DNA of 64,000 nucleotides from Octopus vulgaris. Taxonomy: Eukaryota. The stretch spans positions 75,392,001 through 75,456,000 of the forward strand of contig OX597823.1 of NCBI GenBank assembly GCA_951406725.2, read 5' to 3'. This document shows positions 1 to 64,000 of the stretch, one piece after another. The position numbers and the translations under genes are program-made. How positions within the stretch are numbered: position 1 is the stretch's first letter; each line of letters opens with the position of its first letter. The notes beneath the pieces are model-generated. The model was not told the DNA's origin, ran no database searches, and saw nothing but the letters and a program-made list of their open reading frames with translations.

Positions 1-390
1 TATGAACGATGGGAATGATATAAATATAAAAAAGAGGATTATGAATATTTTTTTAAAAATTTATACTGAAGACATTCAAAATTTTACGTTACACTGCTGT
101 GAGATTCAGCTCGTACATTTCTCAACATTTTAAAATTAGTACGTGTGCTTAATTGTCAATCGCCTTAACTTTGGAAAATATATATGTTGATGATATTCAA
201 CTTCAATATATATATATATATAATATATAAGAGAGCTTATATATTAGAGAGAGCTTATATATAAGAGAGCTTATATAAAAAACACACATTCATATTTATA
301 GACATATAGTAATATATCTCTATATTTCTGCCAGTCTCTGTCTGTCTGTCTCCCTATATATATATATATATATATATGTATACATATATT

Positions 391-727
391 GGTAAAAATG
401 GTAAGAATACAAAAGAATGAAAGAGACCTCGATATTATGTAAATAGAGGAATTTATCTGTAAATGTAATACGTGACAATTATTTGGATGCCGGGGTGGAA
501 ACCCACACCGCCATCTCCTCAGTTATCCGGCCATCGTAAAAATGCTATGAAAATAACTGAATAACGGATAACTGAATAAATTGCGGCGTGGACTTCCACC
601 TCGGCATCAGAAATTCGGAGTTGTATCATGGTTACCGAATAATTGTCACATATTGCATTTACAGATATATATGGTGCCCCAGCATGGCTGCGGCCTTCGG
701 GCTAAAACATTTTTAAAGGATTTTAAG

Positions 728-770
<43 letters not shown>

Positions 771-983
771 TTAAAATCCTTTTAAAATGTTTCAGCCCGA
801 AGGCCGCAGCCATGCTGGGCACCATATATATCTGTAAATGCAATATGTGACAATTATTCGGTAACCATGATAAAACTCCGAATTTCGGATGCCGAGGTGG
901 AAATCCACGCCGCCATTTATTCAGTTATCCGTTATTCAGTTATTTTCATAGCATTTTTACGATGGCCGGATAACTGAAGAGAT
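391..983. mobile_element. Penelope-like non-coding element in a nested inverted (foldback) arrangement, with degenerate HHR copies
   Basis: Arms 513-730 and 767-983 are near-perfect reverse complements around (TA)n. 454-512 is also inverted relative to about 584-666. Same family as 46690-46850, which has an intact HHR core. Confidence 0.7.
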
Positions 984-1056
984 ATATATACGTATGTATG
1001 TATGTATGTATGTATGTATGTATGTATGTATGTATGTATGTATGTATGTATGTATA

Positions 1057-1115
<59 letters not shown>
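984..1115. repeat. (TATG)n/(TA)n microsatellite
   Basis: Direct reading. Confidence 0.95.
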
Positions 1116-1122
<7 letters not shown>

Positions 1123-1934
1123 AATACAGTGGGAGAGAGAGAGAAAATATAGACATAGTAATATAACTATTTATTACTCTCTGTCTATGTATGTGTATAA
1201 ATGTGCATATGTATTAACTAAAACAAATGCAATCAAGAAGCTGCTGTATTCGTCTCTTGACATCCGTACGTAAAGCTATCTCAGAATGCATTGCTTCTGT
1301 TGTGTATAATAGTGTGTTCTTCAAGATGGCAGCAGTGGGCATTCACCATAACAGTAAATGTGTCATTCACTGCCTCCTATGGAGCCAGGGTGACAAATGT
1401 CGTCCAAGTATGTAACTACATGACGTTGTTGAAATTCAGCTACTTCGAGATATAATTAGCATGATCGCAAACAATTATTGCCATGTTTCTAGACTTCTTC
1501 CAATATATATAATGGTTCATAAAAACAATACCCTCATAAGGGATATTATTTCTGTACGAATGCCGCAGGAAATTGCTCTTCAACGATGTACTGTCTTGAG
1601 TATGATGCATGCACCTCTCTCCCTCTTCCAGACAGTCGCTTCCCTACACTGCATCTTCTATTATATGTGTGTGTTCGCGTTTGTGCACGTGTATTTCACG
1701 TACACACACGTACACACTGATACAGACATACATAAAGGCGTATGTACGTATGTCTACATTATTGTGTGTATGTTTATGTCTGGTGATTTGTATTAGAATA
1801 GCCGATAACTTATTCATTTAGATTCATCAGTCTTAAAAATAATAAGCTTTTTAATGTTGCATCACTCATTGTTAGGTTCCATTGATATATTTAGTTATAT
1901 ATATATACACATATGAATATGTATATATGTGTAT

Positions 1935-1970
<36 letters not shown>

Positions 1971-2072
1971 TTATACTGTATATATGTGTATATATACACA
2001 CACACATATATATACATTCATATGCACTCCCATACACACACACGAACACGCTCATACATATACATACACACA

Positions 2073-2124
<52 letters not shown>

Positions 2125-2730
2125 CCTTATACACCAGCATTTCTTTTCATGTTATACTTTCTTCCAATATATGCGTTTGTCTAGGCTCCTCTTTTAATCG
2201 AGTTCAGACACTTACCTCAGACGAAATCCTTAACAACTGACTGCGTTTTGTTTAAACGCAGTTAGCGGTCTTCTTCGTCTACGGTACCCATCTTTGTTTT
2301 CATAGATTTCACCTACTACCTCTTTTTACTTAATTTGTTTATGTTTCCTTGTTGTAGGTCAGACACGATACTCAGACTGAATGAAACTTATTTTGTCAAA
2401 ATTCTTTATTTTTACACTTTTTTTCTTTTTTCTTCCCCTTTCTTACTATCTTTATATATTTTTACACGTTATCAACTGATTTCTTTCTCATACGCCTTCG
2501 TAGTTCACACTTTCTTATCACTACTTACCTCGTTTTGTTTTTCTTCCTCCTCACTTTTATCTTATAGACTTCTCAGTTGAATTTCCCCTCCATTTCTTTC
2601 TCCTAGATCTCATACACTAATGTTTCTACGTTTTTGGCACTTTGATTATATAAATTCTTAACGTCACCATTTCATCTTGCACATATATCCTTCCGTTGTA
2701 TTTGCTATATTCTCTTCTGCAGTTCATGTG

Positions 2731-2785
<55 letters not shown>

Positions 2786-2984
2786 TGCATTAAGGAACCT
2801 GTTATCCCTCATTAAATGATTTGGCACGATGTTGTTTTGTAATGTTTACTCCTAATTAATGTAAAGAATAGAGTCGTAGTAATATTCACTATTCAGGGGA
2901 GAGTTTAAAACAGCTGTAAAGATATCGCTATAACACCTTCCTTTTCGAAAACAAAATAATAAAAATATTCCAATTATTATTTTA

Positions 2985-3392
2985 CTTCTTTACTTTTTTA
3001 CTTCTTTTAGTCATTTAACTGCGGACATGCTGGAGCACCGGCTTTTGTCGAGCAAATCAATGTCAGGACTTATTCTTAGGAAGTCTAGTACTTATTCTAT
3101 CGCTTTCTTATGCCAAACCGCTAACTTACGGGGACGTAAACACACCACCATCTGTTATAAAGCGATGTTGGAGGGGGCAAACACAGTTACACAAACATAT
3201 ACACTCATATACACACAAACATATATATATGTACATATATACGACGTGATTCTTTAAGTTTCTGTTTTACAAAATCCACTCACAAGTTTTTGGTCGGCCC
3301 GAGGTTATAGTAGAAAACACTAGCCCAAGGTGCCACGCAATGCGACTGAACCCGGAACCATGTAGTTGATAAGCAAGCTACTCACCACACAC
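2985..3392 (-). mobile_element. tRNA-derived SINE, family B, near full length
   Basis: The minus strand has a tRNA-like head (ggttccgggttcagtcgc), then caccttgggc, an internal TA/CA tract and a 3' tail ggtgctccagcatg..cgcagt..atgact. Homologous to 12478, 26500, 40072 and 46909. Confidence 0.85.
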
Positions 3393-3556
3393 GCTTCTCT
3401 TTTCATCTGGTTTTATATCGGCTATAGTATATTTTTTCTACCTATACCATTTGATTCTAGAGTAACTACACCAATTAAGTAGTTGAATGATAAGAACTGG
3501 AACTACTTCTGCGCTTATTAGCTGCTTATCTATACTTCAGTAAGTAGCCTTTAATC

Positions 3557-3594
<38 letters not shown>

Positions 3595-3648
3595 AAAAAA
3601 GAAGTTTGAAAACATCACTATATTAGATAAATTTTAATTTCCTTATGA

Positions 3649-3694
3649 ATTTTACATGTTTCGGTTCTTGAAAAATCGAACCTTATCAAAAATA
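3649..3694 (-). ncRNA. Minimal type I hammerhead ribozyme, U3-A8 core variant
   Basis: Minus strand reads attt-TTGATAA-ggttc(gatttttcaa)gaacc-GAAA-CATG-TA-aaat. Stem II is 5 bp, stem III is the palindrome ACATGT, the cleavage triplet is GUA and stem I is 4 bp. Confidence 0.6.
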
Positions 3695-3846
3695 TTATAA
3701 AAAGTGCAATGGAAAAGTTCATAATCGTTTCTTACTGGTCTCAATAGAATCCATATTCTTAAAAAAACGAACCTTATAAAATATATTATTAAAAATTGCA
3801 ATAGAAAAGTTCATAATCGTTTCTTACTGTTCTCAATAGAATCCAT
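3678..3846. repeat. About 91-bp direct tandem duplication overlapping the HHR
   Basis: aaccttat...gcaat(g/a)gaaaagttcataatcgtttcttactg(g/t)tctcaatagaatccat occurs twice. Confidence 0.9.
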
Positions 3847-6224
3847 GTGGTGGTGTTTTGTCGGTAGTTGGTATAATCGCTATATTACTGTTGAGTGTAG
3901 TGAAGAAGTCCATTATTGTTTCTTGCTGGTATCAAAAGGAACCGCTTTTTTGTTACCTTGTGTTCCAATAGTAGCAACAGTAGTGATTGTTGGTCGTAGT
4001 AGTAGTAACCTGTCGCTGTTACTGTTGGTCGTAATTTTTGCAACCTTGGTGGTGGTGGTGGGTTGTAGCAGTTATGCTGTAGCAGTAGCAGTAGCAGTAG
4101 TGGTCGGTTCACTGGCACTGCTCACTGACGTCACATAATTCCAAACCAATCAAAACCAAACTTCAACGAATACAAGGAAAAGACCCATAACTGTATACTG
4201 TAGGGAAACCAACCAAGCAGAACGACAAGCTTGACCACGGAAGAAAAACATCATCAATTTTTTAACGAATCAACATCAGATCTGCTCATTTTCATTTAAG
4301 AATGTGTACAAGTGTTGGTTCCGGTTCTGTGAGACATCACCTTGTGTTGCTTAAATGGTAGAACAAAATATGACTTTGTAAATCAAGAAGACAGTCAATT
4401 GTTCCCACTGCCAATATGTTTTGAAAATCAATAGCAATGTAAACAGCAATAAAGCCAACATCGAGGAAAGCAATACAAAATATAGTGATTTGAAAGGAAC
4501 ACAACTATTACCACCACTGCTACCAGCAGAACTGTGCGAAATAACAACACTATTAATGATCATGAATACGAGAAGGAGAAAGTCGAAATTGTCTGTTCCC
4601 CAAATCTGTAGCATTCACCTCCGCCAACGCCAATAATATTAACAGCACGACACCCTAATTAACAAATCCAAAGTTATCGTGTTCGCAAACGCTGTACTAC
4701 TCGAGAAAGTAATTAAATTAATATTTTACTAAACAGAAGATTAGATATTCTAGAATGCATCGGCAAGAATATGAAAATTGTAATTCATAGAACACTAGAA
4801 ATAAAATGCTGGAAATTAGACCAGCGTTACTCTATAAAATAATAAGACGTATTTCTATTTACGTTGGTTCATCAAAACGTATGTCGAGTAATGAAGCATG
4901 ATAGAGGAGTTTGTTTTTGCCGACAGAGGATGAGGCCACGAAGTGCTGCAAAACAACACTAAAAATTCATGAGCTTGTCCTCAAACCATTCTACCCTGGC
5001 TGCAGAATAGTAAGAATGAAGATTATGGATGTGTCCCCAGAAATAAATGTCTGCTTGTTGCTATGTGGTGCGATTTGTAATGAAAACAAAACAAACATTT
5101 AACGGTTTGCAGATCTAGGCACTGAACAAATATCGGTCAGGCTAAATGAGGGAGCTAATAATTAAAAAATATCAAGTAGTACGGAATCGATCCCAACCAC
5201 GTCAGCATTCCAGAAGTCACAGAAATGCATTTCATTGATGAAGTCAGAAAGCAAATATGCCGCTTTTGTGGTGGCAGGAAAACTCTCTTGGATATCTGTC
5301 CACTGGATGTTAAATCATCGTTTATATCGCCAACATCGCTAAAACAGCAATGACACTAACAAAATAAGCTGAAGTGGGAAGAACTGTAGAATGCACACAC
5401 ATCTGAAACATTGATATCGAAAAGAAATGCAATATTAAAATATGATGCTGGTAATGTAATATTAACATAAGCTGCAAGAACAAAAAAAGGAACAGAAAAT
5501 TCACCAAGGATGGAAACACTAGCAGAAATAGAATCAACGAAATAAACATAGGCATCGGGTTTCATAATTTCACCAACAACATTAGCGACAGAAAGCCCCG
5601 AAATAATGTGAAACATATCCTTTGGAAAGGTGACGGACACGAAAGCAAATATTGAGGCGTATCAAAGATAAAATAAGGAAAAAAGAAAGAAAATAATGGA
5701 ACAAAACAAAATAGCTAAGAGTTACAGACACAAATCCAAAGAACGACACAAATATGCATTCTCCAAATACAGGAACGCATATTCCACTACCATTATCTCC
5801 ATTCCTATCATCACCTCTTGCTCCTGTCGTGGACGTTCTGAGGATGGGTATTGTGGAAACCTGAGGTATGTAGGCAATTTTGGAAGCAAGACGAACATGC
5901 TCAGCTTCCCCATGTAACTTAGATATAGCTATTGTTGCTATTAGTGAGGCAAAAATGTTTCTGCGTATATGAGCTCAACTTATCTTTAAATTGACGGCAA
6001 ATGGAAGAAGAAATTGGTGTATTATTCCGTAAGTTACTAGATCTCATGACACAGGAAAACCTTTGGGACCCAGATTGTGAATGTGCTCTCCCTGATGTGA
6101 ATAAAAGTGACGAGTATACCTTCGGATTAGTTACTGTTTATGATGCTAGAGGCCTATGAAATATCTCAGTCTTTATTGCTAGTTGGCATCCAGTAGACAA
6201 TCGTTAAAGTATAATTGGATTGTA

Positions 6225-6425
6225 TGGAGCTAGCTAATGGGATGACGGTAAAAATTCTTAGCACAATTTAGTTCGTTTTTGCTTTGTGAGATCAAATTCT
6301 GCAGAGGTCGACTTTGCTTATAATGTCTTTCGCAATCCATAAAAGAAGTACTCTTTGAGCACTTTGATGTAATTGACCAACCATCCCTCGAAAAAATTCA
6401 GACCTTGTGCTTATAGTGGAAAGGA
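6225..6425 (+). mobile_element. Degenerate SINE, family A
   Basis: caaattctgcagaggtcgactttgc core segment. Confidence 0.6.
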
Positions 6426-7312
6426 TTAATATTTGGTGTCGTTAAGGTCTTCTTCGATTCATCATTAAACTTCATTTCTTTTTACACTGATTTCGAAAGA
6501 CTCAGTTTGAATATTTTCTATGAGATTTTGATCAATTTATGAAGCTACTGAAAAGCTGGTTAGTTCTTTTTTGGTTTGTCGTTTTGGCATGGTGTAAGTC
6601 TAGAGTATATCAGTTTAACAAAATTCATAATATAACGTCGAGGTTTTCGACAAAACGTGAGCTTCAGGTGCAGCAATTTGATCTGCATTTTAAACGCTGA
6701 ATTAACAATCTTAATCCAACGCAACATCACCTGCAGCATTGCTGATCAAAAGAGTAAGTCAACGAAAAAAGAATTATCATATTAACAAAATCGGACAGCG
6801 AAATAGTAATAATACACTACCATGAATGACATCAGAATGAACGTTAACACAAAAAATAGTAGTGAATGTACCAGCAAATGCATTGACAACTGGTGTTAAG
6901 AAAACACACATAGAAATAGCAATATTCACAGCAACTATAAGGAAAAAACATTAAAAAACCGTTGCAAATGAGAGGGGAATATAAATTATTTAACTGTGGC
7001 ATCAACATATCTAGGAATATGTCCAACACGCCACCAACGTCAGAAAAATCATTGACAGTAAATCTTTAACAAAGAGTCGACCTATACAGGCAATCGTACT
7101 GGGACTAGTTCCACTGAAGTGGTTCGGACATGATAAACTATTTTTTCTTATTTTTCTTAGAACTGAAAAATGCTAAATATTTTGCAAGCTGATTTGGCTG
7201 TTATGCATCTTTAAACAAATTGCAAAAGTTTCTGAACAAAGTAAATGAATGATTGTTAGACAGAGTCCAGGTACCTAGAGAAGCAGAAGAAGCGACTCAC
7301 TATTAAATTCAA

Positions 7313-7545
7313 GGTGGCGATCTGGTAGAAACGTTAGCACACCGAGCGACATACTTATTAGTATTTCGTCTGCCATTATGTTCTGTGTTCAAATTCCGTC
7401 GAGGTCGACTTTGCCTTTAATCCTTTCGGGGTCTATAAATTAAGTACCAGTTACGCACTGGGATCGATGGTATCGAGTTAATTCCATTTGTCTGTCCTTG
7501 TTTGTCCACTCTATGTTTAGCTCCTCATGAACAATAAAAAATAAG
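7313..7545 (+). mobile_element. SINE, family A (MetaSINE-like central domain), full length
   Basis: tRNA-like head, gaggtcgactttgcctttaatcctttcggggtc..taagtaccag core and A-rich tail. Flanking direct repeat attaaattcaag is a likely target-site duplication. Confidence 0.9.
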
Positions 7546-8269
7546 AATTAAATTCAAGACCTCAAAAACCAATCTGCGTCTCCAGAATATATACAACACT
7601 AGTGTGAAAAAGATTCGGCTCAATGGAAGTAAGATTACCGATCGAAGAGGGGGCAAAAACTCACAGTATATTACTCATGTAGTATAAGTTTTAATTCGAA
7701 ATTTATTTGGCTATATCGTCAAGAAAACTAAATTACTGCAGCATTATTTCTTCCACTTTGGCATATTCACTTTCGTCGAGTTGATACATATAAACACCAT
7801 CTTTCAGTAACAAGTCTTTTACGTTTGCAATTGCATTAGCCACATACGTGATATGAAACAGCTTCAATCGGAAATCGAACGCGGCTGGTGCTCGCCATAA
7901 TTTATTTAAATTTATACGCAGACTAATGGTGAGTTATAAATATGCATTAGTCTTTTCGATTTTCCGTGAAATTGAATTATATCAAATACAGTAGGTGAAA
8001 TATTTTCTGAATTCGAGCGAAAGTGATATGACTGTGTATTTCCTCACATATTTTTGGAGCGAAATAGAGATTATCGATCACCTTGCAGTGAAACGTCATA
8101 TTGATTAACGTCGTTAGTTTCAATTCATAATTAATACCTATAGATACAAATTAATAATATCAACATCTACTTAAATTTATTCTACTGTATTAAGGAAGAG
8201 CTTAGAACTTACGGATGTTTTGACATTAAAATGTGAAAAGTTTATGTATATATTAGTAGTATTCGTTTT

Positions 8270-8850
8270 AAGTTTTGGCACTAGGTCAGCAATTTCGAGG
8301 CAGGAGAAGTACGAATATATCGAGCTCAGGACTGAAGGCAAAGTCAACGTCTGTGGAATTTCAACTCAAAACGCAAAGACGGATGAAACGTGGCTACGCT
8401 ATTTGCTCGATGACCTGACACTTCTTATTTCATTATTGCCCACAAGGGGCTAAACATAGAGAGGACAAACAAGGACATGCAAAGGGATTATGTCGATTAC
8501 ATCGACCCCAGTGCGTAACTGGTACTTTATATATCGACCCGAAAGTATGAACGGCAAAGTCGACCTCGGCGGAATTTGAACTCACAACGTAAGGGCAGAC
8601 AAAATACCGCTAAGCATTTGGCCCGGCTTGCTAACGATTCTGCCAGCTCGCCGCCTTAGACGTTGGTCACAATAGTTTCAAATTTTGGCACAAGGCCATC
8701 ACTTTTGGGGTATGGGTAGCTGATTTTATCGGCCTCGAAACGATGAAAGACAAAGTCGACTTCAGCGGAATTTGAACGCTGAACGTAAAGACGGTTGATA
8801 TGCTGCTAAGCATTTTGCTTGTCGTGCTCATGCTTCTACCGCTCACTGCT
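8270..8850 (-). mobile_element. Cluster of three family A SINEs: a full copy at 8422-8655 flanked by two partial copies
   Basis: Repeated ggcaaagtcgac(c/t)tc.gcggaatttgaac segments. Confidence 0.85.
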
Positions 8851-9803
8851 TTAAAGTTTCATAGTATTCCGATGGGTGAATGCACACCATATTGCTGAAT
8901 CATTAGGATATTTTTCTTTTTTCTCTTTGAAGCTGTGAATAAGAACTTCCATGAACTGGATATCTCACTGGGTACAATAAATTATTTATAAATCATGTTG
9001 TTATGTTGTTGCGTTTCTCCTTCGAAGCAACATATGTTTATTTGCAGCCCAAATAGTATTGTATAAACTGTAACATTATTGTAATAAATGTCCGCTCTAA
9101 AAACATGAAATATTCATGACAGGATGCCGATAAGACCAACATAAAAAATAAACATTTGCCCACTAGTCAACTCAACAATATCTCCTCTTTTTTAAATTTT
9201 TATCTGGTACGGTATTTATGAAATGTATTCAAAATTTTTAAGATCATTTTCTCATTGAGACAATGTTACAAATGTGAGAAGGGCAACCAATATATTGTAT
9301 CTATGCTGTTCTTAACGCAGCTTAAGCTGTTTCCTCCTCGTTCTCATTTTAATTCTGATTACAGCTAATTAATAGTCTATGAAACCTAATTAACAGTCTT
9401 GATCAACATGTCAAATTTTATATCAAATATTGCATTTTCGATAATATATTGCATATGACTAATATCGTATGGAAAGGTGGATCCGTCTATGGATCGATCT
9501 TCACTCATTCTGGCATATACAATGTGTAGATTCCCATTAGCTCATGAAATTGTTACTTTGGTTGACAAGGTTCAAATATGGATTACAATTTCAGTTCTAA
9601 ACCTACTGAATACAAGAAATTCTCTTATATAGCAGACAAAGACATCTTTATTTCCACGAAGATCTCGTACATTGATTATATATTTACATTATTCCTACTT
9701 TCCTCTCGTAAAGATATAATACCTACATAGGTACAAAGTGGTGAGATGAGTGGTGTAACGTTCCTGGGTTCGACGCTTTGAATTAGAATCATATAGGTAT
9801 TTC

Positions 9804-9871
9804 AAAACCCTGGATGAGTAAAACAAGATATACATAGATTCTGTGACTTGTCGAAACCTATTGGTATGGAT
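9804..9871 (+). ncRNA. Degenerate hammerhead-like motif
   Basis: CTG(g)ATGA..acaag...cttgtc-GAAA-CC(tatt)GG-TA. The core has a 1-nt insertion and stem I is poor. Confidence 0.3.
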
Positions 9872-10908
9872 ATATTTATTCGGCACTTATGACACTAATT
9901 ACCCGACCAATGAACCAAGTCTATAATACGATATTTTAGTAAGTAGACAAAAAGAAAATGGTGATATGTTGTCTCTAAAAACAACAAACAATACAATGAA
10001 GGACAGTAAAAGTAAATCTTCCTCAACAACAGTTCTATCTCTTTAATGGAAGACTATTTTAGGTCAACAAAACATTAGCGTATACGAGTATTGAAAATGC
10101 GATGAATAAGCTTCAGCAGCCAACAAAATTTACCGACAGTAATTGCAACTTAATATATCAAGAATTTCTTCCCTGTATCCATTACCATTTGACATTGCAT
10201 ACGATAATATTAGACAAGCGTACGCCTGTACAAATTTAAACTCATTTCTCAATTTAATACAATTCCACGAGCAAAATTATATATGTATACATATATTTAT
10301 ACACACACAAACACGCTTGCTCATATATAAATGGATATAAATGATTGAGCTATAGTAATATACAGACTACTGAAACTACAACTAAAGTATTACTATAATA
10401 TCTTTGAGCGGAGCGCAAAATAAATAAAAAACAGTTACACCGAAGCTCTCTTACCAAGCGTGTCAGTGCCATATACAATACAAATATTCATCCGGAAGTA
10501 CATAAAATAAGATAAAGCATGATATACTTTTAATGTGCCAAACCAAATTCGTATTGTGCGTGATATTTATCTTATATACCAAAGAATACATGCATATAAA
10601 AATATATGCATCCATACATTCGTACATACATACATACATACATACATACATACATACATACATAGAAATAGAAAGCGAGGGAAAATATAATGTGTATATG
10701 TGTGTATATAGGTATATGTATATAAATTTATTGCAGAAAATAAAATCGCCTCGTCCTACCTTGTTCTCTACTACATTTCATTGTTTTATTGCATTTCATC
10801 TTGTTTAATTTAATTTTATTTTATTTCATCCGCATCTTTCATCTTCCCGACTTTTCCCACTAACAAGCATTATTCTGTTTTCTTAGTATACATACATGCA
10901 AATACACA

Positions 10909-10965
<57 letters not shown>

Positions 10966-11879
10966 GCAGCGTTATACACAAATTTATAGACAGATAGCGA
11001 GTGAGAAAGAGAGCCGGAGATACAGATTTGCTGACAACCCTCCCTGTTCTTGCTTAAACAGTGACTGAATCAAAATCGAAAGCAGTATGCAACCGGCACG
11101 ATCATTCGCCTAAAATTATCTTGAATGGAGTTCGACGAATGGCACGCATATAGATATTCATTAATGGTTGTTTGTGTCTGTGTGGCTACTTGCATTGACA
11201 TCTCAATGTAAATCTATGCAGACATTGAAGAAATAGTTTAAACATAAATACGCATCACTCTTTCTATATGCTGAACAGAAAAATAAACAATATGTTAATC
11301 CCACGTCAGTATTAAGTCGATTATAAACTAAAATACGTCAAATAAATGTATTTTATGGTGTTTCTTCCTTCTGTCATAATTCTCATGTAAAATGTCATCT
11401 AATGTCAGTAATACGTTACCAGTGTCATAGAACATGTACTGCACTTCTAGATTCTTCATAAACATCTTGCAGACACTGCAATTTTTTTCAGTACAAATAA
11501 TCTCGGCATTGTGTGATACGCAATTACAAAATACAAAAGATACAGTCATACTTACACTCGAGTGTATAATACACATAAACGCACACACAAACGCAAACAC
11601 AAACACAAAGACACACAAACAAATACACATACACATACAGACACACATATATATAGCTATCTTTGCATGCTTCTAAATGCAAATACATAACGTATTTAAT
11701 GCGTAAGTGGTTATATGTATGGATATGTGTGTTTATATGTATATACATATATATATACATATGTATATGCATATCATTATCATATATTATATGAAATTCG
11801 TTCTGCCTGTCTCTGTGTGTGTCTCCTAGGATCTCTGGTTTCATCCATCCGATTACGTTCAAATTTGATATAGAGATAC

Positions 11880-12111
11880 CTATTTATTTACTACCGACAA
11901 GGGACTAAACACAGAAAGAACAAACAAGGACAGATAAACGGATCAAATCGATTATATTGACCCCAGTGCGTAACTGGTACTTATTTAATCGACCCCGTTA
12001 GAATGAAAGGCAGAGTCAGCCTCGGCGGAATTTGAACTCAGAACTTAGCGGCAGACGAAATACGGCTACGCATTTCGCCAGGCGTGCTAACGTTTCTGCC
12101 TGCTCGCCACC
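11880..12111 (-). mobile_element. SINE, family A, full length
   Basis: Reverse complement of the 7313-7545 type. Confidence 0.9.
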
Positions 12112-12477
12112 TTTTATATGATATTTATATTTGATATGTAGATACCGATGGTATCAGGGCGTGTATAATTCTTTTTAAAAATTACAAAAATCAATACCAA
12201 GTGAAAATGCGAACGATAAAGCGGTGGTAACGTGCATTTGTACTCGCAAGTATATCAGTCGAAATCCGTCTTTTGTTGGTGTCTCAAATTCAGGTTAAAT
12301 CAGTGTTTCTCAAAGGAGAGGCCTAAGGGACGATCGGACAAGTTGTTTTCAGAAAATTTGGTTTAAATGTTTGCCAACTCAGTTCCGTCCATTGGACGAG
12401 GGGCGTGTTGCTCGTATATATATATATAATTGTTGGCATGATTGAGCGATAAGAAACTTGCTTACCGTCCACATCAT

Positions 12478-12650
12478 CCTTGTGAGTGGATTTGGTATGC
12501 GGAAACTGAAAGGAAACTGTTGTATATATAACTACGTGTGTGTGTGTGTATATGTGTCTGAGTGTGTGCGTGTGTATTTGTGTCTGTGTCTGTCTTTCAA
12601 CTCCGCTTGACAATTGATTTTGATGTTTAGGTAACCGTAACGTAGCAGTT
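12478..12650 (+). mobile_element. SINE, family B, internal fragment
   Basis: ccttgtgagtggatttggtatgcggaaactgaaag followed by a TA/TG tract. Confidence 0.75.
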
Positions 12651-13666
12651 CGTCATGTTAACTGAAACTAGAATTTATTGGAAGTAATCTAGAACAGATT
12701 GAAGAAATTGACAACAAAATTAAAGCATACTACTTCTAGAGAAAATTAGTGTACTGGTGAGATTGTTTAATTACCAGATTTCGTATTTACTATTATACAC
12801 CAAATGCTGAAAATGTGTTTCTTCAGGTGAACTTTTATCAGCAGATGTGTGAGGCCCGTCTGAAGCTTTAGTGGATTCTATGTGCACCAGTTCTTAGGTC
12901 TTTGTCTGGGCAGTCATATTCTGGTACACCATCTAGAAAATAAGGGAGAATTGTGAGGCAAGTTTTCAGTACTTGTTAGGCAACTCTAGGCATTAAGTGT
13001 CATGCAGTTGAAACCTTTAGGAAACTGAATCTCGCGCCATAACGTTAACAATTCATAAGTTTGTGCAAAGAGACTTCGGAACATTGGTTCATTTTTTTTT
13101 ATTAGTGAAAATTAATGTACCTAGCTGACTCATGATTCTTCGTATCCCTAGCATATAACACTCGGTATCTCACACAGATCACTATCGTATTATACGCAGG
13201 AAGTTTTTTTTATACACCGGAATATACGGTTTCTCTCTAAACGTGCTGATTACTGCAGGTGACATGAAGCGCAGAATAACAAATTAATTTAATATTCAAT
13301 ATTCGCAAACTCATTGTACCGTTTTTAATTAATTGTAGCTTTCTATTCCTGTTCGGAAGTGACCTTTGTTTGCGAATCATTGAATAAATATTGTTTTCAT
13401 ATTTGTAATTTGAAATGATTCTTTTCTAAATAAAATTTCTATTTTTAAGTGCTTTGTTTAATTCCACAACGACGGTCATGCGAAACCTATGGCAAAACAT
13501 GCAAGTGAGGTTATTGCTAAAACCTTATCGTCATTTTGAAACTCATTAAAAAGCGATACTTTTATTTATTGCAAAAGCAATTTCGATCATCATGCGTTCA
13601 CACACACATGCCCACACCCATGCACATACGTTTGGTCGCATATATATATACACACATACCTTCGTA

Positions 13667-13710
<44 letters not shown>

Positions 13711-13940
13711 GATATTATTGTACTTTGATAATATCAATGGGTCAGCATGCGTAAAAATCTATGACGGTAAAAAAAAACATCAATTACTAATTAAGGTTGA
13801 AAACTTGTGGTTTGGTCATCTTCACTGCTATATCTATCATGGTGGTCCTGCTTGCTTGTACTCTTAATTATTAACTCACACACACAGTCACACACACACG
13901 CACACACATACACACACACACATACGCACATACACACACA

Positions 13941-13992
<52 letters not shown>

Positions 13993-16608
13993 TCACACAG
14001 TTCACAAGCGGACGGTCCGTCAGAAGATATTTGTCGTAGATTTCTTTCTAATATTTCTGAGACTAAATTTTGCTTCATGTTTCTCTGTGAGCTAAAGCAC
14101 GCTGAACAAAATTTTTAGCTGCATATCGTTTATTTTTACTTAGTGAAATACTAACAAAATATACCCTTTAACATTCAACAAAGTAAAGAGTAAAAAAAAT
14201 CATTTGATAATGTTTTAAAAACGAACAAATGATAAAATTATTTCACGCTGGAATTGATTTTCTTATCAATTTGACTTGTCACAAGGGATTGAAGTCTAAA
14301 TAAGAAACTGATTATAAAATTTTTGAACTTCCGTAAAAAGAAACAATAATTACGGTTTGTATAGTATTGCAACATAATTCAGATTAAGTTGCAGTCCGTT
14401 CCATAGTATTCGTAGTTGAGGATAAATATATTCATAATTTTGCCTGTTATTAACTTACATATTTATCTGAATGTATCTGTTGCAGCTCAATGAATAATGG
14501 ATTCCTTACGCGTGTGAGTAGACATGCATTTTTATTAGGTGCAAATAACGTAGAGTTGAGGAAATTATACCGGAGAAGACTTTACAAACACAGAAACAAA
14601 TATAAGTATCCAGCATTTATAAGTGAAAAGAAGCATCTGGGTTTCAATACCTTCAGTGCATAGTGTCAGAATTTGTAATCTAATCGTGACCGAATGAAAC
14701 TCTTGTGGTGATATATAAATGAAATAACACGTTGCTCTACACACCGACATATATTACGCATGTTCGAACACCATTTATAGTGTTTCGATTATTAAGACAA
14801 AAGACAAGGTCTCAAACAATCATTTCATAGCTGAACAGGAATTTAAAAAAAATGAATCGGTGCTACATCATTAGCAAATATATCCTAGTTAAATGAAATA
14901 TATCATAACTAACATTTCTAGAAATATATATAAGTATATACAGATCATATATAAATGCCATGAAAAGCAAATACACAAATGTAATAAATATATACTCTAA
15001 AATACATCTGCTGTATATGATAGATTCTTCATTTGTGTTTCAAGATTCATACACACGCACCATACATGCTCATACATATATTTCCATACATCGGGATATG
15101 GAACAGCTTCTTTTGTAGACTTCATAACGACTCCATGATGTTTTTCTGCACGCTTATTTGGTATCGGCAAAAGTTTTTTGAAAAAAATGAATTCATCAAA
15201 CACAATATAAAATTATTTTGGACACATGTGGTGGCGTAAATCTGTCATAGAAAAAGTTGATTATATAATCATGACCCTAAATTGAACTGTCTACCATTTT
15301 CAAATTTCTAGTTACAATTATTCTATATTCAATTAATATATACTCATTACCTATGAAATAAAATTGTGGTGCGAGCATACACACTCACACATACATACAT
15401 ATATGTGTACACAGTCACTTATATATACATATACTTATATGTACTAATCAGTATATGAATTCACAGAGTTAGTAACAATTTGGTAGAATTATTAATCGTT
15501 AGACCATTAAGACTAAATAATATCGATATATTCCGCACATCATGAAAAATCGCGTATTATATTGTGAGTGTCCTAAATTTCTAAATCCTACATGCTTATG
15601 TACGAATTCCTTTAGATTCATAACCTGAAAGAGAAATTTGAACTATTGGAAGACTTAATTATTGTTAATTGTGAGAAAAAAATGTAACTGGACGGTCCTG
15701 GTCAATTGCATATTGGTTTATAAATAATGCTTAAGGAATGGAATAAAGATGGAATGTTCGATCGAACTCATTGGCTTTCTCGGAAGCTTTAAAGGCATGT
15801 TCCGCATTTCATGCAATTTCTGGTTTATTTGTAGATTATGCCCGGAATTGCTTCTTTTATTTGAGATTGCCCTACATTCAGTTGCATATAAGTTAGGCAA
15901 TCGCGTATAAATTCTGTTCTTTTGACTAATTATCAATTTTGCGACATGTTTATCATCAGTGTCCCAAAAAACATTAAGATTTCAGTAGATTCATAATGAA
16001 CTTCTTGTTTTCGCTCTGCTTCTGAAATACACACTGTAGTTACATATAACAAAAGTTACACATAACAAAAGAGTATTTAACATGAGCTACTTCAAAATTA
16101 ATTACAGCTGTACCCATAAAAAGAAAAGCATTATAGCACACGGGCTAAGGGAACTAACAAAAACTAGCAGCATGGAGTAAAGTGACGTCACCTGACCATT
16201 TAGAAATATATGTAATAAAAAATTATCGCTATCTAAAAACTAAACACACTCAACCCCCAAATAGATAGTGTAGAATAAAATTGTCGATTTACACCTGATG
16301 TTTAAACGATGTACAACGGTGAATCGAATATTTATTGGAACAATATTCAGGGAAATAAAGTATAGGAAAATGATTCAAACGGACAGCCGTAAAGATGCTA
16401 ATCTTGATTAACGAGATTAATTCTCAATCTTTTCTAAATATAGCTTTATGTTCAGAAGTGTGTATGTATGTATCTATATATGTACGCATATCCACACCAT
16501 ATGCCACACGCATATACGTACACACATGCACACACACACTCACACACACTCAAATACACATGGTCCTTCTCTGACACACACACACATGCACACGTATACA
16601 TCATACTA

Positions 16609-16639
<31 letters not shown>

Positions 16640-17171
16640 TTATATATATGTAACTCACTCTTACATACGAACGATTTGTATTTGTAGGAGAGTCTGTACG
16701 CCATAATTTACATTGGTATGTTTAGTATAGTATATATAGATACAAAGACATAAACAGCTATCTCATGAAATTCATTAGCTTATATCTGTTTCTGCTATAC
16801 AATGCAGTTGACTCATAGCTCTGTGCTGAAGTAGCCCCTTATAACTTTATCAGAGCCTCAACATTGACATGCAATTTATTTTGGAAAATAATTACAGTTA
16901 TGTTTATATATAGGAAAAAGTATTATCCAAGAGAAAGTAAATGCAAATCGGGGCGATGAAAACCAAGGGATCCTCTCATAAATGGAATAAGATTAATTTT
17001 AAGAAGTGAATAAATTCGGGTTTATATGGAGTTATAGAAAGGGTGCTTAGATCTAACAGTATAACAGTAAATGTACACACAAACATATACACACATATAC
17101 ATATATAATCCATACAAATAGCAGCACATGTACTGACAGATAACACATACACACACACACACATACACAGA

Positions 17172-17640
17172 GACAATACACAGCTTTTAGGGTTTTGTAG
17201 AAACTCATGTAGTCGCTAGTGTCAGTGCTAAGTTGAGTCCATGTTGGCAGGTCCTTCCGGCTCTTATTTCGGATCTCACGAGTTTTGTACTCTATATTGC
17301 ACAAATAAGCCAGACGGATGCATTCTTTCCAGGGCAATACGTGTCCGTAAGATGAGTCCGGTGTGCACGTAGTTTCTGGAACTCTTGTTTATTTCCATGG
17401 AAGCAGATCTTGTGTTTTCGTAAAGAAACCGAATACCTCCTCCAAGGTTTCGCATGATAGCTGTTTACATGTGTTCCCGGAGCACTTCAGTGGGAGGTGA
17501 GGCGGTTGTGAGGAAACGGGTCTCTTCGAACTTTAACTGGATGTTTTCCAGGAAAATAGTTTTCATTTCACATGACAGCAGTGTCTCACCTTGAGACGCA
17601 ACTTCCCCCACATTTGTGCTCCATTACTCTCGGCCCTGAG
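17172..17640 (-). mobile_element. RTE-clade LINE fragment (endonuclease-RT linker), degraded
   Basis: Translated pieces KHKICFHGNKQEFQKL and KTREIRNK..TQLSTDTSDYMSFYKTLKAVY resemble the RTE linker (KNxDWFDEN..; ADxGDxRGFYEALKAVYG). Confidence 0.7.
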
Positions 17641-17689
17641 TTCGAAGTCAGTTAACGGAAATAAACTCCCTCTATCAAGCTACACATCA

Positions 17690-18235
17690 ACAAGAATACC
17701 ACCCAACAACACCGTTAATGAGGAGACTGAACTAAAGACAGTTCACTTATCTAAAATGCATAATCTCATCCGATGCCAAAATCGGCAAAGAAGTTATAAA
17801 TGAATAGCTAAGCCAAACAGTATATTCGGGAGATGTTAGGAAACAGTCTGGACTATTAAACATTTGAAGAAAGGGAATAAGGTTAGTGCATACAGAGCTG
17901 TCGTTCAGACCACCCACTTGCTGCCTCAGAGTCGTGGGTCGTCCTTTTGGCACTCCCTCTAGCCTTTATAAGGGTGAGACTTCGAACTCTTTTCTACAAC
18001 AACTAAGATTCCTTGGGTGACACCATCAATAATGCCTCCGAAAAGTCCTCAGCATCCACTGGACCTGTAGATCAGATGATGTTCACCAGCATTAAAGCAT
18101 CTCTGGAGAAGACACAGCAACACTGGGCAGGAGACATTGCTAAGATGGGGTATCATTGATTTCTGAAAATCACTCTATATGACGAGAACTTCTTTGGTAA
18201 CCGTAAATGAGAAAAACCAAATAAGAGGAACCTTC
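17690..18235 (+). mobile_element. RTE-clade LINE fragment (RT C-terminus), degraded
   Basis: FTYLKCIISSDAKIGKEV..AKPNSIFGR..VWTIKHLKKGNKVSAYRAVV..SESWV and TQQHWAGDIAKM..KITLYDE match RTE FxYLG..DxEV..VYRAVV..QLRWAGHVxRM. Confidence 0.85.
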
Positions 18236-18334
18236 GACACTCAAAACTTGACGATCATGTTCACGTAATTGACGAGAAATTCTTCAGAACCGAAAATTTT
18301 TATATGTTGTCTGTATAATCATTTCTAGTAAATA

Positions 18335-18531
18335 CTCAAGGTCTGCAATTTTGTGGGAAAGGACGAACTGATTACATCAACTCCAATGCTTCACTGGTAC
18401 TTAATTTATCGACCCCGAAAGGATGAAAGGCAAAGTCTACCTCGGCAGTATTTGAAATCAGAACGTACTGATTGACAAAATGCTGCTAAGTATTCTGCCT
18501 GGCTTACTTAACGATTCTACAGGCTCGCCGC
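18335..18531 (-). mobile_element. SINE, family A (alternative tail)
   Basis: tggtacttaatttatcgaccccgaaaggatgaaaggcaaagtc. Confidence 0.85.
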
Positions 18532-18984
18532 TTTATATTTGTATAATGATGCATCATACTCTCTAATCATCACACTTCAGCAATGTTGTGGCATAAACAG
18601 GCTGCTTATCACGATGGCATTATGATTATACGTCTACATAACATTTATCAATGTATTGTGAACGAATCCAGGGTATATTATATGTGCGTGTTATAAATGC
18701 GTATATATATATATATATATTTGTACATGAAAATTAAAATATACTTCGTACAGAAACTTGTTTAAATGAACCACATTAAGTGTAGGGAAATTCTAAATGA
18801 AAGTTTGTATTGTGATAAGTATGTAAGAATCTACGTAGGAGATTTTACCGTTATATTTCTTGGCGTATGGACTATGTTGAACATTGATTAGTAATAAACT
18901 ATACTCATATATTCCTGCTGGGAAACAAAAATTGACCATAACAGAAATTGGCGTATTTTGAACACAGGGTGTGTGTATGTGTAC

Positions 18985-19036
<52 letters not shown>

Positions 19037-19352
19037 ATATATGATGTACTATATCTATATGTATCATCAATGAATTTATAACCTTTCACCAATATTATTT
19101 GAATGCAGCGTTTTGCAAACACACATATGTACGAAGATCACTACGTAGACAGAAGTGCGTGTGCTTTCGTGTGCGCATGTGTTCGTGTGTAAACACACAT
19201 ACATACAAATACACAGTTACATACATTTAGACAAACACTTACATAGACGTATTCACACAAACTAATACGTATAGTAAATATACATATAGTTTCATATATG
19301 CCCGTATATAGAGAGATATGCATTTATATATAATCAATTTACATATGCATAT

Positions 19353-19441
<89 letters not shown>

Positions 19442-20684
19442 TATGTATGCTTGCATACATATATGAAACAGGGAGTGAATGAGAGAAAGGAGAAAGAAAG
19501 AGAAAGTATGAAGGAGGTGAGAGTTAAAGTGAGATAGAAAACCGATGGTCTTCTTCGTGGACATGGTCTGCTAATTTTCCCTTCCAAATTATTAATCAAC
19601 TCGAGGTGACAACAGAATTCTCTTGTGCAGTGGGATGGAAATCATCACCAAATAAATCAAACAATAAATATTTGTTTAAACATTTCATTAACAAAACATA
19701 TACACATCTAGAAGAATATCGACTCATTAGATCTGTAGTATCAAATTGAAATTTAATATTGCCAGATATATTTCAACTGCCTTCGAATTTCTACCCTTAC
19801 AGGACCTATTGTGTGTCACTAAAAGAAAACTGGAACACAGCAATCAGGATGCCAATGAGCTTGAAGAAGTGAACCGTGTTCCTTCAAGTGTTACCGGTAA
19901 TATCTCTCCGAAAAGTTCTTACTTTTTAAGCGTGCAAAAACAATTATCAGAATCGGCTTTTCAGAGCCCTAACTAGACAAAGTCATCTTTTCTTACCCAT
20001 CAAAGAAAGCGAAACGTCAATACTTGGCTGACGAGCCCATTGACAAGGTATGTCACGCAATCTCATTGTGTATTGAAGCCAGTTGCTGTGGTTTGCAACT
20101 AGTTCGTTGCTATAATGATCTCAAGCTAGCAGAACGGCGGGGAGCTTGCCAATGTATACGCAGAGAAGATGAACCAATTTAAAGGTGGCTGTGCTTAACA
20201 AGGCGCGCAGGCAAAAAATAATTCAGTCCTATTCTGACTATGAAATTCTTGCTGATGATGCAGAATACTTAATCACTGCTGAATTCTTTTTCACTGTTCC
20301 TTTATTCTGGCTTGGCGTATTGATTGAAGATATGCTATGTATTTGAGTTTTATAATAATACATCATCAGTTACTACTGAAGATTTATTTAGTTAATGGTG
20401 AAACTTCGAGATTTAGAAATAACTGATCATTTTTTACTTTTTCCCAATAGTCTTGCCTGCATGCATTCAACGTGCAATAAATGAGAATGTGTTTTTCGTA
20501 GTTTGGAGATTTGATATCTCCTTTCAGCATGCAAGGAAACCACGTTGTGGTTCTCCTCTTAGTGTGTAATTTATACACACTTATACATATATAAAAATAT
20601 TTTATGGTCTACGGAGAAGTTTTACGCATGCTGGCCACTGGTAAATTGTTATTTTCAAAGATTTCTCGCATTTATATATATATA

Positions 20685-20721
<37 letters not shown>

Positions 20722-21194
20722 AACACGTAAATACTGAACAGTATACATAAAGGATAATATCCTTGTAAGAGCAGAAAATGTTATATATAGTGTCCAGTGA
20801 TTACGTGTTGAATACAAATTCATCTTTTTATTTGATCTACAATACATTTCAACGCTTCAAAAACAAACTTATGCGTGTGTACATATAACACAATCTGGAT
20901 CACTTTATAACTTCTAAAATTGCAGCAAAAATTTCCGGTCGGCAGTTTGGTTTAAAGTGTAGAGCTCTCTAACTGGATAGTCGAGAGGTGTGAGTTCGGT
21001 CCCCGTGGCTGGCAGCCGGCAAATGTTTCTGCTCTTAAAATGATTTTATCATTTATATTTATTGTTGAGTGTTGGAAAAAAATAATCTTTCTACTTGTCC
21101 TACAATACATTTCATTCCTTCAAAAACGTACTTATGTTTGTCTATATGTGATGTAACACACACACACATATATATGTATACGTACATATGTATA

Positions 21195-21681
21195 CACTTA
21201 GGTCGGAAATTAATTAGCACTTCTCAAATTTCTACATTTTCTTACATTTTCTTAATTTAATTAACTTATTATCAGAAATGAACTCGTTTTTAATCAAAAA
21301 TTTATTAAAACATATCCCAGCACACCACATAATTGTTATTAATCGTGAAATTTAGTCAATATATTGTTGCTCCTCCTTTGGCAGCAATGACAGCTGCTAC
21401 GCGGGTCGGCATGCTGTCTATGAGTGCCTGCAGGTACTGTGCAGGGATGGCCCCTCATGCAGCAAGAAGTGCCCCAAACAGCTCGTGTCGGTTCCTGTAT
21501 TGCTGCACATTCAAATCCCTACCCAATCGACTCCAGAGGTTCTCAATAGGGTTCAGGTCAGGTAAACGTACTTTGCGGCGTTGATGTAGCTGTAGCTGAA
21601 CGCCCCTCACACCATCAGACCACCCCCACCATGCTTCATGGTGAGCAAGTCAAGGGTGCTAATTAATTTCTGACGGTAATG
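21195..21681 (-). mobile_element. Internally deleted Tc1-like DNA transposon
   Basis: Terminal inverted repeats cacttaggtcggaaattaattagcac / gtgctaattaatttctgacggtaatg, flanked by TA. The minus strand encodes KHGGGGLMV and PDLNPIENLW...LIDSMPTRVAAVIAAKGGATIY*. Confidence 0.92.
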
Positions 21682-21944
21682 TATGTGTGTGAAAGACTGT
21701 GACAGAGTGTGTGTGTGTATTTGTGTGTCTGTGTTATTCACAGTGTTCTGCCGTCATGCCCTGTATTTTTGGTAAATTCTTTATGCTTAAGCGATGCATT
21801 TTATGCTCTATTAAATCCTAACTAGCATTATATGTTTTCTGTTTTGAATATCGACTGTACTGTGATTAGAGGAATTTATAAATGTTTTACGCAAAGAGGC
21901 GCAATGATTATTTGGACGAAAGTTGCGATAACATTTGAATTTCA

Positions 21945-22500
21945 GATATTTAAAAAAAAACTCTAATCTCCTTCGAAGTACGTTCTTTTGATTTCGTAGC
22001 ACTCAACCCAATTGTGAAGGTTACATAGAAAAGTCCTCTTGAATGAAGGTGTCCAGGACCCCTGTCGCAGAATCCTTCATCACAATATCTACAAATGGAC
22101 TTCCACTGGTTATCTTTCAGCAGGGAGGAATAATCGAAATCACAGGCGGCAAGATCTGGTCTGAAGGATGTTTCCATTAGGTATTCTGTCGTTTGGTTGG
22201 TGGGTCATAGCAGCAGATTTGTTCTGAGAACCTTGGGCATAAACTTTACACATATTTCGCTCACGTTCAGGTCTTCATATATAATTATATCCACAGTTTT
22301 CACACCAACTCCAAAATATAATCTTATTGATTTTATAACCACACAACGATCTTCATCCAGAAAATTACAAATTTTCTCAACTGGTTCTGATGTTCTTACG
22401 TTGTTCACCCTCCCACACATCACATCACGCCTCACCTCTTCTCTACCGTTCCATAATCATTGTGGTACATTTCATGTTTTTGTAGATGTAGTTGCCCTGT
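21945..22500 (-). mobile_element. mariner transposase remnant
   Basis: EDRCV..FGVG..IIYEDLNVSEICVKFMPKVL (WVP-like motif) and RPDLAACDF (YSPDLAPxD-like). Confidence 0.8.
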
Positions 22501-24030
22501 TTAGTACAAATCTTTATTGTATAGAGAGTTACCAAATAATCTACACATTTTGAAGGTATTCTACAAACAAGTCAGCTGGTATGAAATGTATAAGTCAAAT
22601 TTGAATGAAGATTATTGGCAGGTAAGCTTAGTAGATGTATATTTATCATTTGCTAAACTTACAATAATCTAGGACACATAACTTCTCCTCTTAAAAATGT
22701 TTAATCATTTCTGGAATGCACTTCTTGATAGAAGAAATCTATTTATTCCTAATTGTAGACTAATGATATACTATATAATTTCATCCTTGAGAGAACATTT
22801 TAGAAGAAGAACAGTTCAATTTTCTACTCATATTTGATTTGATGAATTTAATGGCAACAGAAATGACTGAAGATAAATTTCGGGATCTTCAGTGTTCTTG
22901 GTTACACATAGTCAATGAATGTGTACTTTTCGACTGCGAAAAATAATCAGTATTTTCAGAAAGTATACATATGTTGTCATGCTATTCAAAACGCCCCAAC
23001 GAATAAAAATATTTAGAACTTTTTGTGCGCAACTTGGAACTAGTTAGCGTGATTGACGCTTAAATTCTTATTTGTCATTCTAGCAATTTATTTTTATCGA
23101 CAATCAATTCCAAATATATTATTGATATTCATTATCCTATGAAGGATAAGCAATGATCTCACTACGCAAGGATTCAACACCGAATGCGCTGTAACGAGGA
23201 TATGGTGCCCAGTCTCTCTAATACTTTCATTAAATAATTACCTCTGGCTGCCCAGATGTAAAGAACAGATCTTATTTATTTCTATTGACCACTTATATTT
23301 CAGCTAATTGTATCATTTCCAGAGAGAGGTATCGCAAAGTCTGGCACACTTAAGAATTAAACTTCAGTACGTAAAACCTCATACTGCATCCTATTTGACA
23401 TTATTATATTGGTAGTGAGAAAACGGAGTTTCATATAATTTTGTAGGATAATTTGTTTTCTCTTGAAAATTACTTTTAAAAGAGACTAATAATTACAAAT
23501 TATAATTTCAATTAATTAATGTGAGAATACACATGTGCCTGTGAGCATGTGTGTGTCTGTGTGCGTGCGCCTGCGTGGGTACAGACATGCAAGCTGGGAT
23601 GATTGTGTGTCTTAGCTCATCGTCTGTTGCAACATAACCTGTTTTGACTTTTGATGCTACAAGTTCGGTTAAAACATAACTCATCAGAATTTGATTAACA
23701 GACAGTCTATCGCAAAATGTTGTTATAAGTGATAAAACGGAATGCTGCAATGTTAATTTTAACATGATAAAATGTCATCCGGTTTTTATGGTATCACTTT
23801 GTTAGCGCTTATTAAATTTCTAATTAAGACAAATTAACGCGATACGCTACACATTTTAAAAACATCATCTATCCGTTTTTTTAAAAATATTCTACATTGA
23901 ATACGCTTCTATTATGAAAGACAATATCGCAAATTTTTTTCATTATATTTGCATTTACTGCTGCTTTATTTTACACACCTCTGTCAAAAACAAATAAGCC
24001 AATCGTTAAACATTATTTTCTTTCAATAAA

Positions 24031-24465
24031 GCGGCGAGCTGGCACAATGGTTAGCACGCCAGGCGTAATGATTAGCGTCATTTCGTCTGCCGCTACGTTC
24101 TGAGTTCAAATTCCACCAGGTCGACTTTGCTTCTCATATTTTCGGGATTGATAAATTAAGTACCAGTGGAACCACGGGGTGAATGTAATCGAAACGTCTC
24201 TTACCCCAACTTTCAGCTCTCGTGCCTTTGGTAGAAACGATTATTTTCTTTTAGTAAGGCGGTGAGCAAGTAGAATAATTAATACGCACGACATGATGAT
24301 TGGTGGGATTTCATCCGTCTTTACGATGTGAGTTCAAATTGCACAGAGGTCGACTTTGTCTTTTATCATTTCGGAGTCGATGAAAAAAGTACAAGTTGAA
24401 CCCCGGAGTAGATGTAATCGGATATCCCTTTCCCCAAAAATGACAGGCTTTGTGCCTAAAATAGA
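24031..24465 (+). mobile_element. Two tandem family A SINEs (24031-24245 and 24258-24465)
   Basis: Two gcg..gagc head / gagttcaaatt / ggtcgactttg units. Confidence 0.85.
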
Positions 24466-24937
24466 TGGATTTTCTTTTTCTTTTTATGCCTTATTTACAT
24501 ATCCCAGTGCATATTGAAACTAATTTTTTATTTTGCCTCTACAGAAAACAGTTGAAGGAAAAGCCAGCACTGGCTACATCTGCAAACCAAAATATATGTA
24601 GATATTGAAACTGAACAAATATTGTGTATAAGGGGCATATTGACAAGGCAATATTGCATTGAATCTGCAGTATTTCAAATTTAGCCTAACGGGCGAAAAT
24701 GCTCCGTTGCTTGTCACAGACACCATTTTAAACATCGGTTACTAACAATCAATGCCATCGCCCCATGACCTGAAAAATTCACATCTATTGCAATAGACAA
24801 TCGATTGATTCAGTCGAGGTCGAGTTGACTTCCTTAATTTCGAGCTATCATTGATGTGGATATGAAAATTATTCGTTTGTACAGACTTTATTTTAATTCA
24901 TAAAAAATTGTATTTAATATATTGGAATTGGTAAACT

Positions 24938-25075
24938 GCGGTGAGCTGGCAGAACAGTTAGTGCGCCGGGCAAAATGCTTTGCAGCATTTCTTTCATCTT
25001 TCCTTTCTGAGTTCAAATTACCCTGAGGTAGTATTTTCATTTCATCATTTCCGACCGTATGCTAAAATTTGAAAT
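24938..25075 (+). mobile_element. SINE, family A, partial
   Basis: gcggtgagctggcagaacagttagtgcgccgggcaaaatgc. Confidence 0.75.
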
Positions 25076-26499
25076 CGATTTGTAATTATTAAAGAACAAA
25101 ATAAGGTCAAAGGAAAATAAACGCCGGTCAGGTCTACATTCCGCATGTAAGGATATAGAGCCAAAGAGATTAAATTAAATGTCCTAATATTTAGTCACTG
25201 AATCTCATTTTGTTCCTTAATAACAATGATTTTTCTGTGTCATGCCACAAAAAGGAAACGAATGGAAAATCATTTCAGTGCAATACTGTCTGAGTCACCT
25301 GTGCAGTATTCTTCGAAAGTTATTAATTCTTTGTTACACATTATGAAATGATTTGTTTGATCAAGTGGTGTCAATGAAATTTTATATATCTATGTCTAAT
25401 CTGTCTGCAATGCCTTTATGGTGTGACGTCTTTGACAATCATATTTGCATTTTTCTCAGCGAAATAAACATTCTAATTGACATTAATAAAATTGAATCAC
25501 GTGGTCTATTTTCAGCATAATCATTGTTCTATTACAATAACTTATATTTCTAACGGCAAAATATAGTCGAATACATTTAATCCCCTATATGTCTTTGCTA
25601 GCAGAAACGTATGGATCCCATAATTGAGAAAATATTTAGGCATTACGGAACCAAACATCTGTAAATTCTGAGTTTTCAAACGAATTGATCTGCAAAATTA
25701 GAATACGTACCAGTTTCACATGCGATCTTGTCGATAATTTACGTGTGTTATTCGAATAAAGAAAAAGTGACATCGACTAAATTGATTAAAATACGTTACT
25801 GGTATATATGTTATCAAAGCTATTTTATCAAAACGAGAGTTGGATAAATAAGTTTTTATCTCAGATATCAAAGACCTTAAGTATTATAACATATAACTAA
25901 TAAATAGTTCTGTGCTCAAGTCTACTACCACAGGAAATATAGTGATGTATTTCAATAACGGCTAAGCGTATCTTTTAGAGATATGTATATATCGAGCCTT
26001 AAATTTAGGGTAATATTTTTGAGCATTACTTTAATTTGCCTGTTCCTAAAGTACGTGTGATCTGAATGGAGATGTATTACTGAACCATCTTGAAACTGTG
26101 TGGACAAAACAGAAGTTTGAACTACAGATACAACAGTTGGAAAAAAATACAAATTGAGCAAATGAAGAATCAACATTTGTAATAGAGTGGAACAATCTTT
26201 TACTAATGCAATATGATGAAATACAAAACTCACAACGGCATCATATAAATGTAGGCTGAAGTAAACCGGCATGAATACTGAGAAACATTCTATTCAACTC
26301 TCTGTTTAAGATGTCAATATGCCAGAATCCACTTGTAGTGAATAGAATTCAAGAATTAGTATTGTCATATATTCCCAAGAAGGCAACAGTTTACAAATAC
26401 CATGATGGACAAAATCGTGACATTTGTTGTGAATTCCTTTAATATATGTATATTTATATGTATATCCTTCGTTCAAATTAATATTATATATCAGGTAAT

Positions 26500-26566
26500 T
26501 TCTTGCTTCCGAACCACATGGCTCCGGTTTGAGTCCCACTGCGTGGCACCATTAGCAAGTGTCTTC
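26500..26566 (+). mobile_element. SINE, family B head
   Basis: cttgcttccgaaccacatggctccggtttgagtcccactgcgtggcacc. Confidence 0.75.
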
Positions 26567-26579
26567 TTAAACACTTAAC

Positions 26580-28080
26580 TTAAACGTAAGTGGGTTATCA
26601 AAATTCAGAAGTCTAATCAAAAGATACGGAACAAATTTCACATTGACACCTCGCATTTTGCGTAGAACTCTAATCTACAAAGCGCTAATTTTTAAAGACA
26701 AAAAGATTCAAAAGGGAGTAAAAGAAGATTGAAAAACAAGGACAGCAGCGGAGAAAGTAGCTGAAACAGCAACAGCTACAGAGGCAGCAGCACTATCTTC
26801 AGTGGAAGATGGTGGATACTCCACGCAGCAATAACACTGGATGCGGAAAAATCAGCTGGTGATAGTACAGTAAACATGACAACAACAACACCAAATGAAA
26901 AAGACACCAACCTAACAGATTTAACCCTTCTCAAGTCCCACTCGGAAACCGGCAATGCAAAGAAGAGTAGAGAGAAGTCTTTAAAAGGGGAAAAAAGGAA
27001 AAAAGAAGCAACTCCGGTACCTTCCCACAACACAGAAATGTCTACACAACCACCATACCACGACACATGTATTACCAACAACGCCGATACCACTGCCAGG
27101 ACCACACACAAAACAAAAGCGACCAACCAGAGGCTTGCATAATTTCACGGCAATAAACACAGATAATACATATGCAATCACACAGACAGCAATTCAAGCA
27201 TTCTTTTCTTGCGCACTACCCAACGTACGCCTATACATACGGATCCTCAGAATTTCGAACATTACTTACATTAAATTAAAAGTGAACTATCCCAACGCGT
27301 TATGCATTAAAAAACAAACGTAAACACAAAGCTATATAGAAATCTGATCGTGGGAACAGCGACAGCCAGAAAATGATGACAAATAAAGCACTCACACTCC
27401 CTCAGCCAAAACCGTAAGTTTTCTCCTTTCTCCAGTTTTCATCCATCATGGTTTTGCTCAAGATAGGCAGTTTAAATGTACGTGGCCTGAGATCGCATTG
27501 GGTGCAGGGACGCTTTTCCAATGACCTCAGGGCACTGAATTTGGACGTCATAGTCAAAAGCGAAACCAGACTGACTGGGCCACAAGCTTTCATCTACGCG
27601 TCTCCTTGCCAGGCAAGACGGAATGGGTCACTGTTCCAGAAAGGTCTGGTCTCTGTCTAGTGACTTTTGCAAAAGAGGTTTTATGGTTGTCGCTTGTGAA
27701 AGGTTTGAGAACAGGGTCTTTTCACTCCAGCAGTGATTTCACTAACTATTTCAGGTTCCACTTGAAATAAAGTGAGACTGGAGAGGGAGGTGTTGCCTTC
27801 GTGTAAATTTGCGGAAAGGGGTAAATGTTGCAAGAATGTTTGAGTGAATGTGCCTGATTGAGCATTAATTTCTTGGGGATTGTGCCCTAGCTATTAGGTT
27901 GTTTTGTTGCTTGTGGTGTTTCCGCCACCAACCCAGCAAACCTACTACTTTTCGAAACCACTTTTGTTTCATTAATTTGTATGTTAATTTTATTTACACG
28001 CTTTTATGAATGACCTCCACCCTATTTTGTCCTGTATCGTCCCTCTCTGTGAAGCCCTTAGTGGCTAATAAAGAAAATAA
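26580..28080 (+). mobile_element. Tx1/L1-like LINE, internally deleted
   Basis: The ORF at 27448 begins like an APE endonuclease (IGSLNVRGLRS..DL..LDVIVKSETRL). About 27750-27840 gives FRFHLK*KVRLEREVL...VNVARM, a Tx1-type C-terminus. The 3' end has aataaa. The upstream A/C-rich region may be an ORF1 remnant, and the left boundary is uncertain. Confidence 0.7.
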
Positions 28081-28099
28081 TTTTTTGCCGAACAACTAC

Positions 28100-28325
28100 A
28101 CAAAATATTTGTTAATAATGCACAAATGTCTGTGTACACATAAGCTCAGTCCCATCATTAATTCGACATTACCTGTAGAGGGACACCATGTGCCACATGC
28201 CATGTAATGACCACAGAGCAACATCAAGTGAAGTGCTTTGATCAAGAACAGAAGGCAACGACCGTTCTGAGAATCGAACACACGACCTCGCAATCATAAT
28301 TACAGCACATTAATCGCTAAAACAT
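28100..28325 (-). mobile_element. Degenerate tRNA-derived SINE (third type)
   Basis: Minus-strand B-box-like ggtcgtgtgttcgattctcag followed by gttcttgatcaaagcacttcac. Confidence 0.5.
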
Positions 28326-28961
28326 ACATACTTACATACATACATACAAGCACACACTTGCCCACACACATATATGCTTACACATGCATTTATAGAAACC
28401 CGTACACACACAAGTGACACAAATATATGCGATCCTGTGTGTAAGTGTATGTCTATGTGTATGTATTATATTTAGTCGAAATAATCGTTCCCTCCGTCTC
28501 ATCTTTATGTTCTTAGATTTATTCTTTCCTTTCAACAACTCAAATGTAATACTTTTTTAAGAGACCGGACGGTGATATCGTACTTATCGGTTTTCATCGA
28601 TCGGGTTTGTTTGTGCAATATTGATTATAGTTAACACTCTACAAATAACAATATCCTCTGTATACGGCGTCTTCATATATGCATTAATGTGTTTCTTTTC
28701 GTACCCATAGAAAAATGTCTGACGAAGGTTTAAAAATAAATATGAACTAAGATCTCAATTCTATTGTTCAGTGTTATTAACATGCTTAATCTCATTCATG
28801 GCGATTGAAATAATGCAAATATATTAATAAAATGTAAGCGAAAAAATAATTCACAATACGTGTGTTGGGAAATTTCAGTTTCAAATGGATATACAGTGTA
28901 ACACAAATGTTGTATAGCTGTTTCTAAATGTAATATTTGGTGTAAATCTGATAAAAAAACA

Positions 28962-29489
28962 AGACAGCTGTTGAAGTGTTTGCCCGGATTGATAATCCCT
29001 CACTGTTAGTTCTGTATGTGTGTGTGTGGGTGTATACATATATATATATATATATATACATATATATATAAATAAATATATATTACGAGATGTATTTTCA
29101 TAGCAAGTGACCTGATCTCAGATCGTGTGCTGGAACGAAAACAATTCCAGCGTTGTAGGTGTTTATAAGCCATTTCATTTGTCAAAATATTTTCGTCGCT
29201 TTGAGACCGCGACCTGTTCACTGACAAAAGTCCGTGCTGCAAACATGTCGCGGTCTCAAAGCGACGGAAAATATTTTGACAAATTAAATTTAAATGTTGA
29301 AGTGAATCTAATGGCTTTTGTGTGTTTCTCGAATGGCTTATAAACACCTTCCACGTTGCAATTGTTATATATACATACATATATATTTACATACATATAT
29401 ACATACATACATACATACAGGTATACAAACATACATATAGCTAATACTGAGGGATTATCAATCCAGGCAAAATGCTTCATAAGCTGTCT
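28962..29489. repeat. Nested inverted repeats: outer arms 28962-29009 and 29441-29489, inner Penelope-like element 29083-29366
   Basis: Outer arms share the ggattgataatccctca core. Inner arms are 29140-29175/29332-29366 and 29177-29213/29247-29284. Confidence 0.85.
29178..29228 (-). ncRNA. Minimal type I hammerhead ribozyme, G3-C8 core variant
   Basis: Minus strand reads tttgtca-GTGAACA-g-gtcgc(ggtctcaaa)gcgac-GAAA-ATAT-TT-tgacaaa. Stem I is 7 bp, stem II is 5 bp and stem III is the palindrome AAAATATTTT. Confidence 0.65.
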
Positions 29490-30407
29490 GTCGGCACACC
29501 AGGCTAACAATAATGTTTACATAAGGGAAGAGCTCAAAGCATTCATATGGCATGGTACAAGGTAATGATTCATCATAATTCCGTATTGTAAATCCTTGGT
29601 TGGGTTCCAGACAAACTAGTTTTACTCAGGGTATATGTAAGACAAGGAATGCATAATGGTCATTACATGTTTCTCCTTTATTGGAGCAAATTTGGCTTAC
29701 AGTTGTTTCCAGTAGTCATTATAGGTACATTCTTGATATGTTTACTCAATTGGTCTACTCATCAATTGAAAAAAATTGAGCGACCTAAAAAAAAATCTGC
29801 TTTAGTCAGACCCATTTTAAAACAGAACATCAACAGAGTGGTACGTTTATGGGGGAGGGAAGCAAAGATTCAAAAGGGTAAGTAGTATAGAGAAAAAGTG
29901 GAAGCCAGGTTACAACGGGGTAATATGGAGGAGGGAAAGGAAAGAGGACCTGGCCACTTAATAGAAGAATGGAAAAAAGATGACTAAAATTTGGGAGAAG
30001 AATATCGTAAAATATTAGTTTTTATAGTCAGGTGAAACACACAGGTCGTGTGTGAGAATGTACATATTAAATAAAATAAAATAACAAGGCCAAGGCAATG
30101 TGTTATTTCCGAGACTTTTATAAAAAGAAAGGTGGCTTCCAGGGAAATAAATGATATCCCATCCTCAGAGATTATTTAAAGTTCATTTTATAAGAAGTTA
30201 TTTTGGAAATAGAGAGATATGCCAAAAATTAGAAGTAATGCAGAAAGTAAAAGGAAAATATGAAAATAAATGCATTTGTATTTGAATTTTCATATCTTCT
30301 TTAATACTTTCTGCATTAGATCTAAGTTCATGTATATATCTCCCTTTCTAAAACAAGTACTTATAAAAAAATGAACTCCAATTCCCTCTATTGAAGCTCT
30401 TTTAACT

Positions 30408-30456
30408 CGTCTCTGATGATGGGATACCATTTATTTCCCTGAAACAGCTGTAAAAC
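30408..30456 (+). ncRNA. Minimal type I hammerhead ribozyme
   Basis: gtct-CTGATGA-t-ggga(taccatttatt)tccc-t-GAAA-CAGCTG-TA-aaac. Palindromic stem III ACAGCTGT; one mismatch in stem I. Confidence 0.7.
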
Positions 30457-30615
30457 CACCTCTCTATAAATGTCCTAGAAATATCACATTGCTATGACTT
30501 TGTTATCTTATTTTACTTAATATAATAATAATGATAATAATAATAATAATAATAATAATTGTTTATTATTAACATATTTTATTAAGACATATATGTGTGT
30601 GTACATATATGTATG

Positions 30616-30674
<59 letters not shown>

Positions 30675-30737
30675 TTATCTATCCATTCATCTATCTATCT
30701 GTCTGTCCGTCTTACTGTCTGTCTGTCTCTCTCTCTT

Positions 30738-30776
<39 letters not shown>

Positions 30777-32339
30777 GCATATGCAAATGTGGGTGTTTAC
30801 AGTGTGGGCTGGAGATATTGTGAGGAAAGTGACAACATTCTAGCTGAAATATTGAATACATCTTGGAAGTGTGTAGTATAACATCACTTGTAATTGCTTA
30901 TTAGAATCTCACAATTTAATCAACGGAATTCACCACAGGGAACGTCATTTGAATTGGATGTAAACTTACTCTGCACGTTTATGATAACTAATTACTTTTC
31001 GAAATTTTCGTAGAGATTTTGTTAAGATAAATTTCATATTTCAAATATCAAAATAATTGCAAACACGCACATTCATCTGAAGACGCAGAAGATTAGCTGA
31101 TATAAATATCTATTTTTGCTTTTCCTTCAAATCCCTGTAAAATATGTCGGAAATGACAAAGCATTGATTTATATTAAGAATCAGTATATTCAGTTCAAAA
31201 TATATTGAATTGCTCTAACATCTACAACAAGCGAAAGAAAAATCATTACTGCCATCTCCATTGAAATACCTAAATCCTGGTTTAATGGCAAACAAATATT
31301 CAGAAGCACGTTTCCCTTTTCAATTGTGCTTTGACTGATGTAAATAGTCGAAAAACAAAAACTAAAAAACGCAACTACGAATTTATAACAGATTTATCGG
31401 ACATAAAATGTCATTGCTCTCCATCACCTACATTTAGCTGTTGCTAAGCAACTGTACCAGTTTGCTTATCTTATGACAGCCAATAATGTTTCTTTTTTTA
31501 AATACATATGTACACAGCGATGTGTGTGTGTGTGTGCATGTGTGTGCTACCCTATCAATTTAACGTTACTGAGAACTTCATCCTATAATGTAGTAAGTAT
31601 ATCTGTTTATACAGGTCACATCAAAAATTCTACAAATTTTATAAAAGTGATCTTCATAAAATCAGGAATTTTAGGTTGCTAATTGCTCTTCGTTCTGGAA
31701 ACAGTTATGAGTTCTTCCGCCATATTTCGTAAGATATTTCAGATATTTTTTTTTTTTTATGAGCACAGCATAGTTAACTCTTTAGTATGAGATTTGTGTG
31801 CTCCAATGAAATATATATTTTTTTTCCACGTTGAAACATTAAAATCAAATGTTGAAAAAAATCGTTCCTAGCAATGTATCTTTCTCTTAATCTGCTTCAG
31901 TAGCAGTTTATTATAAAGATGTCATCAGGAGAATAAACTAGTTTATCCTAAAAATAAGGAAAATTGTCTTGCTTATATAATGCTGAAGGATCTAGGATGG
32001 GACATTAGATGATTTAATTTATGAATACGTTTCAGCGAATAACATTTCATTTGACTACAGGCCTTAAATTCACAAAGGCCTCTGGCACCAACAATGTTAT
32101 TTAGACTGATATGTTAACTGTAAAAAAGAAGAAATATATGCCATATTTACGTCTATACTTATGACTACCAGGAGTAAGATGAAAGTAACTTGTGCTTATT
32201 ACGTCCTACAGGCTCTTTCAGAGAGATAGAAAGAGAGAGAGAGAGGGGGCAGAAAAAGAGAGAGGGCGAAAGAGAGAGACATACAGACAGATTACTGGAG
32301 AAGCGAAGAATAGTAGGAAGAAGAGAAAGCATGAAATAT

Positions 32340-32535
32340 TGCTTCAGAATGTTGAAGCGCCAGCAATTCCGAGGGAAGAGATGAGTTGATTAGACGGACC
32401 TGAGTGCTCAACTGGTACTTCGAAAGGATGAAATCCAATGTCCACCTCGGCCGAATTTTAATTCAGAACGAAAAGATGGACGGAATGTCGCTAAATATGT
32501 TCCATGCGTGCTAACGATTCTCGCAGGTCGCGGCC
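32340..32535 (-). mobile_element. SINE, family A, degenerate
   Basis: actggtacttcgaaaggatgaaa..cctcggccgaatttt..gtgctaacgattct. Confidence 0.7.
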
Positions 32536-33116
32536 CTGAATGCATCAAATATGAAAATATTATAACTACAAATCTGATTGACAAATCATTAAGTACATAT
32601 ATCCACCAGTCTGTCTCTGATTCATTTGCATAGTACCTGTTTCCGTTGGAGATCTCATTTTTACTTCCCATGTTTATCCGGTAGCACAACTTTTTTCTTA
32701 CTTCAAGAATGCTGGGACGAATATGATGCCAACACCTGTTTGTGCGAATCTACACCCCCCAATTATAAATTGAATACGTACATTAGTACTAAGGCAAGGG
32801 TGGTACGGAACCTTTTGGTTCTTATTAACAAAAACCATGACGTTTTCATTTAATTTGTCCTCTAATTTACTCAGCTATGAACCATCTCTAGATGGCTCTC
32901 ATACCCGTCCATCTAACTACAGTTTGTAAGAAGACGACACATATTTTTGTAATCCATGTGGCTTCTTTCCTTTTATATGTAAGATTTAAGATGACATGAA
33001 CATGACGGGGATTTGATGTCTAGCTAGCGTTGAACGCATGAGATTCATTTAGGGATACAAATAACAACGAGTAAGCAAACCCGGTTGGATCTGAGCTCAG
33101 AAGGTAAAGTCGTAAA

Positions 33117-33348
33117 TTCTTATTTCTTTATTGCACAGAAGGGGCTAAACATAGACGGGACAAACGAAGACAGACAAAGGGATTAAGTCCGTTACATCAC
33201 TCCCAGTGCGTAACTGGTACTTTATTCATCGTCCCCGAAAGGATGAAAGGCAAAGTCAACCACGGTGGAATTTGAACTCAGAGAGTAGCAGCAGACGACA
33301 TACAGCTAAGCATTTCGCCCGGCGTGCTAACGTTTCTGCCAGCTCGCC
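33117..33348 (-). mobile_element. SINE, family A, full length, with a 16-bp target-site duplication, inserted into an older SINE
   Basis: taaagtcgtaaattct occurs at 33105-33120 and 33349-33364, and the flanks are themselves SINE-like. Confidence 0.92.
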
Positions 33349-34989
33349 TAAAGTCGTAAATTCTGCTAAACATTTTGTCGAACACACTAACGCTTCTGTC
33401 AGTTCATCACCTTGTCACTATTGAAGACAGTGCAACTAATTGACAAACACCGAGGAGAGGAAAAGGAATACTAATGAAATAGAGAAAAAGCTTTTAAGTA
33501 TATCTCTGGTCTCACATCACTGACCTATGAGTAAACATTATATTCTATATATTATAACTACAAATATCAACACTCTGTCTATCAAATCCTCTCTATCATA
33601 CATTAAAATAGAAACAACTTGGCACAGCATAAACCTAGATAACAAGAAGTACACGTGATGGTCTCACATTTGATTATACGTCTCCGTTTGTGCTGACAAA
33701 TGGTTTAAAGCAAAAACAAAAATTAATGCCGCTTCTATTGCATGGAATTTCCATTGTCACAACTTGATAACATTTCATCATTATAACCGTAACGGCCATC
33801 ATCAAACACATCTCCACGCAATTACTATTGGCATCACTATGACTACTGCCGGCTCATTATTATCAGATATAGCAACTATCGAGATCATTCTCACTGTAAC
33901 AACCAACGCCACCGTCGGCATCACTAACACTGCCGCGAACATCGCAGCGACAGCGATGACGATGACTTTCACCACATGCATCACCACAACGACTACCACC
34001 ACCTCAGTATCCTGTGAAACTTGCAGTTTTAGCTTTGTAACATAGCAGCACCTTATCAATTTTACAAAGCATTCTAGTTAATTGAAATCCAATAAGTCGG
34101 AGGAGAGACATTCTCATTTTGTTTCTCATTCCATGTGAGGAAGAAATGCATATTGATCTAGTTTTTCCAATGAGATCAGAAAATTTTCGAAAAGCTATTA
34201 AACCATGTTATCTTTTTCTCCGATTCTATTGCTGCCAACAATTATTTCTATAAATTTCTTTGATGTGGTTTGTTTATTTCAAAATTCTTCAGAAATATAA
34301 ATTGATTTTGCTTTCTCTTCACCGCCAGCTCTAACAACAGCCATTTTCGTTTTCTTTTTACTTTTCTTTTTGGTCTCTGGAACAATATTTGTTTATATTG
34401 ATTGCGCACAAATACCCTATATTTTACGGGGGAGGTAAATGAGATGTTGTGACATGCAAGACTATTGCTTGCATATAAAACGTTACACAGAATGAATTGA
34501 GAATCAAATCGCGTCAGTATTCTCGACCCGTCGCTGTCTTACCGCATGCATTATGTTTATTGTTATAGCTGTGGGTGATCTGTCATAAGTTGTCAGTTCT
34601 CATCGAGATCGAGCAAACAAGCAACTAGAGATGTTCCAGCCATGAATACCTACCTATTATCCTAGAGAGTTTCTGAAAGATACCTTTAAATAATATGCCG
34701 TTCAATTAATTATTTCTAATTTTTATTAATTGATGCTCTGCTCCAACAAAAAATGAAAAAGAAATATCATTATCTTATATAAACCTCTGTCCTCTATATA
34801 CTGGAAATTTTGATTGGTTAAGTATGTTACATGCTGTTGCTAGAAGATTGTAATCACTTATTCAATGAAAAGCTCACTCTGTTAAAGATACAGGTTTCTC
34901 GCTCACAGCAGTGTTTTATCAATAAGAATCAAGCTTGTTGTCATAGTAGCGAAGCTATAGCACTCAGAGTAAAGCCGTTTAGCACTTAT

Positions 34990-35730
34990 TAAACTTGGGT
35001 TCTACTGCTGCTGCGCACGAAAATTTACCGTTCTAGCTCCCATCTGCAGTTTACAGCAGTGCTTGGAAAGAAAGTGTCTAGGGTGTGATCGTCGCATTGT
35101 GCATGAGAAAGAATGTTGTCATGGTGATGCCTACTCAGAGGCCTAAGCAAAGTTGCAGAAAATTATGGAGTTGAGTGTATGAGCCGCACACAAGTAGACG
35201 AGTGGTGCAAACGTTTCCACGATGGCCGCAAAAAAGCCGATAGTGACAAGCGTTCTGGGAGACCAACAACCAGAAGAACTGAGAAAAACATTGCAGATGC
35301 GCGTGAAGCTGTGAAGGGAAATCGTCGAATCACCATCCGTGTGTTATCACAGGATGTGCAGATTACATACGGTTCATTTCAGTCTATTATCACTGAAGAT
35401 TTGGGTATGAGACGCATGTCTGCCAAATTTGTGCCAAAATTACATTCAGTTGCACAAGATCTCCTTCATTGTGTCGAGAAAAATTTTGAAACATTTGCGT
35501 AGGCCTCTGAGCACATGTCGCCAAGACTTTCGCAAAATTTGATATAGATTCTCTGCTCAATTTTCTTTCATGTTCAATGCGACCATCACTAGTTACACAC
35601 GCTCCTTCTAAATGTCGCTGTAAATAGTGGAAGCGTTCTACAACGTTAAAATGCACTGTGCATGCTTTACACTAAGTGTTTTAGCTTCGTTATTATGACA
35701 ACTGTCCGGATAGTTATTCATCACACCACG
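34990..35730 (+). mobile_element. mariner transposase remnant
   Basis: ORF 35179-35502 reads SRTQVDEWCKRFHDGR..DKRSGRPTT..NRRITIR..IITEDLGMRRMSAKFVPKL. A TIR-like ccggatagttattcatcacacc lies at the right end. Confidence 0.9.
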
Positions 35731-38164
35731 AATATGCATTTGTAGTTAACAACAAAAAATGTTTAATATTTTGTGGAATTAGTTGGGGAGCAGGTATATA
35801 GAATTTCTTGTGCTATTTGATTCAGACGCTTCAAGTTAGGAATTCAAATTGTCAACATATCTTTGTTGCTTCTAAACAACCGGATCAACATAATATAAAA
35901 ATCAAGTACTATGTTAAGGTTAATCCGATATACATATTCATAAATTGTGGGATTATATGACTATATCTGAAATCAATTCAAGTACAAGGATCAAATTTGA
36001 TGTTGCCAATAAAATTCAAACTTTGGAGACTTGCATAATTCGATGTGTCCGAAATTGTGTTCTTTTGTAGATAAAATAGATTACCGGTCTGCTTATGCAG
36101 ACGACTTAATGATATTTTTTTATTGAATTAGTGTTAATTATTTTCTCAGTGACATATACAAAAATACTAATATTAAAGTAAATTGTACATGATTACAGAT
36201 TTAGGTGTAAAGAAGAAAACAATTTATATGAGCATGGGTGCGTATTAGAACAATTCAACTTCATTCGAAATCGCCAAGCTACGTAACAATGTTAATACGC
36301 ATTTTGTTGATCAAACGATTTATGTTCGCTAAGTTTATTACGATTGAAACATATGTGCCCTGTCACTTGTTATGAATTCTCAAAGATCAAGAAACCCAAA
36401 ATAAAGCAACCTACTTCAGTTGGATTTTATTGCCCATGTAACCGTTGTCAGGATGGCTAGAATATAAAACTGGGAACTCCTGTTTGTAAACTAATAATTC
36501 TGAGTTTGATGGTAATTTTTTTAGTTACAGCTCTCAGAACACAAAATACCAATTAGTTTGTTATTCAACCACACGCATGTATTGCCAACGGGTACAATAC
36601 AGACCATGTCTCATTAATTTTTTAAATTTTGGCCTATAATCCACACACATTGTACACGAAGAACAGAGTAAGTGAACGTTTATCGTTGAACATTTATCCT
36701 GTATTTATTACTTATTCGGTAAACTGAGTGGGTGATGCGAGGAGTGAGCACCGAGGGATTTTCAAATTGTTGGCGTGTAATAATGTGTACTATGCTTAAT
36801 GATATGATGTTAGATATTCAATCTGCTTCACAAGTTTGTGTCTATACTACAAAATGTAATGAAGAAAAATGTGAAGCAATTTATGCATTGCATAACTGAC
36901 AAGTATTTCCTTAGCTAGTGTTCAACGGAAAATATTTTTCGATCATTTAAAATGAAAGCAAAATTGAATTACCTCATCACTTTAATAAAGGGATTTATAT
37001 AACAAAAGTGATAATTTCAAAGCTTTCTAAGCGGTGGGAATTATAATTTTGTAAAGAGTGGCAAGAGATTTAATCGAACAATCGAATGTGTTTAATTTGA
37101 TTTTGTGTTTATAATTTACCACTTAAATTATTATATATTTTAGCGTGTATTTAAAGAATGTCTGCCGTTTGTAACAAAATTGCTTTGAGCTATCTAAGTA
37201 TCAATTTTATATTTCGAGAGCAATTTGTACTCCATAAAATACGTATAAGTATCATTCAGCTCCAAACACTCATGTAATTACATCAGTAAATATATTAGTA
37301 GGAACAATGCAAACCATATCTTAGCAAACAATTTCATTATATGCAATATGGAAAAGAAAATATTTATAAAATTCGCACTACGCAATTGCATCCAGACGTA
37401 CACATGTATACACATACTTACGTACAGTAAGTATCAATTAATGAATACGCACAAAGAAGTGTATATATAATTATATAGGTATACGTAAGTCTTTACATTC
37501 ATACATACATACATACATATTTAAGTCTTTATGTATTCATACACAACTACATAAGTTGACACACTATTGGGCGCGTCGGGACGTTTGAGTAAGCATCTTA
37601 TGTAATAAATCCCTGTCGTTGGTATACGCATTTCGAATATCGCAGATAATTGTGTTGCCGCTGGAAATTTTAACCTTTTGAAAAAAAATAATGCGAAGAA
37701 AGAAAAGACGAAAAATCAGATACGAAAATCTGTTCACGGAAAATTATGTTTGCAAACGTTTGTTCTAATATAGTCTACTAGATATTTGCAACTTCAAGTT
37801 GTCGCAAAGTTACGTGAAGTCAGAGGTTTCGGGGTCTTGGTAGAGAAAGGGCTTATTTAGCAATATCTAAAACACATTCACACATATGTATCAGTGCGCT
37901 TTCATGTCTATATACGCACAATTTAACATGCACTTTCTTCCAATTTGGTACATAAACAACCACACGCGCTCGCACATTCATATATACATACACACAATAT
38001 ATTTATATAACATATATTTGTATATTTATATACATACACATATTTACATACATATATGCAAATATAAAATATTCATAGACATAAGTATACATATGTGCCC
38101 GTTTATATAGATATGTTTATAAACATATATAATATACAGGCATAAATACACATTTGTGTGTAAA

Positions 38165-38200
<36 letters not shown>

Positions 38201-38315
38201 CACAAGCACACACACACATACATATATACATATATATATATAAATGTGACTGCGTGTGTACCGTTGGCAATTGCTTTCCTCTGTCTTCCCTTCTCTGGAT
38301 CTTTCCTTCTCCTAT

Positions 38316-38350
38316 GATTCCGACGAAGAGCTCCGCTCGAAACGTTAAGC
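38316..38350 (+). ncRNA. Very small hammerhead motif with a U4-to-C change, within a repeat at about 38260-38450
   Basis: CCGACGA-a-gagc(tcc)gctc-GAAA-CG-TT; palindromic AACGTT stem III. Confidence 0.5.
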
Positions 38351-38476
38351 CTTCATTCTTTACTTCTTTCCTGAGCGTCCAATAATACTATATTTGTTCC
38401 ACGTCCTCGCGTTGTTGTGTTTTTTTGTGCTTTCTTGTTTGGATTAACTATATATATAAATATATATATATATATT

Positions 38477-38515
38477 CTAGCATTATGACCCGTCGTTGCC
38501 GGGTCATAGTGCTAG
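38477..38515. mobile_element. Helitron-type terminal hairpin bounded by CTAG on both sides
   Basis: ctagcattatgacccg-tcgttgc-cgggtcatagtgctag. Confidence 0.55.
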
Positions 38516-39289
38516 TGCATGTATATATGTGTATATATATGTGTACATATTACATGTACATCTATATATATACATCTACACATAAAATACAAATTGCAAA
38601 GTTATATCTTGATATCGCTAGTGTTAACAATACTCAAAATATATAACAGACTGGAATTGTAAGCCCGTCTCTTGCAATTTCGATCAATTATATATTGTCC
38701 TCCCTCTTGTATAGAAGTGTGGCTGCAATCCAGCCTACCTCTATTGCTAGGTAGGGTGACATTTCAATTTTTTCCCGTACGTCCTACATCCCAGATATAA
38801 CGGTAAAAATTAAATATTTCCACTTTGCAAGTTCGAGTTGAGTACTCCCTTGCATGTTCCATTGACTCGAACCTTGCTTCTATTGTGGCGAATTTACCAC
38901 TTCTGGTTAGATATCTTTCAAAGTCGCACCAAGACACTTTTCGATGGTGCTTTCCTTCAGGTGTTCAAATCTTTTTTCTCTACATTGTATGCTTTATAGA
39001 CAAGAGTCTTTTATTTAATTTAATTTTTTATTATCCATCTGGACTATTCTATTTCTGCACGCTATTTTATTTTAATTTATTCCCATTCATGTGAAACCAC
39101 TTATTCAAGTTCAAGTCATTGATGCAATGTTATACCAATTGCTATTTCTACTTTTGTATGTTACGATTATATTATACTTTAGTTTGATTTTCATTATTAC
39201 TTACTACATATAATTCAATTGTTATTATTTTTTATTGTTAAAGTGAAAGTATCTGACAAAAAATAGAAAAATGTTTTTTTTTTTTCACT

Positions 39290-39479
39290 TTTAACACATA
39301 ATACTGAAATAGTGGAGAAGATATGGTATTGCTATGGGCTCGCTCTTGGCAAGAAGTTGAAATTTCTTTTGTCCATGAAACTACATGGACCCTAAGTAAG
39401 GCATGTGTAAAATTTTAATGAAATTGGCTGTGTAGTTCTCAAGTTTTAGGGAAAACACACAGGCAGACAGACACACATT

Positions 39480-39492
<13 letters not shown>
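39290..39492 (-). mobile_element. Probable non-autonomous Helitron 5' portion
   Basis: The minus strand starts tatatataaactgagaatgtgtgtctgtctgcctg, the typical microsatellite-bearing Helitron 5' end. Confidence 0.5.
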
Positions 39493-39539
<47 letters not shown>

Positions 39540-39540
39540 C

Positions 39541-39630
<90 letters not shown>
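39488..39630. repeat. (TA)n microsatellite
   Basis: Direct reading. Confidence 0.95.
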
Positions 39631-39633
<3 letters not shown>

Positions 39634-40071
39634 TAAAAGGAATTCCAACCTTGTCTGATTTTCACGTTTTATTTACAATCTTATAACGATATATTATAAG
39701 ATAATATATTATAATTGAATAAAATAAAATGAAATAGTAGAATGTGAAAATATACATACATTCATACACATATATATTGAGTATAATGACCCCAATTTCT
39801 TAAAATATACTTGTGCAAATTCCCCTAAATATTCGATAATTCGATTATTCGACATTCACTGATGGATTAAGTAATTTTATCGTTTATTGAATTAACAGAA
39901 TTTGTAAATACTATACCCAAGTTATTCCATCGCATTTTTCATAAAACACATTAGTTACCACAGAGAATATCATTAACAGAAAACATGAGAATGCTCTAAA
40001 GAATATTTTTGGCACACCTCCATAAATGAGTCTTACTGATTATGAAATCTATTCCCAATTGTTGACTTTCA

Positions 40072-40277
40072 TATTTACTCTTTTACTTGTTTCAATCATT
40101 TTAACGCGACCATGCTGGAGCACTACCTTTAGTCGACCAAGTCAACTCCCAGGACTTATTCTTTGTAAGCATAGTACTTATTCCATCAATCTCTTTTGCT
40201 GAATCACTAATTTACGGGGACGTAAACACACCAGCATCGGTTGTCAAGCGATGTTGGGGGGACAAACACACACACAC

Positions 40278-40311
<34 letters not shown>

Positions 40312-40315
40312 GACG
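40072..40315 (-). mobile_element. SINE, family B, 3' half
   Basis: Homologous to 2985-3245. Confidence 0.85.
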
Positions 40316-40319
40316 GTCA

Positions 40320-40468
40320 TATCGCCTAATCGAATTAACCCATCATTTACTCTACAAATGTTTTCTCGTCAATGTTGCACTTTCCCGTAACACATGTTTC
40401 AACATAACTCTAATACACATTCAAACTATGCTATTTTGATCCCGAGCAACGCTAGGTATCTCTGCTAG
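40320..40468 (+). mobile_element. Helitron-like 3' end
   Basis: Imperfect cccgagcaacgctaggt hairpin followed by atctctgCTAG|t. Confidence 0.55.
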
Positions 40469-40900
40469 TATAAACACACACATACACACACACACTTTTA
40501 TGAGCATAAATGTGTGTAAATGTATATATATATATATATATATATCGATAGATAGATTTGTTCCAGATTCACTGGAGTTACTGTCAATACATTTTCCTTG
40601 TTTTGGCTAGGTACCTTAGTATCCTGATTTGCGCTTCCTGCTACCAGGTGGTAGAAGCGTTAAATTAATCATAAAATTAATGCCAGTGAAATAAGCGACT
40701 GAGATCCTAAATGCGGTGAACCATTATGCATGATTTTGATCTCTTGGATCGATAAGCGCATAAAAAAGATCTTTCCAACTTTGTACAGTAATTTTTTAGA
40801 AAATAACACGTTTAAATAGTAGAAACGTTTTACAAAGTAAGCAGTAAAGAAGATTATACGTCTGTGTGTGTTTTTATTTGAATGTGTGTGTGCTTGCGCG

Positions 40901-40971
<71 letters not shown>

Positions 40972-42556
40972 CGGTGCGTGTTTGTGTGTGTGTATATAAT
41001 AGAAAATTGCAAAGATATAAAAACGAAGAGACAAAAATATCGTTATCGTAGATGCTACATAGAGATAGTGAAAGAAAGAGAATAAGAGAAAAAGAGACAG
41101 ACAGAAAGATATAGGCAGAGAGACGGAGATCAAGAGTAAACGTAAAGAGAAACATACATTGAAGAAAAATTATAATTAACTCAATATAAAAGGGTTGATT
41201 GAGAAGCTGGTGAGAGTTACAACCAAGAAGAAAACTGAGAGATCAAGCAACCGAGAGTATAAAAGTGAGAGGTTTCAAGGAATGGACTTTAAGAGCAATA
41301 TATGGAAATATAAAGAAATGGACATTCATAAACAGAAATAATGGGAAGACGCAGACATAATGGAATGTGGGAAACCAGAAAAAATAAAGCAGGAACAGAT
41401 AAAGAGATCACACGGTGGAAAATGAGCAAAATGATGAAGAGAAGCGTTTTGTTTATGAGAGAGAAATGAGTTGAAAAGAAAATGATTAATTTCTGAGAAA
41501 GAAAACAGGAAATGGTGAATGAAAGCACAAACCGAAGACAGACGTGAAGATAGAAACTGGAAAGGAATGAAACAATAATGGTGTTGAGAAAGTGAGAGTC
41601 AGAGAGGTGGGCACCGCAGCTGGAAAATGACAGAGACAGGCCTTTTGTTTGTGAGAAGAGAATTTTAATAAAGTTTAATAAATAGAATGAAGACGAAGAA
41701 AAAATATTACAGTCAAATTACACATATTTATATCTTATTTTTATGTATATATTTTATAGTGTTTTCTCTTTTCTATTTTAACACTATTCTTTAATTTTAT
41801 TTTCAGTTATTTTATTTCATGTTTTACACTTTTTTGTTTCTTATTTAGCTTCTAGACTTTTATAAAATGTCACGACACTCTAAGCCACTTGTGGCAATGA
41901 GAATTAAAATTTCAGCTTTATTTTGAAATCTAATTTAATTAATCTATTTTAAAATACTCTAACACATACCGCTGAGAGAATAATAAAAATATTAGTAATA
42001 ATAAGATGAAGATGAAGAATTTAACGGAGAAAATAAAAGGAAATGAAGGTGAAGGAGAAGAGACGAAGAAAAAAATTAAGATGAAAGTTAGTGATGATTA
42101 AAATGATGTTGATTATTATTTCAAAGAAATAACTGTCATAAGTTGAAAAACATCTGCGTAAGTTAATTTCAATTAACTAGTGAATTACTTGTTTTTTATT
42201 ATTTTTTTTTAGATAGTTTGTTTGTGATAACACATTAGATTTTGGTAGAAAAATGTACTGATTGGTTCGCACTACAGAAAGTCAACGAGACTAAAATCTT
42301 CATATTTACGCCCTTAATGTTTTTTCTTTTTCAAATTTAAATTTCTAATCTCAGTGTATTTAATATTGCCAAACTGGCTTCAATATTAGGGGATAAAAAT
42401 AGTATTTCAGTAATGATTTCATCCTTTGTTTATCCTCTTCCCTCATATATATAGCTAGGAAATGTTCTTGTTTTAGATAAAATCATCATATTTGAGGGAG
42501 AAAATTCGGAGTATTTCGGACTAAGTAATGATTTCAATAGAAAACGCCCCAAAACA

Positions 42557-42757
42557 GCGGTGAGCTGGCAGAATCGTTAACACGCCAGTCAAAATGTTTG
42601 ACGGCAATTCATTTATCTTTACGTTCTAATTTCAAATTCCACCGAGGTCAAGTGTGCCTTTCATCCTGTCGTGGTCGATAAAATAAGTTCTAGTGGTATA
42701 CTCACGTCGGTGTAATCGACTTACTCCTTCCCTTGAAATTGTGCCAACATTTGAAAT
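42557..42757 (+). mobile_element. SINE, family A
   Basis: gcggtgagctggcagaatcgttaacacgcc..gcctttcatcctgtcgtggtcgataa. Confidence 0.85.
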
Positions 42758-43029
42758 CAACACACTAGGTTTAAAGATTGATTTACATTCAAGATTTGAT
42801 ATTGAATCCTATATATAATGTTTATTAAAATGCAACATCTACCCATTTACAATCTCGTGGAGAATGTGAAAACTGTATCTGGTCCTTTTAATGCACAAAT
42901 AAGACAAAAAGACAACTATTAATAAATGAACATTTATTTTATTTTATATTACGCAAACACATTCTCTGAATACTATCATTAATTTATAATTAAAAATTGC
43001 TGATATTTATTTCAAAGTGTGACACACGG

Positions 43030-43190
43030 ACAAAAGTTTCGGAGAAGGTGCAAAGTCGATTACATCGATCTCAATGCCAAAAGATGAGAAACAAAGCAAC
43101 CATGGTCACATTCAAACTCAAACCGTGAAGTCGTACGAAATGGCGCTAAATAAATTGCCCGGAGTGTAAACGATTCTGCCAGCTCGCCGC
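43030..43190 (-). mobile_element. SINE, family A, degenerate
   Basis: aacgattctgccagctcgccgc end. Confidence 0.7.
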
Positions 43191-44665
43191 TAATAACCGA
43201 ATAATACAATACTCCTTTTCTTATACGTAAAATTAGGTATTATCGGCTTATATGCCGTGGTGAAAGCCGTATTGCGTCCTATGGTATTTTCAAACGCTAT
43301 ACTGACATTATCTAATCAATGGCAGATCTTACCAATCGGAATATTTTCCAAGTAGATGAAAAACAAAAAGCATCAGGTGTTCGTCATTGGACGTGGGACA
43401 TACAATCCCAATCTACAAAAAAAATGAAACGGTTGCTAATCTGAGAGCTAGAATGAGAATAAAACAATCTAATCTTAGACATGCCGTCATGGCGCGGAAG
43501 CATTTTTTCCAAGAGCAAAATATACAATAATAATAAAACACTTTGAACAGATTACTATTTTCGCAGATAACCCTTTTTCTATAGCATTTTCTAATGAGTA
43601 ATTTCAAGTCAGGTTATTTCAGGTTGATGTGCCCTACGCAGCACAGAAAATTCGGTTATGTATCGGTTACACGATTGATTACTTTTCGTAACATCCTCTG
43701 GAAACTATCGTAGACTTGATAAAGCTAAAATCTTAATATCTTAATTATTAAAGATACAGTTGCTATTCCAATCTCTCCAGGTTTACTCATAAAATTAAAT
43801 TTTCTATTTATTATGGTTATATTTTCCATCGCTAGTTATCATTATACATCATACCTGTTGCTTTATATGTATATTTTCCCTGTTATTTGAACGTTAGTAA
43901 GACGATGTGTGTATATATATATAGCTATGTGCGTGAGTAATGTATGAATCTTTCTATATGTGGCAGTAAATGTGCATTGGATCTGCTTCCGGCTGTATTC
44001 CATTATAGTTTTGTTATAATTTGCTAATGAGGATCACTCATTAAAGCTAACATTTTGTGTTTGTTTTTGTGCAAATTATTTCATCAGTTTTTTTTTTTAC
44101 TATACAATTGTACGCACGTGAGTCAGCGTATATATTCATTGGTGAACACAAAAGTGTGCGCATTTGACATGTGCATGCATACATACCCACACACACACAT
44201 ATATATATCAGAGAGAGGAAGAGAGAGAGAAAAGGAGAAAGAAAGGGAGTGTGTTCTAGAAGAAAATGGAGGGCAACTTATTTTATTGTTTTAATCACCT
44301 TTTACAAGCCACCCAACCGCTTATTTTTCGATCCATTAAAGTTTCCCATCAGCATTGTGTTAAATTTAGAGAGCAAAACAGAAAAGGCAAGAAAATAAAT
44401 AACATAAATCGTAATGATAATACAAGGCATAAAGTAAAACAAACAAAAAGTAGGAGAAAATCAAATTATTTTGCGTGTACTTTCATCACTTTTTATTCAT
44501 CTTTCTCTCTTAAAACATCAACATCGATAATATTATAATCTCCCCTCCACCATTTGCAAAACAACAACAAAGATAATGACGATGATGACGCTAACAAAAA
44601 TAACAAGAATAATATTAATGATAACTCTAATGATAATAATAATAACATCTAAAACAACAGCTCTT

Positions 44666-44667
<2 letters not shown>

Positions 44668-44743
<76 letters not shown>

Positions 44744-44796
44744 GTAACAATAATAATAATAGTAATAATAGTAATAATAATAATAATAATAATAAC

Positions 44797-44846
<50 letters not shown>

Positions 44847-44856
44847 TAATAATAAT
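44668..44856. repeat. (AAT)n microsatellite
   Basis: Direct reading; source of the poly-Ile ORFs. Confidence 0.95.
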
Positions 44857-45052
44857 CTTCAGCATTGTTGCCGCAGTCGTTTTCATCAAGATCCGTACAA
44901 GCATAACGTGATCAACATTAACATGATCATAATCATCGGCATCATTAACGTCAGCAAAATCAGCATCATTATCATCATCATCACCATCACCATCATCATC
45001 ATCATCATCATTATCCTCGAGCCCATCCTTGAATTTCAATAAATATTTCTTT

Positions 45053-45053
45053 C

Positions 45054-45110
<57 letters not shown>

Positions 45111-45145
45111 TATATACGTGTGTGTGTGTGTGTGTGTGTGGATGC

Positions 45146-45191
<46 letters not shown>

Positions 45192-45247
45192 TGTGTGTAT
45201 ATATATATACATATACATACATATATGTGTGTGTGCGAATGTGTAAG

Positions 45248-45287
<40 letters not shown>

Positions 45288-45353
45288 TACACACACACAT
45301 ATATATATTTACATACATACATTCACACACACACACACACACGCACACACACG

Positions 45354-45387
<34 letters not shown>

Positions 45388-45397
45388 CATATATATA
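45053..45397. repeat. Compound (TA)n/(TG)n/(CA)n microsatellite
   Basis: Direct reading. Confidence 0.95.
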
Positions 45398-46002
45398 GTC
45401 GCTATTATTTCTATAGTTGTTTTCGTTTTCTTCGACTTACTTGAATTTTCAGATTGTAATATCAATGAATTTTTTATATATACGCTTATCATTTTACAGA
45501 AGCTCTTTCTTTACTATTTATTCTTTTATATTTTTTCTTCTTTTCCTTTCCTTTTCATATTTTCTTATATGAATATAAGGATGTATATATAAATAATGAA
45601 TACAGACATATACATATCGTTGCATATAATGCATTTCTCTGTGTGTGTATTTATATATGTATGCTAGCGCGCACACACACACACATATACATGAGTAAGC
45701 AAATACGCTGAGACTCACATACGCATACACACATAAACACACACATGTATGTATATAGATAGCTTTTGTAAATTTCTGGAAATAATAGTTTTTACAATTT
45801 ACAGCATGTTTGCATAATTTCTTTATAATTCAAAATTGATATATTTGCCTCACATGTTAACAGATTGGATTTATTAGAAAATTAATGAAAAGCTTGCCTA
45901 TTATAAACACGCAGGATGCATTTATGCATACATTCACGTACACATACGCATACACGCACTCTCCACACACATTTCACCAAGCAACGCCAGATTTATCATT
46001 AC

Positions 46003-46110
<108 letters not shown>

Positions 46111-46629
46111 TTGGTGGTGTTTTCGTAGTAGCAAAATCAGCTGAGGCAAATCTAGCTGTCACACATTTAAGAGAAAGTTTGTTTCTAATTTCGATATCGG
46201 TTTCGAGTTAAGCGGAATTAGACTTCGACCATGAAATCAAGAGAAGTAATCGGTTGTCATCCTTCAATATTTATTTTTATCATTTTGTATTGAATAATTA
46301 TTCGCGCAATTATATTAAAACAAATATTTTTTCCTTCCGATTAGGTACACTCCGTATAATATGGAATTCAGTTTTGACTTTAATATCAACGATAATTCGA
46401 TCTCGAGAATCATCATATTTTGAATAATTCAACCAGTAGGTAACAGAAAATCAAGCATACACGCACTCAGTTGTGCATACATGATGAATGATATTTGCTG
46501 TGAGAAACTGGTAAATTTTCTTGAGCTGTTAATTTATTCGACAATATATGAGAATCCAGCTACATTTTACCTCATTCCCACCTGAATGTGTCTCTGAATA
46601 TATATTTTACATACATAGGCACATTCGAG

Positions 46630-46683
<54 letters not shown>

Positions 46684-46689
46684 GTATAC

Positions 46690-46850
46690 CTGTAAATGTA
46701 ATATGTGACAATTATTCGTTAGCCATGATAAAACTCCGAGTTTCGGATGCCGAGGTGGGAATCAACGCCGCCGTCTCTTCAGTTATCCAGCTATGGCTAC
46801 CGAATAATTGTCAGAAATTACATTTACAGATAAATTCCTCTACTTACAAA
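46690..46850. mobile_element. Penelope-like non-coding element with inverted arms enclosing an HHR
   Basis: ctgtaaatgtaatatgtgacaattattcgttagccat and atggctaccgaataattgtcagaaattacatttacag are inverted; same family as 391-983. Confidence 0.75.
46727..46787 (-). ncRNA. Type I hammerhead ribozyme, intact core
   Basis: Minus strand reads gataa-CTGAAGA-[imperfect GC-rich stem II]-GAAA-CT(cgg)AG-TT-ttatc, with a 5-bp stem I. Confidence 0.7.
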
Positions 46851-46855
46851 AATCG

Positions 46856-46891
<36 letters not shown>

Positions 46892-46908
46892 ATATATATA
46901 AATATATA

Positions 46909-47070
46909 TACGACAGGCTTCTTTCTCTTTCCGTCTACCAAATCCACTCACAAGGTGTTGCTGTGTTCTAGGTTATAGTAGAAGACACTTGCCCAATGTA
47001 CCACGCAGTGGGACCGAATCCAGAACCATGTAGTTGGTTAGCAAGTTACTTACTACATAACCACTCCTGG
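46909..47070 (-). mobile_element. SINE, family B, 5' half
   Basis: ccgtctaccaaatccactcacaagg..agaagacacttgccc..accacgcagtgggacc. Confidence 0.85.
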
Positions 47071-47135
47071 GCATACATATATATATAACATATAAACATA
47101 AACTGATACGCTCACGCACACACAATTTCACACAC

Positions 47136-47213
<78 letters not shown>

Positions 47214-47390
47214 AGGGCTTAGTAAAATAAATTACTTTGCCACATACTGAACTCATTAGAAATAGCAGCTAAATAAATTTCTTCAGCTATTTCTAATACT
47301 TAAAGAAGATCTCTCTCAGATAGTGTTTGCCTAAACCAACTCACAAAGGTATGGGGGAAAAACATTAAAAAATCAAGTGCAAAGGTTATT

Positions 47391-47442
47391 TGAGAACGTA
47401 CGTTTCTAGATTAGTCAATTCGACATTTCTTTCGTCAGCTCA
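47391..47442 (-). ncRNA. Type I hammerhead ribozyme (mirror copy)
   Basis: Reverse complement of 47958-48009. Confidence 0.7.
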
Positions 47443-47957
47443 GAATTCCTTGAATCGGATTTGGGAACACTGAAAGTGGGAGCATACCCTTTCGGCTTCT
47501 TATCACCTCTAGAATTCTGCTCGAACTAAAAGTGCTATCAAATTCAAATATGCAAGCGAAGAATTTCTGTTCTCCCCTGTCCACCAGCGTGGGTTGTATT
47601 TGATAGCACTTTTAGTCCGAGCAGAATTCTAGAGGTGATAAGAAGCCAAAAGGGTATGCCTAAAATGGTCCCTTTACATACTGAATACTTGGTGAAATTG
47701 ATTAATAATTAATTAATTTTACCCTCAATTGTTGAAATTATAATTCCTCTCTCTCTGTTAAATACTGCGGTTTTCACCGATAATACATGGTGTTTGTCAA
47801 TTTTAACCCTGGCTGGTGGAAAGGGGAGAGCAGAAATTCTTCGCTTGCATATTTGAATTTGATAGCACTTTTAGTTCGAGCAGAATTCTAGAGGTGATAA
47901 GAAGCCGAAAGGGTATGCTCCCACTTTCAGTTTTCCCAAATCCGATTCAAGGAATTC

Positions 47958-48009
47958 TGAGCTGACGAAAGAAATGTCGAATTGACTAATCTAGAAACGT
48001 ACGTTCTCA
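47958..48009 (+). ncRNA. Type I hammerhead ribozyme, intact core
   Basis: tgag-CTGACGA-a-aga.aat.gtc(gaatt)gac.taa.tct-a-GAAA-CGTACG-TT-ctca; palindromic stem III AACGTACGTT. Confidence 0.72.
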
Positions 48010-48287
48010 AATAACCTTTGCACTTGATTTTTTAATGTTTTTCCTCCATACCTTTGTGAGTTGGTTTAGGCAAACACTATCTGAGAGAGATCTTCTTTAA
48101 GTATTAGAAATAGCTGAAGAAATTTCTTTAGCTGCTATTTCTAATGAGTTCAGTATGTGGCAAAGTAATTTATTTTACTAAGCCCTTATATATAATGTAA
48201 TATTTTGAATTCGCCTAAAATGGTCCCTTTACATACTGAATACTTGGTGAAATTGATTAATAATTAATTAATTTTACCCTCAATTGT

Positions 48288-48379
<92 letters not shown>

Positions 48380-48967
48380 TTTGAATGCTTGTGTGTGAGT
48401 GGAGAGAGAAAGAGTATGAGATAAAAAAACACACACATTGTCAGTATGATGCGTTATATAATATACATACATCTTGAGAGATTAGCAGACATAATTTACG
48501 TTAAGTATACAGCCCGCTTATACGAGTGAATATTTCCTCTGAAATTGGTGGTAGCGGGATGCAAGTAATATACTAATGTACATTTAGACCCCTATGTTCC
48601 CAATAACAAACCTTAACAAAGTTAAGGTAATATTTTAAAAAAATTAGTAAAGCATCCAATGAGAAACGAGACAAGCAAACGAAATGTCTTTCCGTTATTA
48701 CTTTACTTCTTTTTACATAGTTTCGGATATCATTATGCTTTATTGACAACGTTATAAGTTTGGTATAAGTTACGATAGCTTTCACGTTGCTCATTCTTGC
48801 GTTGCGTTTTACAGTTTACATCACAGATTCCAGTCACTGTAGCAAAACTGTTTTTAGCTCCTTCCCTTGTATTCCTTCTAGAGAGAGAGAGAGAGAGATA
48901 GAAGGAGAGGCATATACACTCACACAGATACACACGCACACACATACACACATACACACACACGCAT

Positions 48968-49010
<43 letters not shown>

Positions 49011-49519
49011 CAAATAAACAGATATACGTATGCGTACACAGAGAAACACAATAACACACATATGTAGTAATACGCTTATATACAAATATAAAAAAACATA
49101 CATGCACACACATTATTCATTCGGGTGAAACGGAAGAAAGTAGGCATAGATTAGATTAAAGCAGAGAAAGTTATTTTATATATGATACTTAGATGATGAC
49201 TCACATGCAGTACTAGGGACTTTCCGCAAGAGAGAGACATAGAAAAATCCGACTTACGACCATTAATCTAGAAACTTGCTATTATAAATCAATTTATATG
49301 TGAAGGCATCATTGTAACTGTGTATTATTCATAGAATTATCGAACCTATACAAAACCTTAGTAAGTTTTTACTGCCAAATTCATCGAATTGCCGCATGTT
49401 TGCATGTGTAGCAGGTAGCGTGGTAGACCTCAAATTAAATCTATGATATAAATGGGTATTTCATATAGCGATTAACTACGTGTGTGATAGGGTATATCAT
49501 TGAAATGTGCATTTCAATG

Positions 49520-49524
49520 TGTAT

Positions 49525-49595
<71 letters not shown>

Positions 49596-49656
49596 CATAT
49601 ATACATATATACATATAAATATACATATATACATATATACATATATACATATATAT

Positions 49657-49730
<74 letters not shown>
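49520..49730. repeat. (TACA)n/(TA)n microsatellite
   Basis: Direct reading. Confidence 0.95.
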
Positions 49731-50059
49731 TGAAATGTAAATAAAAGATCCAAAGATCTAGGACTAGAAGGTTAGGAAGTTTCAGCAGTCTGCTGTAGGT
49801 ATAACAAACAGCTTTCAGGAACAATAATAGTTTCTTGGCGTAGATGAGTGTACGTTTTTCCCATGTCGATGTTCGATTAGGAAATAATCATATACTTCTT
49901 TTAAAACTTTTGCGTTAGCGTTTCCTTCGATTGAAATGTTAAAACAGCTAACGTCTTAAATGGAACTCTAGATTTACAAAAAAAAAACCTATTCTATCTG
50001 TAATGTAAACACAAAGAGAACATTAACTACGTTAACTTTTCTTTAATTCACTCACCTCT

Positions 50060-50780
50060 TATCTTAAAATCCATCGTGCACAACGTTTCTCATAGGATAT
50101 CTTACTTATCCGCAAGAAATGAAATATTCGCGCAATACGCTGAATATTGCAATTGCGCCCTACACCGCGCAGATATAAAAATCCGATTAAATACCTCCTG
50201 GTATGTGTGTTCATTTCTCCGCTGAACCTCGCAACACAGATACATTCGCACCTTCCCCAATCCTCCAAAATGTTAATGCAGTAGTAAACAGAGTAATCAT
50301 TCTTCTCTCCCTGTGATCTTGGATTCCAAATCTGTTGCTGTCCGTCGAAATTCTTATCAGCACGCCCTTATCATGGAATAAGCAGACCAGGTCACGTGAC
50401 ATCTGAACAATAAAGAAATTGGAACCAGCAATTAGCTAACTTTAATCACGTTAGCACAACTCACCCTAACATCCAACACCCTGCCAATAACCGTAGGTCA
50501 TCCTTAAGCCTCCTTATCAACACCGAACTGCATGACAGCAGCCTTAATCCTAATACAATTAAACAACCTACTGATCCGTCTAGGTCCACCACCAGAGAGA
50601 TAACATCATTAGTCATGAGAACGACTCCTTCACCACTGTAAAACATACCATTCCTAACACCGCGATGAATAACGCATATAACACTAGGTTAAACCCAGGT
50701 AATCATAACCCCACAAAACTCCACTTTAACTTGTACTAAAATCCTATGCAGCTGTAGACAACCCACCTTCTGTCCCTTGG
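50060..50780 (-). mobile_element. Highly degraded LINE APE-endonuclease fragment
   Basis: A GC-richer block. The minus strand gives GCLIVL..RL and a frameshifted RRYL-(N)RIF resembling the APE YLDRIF motif. Confidence 0.4.
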
Positions 50781-51893
50781 ATAATAGATGTCTCACAAAA
50801 TATATTGTATTTTGTACGTAGTGATGAATATAATTTTTTACATTATTATATTTAATATAAACATTGTAACCTTTAGGATAATGTAATACATATTATGCAT
50901 TTTTAGTAAACTGTTTGAATATGAGAATTATGTTCACGGTGTTAATTAACACGTGATTTAGTCTTAGCTCTTAATCGCCTGAATGTTAGCAGTTTTTTTA
51001 CTTGCCTTTTCGTGTACCTATAACACGGAATTTTCTTAGCTACGTGTATATTTACTTGTTTGTCCATTATTACCCTCACTCAAATTTCTATTTGCTATCT
51101 ACGATGTAAAATTCGACTACATTTTAGAAGGTCTTTTATATTATTCTTATGTAACATCTGTACTAGTTGTCTCCCCTTAATTATAAAGAAAAGTATTTTG
51201 TTTGACTGCATGTACCTATTTATCTATTTATTCTTTCTTATGTGAGGTCGAGAAGTTTCAGAAGGCTATGAGCGGCCTCGCACCACTTATATCATAGCCT
51301 TCTCCCCCTCACCCTTTATTTACATATTTTTCTTTTTTGTTTTTATTTACATATCCACTTAAATGGTTTTACCTTTTGCCCTTGGTTCAAATATAATAGA
51401 CCAATTGTTGACATGTATAGACTTCGGTCTATTCAATTGCAGACAACAAGCGGTGTTCTCTGTAATGTTTCAGTAAGTAGACTATTATAATTACCTATCG
51501 TATCGTTTTGGATAAATATCAGCTAACGATATTCACGATAACATATGTGCTGCTCTCTTTCTAGACGTTTGTAATTTTGTTGTATTATTTTTTTGCTAAC
51601 TTCTTTTCACAATTTTGAAAATATCTTGTTTCCTCCTTTAAATGGAAATAACCCGAAAATATTTTTCCCTAGACCATTGCTGGATTACTCTTTTGCCTAC
51701 TGACTTCGAAGTCCTATGATTGAAGATTGTATGATTTGAATATATTTAGACCTAAAGCCTTCTTCTCTAGGTCATGTTTTCTTTCCTATTCCCTCTTTCT
51801 TTTTGTTTTATTTTCTGGACGCTTTTTTATTCACTCTGTTGAAGCTCCATGTTCTGGTTCGAATATTCTTTGAAAATGAAGAATATTATTTTC

Positions 51894-51949
51894 GCAATTC
51901 TTTCGAAGGCACTGACTGACATCGGGACCGGAAACGGCTGTAAGAATTG
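51894..51949 (+). ncRNA. Decayed hammerhead motif
   Basis: The 7-bp stem I caattct/agaattg and GAAA-CGGCTG-TA are retained, but the CUGANGA box is corrupted. Confidence 0.35.
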
Positions 51950-52224
51950 TTATGTCACATACATGTTATATCATATTTTGTACTAAATAATATGCTACAG
52001 ATTTGATCCAATTGCTTTGTTTGTTGAGCTAAATTTTTCTCCAATTTCTAATTATTTTAATTTGATTCCTGATCGACTTTTGTGTATTCTGATTTTACAT
52101 ATTCTCTACGAGGATAGTGTGCCTGCATACCCATGTCCAGACATAACACGGGTAATTGATACCGATAGTAAATACGGCTATTTTATCCCTTAGTCGGTTA
52201 CTATAAACACTAACTCTGCTTGCT

Positions 52225-52288
<64 letters not shown>

Positions 52289-52309
52289 CATACACACACA
52301 TGCACACAT

Positions 52310-52352
<43 letters not shown>

Positions 52353-54492
52353 TTTACATATATACCTATAGACATGAAGAAACGTAAATACATATATGCA
52401 TGCAAGTATGTATATTTCATTGTGCGATTGGATAACATACATGTGATAAATTAAAAATTATTAATTAACTATTTGCATCTCGCACGGATATTAATCTTAC
52501 TTCCATCCACAAGAGAGGCAATCAGACAGTAAGACATGAACTATGAACTGGCTGTTCAATACGTTCTGAAGGTCTTCGCTCTTTCCCCACAAACCCATTA
52601 ATTAGATATTTTTAATGATAGTTTTATGATTATATTCAGCTCAGTTCATATTGTGAGAGTTACACTAAAAACGATTAAAGCTCCTGCTAGTATTGTATCA
52701 TATAAGTTTCAACCGTGCAGCAGCGTTAATACACATCTTACAGCGTTTGAATACTTTTAGCCTGTTTTTGCCCATTACTCGATAATGAGACTATCATATT
52801 ATTTTCTCTTGAAAAGGATGATAAAATAAAAAGTTGTTGCCATTATTAGCTAAAGGGAAATTAATTGGTTTTCTTAGAGAGGAGGTATCAGGAACAAAAA
52901 AAACAACAAATATAGACAGGAATGAAGAAGTAGAGAAATTGTCAAGGGGTGATGTGCTTTATAATCAGTATTAAAGGTACAATCGTTGTCAACATTAACA
53001 CAATCATAATCATTCTATACGCCACAGTCGTATCGCCGTCGACATCGCAGTCACCACCGCTACAAATAAGAGCAGCACCATTAGCAATAATGCTATAAAA
53101 CACAATCTCCACCACCATCAGTAATGACTCTAAGATCACTTTGAAAATGAAAATCATCATCATAATCGATACCATCATTATCATCCTGAAGTTATTTATC
53201 ACCAATTGTAGCTAAGCATTTGAATAGCTTTCATCCTTGCCACAACAACGAAACTGCATTATAGCTATAACGAGGTAACTTCAACCTGCAATTAGTTGCA
53301 AGGAAACTTCACTAAATACTAATCACCAGTTATCGGAATTGTTTAGCAGGAATCATAAACTAAGTAAGAACAGTAGACGAACCAAATAAGTGATGATGTT
53401 TCTGTTTACAAACGGAAATATATTCATTATTTTTTTTTACAAGTGCAGCAATGAAAGTAAATGTGTACGCCGCTGGCTTGGTAACACATATATAGGTATA
53501 TGCCATACAAAAGTTTGGTGGTTTACGAACGATATCAAGAAACGATGTTCACACATAATGCAGAAACAGACATAAGTTGTTTTAGAGGAAACGTATTATC
53601 GATTGCGTTTGAAGTAGGGAAAAAGAGAGAAACGTTCATGTGTACACATAACTATTGCAGGACAATCGTTTGTTCGAATTCGTCGCTTTCCAACAAAATT
53701 TGTCTCCTCAGCAAGTCACATCGTTGAAAAAATGCACACACTAATGATGTACTTCAATTGATGAAATCACATGTTCGTGTAGAACGCACGTATGACAGCG
53801 TTTTATTCTGTAAAATTCAGTTTCCTCAAAATGGTGGAGTAATTTATAATGCATACCAGGAAGAAATTTCAGGAACCAGGGTTGAAAAATGTTAAATATG
53901 TCTTGGAAATTTCGGACGTAAAATATTTTGAAATAAATCTCATCCGAAGTACTTAATCACTTTCAATATAATATTCAGGTAAACTTATATAAGTTGTTAC
54001 TATATATGGTGAACACGCAACATTCAAAAGTCTTTTTTTTACTAAGATGTCTTTAAATCCCAAGGATTACACTAAAGCTATGAATTTGATTGATCAGTCG
54101 ATGAATCATAAAACTGTCTGTAATGTTCAATACGAAATCATAATATAATCCAACAAAGATTGTCAGCGCAGGTCAAAGAAATCAGTACTTAACAACAACT
54201 GACATAACATATGATGAAATATCTAGTTACATATTAACTCAAACACGTACTGCCGCACATACGCAATAAAGCACAAATACAGATACATAAAGATATACTT
54301 GTTCGTTTATTTCCTTTCTATACTTCTGTTTACATATTTTCGTATATAAATACTTTATATACAAATGTGAGTAAACATATGTATAGATATATTTGTCTTT
54401 ATTTGTGTATATTATAGATGTGGTAGCATGTGCATTATTTATACATACATTCATATATATACATATTTATATATATAAAGACACACATATAT

Positions 54493-54559
<67 letters not shown>

Positions 54560-54567
<8 letters not shown>

Positions 54568-54842
54568 AATGAGGGTGAAAAATCGATATTAATTTAATAA
54601 TACCATTAATTTAACACCAAGTGGCTTAGCACAAAAAACTACGGAGAAAATACAAATTTATACATAAATTATTAGAGAGTTATCCACTATGTGGATAACT
54701 CTAGTGCTAAAAATAGCTCCGAAGCAACCACAGAAGAACAGTTTCCAACTAGAATCAACATACATTTGACGGATGTGGTTGCTTCGGAGCTATTTTTAGC
54801 ACTAGAGTTATCCACATAGTGGATAACTCTCTAATAATTTAT
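54560..54842. repeat. Inverted-repeat element between (TA)n tracts (arms about 54664-54731 and 54774-54841), probably Penelope-derived
   Basis: The arms are about 68 bp and appear perfect. Each contains the internal palindrome agagttatccac-tat-gtggataactct. Confidence 0.8.
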
Positions 54843-55034
54843 ATATATATATATATATATATTTGTCAATCATACATCTATCTATATCATATATATGTAT
54901 ATGTGTGTATATATATATTTATACATATATACAATATATATGTATATATATATATATAACTACATATACATACATACATTCGCAGGCGCAAACACATGTA
55001 TAAGTATAGACACACACACACACATATATATAGG

Positions 55035-55082
<48 letters not shown>

Positions 55083-55674
55083 AGGTATGCGCATATGTAT
55101 GTACGTATGTATTCTCACTTGCATATACACTTTCTATAACATGCGGTTGCTTCGTGTTTCTGTGTGTGTAAGATTAATGTGTCTATATTGTTTGTTCCTA
55201 CAAGAATAACATTATACGTAAGGAAAAAAATATTTATGAAATGCAAGGACAATAATAAAAAAAAAAGAATCTACAGCTGTAATTTGGGTAGAACTGACTC
55301 CAGATGTCTGACATAATGTCTGAGACAGATAAAGAAACATATTTTGTAGGTCACCAGCTGACAGTGTGTTATTGTTTGTTATATTTGTAAGGAATATCAA
55401 TATATCATTCTTCTTGAATTATGATGATTCTTTTGATCTCTAGCAACATTTCCAAAGTATATTTCATTGCCGTTGTTTGTATTTTGATGTGACCACTTTT
55501 ATTGATTCTCGTCTCTAGGTTCGATAAAGGAATCTTTTCTCGTTTGTATATTTTTGTATAGGTGGCTGGAATTTGCAGTTCAAAGAAAAATGAATATAGA
55601 CTGTTTTAATATGCTCTCACTAACAAAAACCCACATTTAGGTTGTTGTTCTTATTTTTATTAGTGTTATGAACA

Positions 55675-55860
55675 TGGCGGGCTGGCACAATCGTGAGCGC
55701 CTCGGGTGAAATGCTTAGAGAACTTTCTTCCGATACTTTACTTTCTGAGCGCCAATTTCACAGAAGCCGACTGTGCTTTTCATCCTTTCCGGGTCGATCA
55801 CCTGAATCGAAATGACCCACATACATTCTCTTCCCAATATTACCACATGTGCCAAGTTTG
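55675..55860 (+). mobile_element. SINE, family A, degenerate
   Basis: ggcgggctggcacaatcgtgagcgcc..tttcatcctttccgggtcgat. Confidence 0.75.
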
Positions 55861-55872
55861 ACCTCATCCCCA

Positions 55873-55955
55873 TTGTCGTTGTCGTCGTCGTCGTCGCCAT
55901 CATCGTCATCATCATCGTCATCATCATCATCATCGTCATCGTCGTCATTAGCACG

Positions 55956-56002
<47 letters not shown>

Positions 56003-56010
56003 TACTACTA
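55873..56010. repeat. (GTC)/(ATC)/(ATT) trinucleotide tracts
   Basis: Direct reading. Confidence 0.9.
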
Positions 56011-56184
56011 TTTTAAAAAGGATTGACGTAACTCTTCACAAGCGTAAAGAGTCAAGACGAAAAGCACGATTCGATTGTAATAGATATCTTATTGGTTGAA
56101 CGATATTTCAAGTTCAAAATAAGAAGTTGTAAATATTCAAAATAATAGAAATTTAAATGTAAAGTATGAACGAGAGCAACCAGC

Positions 56185-57330
56185 GTCCACACGTTGATGA
56201 AATTACATCATCAGTATTTCAGTTTCAATTTTATAACAGGTGGAAATAAAAAGACAGAAAAACGACAAAAAAAGAGGAAAGAAGAAAGAGAAAAAGAAGA
56301 ATATTTAATCAAACATTTTTCTATAAATTTTATGATATTCTCCTGTCATTTTATTCATTCATCCAAGACATGATATTAAACATATTTCTCCTCAAGCATT
56401 CTGAGAAGTGTAAGTGAAGCAGATTCACAATATTTTCTGAGAATATGCACTTTCAAGTCTTCTTCAAAATTTCAACCAACCGCTTGAAACGAAATGTTCA
56501 GCAAGTTCTGTCGTACTACAGTTTTTGATACTGACGTCGAATTTGTGCCCATAAACCTTTTGTTTATTTGTTCTGTTGTAGTACAACCAACATAAATTAA
56601 GTTGTGTTTCGTGCATTCTTTCGCGTACACCAAATGGAAATCTATACATGTCCCACCTTCTGTATAAATCATAGCATTTCTGTTATGGTTCCAGATGGAA
56701 TTCACTTAACACGTGTTGTTGGACAATGAACAAGGCTTACGTCTCTTGCGGTTGTTTTTAAAGTACAGCATGCAGATATTCTAATGCTCGTTTTCTTGGA
56801 GTCATTGATAGGTCAATGATTCTGTTATATTCTTATTCCGTGTAAAGGCCACAATAGGCGGCTGAGTAACTATCTGTTTGAAACGAGGATATCTTTTTCG
56901 CCACATGCTGGTAATATTCGTGCAACACTTTTGAAATGCCAGTGAAATTTCCGTGCCAGTTAATCACTTAAGGAATTCTATCATCTATTGTATTGCGTTT
57001 GCTAAAATTATGCGTGAAGGTTTTACTATCTTTGCTAATTTTAGCATTTTCATTTGCTATTTCCTATAATTGTGTTTCACTGTAACCGTGTTTGACATAA
57101 TGATGTACAAAAACATTTGCATGTGTCCAGTAATCCCCTATGTCAGTACAAATCCGTCTTATCCTCAAAAATTAGGATTTCGGATTTGACCGAATAATAT
57201 GATGTGGATGATCGCAGCGGCGGTGGAGATAAATGTGGGATGGCGTGGGCATGCAAAATAACACTGTCACTATTCTGCCTCCAGAAACTTCACATTTTTT
57301 TGTCCAAAAACTCAACTAGACGTGAATTTT
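56185..57330 (-). mobile_element. Penelope-like retroelement remnant: RT C-terminus plus GIY-YIG endonuclease, with frameshifts
   Basis: VEFLD..GGRIVTVLFCMPTPSHIYLHRRCDHPHHIIRSNPKS*FLRIRRICTD matches the PLE KPT..YLH..S.HP..IP.SQ.LR.RRICS motif. LVYAKECTKHNLIYVGCT..INKRF..HKFD..ELAEHF is GIY-YIG-like. Confidence 0.88.
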
Positions 57331-57339
57331 ATGTTGGAC

Positions 57340-57925
57340 TTTAAATCATAGTTTTTAGCACTGTTTTCTGCAACTTTACTAAACTGAATTGTATGGCTAT
57401 TTCCTCTCTCGATCTGTTCAGATCTTTAGAAATAGTTCCCAATTCAGCTATAACTACTGGTATACATTATTCCCGCACTTTCCTTAGTCTGTGTAATTCA
57501 ATAGCTAGGTCTTGGTACTTTGCTATTCTTTCTAAATTTATATTAATTTTTCATTATTTGGGACTGTAAGGTCAATTATCTTGCACATTCAGGCTTTCTA
57601 GCTTCTATTATTCTGTCAGTCTGAATGTTAAATTCCCACGACATCTTATATTTCTTACTTTCTGGTACTTTTCTAGGTTCATGTTCATACCATTTATCAG
57701 TATGTTCAAATCCTAGCTTTCTACAAAGCTCCCAATGGATTGAACTCCTTAGTTTTTCATGCTGCTTCTTGTATTCTATTTGTGCCAGCATGCTACATTC
57801 ACTTAATATATGATTAACCACTTTCCTCCTTCCATTTGCATAATCTACGCTGAGAATATACTTGGTTTTTGTCTATTTGGGCTTTTATCCAATTAGTCCT
57901 TAATGATTATGTTGCGCAGCTGCTA
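57340..57925 (-). mobile_element. R4/Dong-like LINE 3' fragment (zinc knuckle plus restriction-like endonuclease)
   Basis: VNHILSECSMLAQIEYKKQH..IHWELCRKLGF..KWYEHEP..WEFNIQTDRIIEARKP..IIDLTVP..IAKYQDLAIEL. Confidence 0.85.
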
Positions 57926-58919
57926 ATTGTGATGGTTTCTATAAAAAAAAATTAGTTCAATAGAGAACATACTATTCAATATCAACACACCACTTTGAAT
58001 ATAGATGAATATAAATAAACATAGAAAGGATATAGATATTTATTTCGGAATTATTAGAAAAAAAAATTCACACACATTACATTTTTATAACTGAATAGGT
58101 AAAATACCTAAATATAGAAGCGACAAAATACTACAATTGCTAAACAGACGCAGAATGAAAATAAAGAGCTAGAATTATAAAGAGAAGGAACTGATCAATC
58201 GTTTGAAAGTTAAATATGATAAAATATATCAAGCATATATATATTTGTATAAAAGCAAAAATATCACCAAACTACTAGTTTTTAATTTTAAATAATCACG
58301 TAGAATTCTAGTATCACACAATTATAAAGAAACTGCAGCCAGAAATACATATATTTCACACAAAAGATAATCCTGAATGGAATAAAGAAAAATTACATCT
58401 GCTTACGGAGTATGGGACCATAAAATTTCACCGCCAAGGCAAGCTGTACAACACACTATACTGGACATATTGGGGAAAATTCTCTCAAATGAAAAGGACT
58501 GACAGTATAACATATTCTCTCTCAATATCTGGGTGTCGTGTTATCTGGGTGATACAAAAATACCAATCAAAGTATAAGACATCCAAATAGACATAGATAC
58601 ATAACGAGTATCGTTTATTCTCCAAGTATTTCAGAATTTGGCCAAATCGTGATTAAGAAAACACGAAAATGTTCAGAGACAAAATGCATATGACCACGAA
58701 TACATATTGGGAAGTGTCCAGTAGAAGGCTCCGAAGCAAGCTTCATAAAATGTGGATAGAGAGTATACAGGCTAATTGTTACATTTCAGGTAAGATACAC
58801 CTTTGTACTGAATGTACCGAAGATCTAGTAAGATAAATCAAACAAAATAAGTACAAAATAATAAAGACTGAGAACTGCCATTTGACCTAGAATTACAATA
58901 AGATTGGGAAATCTTACAG

Positions 58920-59010
<91 letters not shown>

Positions 59011-59039
59011 TCACAATTTAGGTTAGTTGAAATACGTTT

Positions 59040-59160
59040 GGCTCTGATGATGGGATATCAACAATATCCGAGAAAAAGGCTTATCTACTTATCTGTCTTT
59101 CTCCTCATACATGTCCCGGAAACACCTCATAGCATTGGCTTTGGTTTCTCATTTTGACTT
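59040..59160 (+). ncRNA. Decayed hammerhead and flank, related to the 30408 element
   Basis: CTGATGA-t-gggatat(caaca)atatcc..GAAA with stem III lost; the downstream sequence resembles 30456-30520. Confidence 0.45.
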
Positions 59161-60317
59161 ATATATATAAATGAGTGAAGGAAGATGTATTTCTCTCAGA
59201 TTCGTGTGACATTTTATAATTCTTACATTACCTAACTTAAAATTATCTTCGAAATCTCAACGTGCTTGAAGTTATATTAAGGCACGTCGACAGCATGTGT
59301 TGGAGTTAGACTCTGAAAATTGTACTGCACCTGAGCTCCATACATTTCCTCTAACAGTTATTTATTTTATATCAGCTAGAGTTTCCCTGCATGCAGTAAC
59401 TACCTCCTTACCTGTCTTATTGTATTGACATATTGGGAGTATTACCTTTGATTTGTAGCTCTTCACTAACTCTACCATCTGAAACGAGATTTGATAGAAT
59501 GGTTGTGAGAGATGGAGCCACTTACCGTAGATGACAGGAAATCATTATTTTCGGTATGCGATCGATAGTATCACTAAAATGTAAGTGTGGCCATGAATTT
59601 AAATCACGATGCTATGTTTAAATAAAAGCTTTAGTCACCTGGCGTGAATTAAGGACCCTATTTGAAGATACACTTTCTAGTAAGAAAGGACGTTATAGTT
59701 TCCTCGTGTGAGTAAGCTTAGGGAATATCATGGGATATACTTTATGATTTATACGTGAAGAGCACTGAAAATTGTTCTCGAACGTGGGAGCGGGGACATC
59801 TAATAGGCGCATAATATCTGGACTATACACAGTTTGAAGCTATATTTTCTCTGCAATTATTAAAAGTTAGGTGGACAGTCCATTTGAAAAATGAAAATAT
59901 TTGCTACTAGTCTTATAACAATTTATATGATCTAGCATATGTCTCGTCATTAAATCTCATGAGAATATTAATGTATACTGTAAAAATAGTATATCAACGT
60001 TTGAAAAAAGATTTCTACAGTAAACGGCAAAAGTTGAATAAATTTTAATACTTTATATATGCACACGAATCTAATATCACCATATCCCATATACATGTAA
60101 ATATTCTATGCATTTATTTTTACTTCATATTTATATTATATATTTTATATTCATATCGTTCCATTTATTTATTTTGTCGCTTTGCTTTAAATATTTTTTA
60201 GATACATTTCCCAAAATTTCCTCATAGCAATGGTCGATTGCGTAGCATATTCGATCAATACGAGACTCACACAAAAAAATCACATCTTCATACACATTCA
60301 TATATATATATATGTAT

Positions 60318-60362
<45 letters not shown>

Positions 60363-61110
60363 CATACATACACACATATTAATATCATCATATGTATCAG
60401 TGGTTATTGCATATGTATGTACACACGAACATACACACAAACTCATACACACACACACACACACACACTCATATACACACATATACACATACACATTATC
60501 TATGCATATGTGATAGTGAACCAATAAATCGATCGATATTTCAGATTTTATTCATTTTTATATTTATTTCTATTAGTGCTCCATTTGATCTGATCTTTTA
60601 TATTTGAGGAAAGGCTACAGATATCGATTGATCTAAAGGAATTTTATTAAGTCCAATCGACTCTTCTACTTCTATACAGAATTTGTCTATACTTATTAAC
60701 ATAACCTCATTCTCCAATATACATACACTTCCAGAAATATCTATGACGTTGTCGTAGCCCAAGTTGAATGTTATAGATTTTAGTTCTCGCTCATAAATGT
60801 ACAAATGATTATTTCTATTTTATTTTATATACTCACTGGTTAGTATTTAACACCAAAAAAATCCGTTTGAAAGTGAGAGGAATGTTGATATTTCGTATAA
60901 TATTTTAAATTTTCAAATGTACGTCGAATAGCTTAATTTCCTATTGCTCACATTTTATAATTTTGATCTTTCTCATGGATACCAAACTGTATAAACAACA
61001 TGAAAATATCTTTGCATTTTACGTCTTTTAACGTCAAACAGTATATATATCACTTTGTTATGCTAAGCAGACTATTAAGTTTAATCACGGTTCACACACA
61101 CAATATATAC

Positions 61111-61183
<73 letters not shown>

Positions 61184-61213
61184 CAAAATAAGCAACAAGG
61201 ATATCCAAAGGTA

Positions 61214-61303
61214 ATGCAGTACGATCGTTTCATGCGACTTCATTTAATTAGACAAAGCAACTATTACATCAGTTTTAAAATGTAGAGCAATCTTCAGCTG
61301 CAT
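61214..61303 (-). ncRNA. Type I hammerhead ribozyme with a long domain II
   Basis: Minus strand reads atgcag-CTGAAGA-t-tgc[about 50 nt]gca-t-GAAA-CGATCG-TA-ctgcat. Stem I is a perfect 6 bp, stem III is the palindrome ACGATCGT and the triplet is GUA. Confidence 0.72.
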
Positions 61304-61589
61304 ATAAACATAGAATTTTAGTTAAATTGAAAAGATTCATATTTATTCATGGAGACACTGCTTATCACTGATTTTACTTTGGTATTTAGATTTAATATTT
61401 GGGGAGTGGGTTTAATATTATTCTATTTAGTCTAGTGGAGACAACAACTAGAATATAACTTTTATAGATAGAGGAAGAGACAGTTTCAGTGGCAGATATA
61501 TAAATCAAATTCTCTTTGAAGATACTCATTTGGTACAGTTATATATATATATATATATATATAGTTTTAATTGTTTACACTTTAACCTT

Positions 61590-62210
61590 GATGGTATTCT
61601 CCATTTAATGCAATGCACCGGTCAACACGCGTTTTTGACTGTTCGACGCAGTTCTGTTACCCTTGCGAAGTGAAGCCTTTTACCGCCGCCGTTGTTTTTC
61701 GTCAACTCATACACAGTTGCAAATCCCATAGTAAAAGATTTCGTCACCAGTGATGAACTTCGAAACAAAGGTCCGGATCAATTTGCAACTGTTCTTTCAG
61801 TTCGGGACATGCATTCATTTGTCATTGCTTTTGACCTTCTGTGAGCAAACGAGGCTCAAACTTTTCTCCAACTCACTTCATTCGCAATTCCTCACTCAAA
61901 ATGTGTTGGTAGGAAACCCAGGCCACCCCAATCATATCAACAAGTTCCACAAATTTTCAGCGACTGTCCTCCACGATCAGTTAATGAATTTTCATGTTTT
62001 CATTCGTCCGGAACGATGTTGGTCCTGAAGAATCGAGTGACCATTCCTATTGCGTGGAAATCATTCGTAAATTTGTTTTGCTCATAGCAGCGTCATCGTA
62101 AGCTGCTTCAAGCATAATAGCTGTTTCGGCTGCCATTTTCCCCAGCGGAACACAGAATTTTGTTGCCGTTGGAAAACCGAGCATAACTCACCGAAGATGC
62201 GATTTGAAAT
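61590..62210 (-). mobile_element. mariner transposase remnant
   Basis: Pieces DQHRSGR, EELRMKRV..KFEPRLLTE..ELKEQ..DPD..KFITGDE and a C-terminal DRCIALNGEY. Confidence 0.8.
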
Positions 62211-62353
62211 GTTAACTTTCATGCCCAAATGACAATGTAACCTTCATATAATTAAGGTAACTTCAGCCTAATGAGTAGGTAACCGAGTGCTCTTCGTTGA
62301 GTAATTAATACACAAGAGGAAATACTAGCTAGGAATCATGTTTCACTACCTAA

Positions 62354-62380
62354 ATTTGAATATATATATATATGTGTGTG

Positions 62381-62462
<82 letters not shown>
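62354..62462. repeat. (TA)n(TG)n microsatellite
   Basis: Direct reading. Confidence 0.95.
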
Positions 62463-62464
<2 letters not shown>

Positions 62465-63582
62465 TGTATTTATAATACATGTGCATATATATAAGAATAT
62501 ATATACTCATTCACAATTTGAGGAAGCAATTTCCACGTAAAAGCAATCTTGATTTTTATTTTTTTATTAGCTGTTGTAGTCCCGAATTTAGAAACTGGTG
62601 CTTTTAGTGTGTTTCAATGCTTCTCTGGTATTGGTAGTAGTTCGTGTTGTGGTCCGGAATTTGTGAATGTTGGTAATTTTAATGTGTTATAATGTGTTGG
62701 CGTAAAGTTTATGACATGGATACACACACTCATAGATACAAAATACATGGAGATCACAAGTAGCTCAAATTTTAACCTACGGAATTTGTCTTGTAGCACC
62801 GTTTTTGACATTCCTAGTATTGATATTAGTTCTTGTGTGTTGTATGGTTTTTGTGCACCTTGTATGTTAAATGCAATATTTTATTCTTAGAATCGGTATA
62901 GATTTTGGTTGAATGATTTGATTCATAGATAGCACCAATGCTGTTTATCAAAACTTTATTTCTTCCTAGTATATTTTTTTCGTATATTACAAAACACACT
63001 AAGAGTTATTGCTGTCCTTTTGCCACCTCTATTGCATTAATGTATGTGTAAATATGAAAATAGTTTAGTATGTGTGATAGGTAAGTTTAGCTTACTTTTC
63101 AAATGGATTCGATGTTTAAGTAGCATTGTAGCGTTTAATATTAGCTAAATTTTAAACGATAACTTGCTAAGCACATAAAATATGCGTCTTTTAAAGTAAG
63201 TTTGTTTACATTTGAAAATATCTAAACTTTGTCGTCAACTAAGTCAAATACGATATTTCGTAACTCAGGACTAAAATTCACTTATTTTTCTTGAAGAGAT
63301 CAAACAATATAAGATTATTGCATCTTTGAAGTTATATTTATTGATGAATCTTAAATATTGTTATAGCGAAACATATATTTGTATGAAGAATATCTTTTGC
63401 GATGTAGAATATCTTTTGGGTTATTTTGTTGGCTGAGGCGGTTACTTTTACAATCTTATACTCTCATGGGTATATATCGTTTCATCTTTTAATCTCCATT
63501 GCTTTTCCAATTGTAATACAGTTAAAACAAACTAAGCATTTAAAAATTGTTTCTTCTCCATTTTCTTTTATTGACATTTTAA

Positions 63583-63763
<181 letters not shown>

Positions 63764-64000
63764 AAGAGAGAGAGTTAAAGTGTGGTGGGGTACAGTAATA
63801 GATATGCACTATAAGTGCTTAGTTACGTTTACCTCGAAAACTTCCGTGTGAAGAGCAGCCAAGAAAAAGCACTGTTGAAGCTGCCTATCAAAGATGGTTA
63901 GAAGTGATTCGTACTTGAGCAGGAGAATATATATTGAAAACAATTCAATAATTGATATGTTTTACGACGACTCATCTGAAACATTTGATCATGGGTCTAC

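Follow-up and report, generated by a model that had tools for sequence, protein, structure and literature searches.

The DNA examined here is a 64,000-nt stretch of the octopus genome (hereafter the window), in which a ~284-nt inverted-repeat insertion (29083-29366) lies between TA-rich repeats. The insertion belongs to a high-copy family and carries on its minus strand the motif of a minimal type I hammerhead, in which core positions 3 and 8 are G and C instead of the canonical C and G. An initial annotation had described a 7-bp stem I, a GTGAACA core, a 5-bp stem II, a GAAA box and a palindromic stem III at 29178..29228. This anatomy was confirmed with respect to the core and the stems, but an extra G (29214) between A9 and stem II, which is a mark of published minimal hammerheads of Penelope-like elements (PLEs), had been overlooked, as had the PLE context and the inverted-repeat insertion. 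The features of the locus are as follows.

29178..29228, minus strand: whole minimal type I hammerhead motif with G3-C8 core (sequence, fold, sole descriptor match in the window)
29222..29228, minus strand: stem I 5′ strand, 7 nt, read 29228-29222 and paired with 29178-29184 (pair probabilities 0.76-0.90, tailed copy folded alone)
29214..29221, minus strand: core strand GTGAACA plus G, with G3 at 29221 followed by U4, G5, A6 and A7, C8 at 29216, A9 at 29215 and the extra G at 29214
29195..29213, minus strand: stem II, 5 bp (29213-29209 with 29199-29195), G10.1-C11.1 closing pair, 9-nt loop (pair probability 0.99)
29185..29194, minus strand: G12, A13, A14, palindromic stem III AATATT and U17 (sequence)
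29178..29184, minus strand: stem I 3′ strand, opening bases of the predicted 3′ cleavage product (sequence, fold)
29083..29240, minus strand: main tailed short PLE copy with 5′ leader, hammerhead, ORF start and 'tail' (alignment with 29 other loci)
29081..29173, minus strand: start of the PLE ORF (31 codons, ATG at 29173-29171), cut short on the tail side (peptide match)
29242..29366, plus strand: inverted 5′-truncated second copy without tail (sequence comparison)
29033..29082, no strand: flanking (TA)n-rich repeat next to the tail, insertion target (repeat content)
29367..29437, no strand: (TA)/(TACA)n flank at the other end (repeat content)

Sequence and fold of the hammerhead motif

Stems I and II are present around a three-way junction, and U4, G5, A6, N7, A9, G12, A13, A14, the A15.1-U16.1 pair and H17 were all found (G12 to A15.1 at 29194-29191, AATATT at 29191-29186, U17 at 29185). 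The C3 and G8 of the canonical CUGANGA core are absent, whereas a Watson-Crick pair between positions 3 and 8 is retained. The motif shares with PLE minimal hammerheads the extra nucleotide after A9, the G10.1-C11.1 pair and a short palindromic stem III that is unstable in the monomer; stem I is open-ended. Cleavage is predicted between 29185 and 29184, after UUU. Folding of the 51-mer gave stems I and II at −13.8 kcal/mol (z −2.5), a value reached by 2 of 200 shuffled sequences. The pairing probability of stem III was 0.0 in the monomer fold of the tailed copy alone, and therefore a dimer or a helper would be expected to assist the window motif.

A relaxed minimal-hammerhead descriptor allowing any Watson-Crick 3-8 pair matched at this motif only when both strands of the window were scanned, and had no match in any of 20 block-shuffled windows. 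The Rfam scan of the window gave no match at the gathering score. At E ≤ 10, the Rfam rows covered (150 of 166) contained only microsatellite- and hairpin-driven matches of the miRNA/snoRNA type and no hammerhead; the canonical minimal motifs of two related loci described below (L158 and L162) were likewise absent from them.

The insertion in the window

The short unit of the main copy is 88-89% identical to ORF-bearing copies of the same family, but ~46 nt that other copies have between the hammerhead and the ATG are missing. Its 31-codon peptide also opens the ORF of the copies L095/L096 and of the public octopus proteins P0001/P0002. Since the second copy starts inside the core, it holds no intact hammerhead. 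Stems I and II form when the main copy is folded alone, whereas in the read-through fold of both arms the second copy pairs with the main copy in a long hairpin (−69 kcal/mol for 131 nt) and the probability of stems I and II drops to 0.0. TA-rich flanks were also found at many other copies of the element. The window copy is probably a short, internally deleted, dead insertion without a function of its own.

Elsewhere in the window, a segment at 35812-35871 has weak similarity to the middle of the element (71-83%, E 0.2-0.6) and is possibly a very old copy or a chance match. An open reading frame at 35128-35502 (plus strand) is reminiscent of a fragment of a Tc1/mariner transposase.

The host element, a Penelope-like retrotransposon

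In a search of the 2.8-Gb genome, 3,334 candidates were obtained, and 40 of them were scored. The aligned copies of this family, here called family A, define a unit of ~210-230 nt. Its 5′ end is fixed, its 3′ end occurs at two alternative positions, and in many cases a second copy, inverted and 5′-truncated, is attached to it. Relative to the ATG, the 3′ ends in the loci L001-L060, some of which overlap or have common flanks, were located at +29-38 nt in 46 of 99 arms, at +87-94 nt in 48 and elsewhere in 5, which resembles the two RT start sites plus tail of an anole element (PMC11167929). In short copies, the motif lies ~23 nt behind the fixed 5′ end (~22 nt when counted to G3); in the family, the motif is located ~60 nt ahead of the ATG of an RT/GIY-YIG ORF.

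A pattern-based guess at the continuation of the ORF beyond 31 codons gave no match; the continuation was found via the two public octopus proteins, and ORF-bearing copies were then found in the genome. One of these (L096) has the arrangement pLTR-ORF-pLTR, as described for Penelope-like elements (PMC8557442, PMC11167929), with the motif in both pseudo-LTRs (pLTRs), at 1342 and 5603, flanking the ORF. In another (L097), a 1,025-aa frame ends in a GIY-YIG domain (PF01541, residues 915-1005, 25.4 bits against a Pfam cut-off of 22.6), and its translation has a C-x3-C-x2-C motif between RT and EN. The Pfam search gave no RT match in the ORF of family A; PLE-type blocks and a YVDD motif, which we take to be the RT motif, were recognized by eye in the translation of an ORF-bearing copy. 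Direct pLTRs, inverted 5′-truncated copies, an optional tail and AT-rich targets, the traits of EN+ PLEs, were all observed. Solo copies and ORF-bearing copies carry the hammerhead motif without an inverted arm.

Paired motifs 1-6 kb apart (L061-L064) were considered as full elements and rejected; they are duplications or separate insertions. A group of loci (L033, L040-L042, L051 and L058-L062) represents one short PLE insertion inside a larger repeated unit, which has common flanks of at least 700 nt and ~107-nt tandem repeats, is spread over the chromosome and sometimes occurs as large inverted pairs. The public gene model P0001 joins the PLE N-terminus to a methyltransferase domain (PF06325/PF13649) and is probably a prediction artefact or an exonised insertion.

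The G3-C8 pair in young and old subfamilies

With the flanks fixed and eight core positions left free, 1,443 matches to family A were obtained. Among the 100 matches listed, which come from one subfamily on one chromosome and are not all independent (some are copies of one larger duplicated unit), G3 is present in 98, C8 in 96, the two together in 94 and C3 in none; the exact core 8-mer of 29214..29221 is present in 83. The expectation that GTGAACA is the consensus of the genomic copies was thus borne out, and because G3 and C8 are the family state, with no C3, the motif was filed as a hammerhead variant. Eight young copies with an ORF (97-98% identical over the endonuclease) were examined; all eight share the exact core, although their loop II is different. 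Among the ORF fragments, at least 60 have endonuclease identities of 96-100%. The motif was present in 6 of 12 older ORF-bearing copies (G3 in 6/6, C8 in 5/6); of the others, one was cut off and five were without a pLTR in the stretch. An identical core was recovered in the consensus of loose contig ends from the sequencing runs of four organisms; 20 runs from 8 studies were listed as carrying the sequence, none of them recorded as RNA, and these contigs bear on sequence and not on expression or RNA ends. A run comparison that showed no core differences even at places where the reference copy departs from the family was left out of the core counts.

A loose G3-C8 pattern gave 1,699 matches against 2,541 for the reversed control, and its count therefore carries no meaning; it served only as the lead to family E. 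Of the ten loci drawn from it, four (L187-L190) are E-like, five (L191-L193, L195 and L196) not clearly so, and L194 gave no match. Family E is an older relative of family A, with ~45-70% identity over the first 20-35 N-terminal codons. Its core has C or U at N7, stem II comprises 6 bp and stem III is shorter. When the core was left free, G3 was found in 22 of 23 copies and C8 in 20; the G3-C8 combination occurred in 20 of the 23 and C3-G8 in none. Families A and E differ in N7, loop II, the lengths of stems II and III and the outer pairs of stem I, whereas positions 3-6, 8, 9 and 12-15 are unchanged. G3-C8 is therefore the state of both young and old subfamilies and not a mutation of the window copy. 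Loop II varies among family E copies, but this was not taken as a sign of selection, given that old copies decay and that the stems were fixed by the pattern. A search with the endonuclease returned only family A among 150 scored rows and no new families.

Sister families and covariation of positions 3 and 8

Further PLE families have a hammerhead at the homologous place. Family B is 35% identical to family A over 144 N-terminal residues and 51% over the shared frame, and is the youngest sister family. All 25 motifs examined have C3-G8, their stems I, II and III show compensated changes, and all 25 also have an A9C substitution. Family B (L101:1451-5377; L102:1329-1380) comprises many near-identical copies with intact frames of 1,311-1,312 codons and an insert rich in Asn; the stem III loop of its hammerhead is not palindromic, and its protein had no match in Pfam. 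Family C is 33% identical to A and 49% to B, and has U3-A8 in 91 of 100 among the matches listed from 2,578, TGA having been fixed by the pattern. In 7 of these 100, a C3-A8 mismatch (C3 with non-G at 8) was found; such rows are possibly an amplified intermediate between families C and D. The copies of family C (L128-L157) have a stem I of 3 bp only.

Group D combines a C3-G8 core with the stem II of family C in 7 matches, the 3-8 pair having been fixed by the pattern; both D and E were first found with such patterns, and of the two, E was rechecked with the pair free. Within group D (L121, L160-L166), L121, L160 and L164 have common flanking differences and look like an old subfamily; L162 and L165 may belong to family C and have acquired two private changes. 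A metagenome scan gave two loci from 66 pattern matches, and the hammerhead was reached only in L158. The PLE encoded on this contig has 41% identity to family A; behind its ORF lies a minimal hammerhead with a canonical C3-G8 core and A17 (L158:1675-1725).

Families A-E all have G as the additional nucleotide behind A9, and position 17 is mostly U in families A, C, D and E. The UUU triplet at the predicted cut had been called unusual, which does not hold, since U17 is frequent in a published PLE minimal-hammerhead alignment, where one oyster row also has UUU (PMC4209133).

In an alignment of 13 rows of homologous PLE families, the 3-8 pair is GC in 6, CG in 5 and UA in 2 rows and unpaired in none, and for the 3-8 pair and stem II together 78 of 78 cells pair; the rows are chosen, well-preserved real copies from about six lineages, with stems I and III out of register and uncounted. 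The covariation score was 0.615 compared to 0.196 after shuffling (0/500) and at most 0.177 after sliding, scores that overstate the number of events, as the rows stand for about six lineages with at least two double changes. Across families, three of the five stem II pairs change on both sides, while the invariant columns include U4, G5, A6, G10.1, G12, A13, A14 and A15.1. The alignment is informative mainly through two double changes, each of which restored the pair, and through U4-G5-A6 and G12-A15.1, which stayed the same as loops and stems diverged.

The 3-8 pair is needed for the active conformation of the hammerhead. Its covariation through three Watson-Crick forms points to selection on the active-site fold. 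The inference of the initial annotation, that the double compensatory change argues for selection on catalysis, is not established, since covariation bears on the pair and fold only, the copies derive from uncut RNA (see below) and A9C is found in the youngest sister family.

5′ junctions and the predicted cut site

Copying of cut RNA would give insertions that start at U1.1. Among 100 listed of 3,423 matches, obtained with a pattern that left out rows with G 14 nt upstream, 96 keep at least 10 nt of the upstream element, one has an internal deletion, two begin 2-4 nt upstream and one starts at the predicted cut. This lone copy is an inversion junction, explained by the self-complementarity of stem I. 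With one such start in 100 listed, the genomic copies give no sign that cut RNA was inserted.

At the fixed 5′ end (for example L096 1320-1325), 39 of 100 listed rows run on into the element's own upstream sequence. The other 61 junctions are non-templated and have G in 38, C in 14, A in 6 and T in 3 cases where the element has C. The excess of G at these novel junctions is significant (p = 8e-10 against 25% G), although some of these Gs sit at inversion junctions, where the other arm could template them. An extra 5′ G is a signature attributed to cap copying in L1/SVA (PMC3287187), and the junction excess, being of this kind, suggests that the insertion templates of family A were most likely capped and uncut. 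A reading of the fixed 5′ end as a 3′ splice site (pyrimidine run plus AG, with a branch-point-like word upstream) was ranked below a capped start site, since no more than one G is added and the flanks are unrelated.

Interpretation of the motif

The motif has the form of a minimal type I hammerhead with G3-C8 for C3-G8 and sits in the pLTR, within the 5′ leader, of a PLE family; we consider it probable that it acts as a slow ribozyme which would cut only as a dimer or with the element's protein. Transcription would start at the fixed 5′ end of the element and give a capped RNA, whose leader would fold stems I and II, with stem III forming only between two motifs or with protein. A slow cut after U17 would take the cap and the 5′ leader off a fraction of the RNA. 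Cut RNA may leave the transposition pool, or cutting may process tandem read-through transcripts, while uncut RNA would be the insertion template and would be copied from one of the two internal start sites. Long-term selection would keep a Watson-Crick 3-8 pair as the active-site fold needs it, leaving the identity of the pair free.

Several observations stand against this explanation. Copies that begin at the predicted cut are practically lacking (1 of 100 listed), 7 of 100 listed family C rows have the C3-A8 mismatch, A9C is found in family B, a lineage with intact 1,312-codon frames, although A9 is normally conserved, and the extra base of families A-E is G, whereas the published consensus has H (>80%; PMC4209133). 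Moreover, G8C alone slows cleavage 10^5-fold (PMC8495972), and since a change from CG to GC must pass through a mismatched state, the lineage could live for a time without cutting.

A less likely reading, which nevertheless deserves some weight, is that the fold is kept for a non-catalytic task of the leader (translation, dimerization of the RNA or binding of the protein that the element encodes) and that the G3-C8 form cuts at no relevant rate. The derivation of the copies from uncut RNA and the fixation of A9C in family B fit it, as do two published observations: catalytic mutants of the anole element had no effect on insertion in vitro and no RNA-seq read ended at the cut site (PMC11167929), and PLE minimal hammerheads cut poorly even as dimers (PMC4209133). 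However, the invariant columns are the catalytic ones, the 3-8 pair is Watson-Crick in three forms, and a structural role alone would not obviously require G12 or a non-G at position 17.

It is improbable that the ribozyme was already dead in the ancestor of families A and E and that G3 and C8 arose by two neutral changes, pair by coincidence and were then passed on. One origin of G3-C8 would be enough for both families, the second of two given changes restores the pair one time in three, and mismatched cores do occur among the copies; yet the core positions stayed the same between A and E despite their divergence, changes in the stems are compensated, and a double change to U3-A8 occurred independently in another lineage. 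The idea that a foldback (MITE-like) inverted repeat produced the motif by chance, with no relation to a ribozyme, has a negligible probability: transcription of both arms would hide the motif in the hairpin of the window insertion and Rfam reported no hammerhead, but inversion is the usual PLE arrangement, the canonical motifs of L158 and L162 are missing from the same Rfam rows, and this origin is refuted by pLTR-ORF-pLTR copies and other copies with the motif without inversion together with the canonical cores at homologous positions of sister families.

Returning to the slow hammerhead, a more far-reaching version of it is speculative and was given somewhat less credence than the non-catalytic leader. 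The leader hammerhead might act as a slow switch between capped uncut RNA as insertion template and cut RNA that is translated or discarded, with the families tuning the rate via C-G, U-A and G-C pairs; this would be the first natural use of the reversed pair, missed by CUGANGA/UUGANAA descriptors. A role of cut leaders in translation, which is speculative for this element, has a precedent in RNA viruses (PMC13725137).

Natural G3-C8 is best described as a real, old and stable variant of a known ribozyme motif, and it gives good evolutionary support for the 3-8 tertiary pair, for which support has hitherto come mainly from the crystal structure and engineered rescue. Families A (G3-C8), B (C3-G8 with A9C), C (U3-A8) and D (C3-G8 with the stem II of C) form a natural series on the question whether PLE hammerheads need to cut, and the cap-like G at 5′ junctions offers genomic evidence for insertion from uncut RNA. 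As standard CUGANGA searches miss this family with thousands of copies, calls of 'no hammerhead' for other PLEs may be too early. The hammerhead survey of Lunse et al. 2017 reportedly comprised ~150,000 sequences.

Comparison with known systems

In its protein and insertion features, the element resembles Neptune/Nematis-type EN+ PLEs, with a C-terminal GIY-YIG, the C-x3-C-x2-C linker (compare the Zn-finger-like CX2-5CxxC linker described by Craig et al. 2021, PMC8557442), (TA)n targets and inverted 5′-truncated copies, and it may belong to this clade. The tail of ~58 nt is longer than the usual 30-40 bp (PMC8557442).

The hammerhead itself is like those described in the pLTRs of metazoan PLEs (Cervera and de la Pena 2014, PMC4209133) in its type I topology, the extra nucleotide between A9 and 10.1, the G10.1-C11.1 pair, the short palindromic stem III, the frequent U17, the location in pLTRs and the thousands of dispersed truncated copies. 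In contrast to the G3-C8 observed here, those hammerheads have C3-G8, with U3-A8 in Schistosoma and a hemichordate row; in supplement file 2 of that study, nine GUGA strings occur, none of them at core position 3.

In the literature searched, as far as its available parts go, G3-C8 was found as an engineered form only (PMC3884650, PMC11167929, PMC8495972) and not as a natural one; Lunse et al. 2017, Przybilski and Hammann 2007, Arkhipova et al. 2017 and file 1 of PMC4209133 were outside the scope of this search. The available parts of bioRxiv 2026.07.22.740005 and PMC6765202 contain no mention of G3-C8. The description of the pair in the initial annotation as an engineered rescue agrees with the published C3G/G8C constructs (PMC11167929, PMC8495972). 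As in natural core variants (Perreault et al. 2011, PMC3088659), positions 3 and 8 covary with preservation of the pair, but in the available part of that work only U3-A8 is named as natural, whereas G3-C8 takes two transversions.

An experimental counterpart exists in the anole Poseidon element PAc (Frangieh et al. 2024, PMC11167929). Its hammerhead requires protein for cutting and is partially rescued by C3G/G8C, and uncut RNA was reported as the template of this element in vitro. The ORF of PAc starts in stem II, whereas in the octopus element ~60 nt separate the cut site from the ORF start. In PAc, G3-C8 was engineered as a control; it is the natural state in the octopus family, where it completes three of the four Watson-Crick states of the 3-8 pair within one group of sister retroelements.
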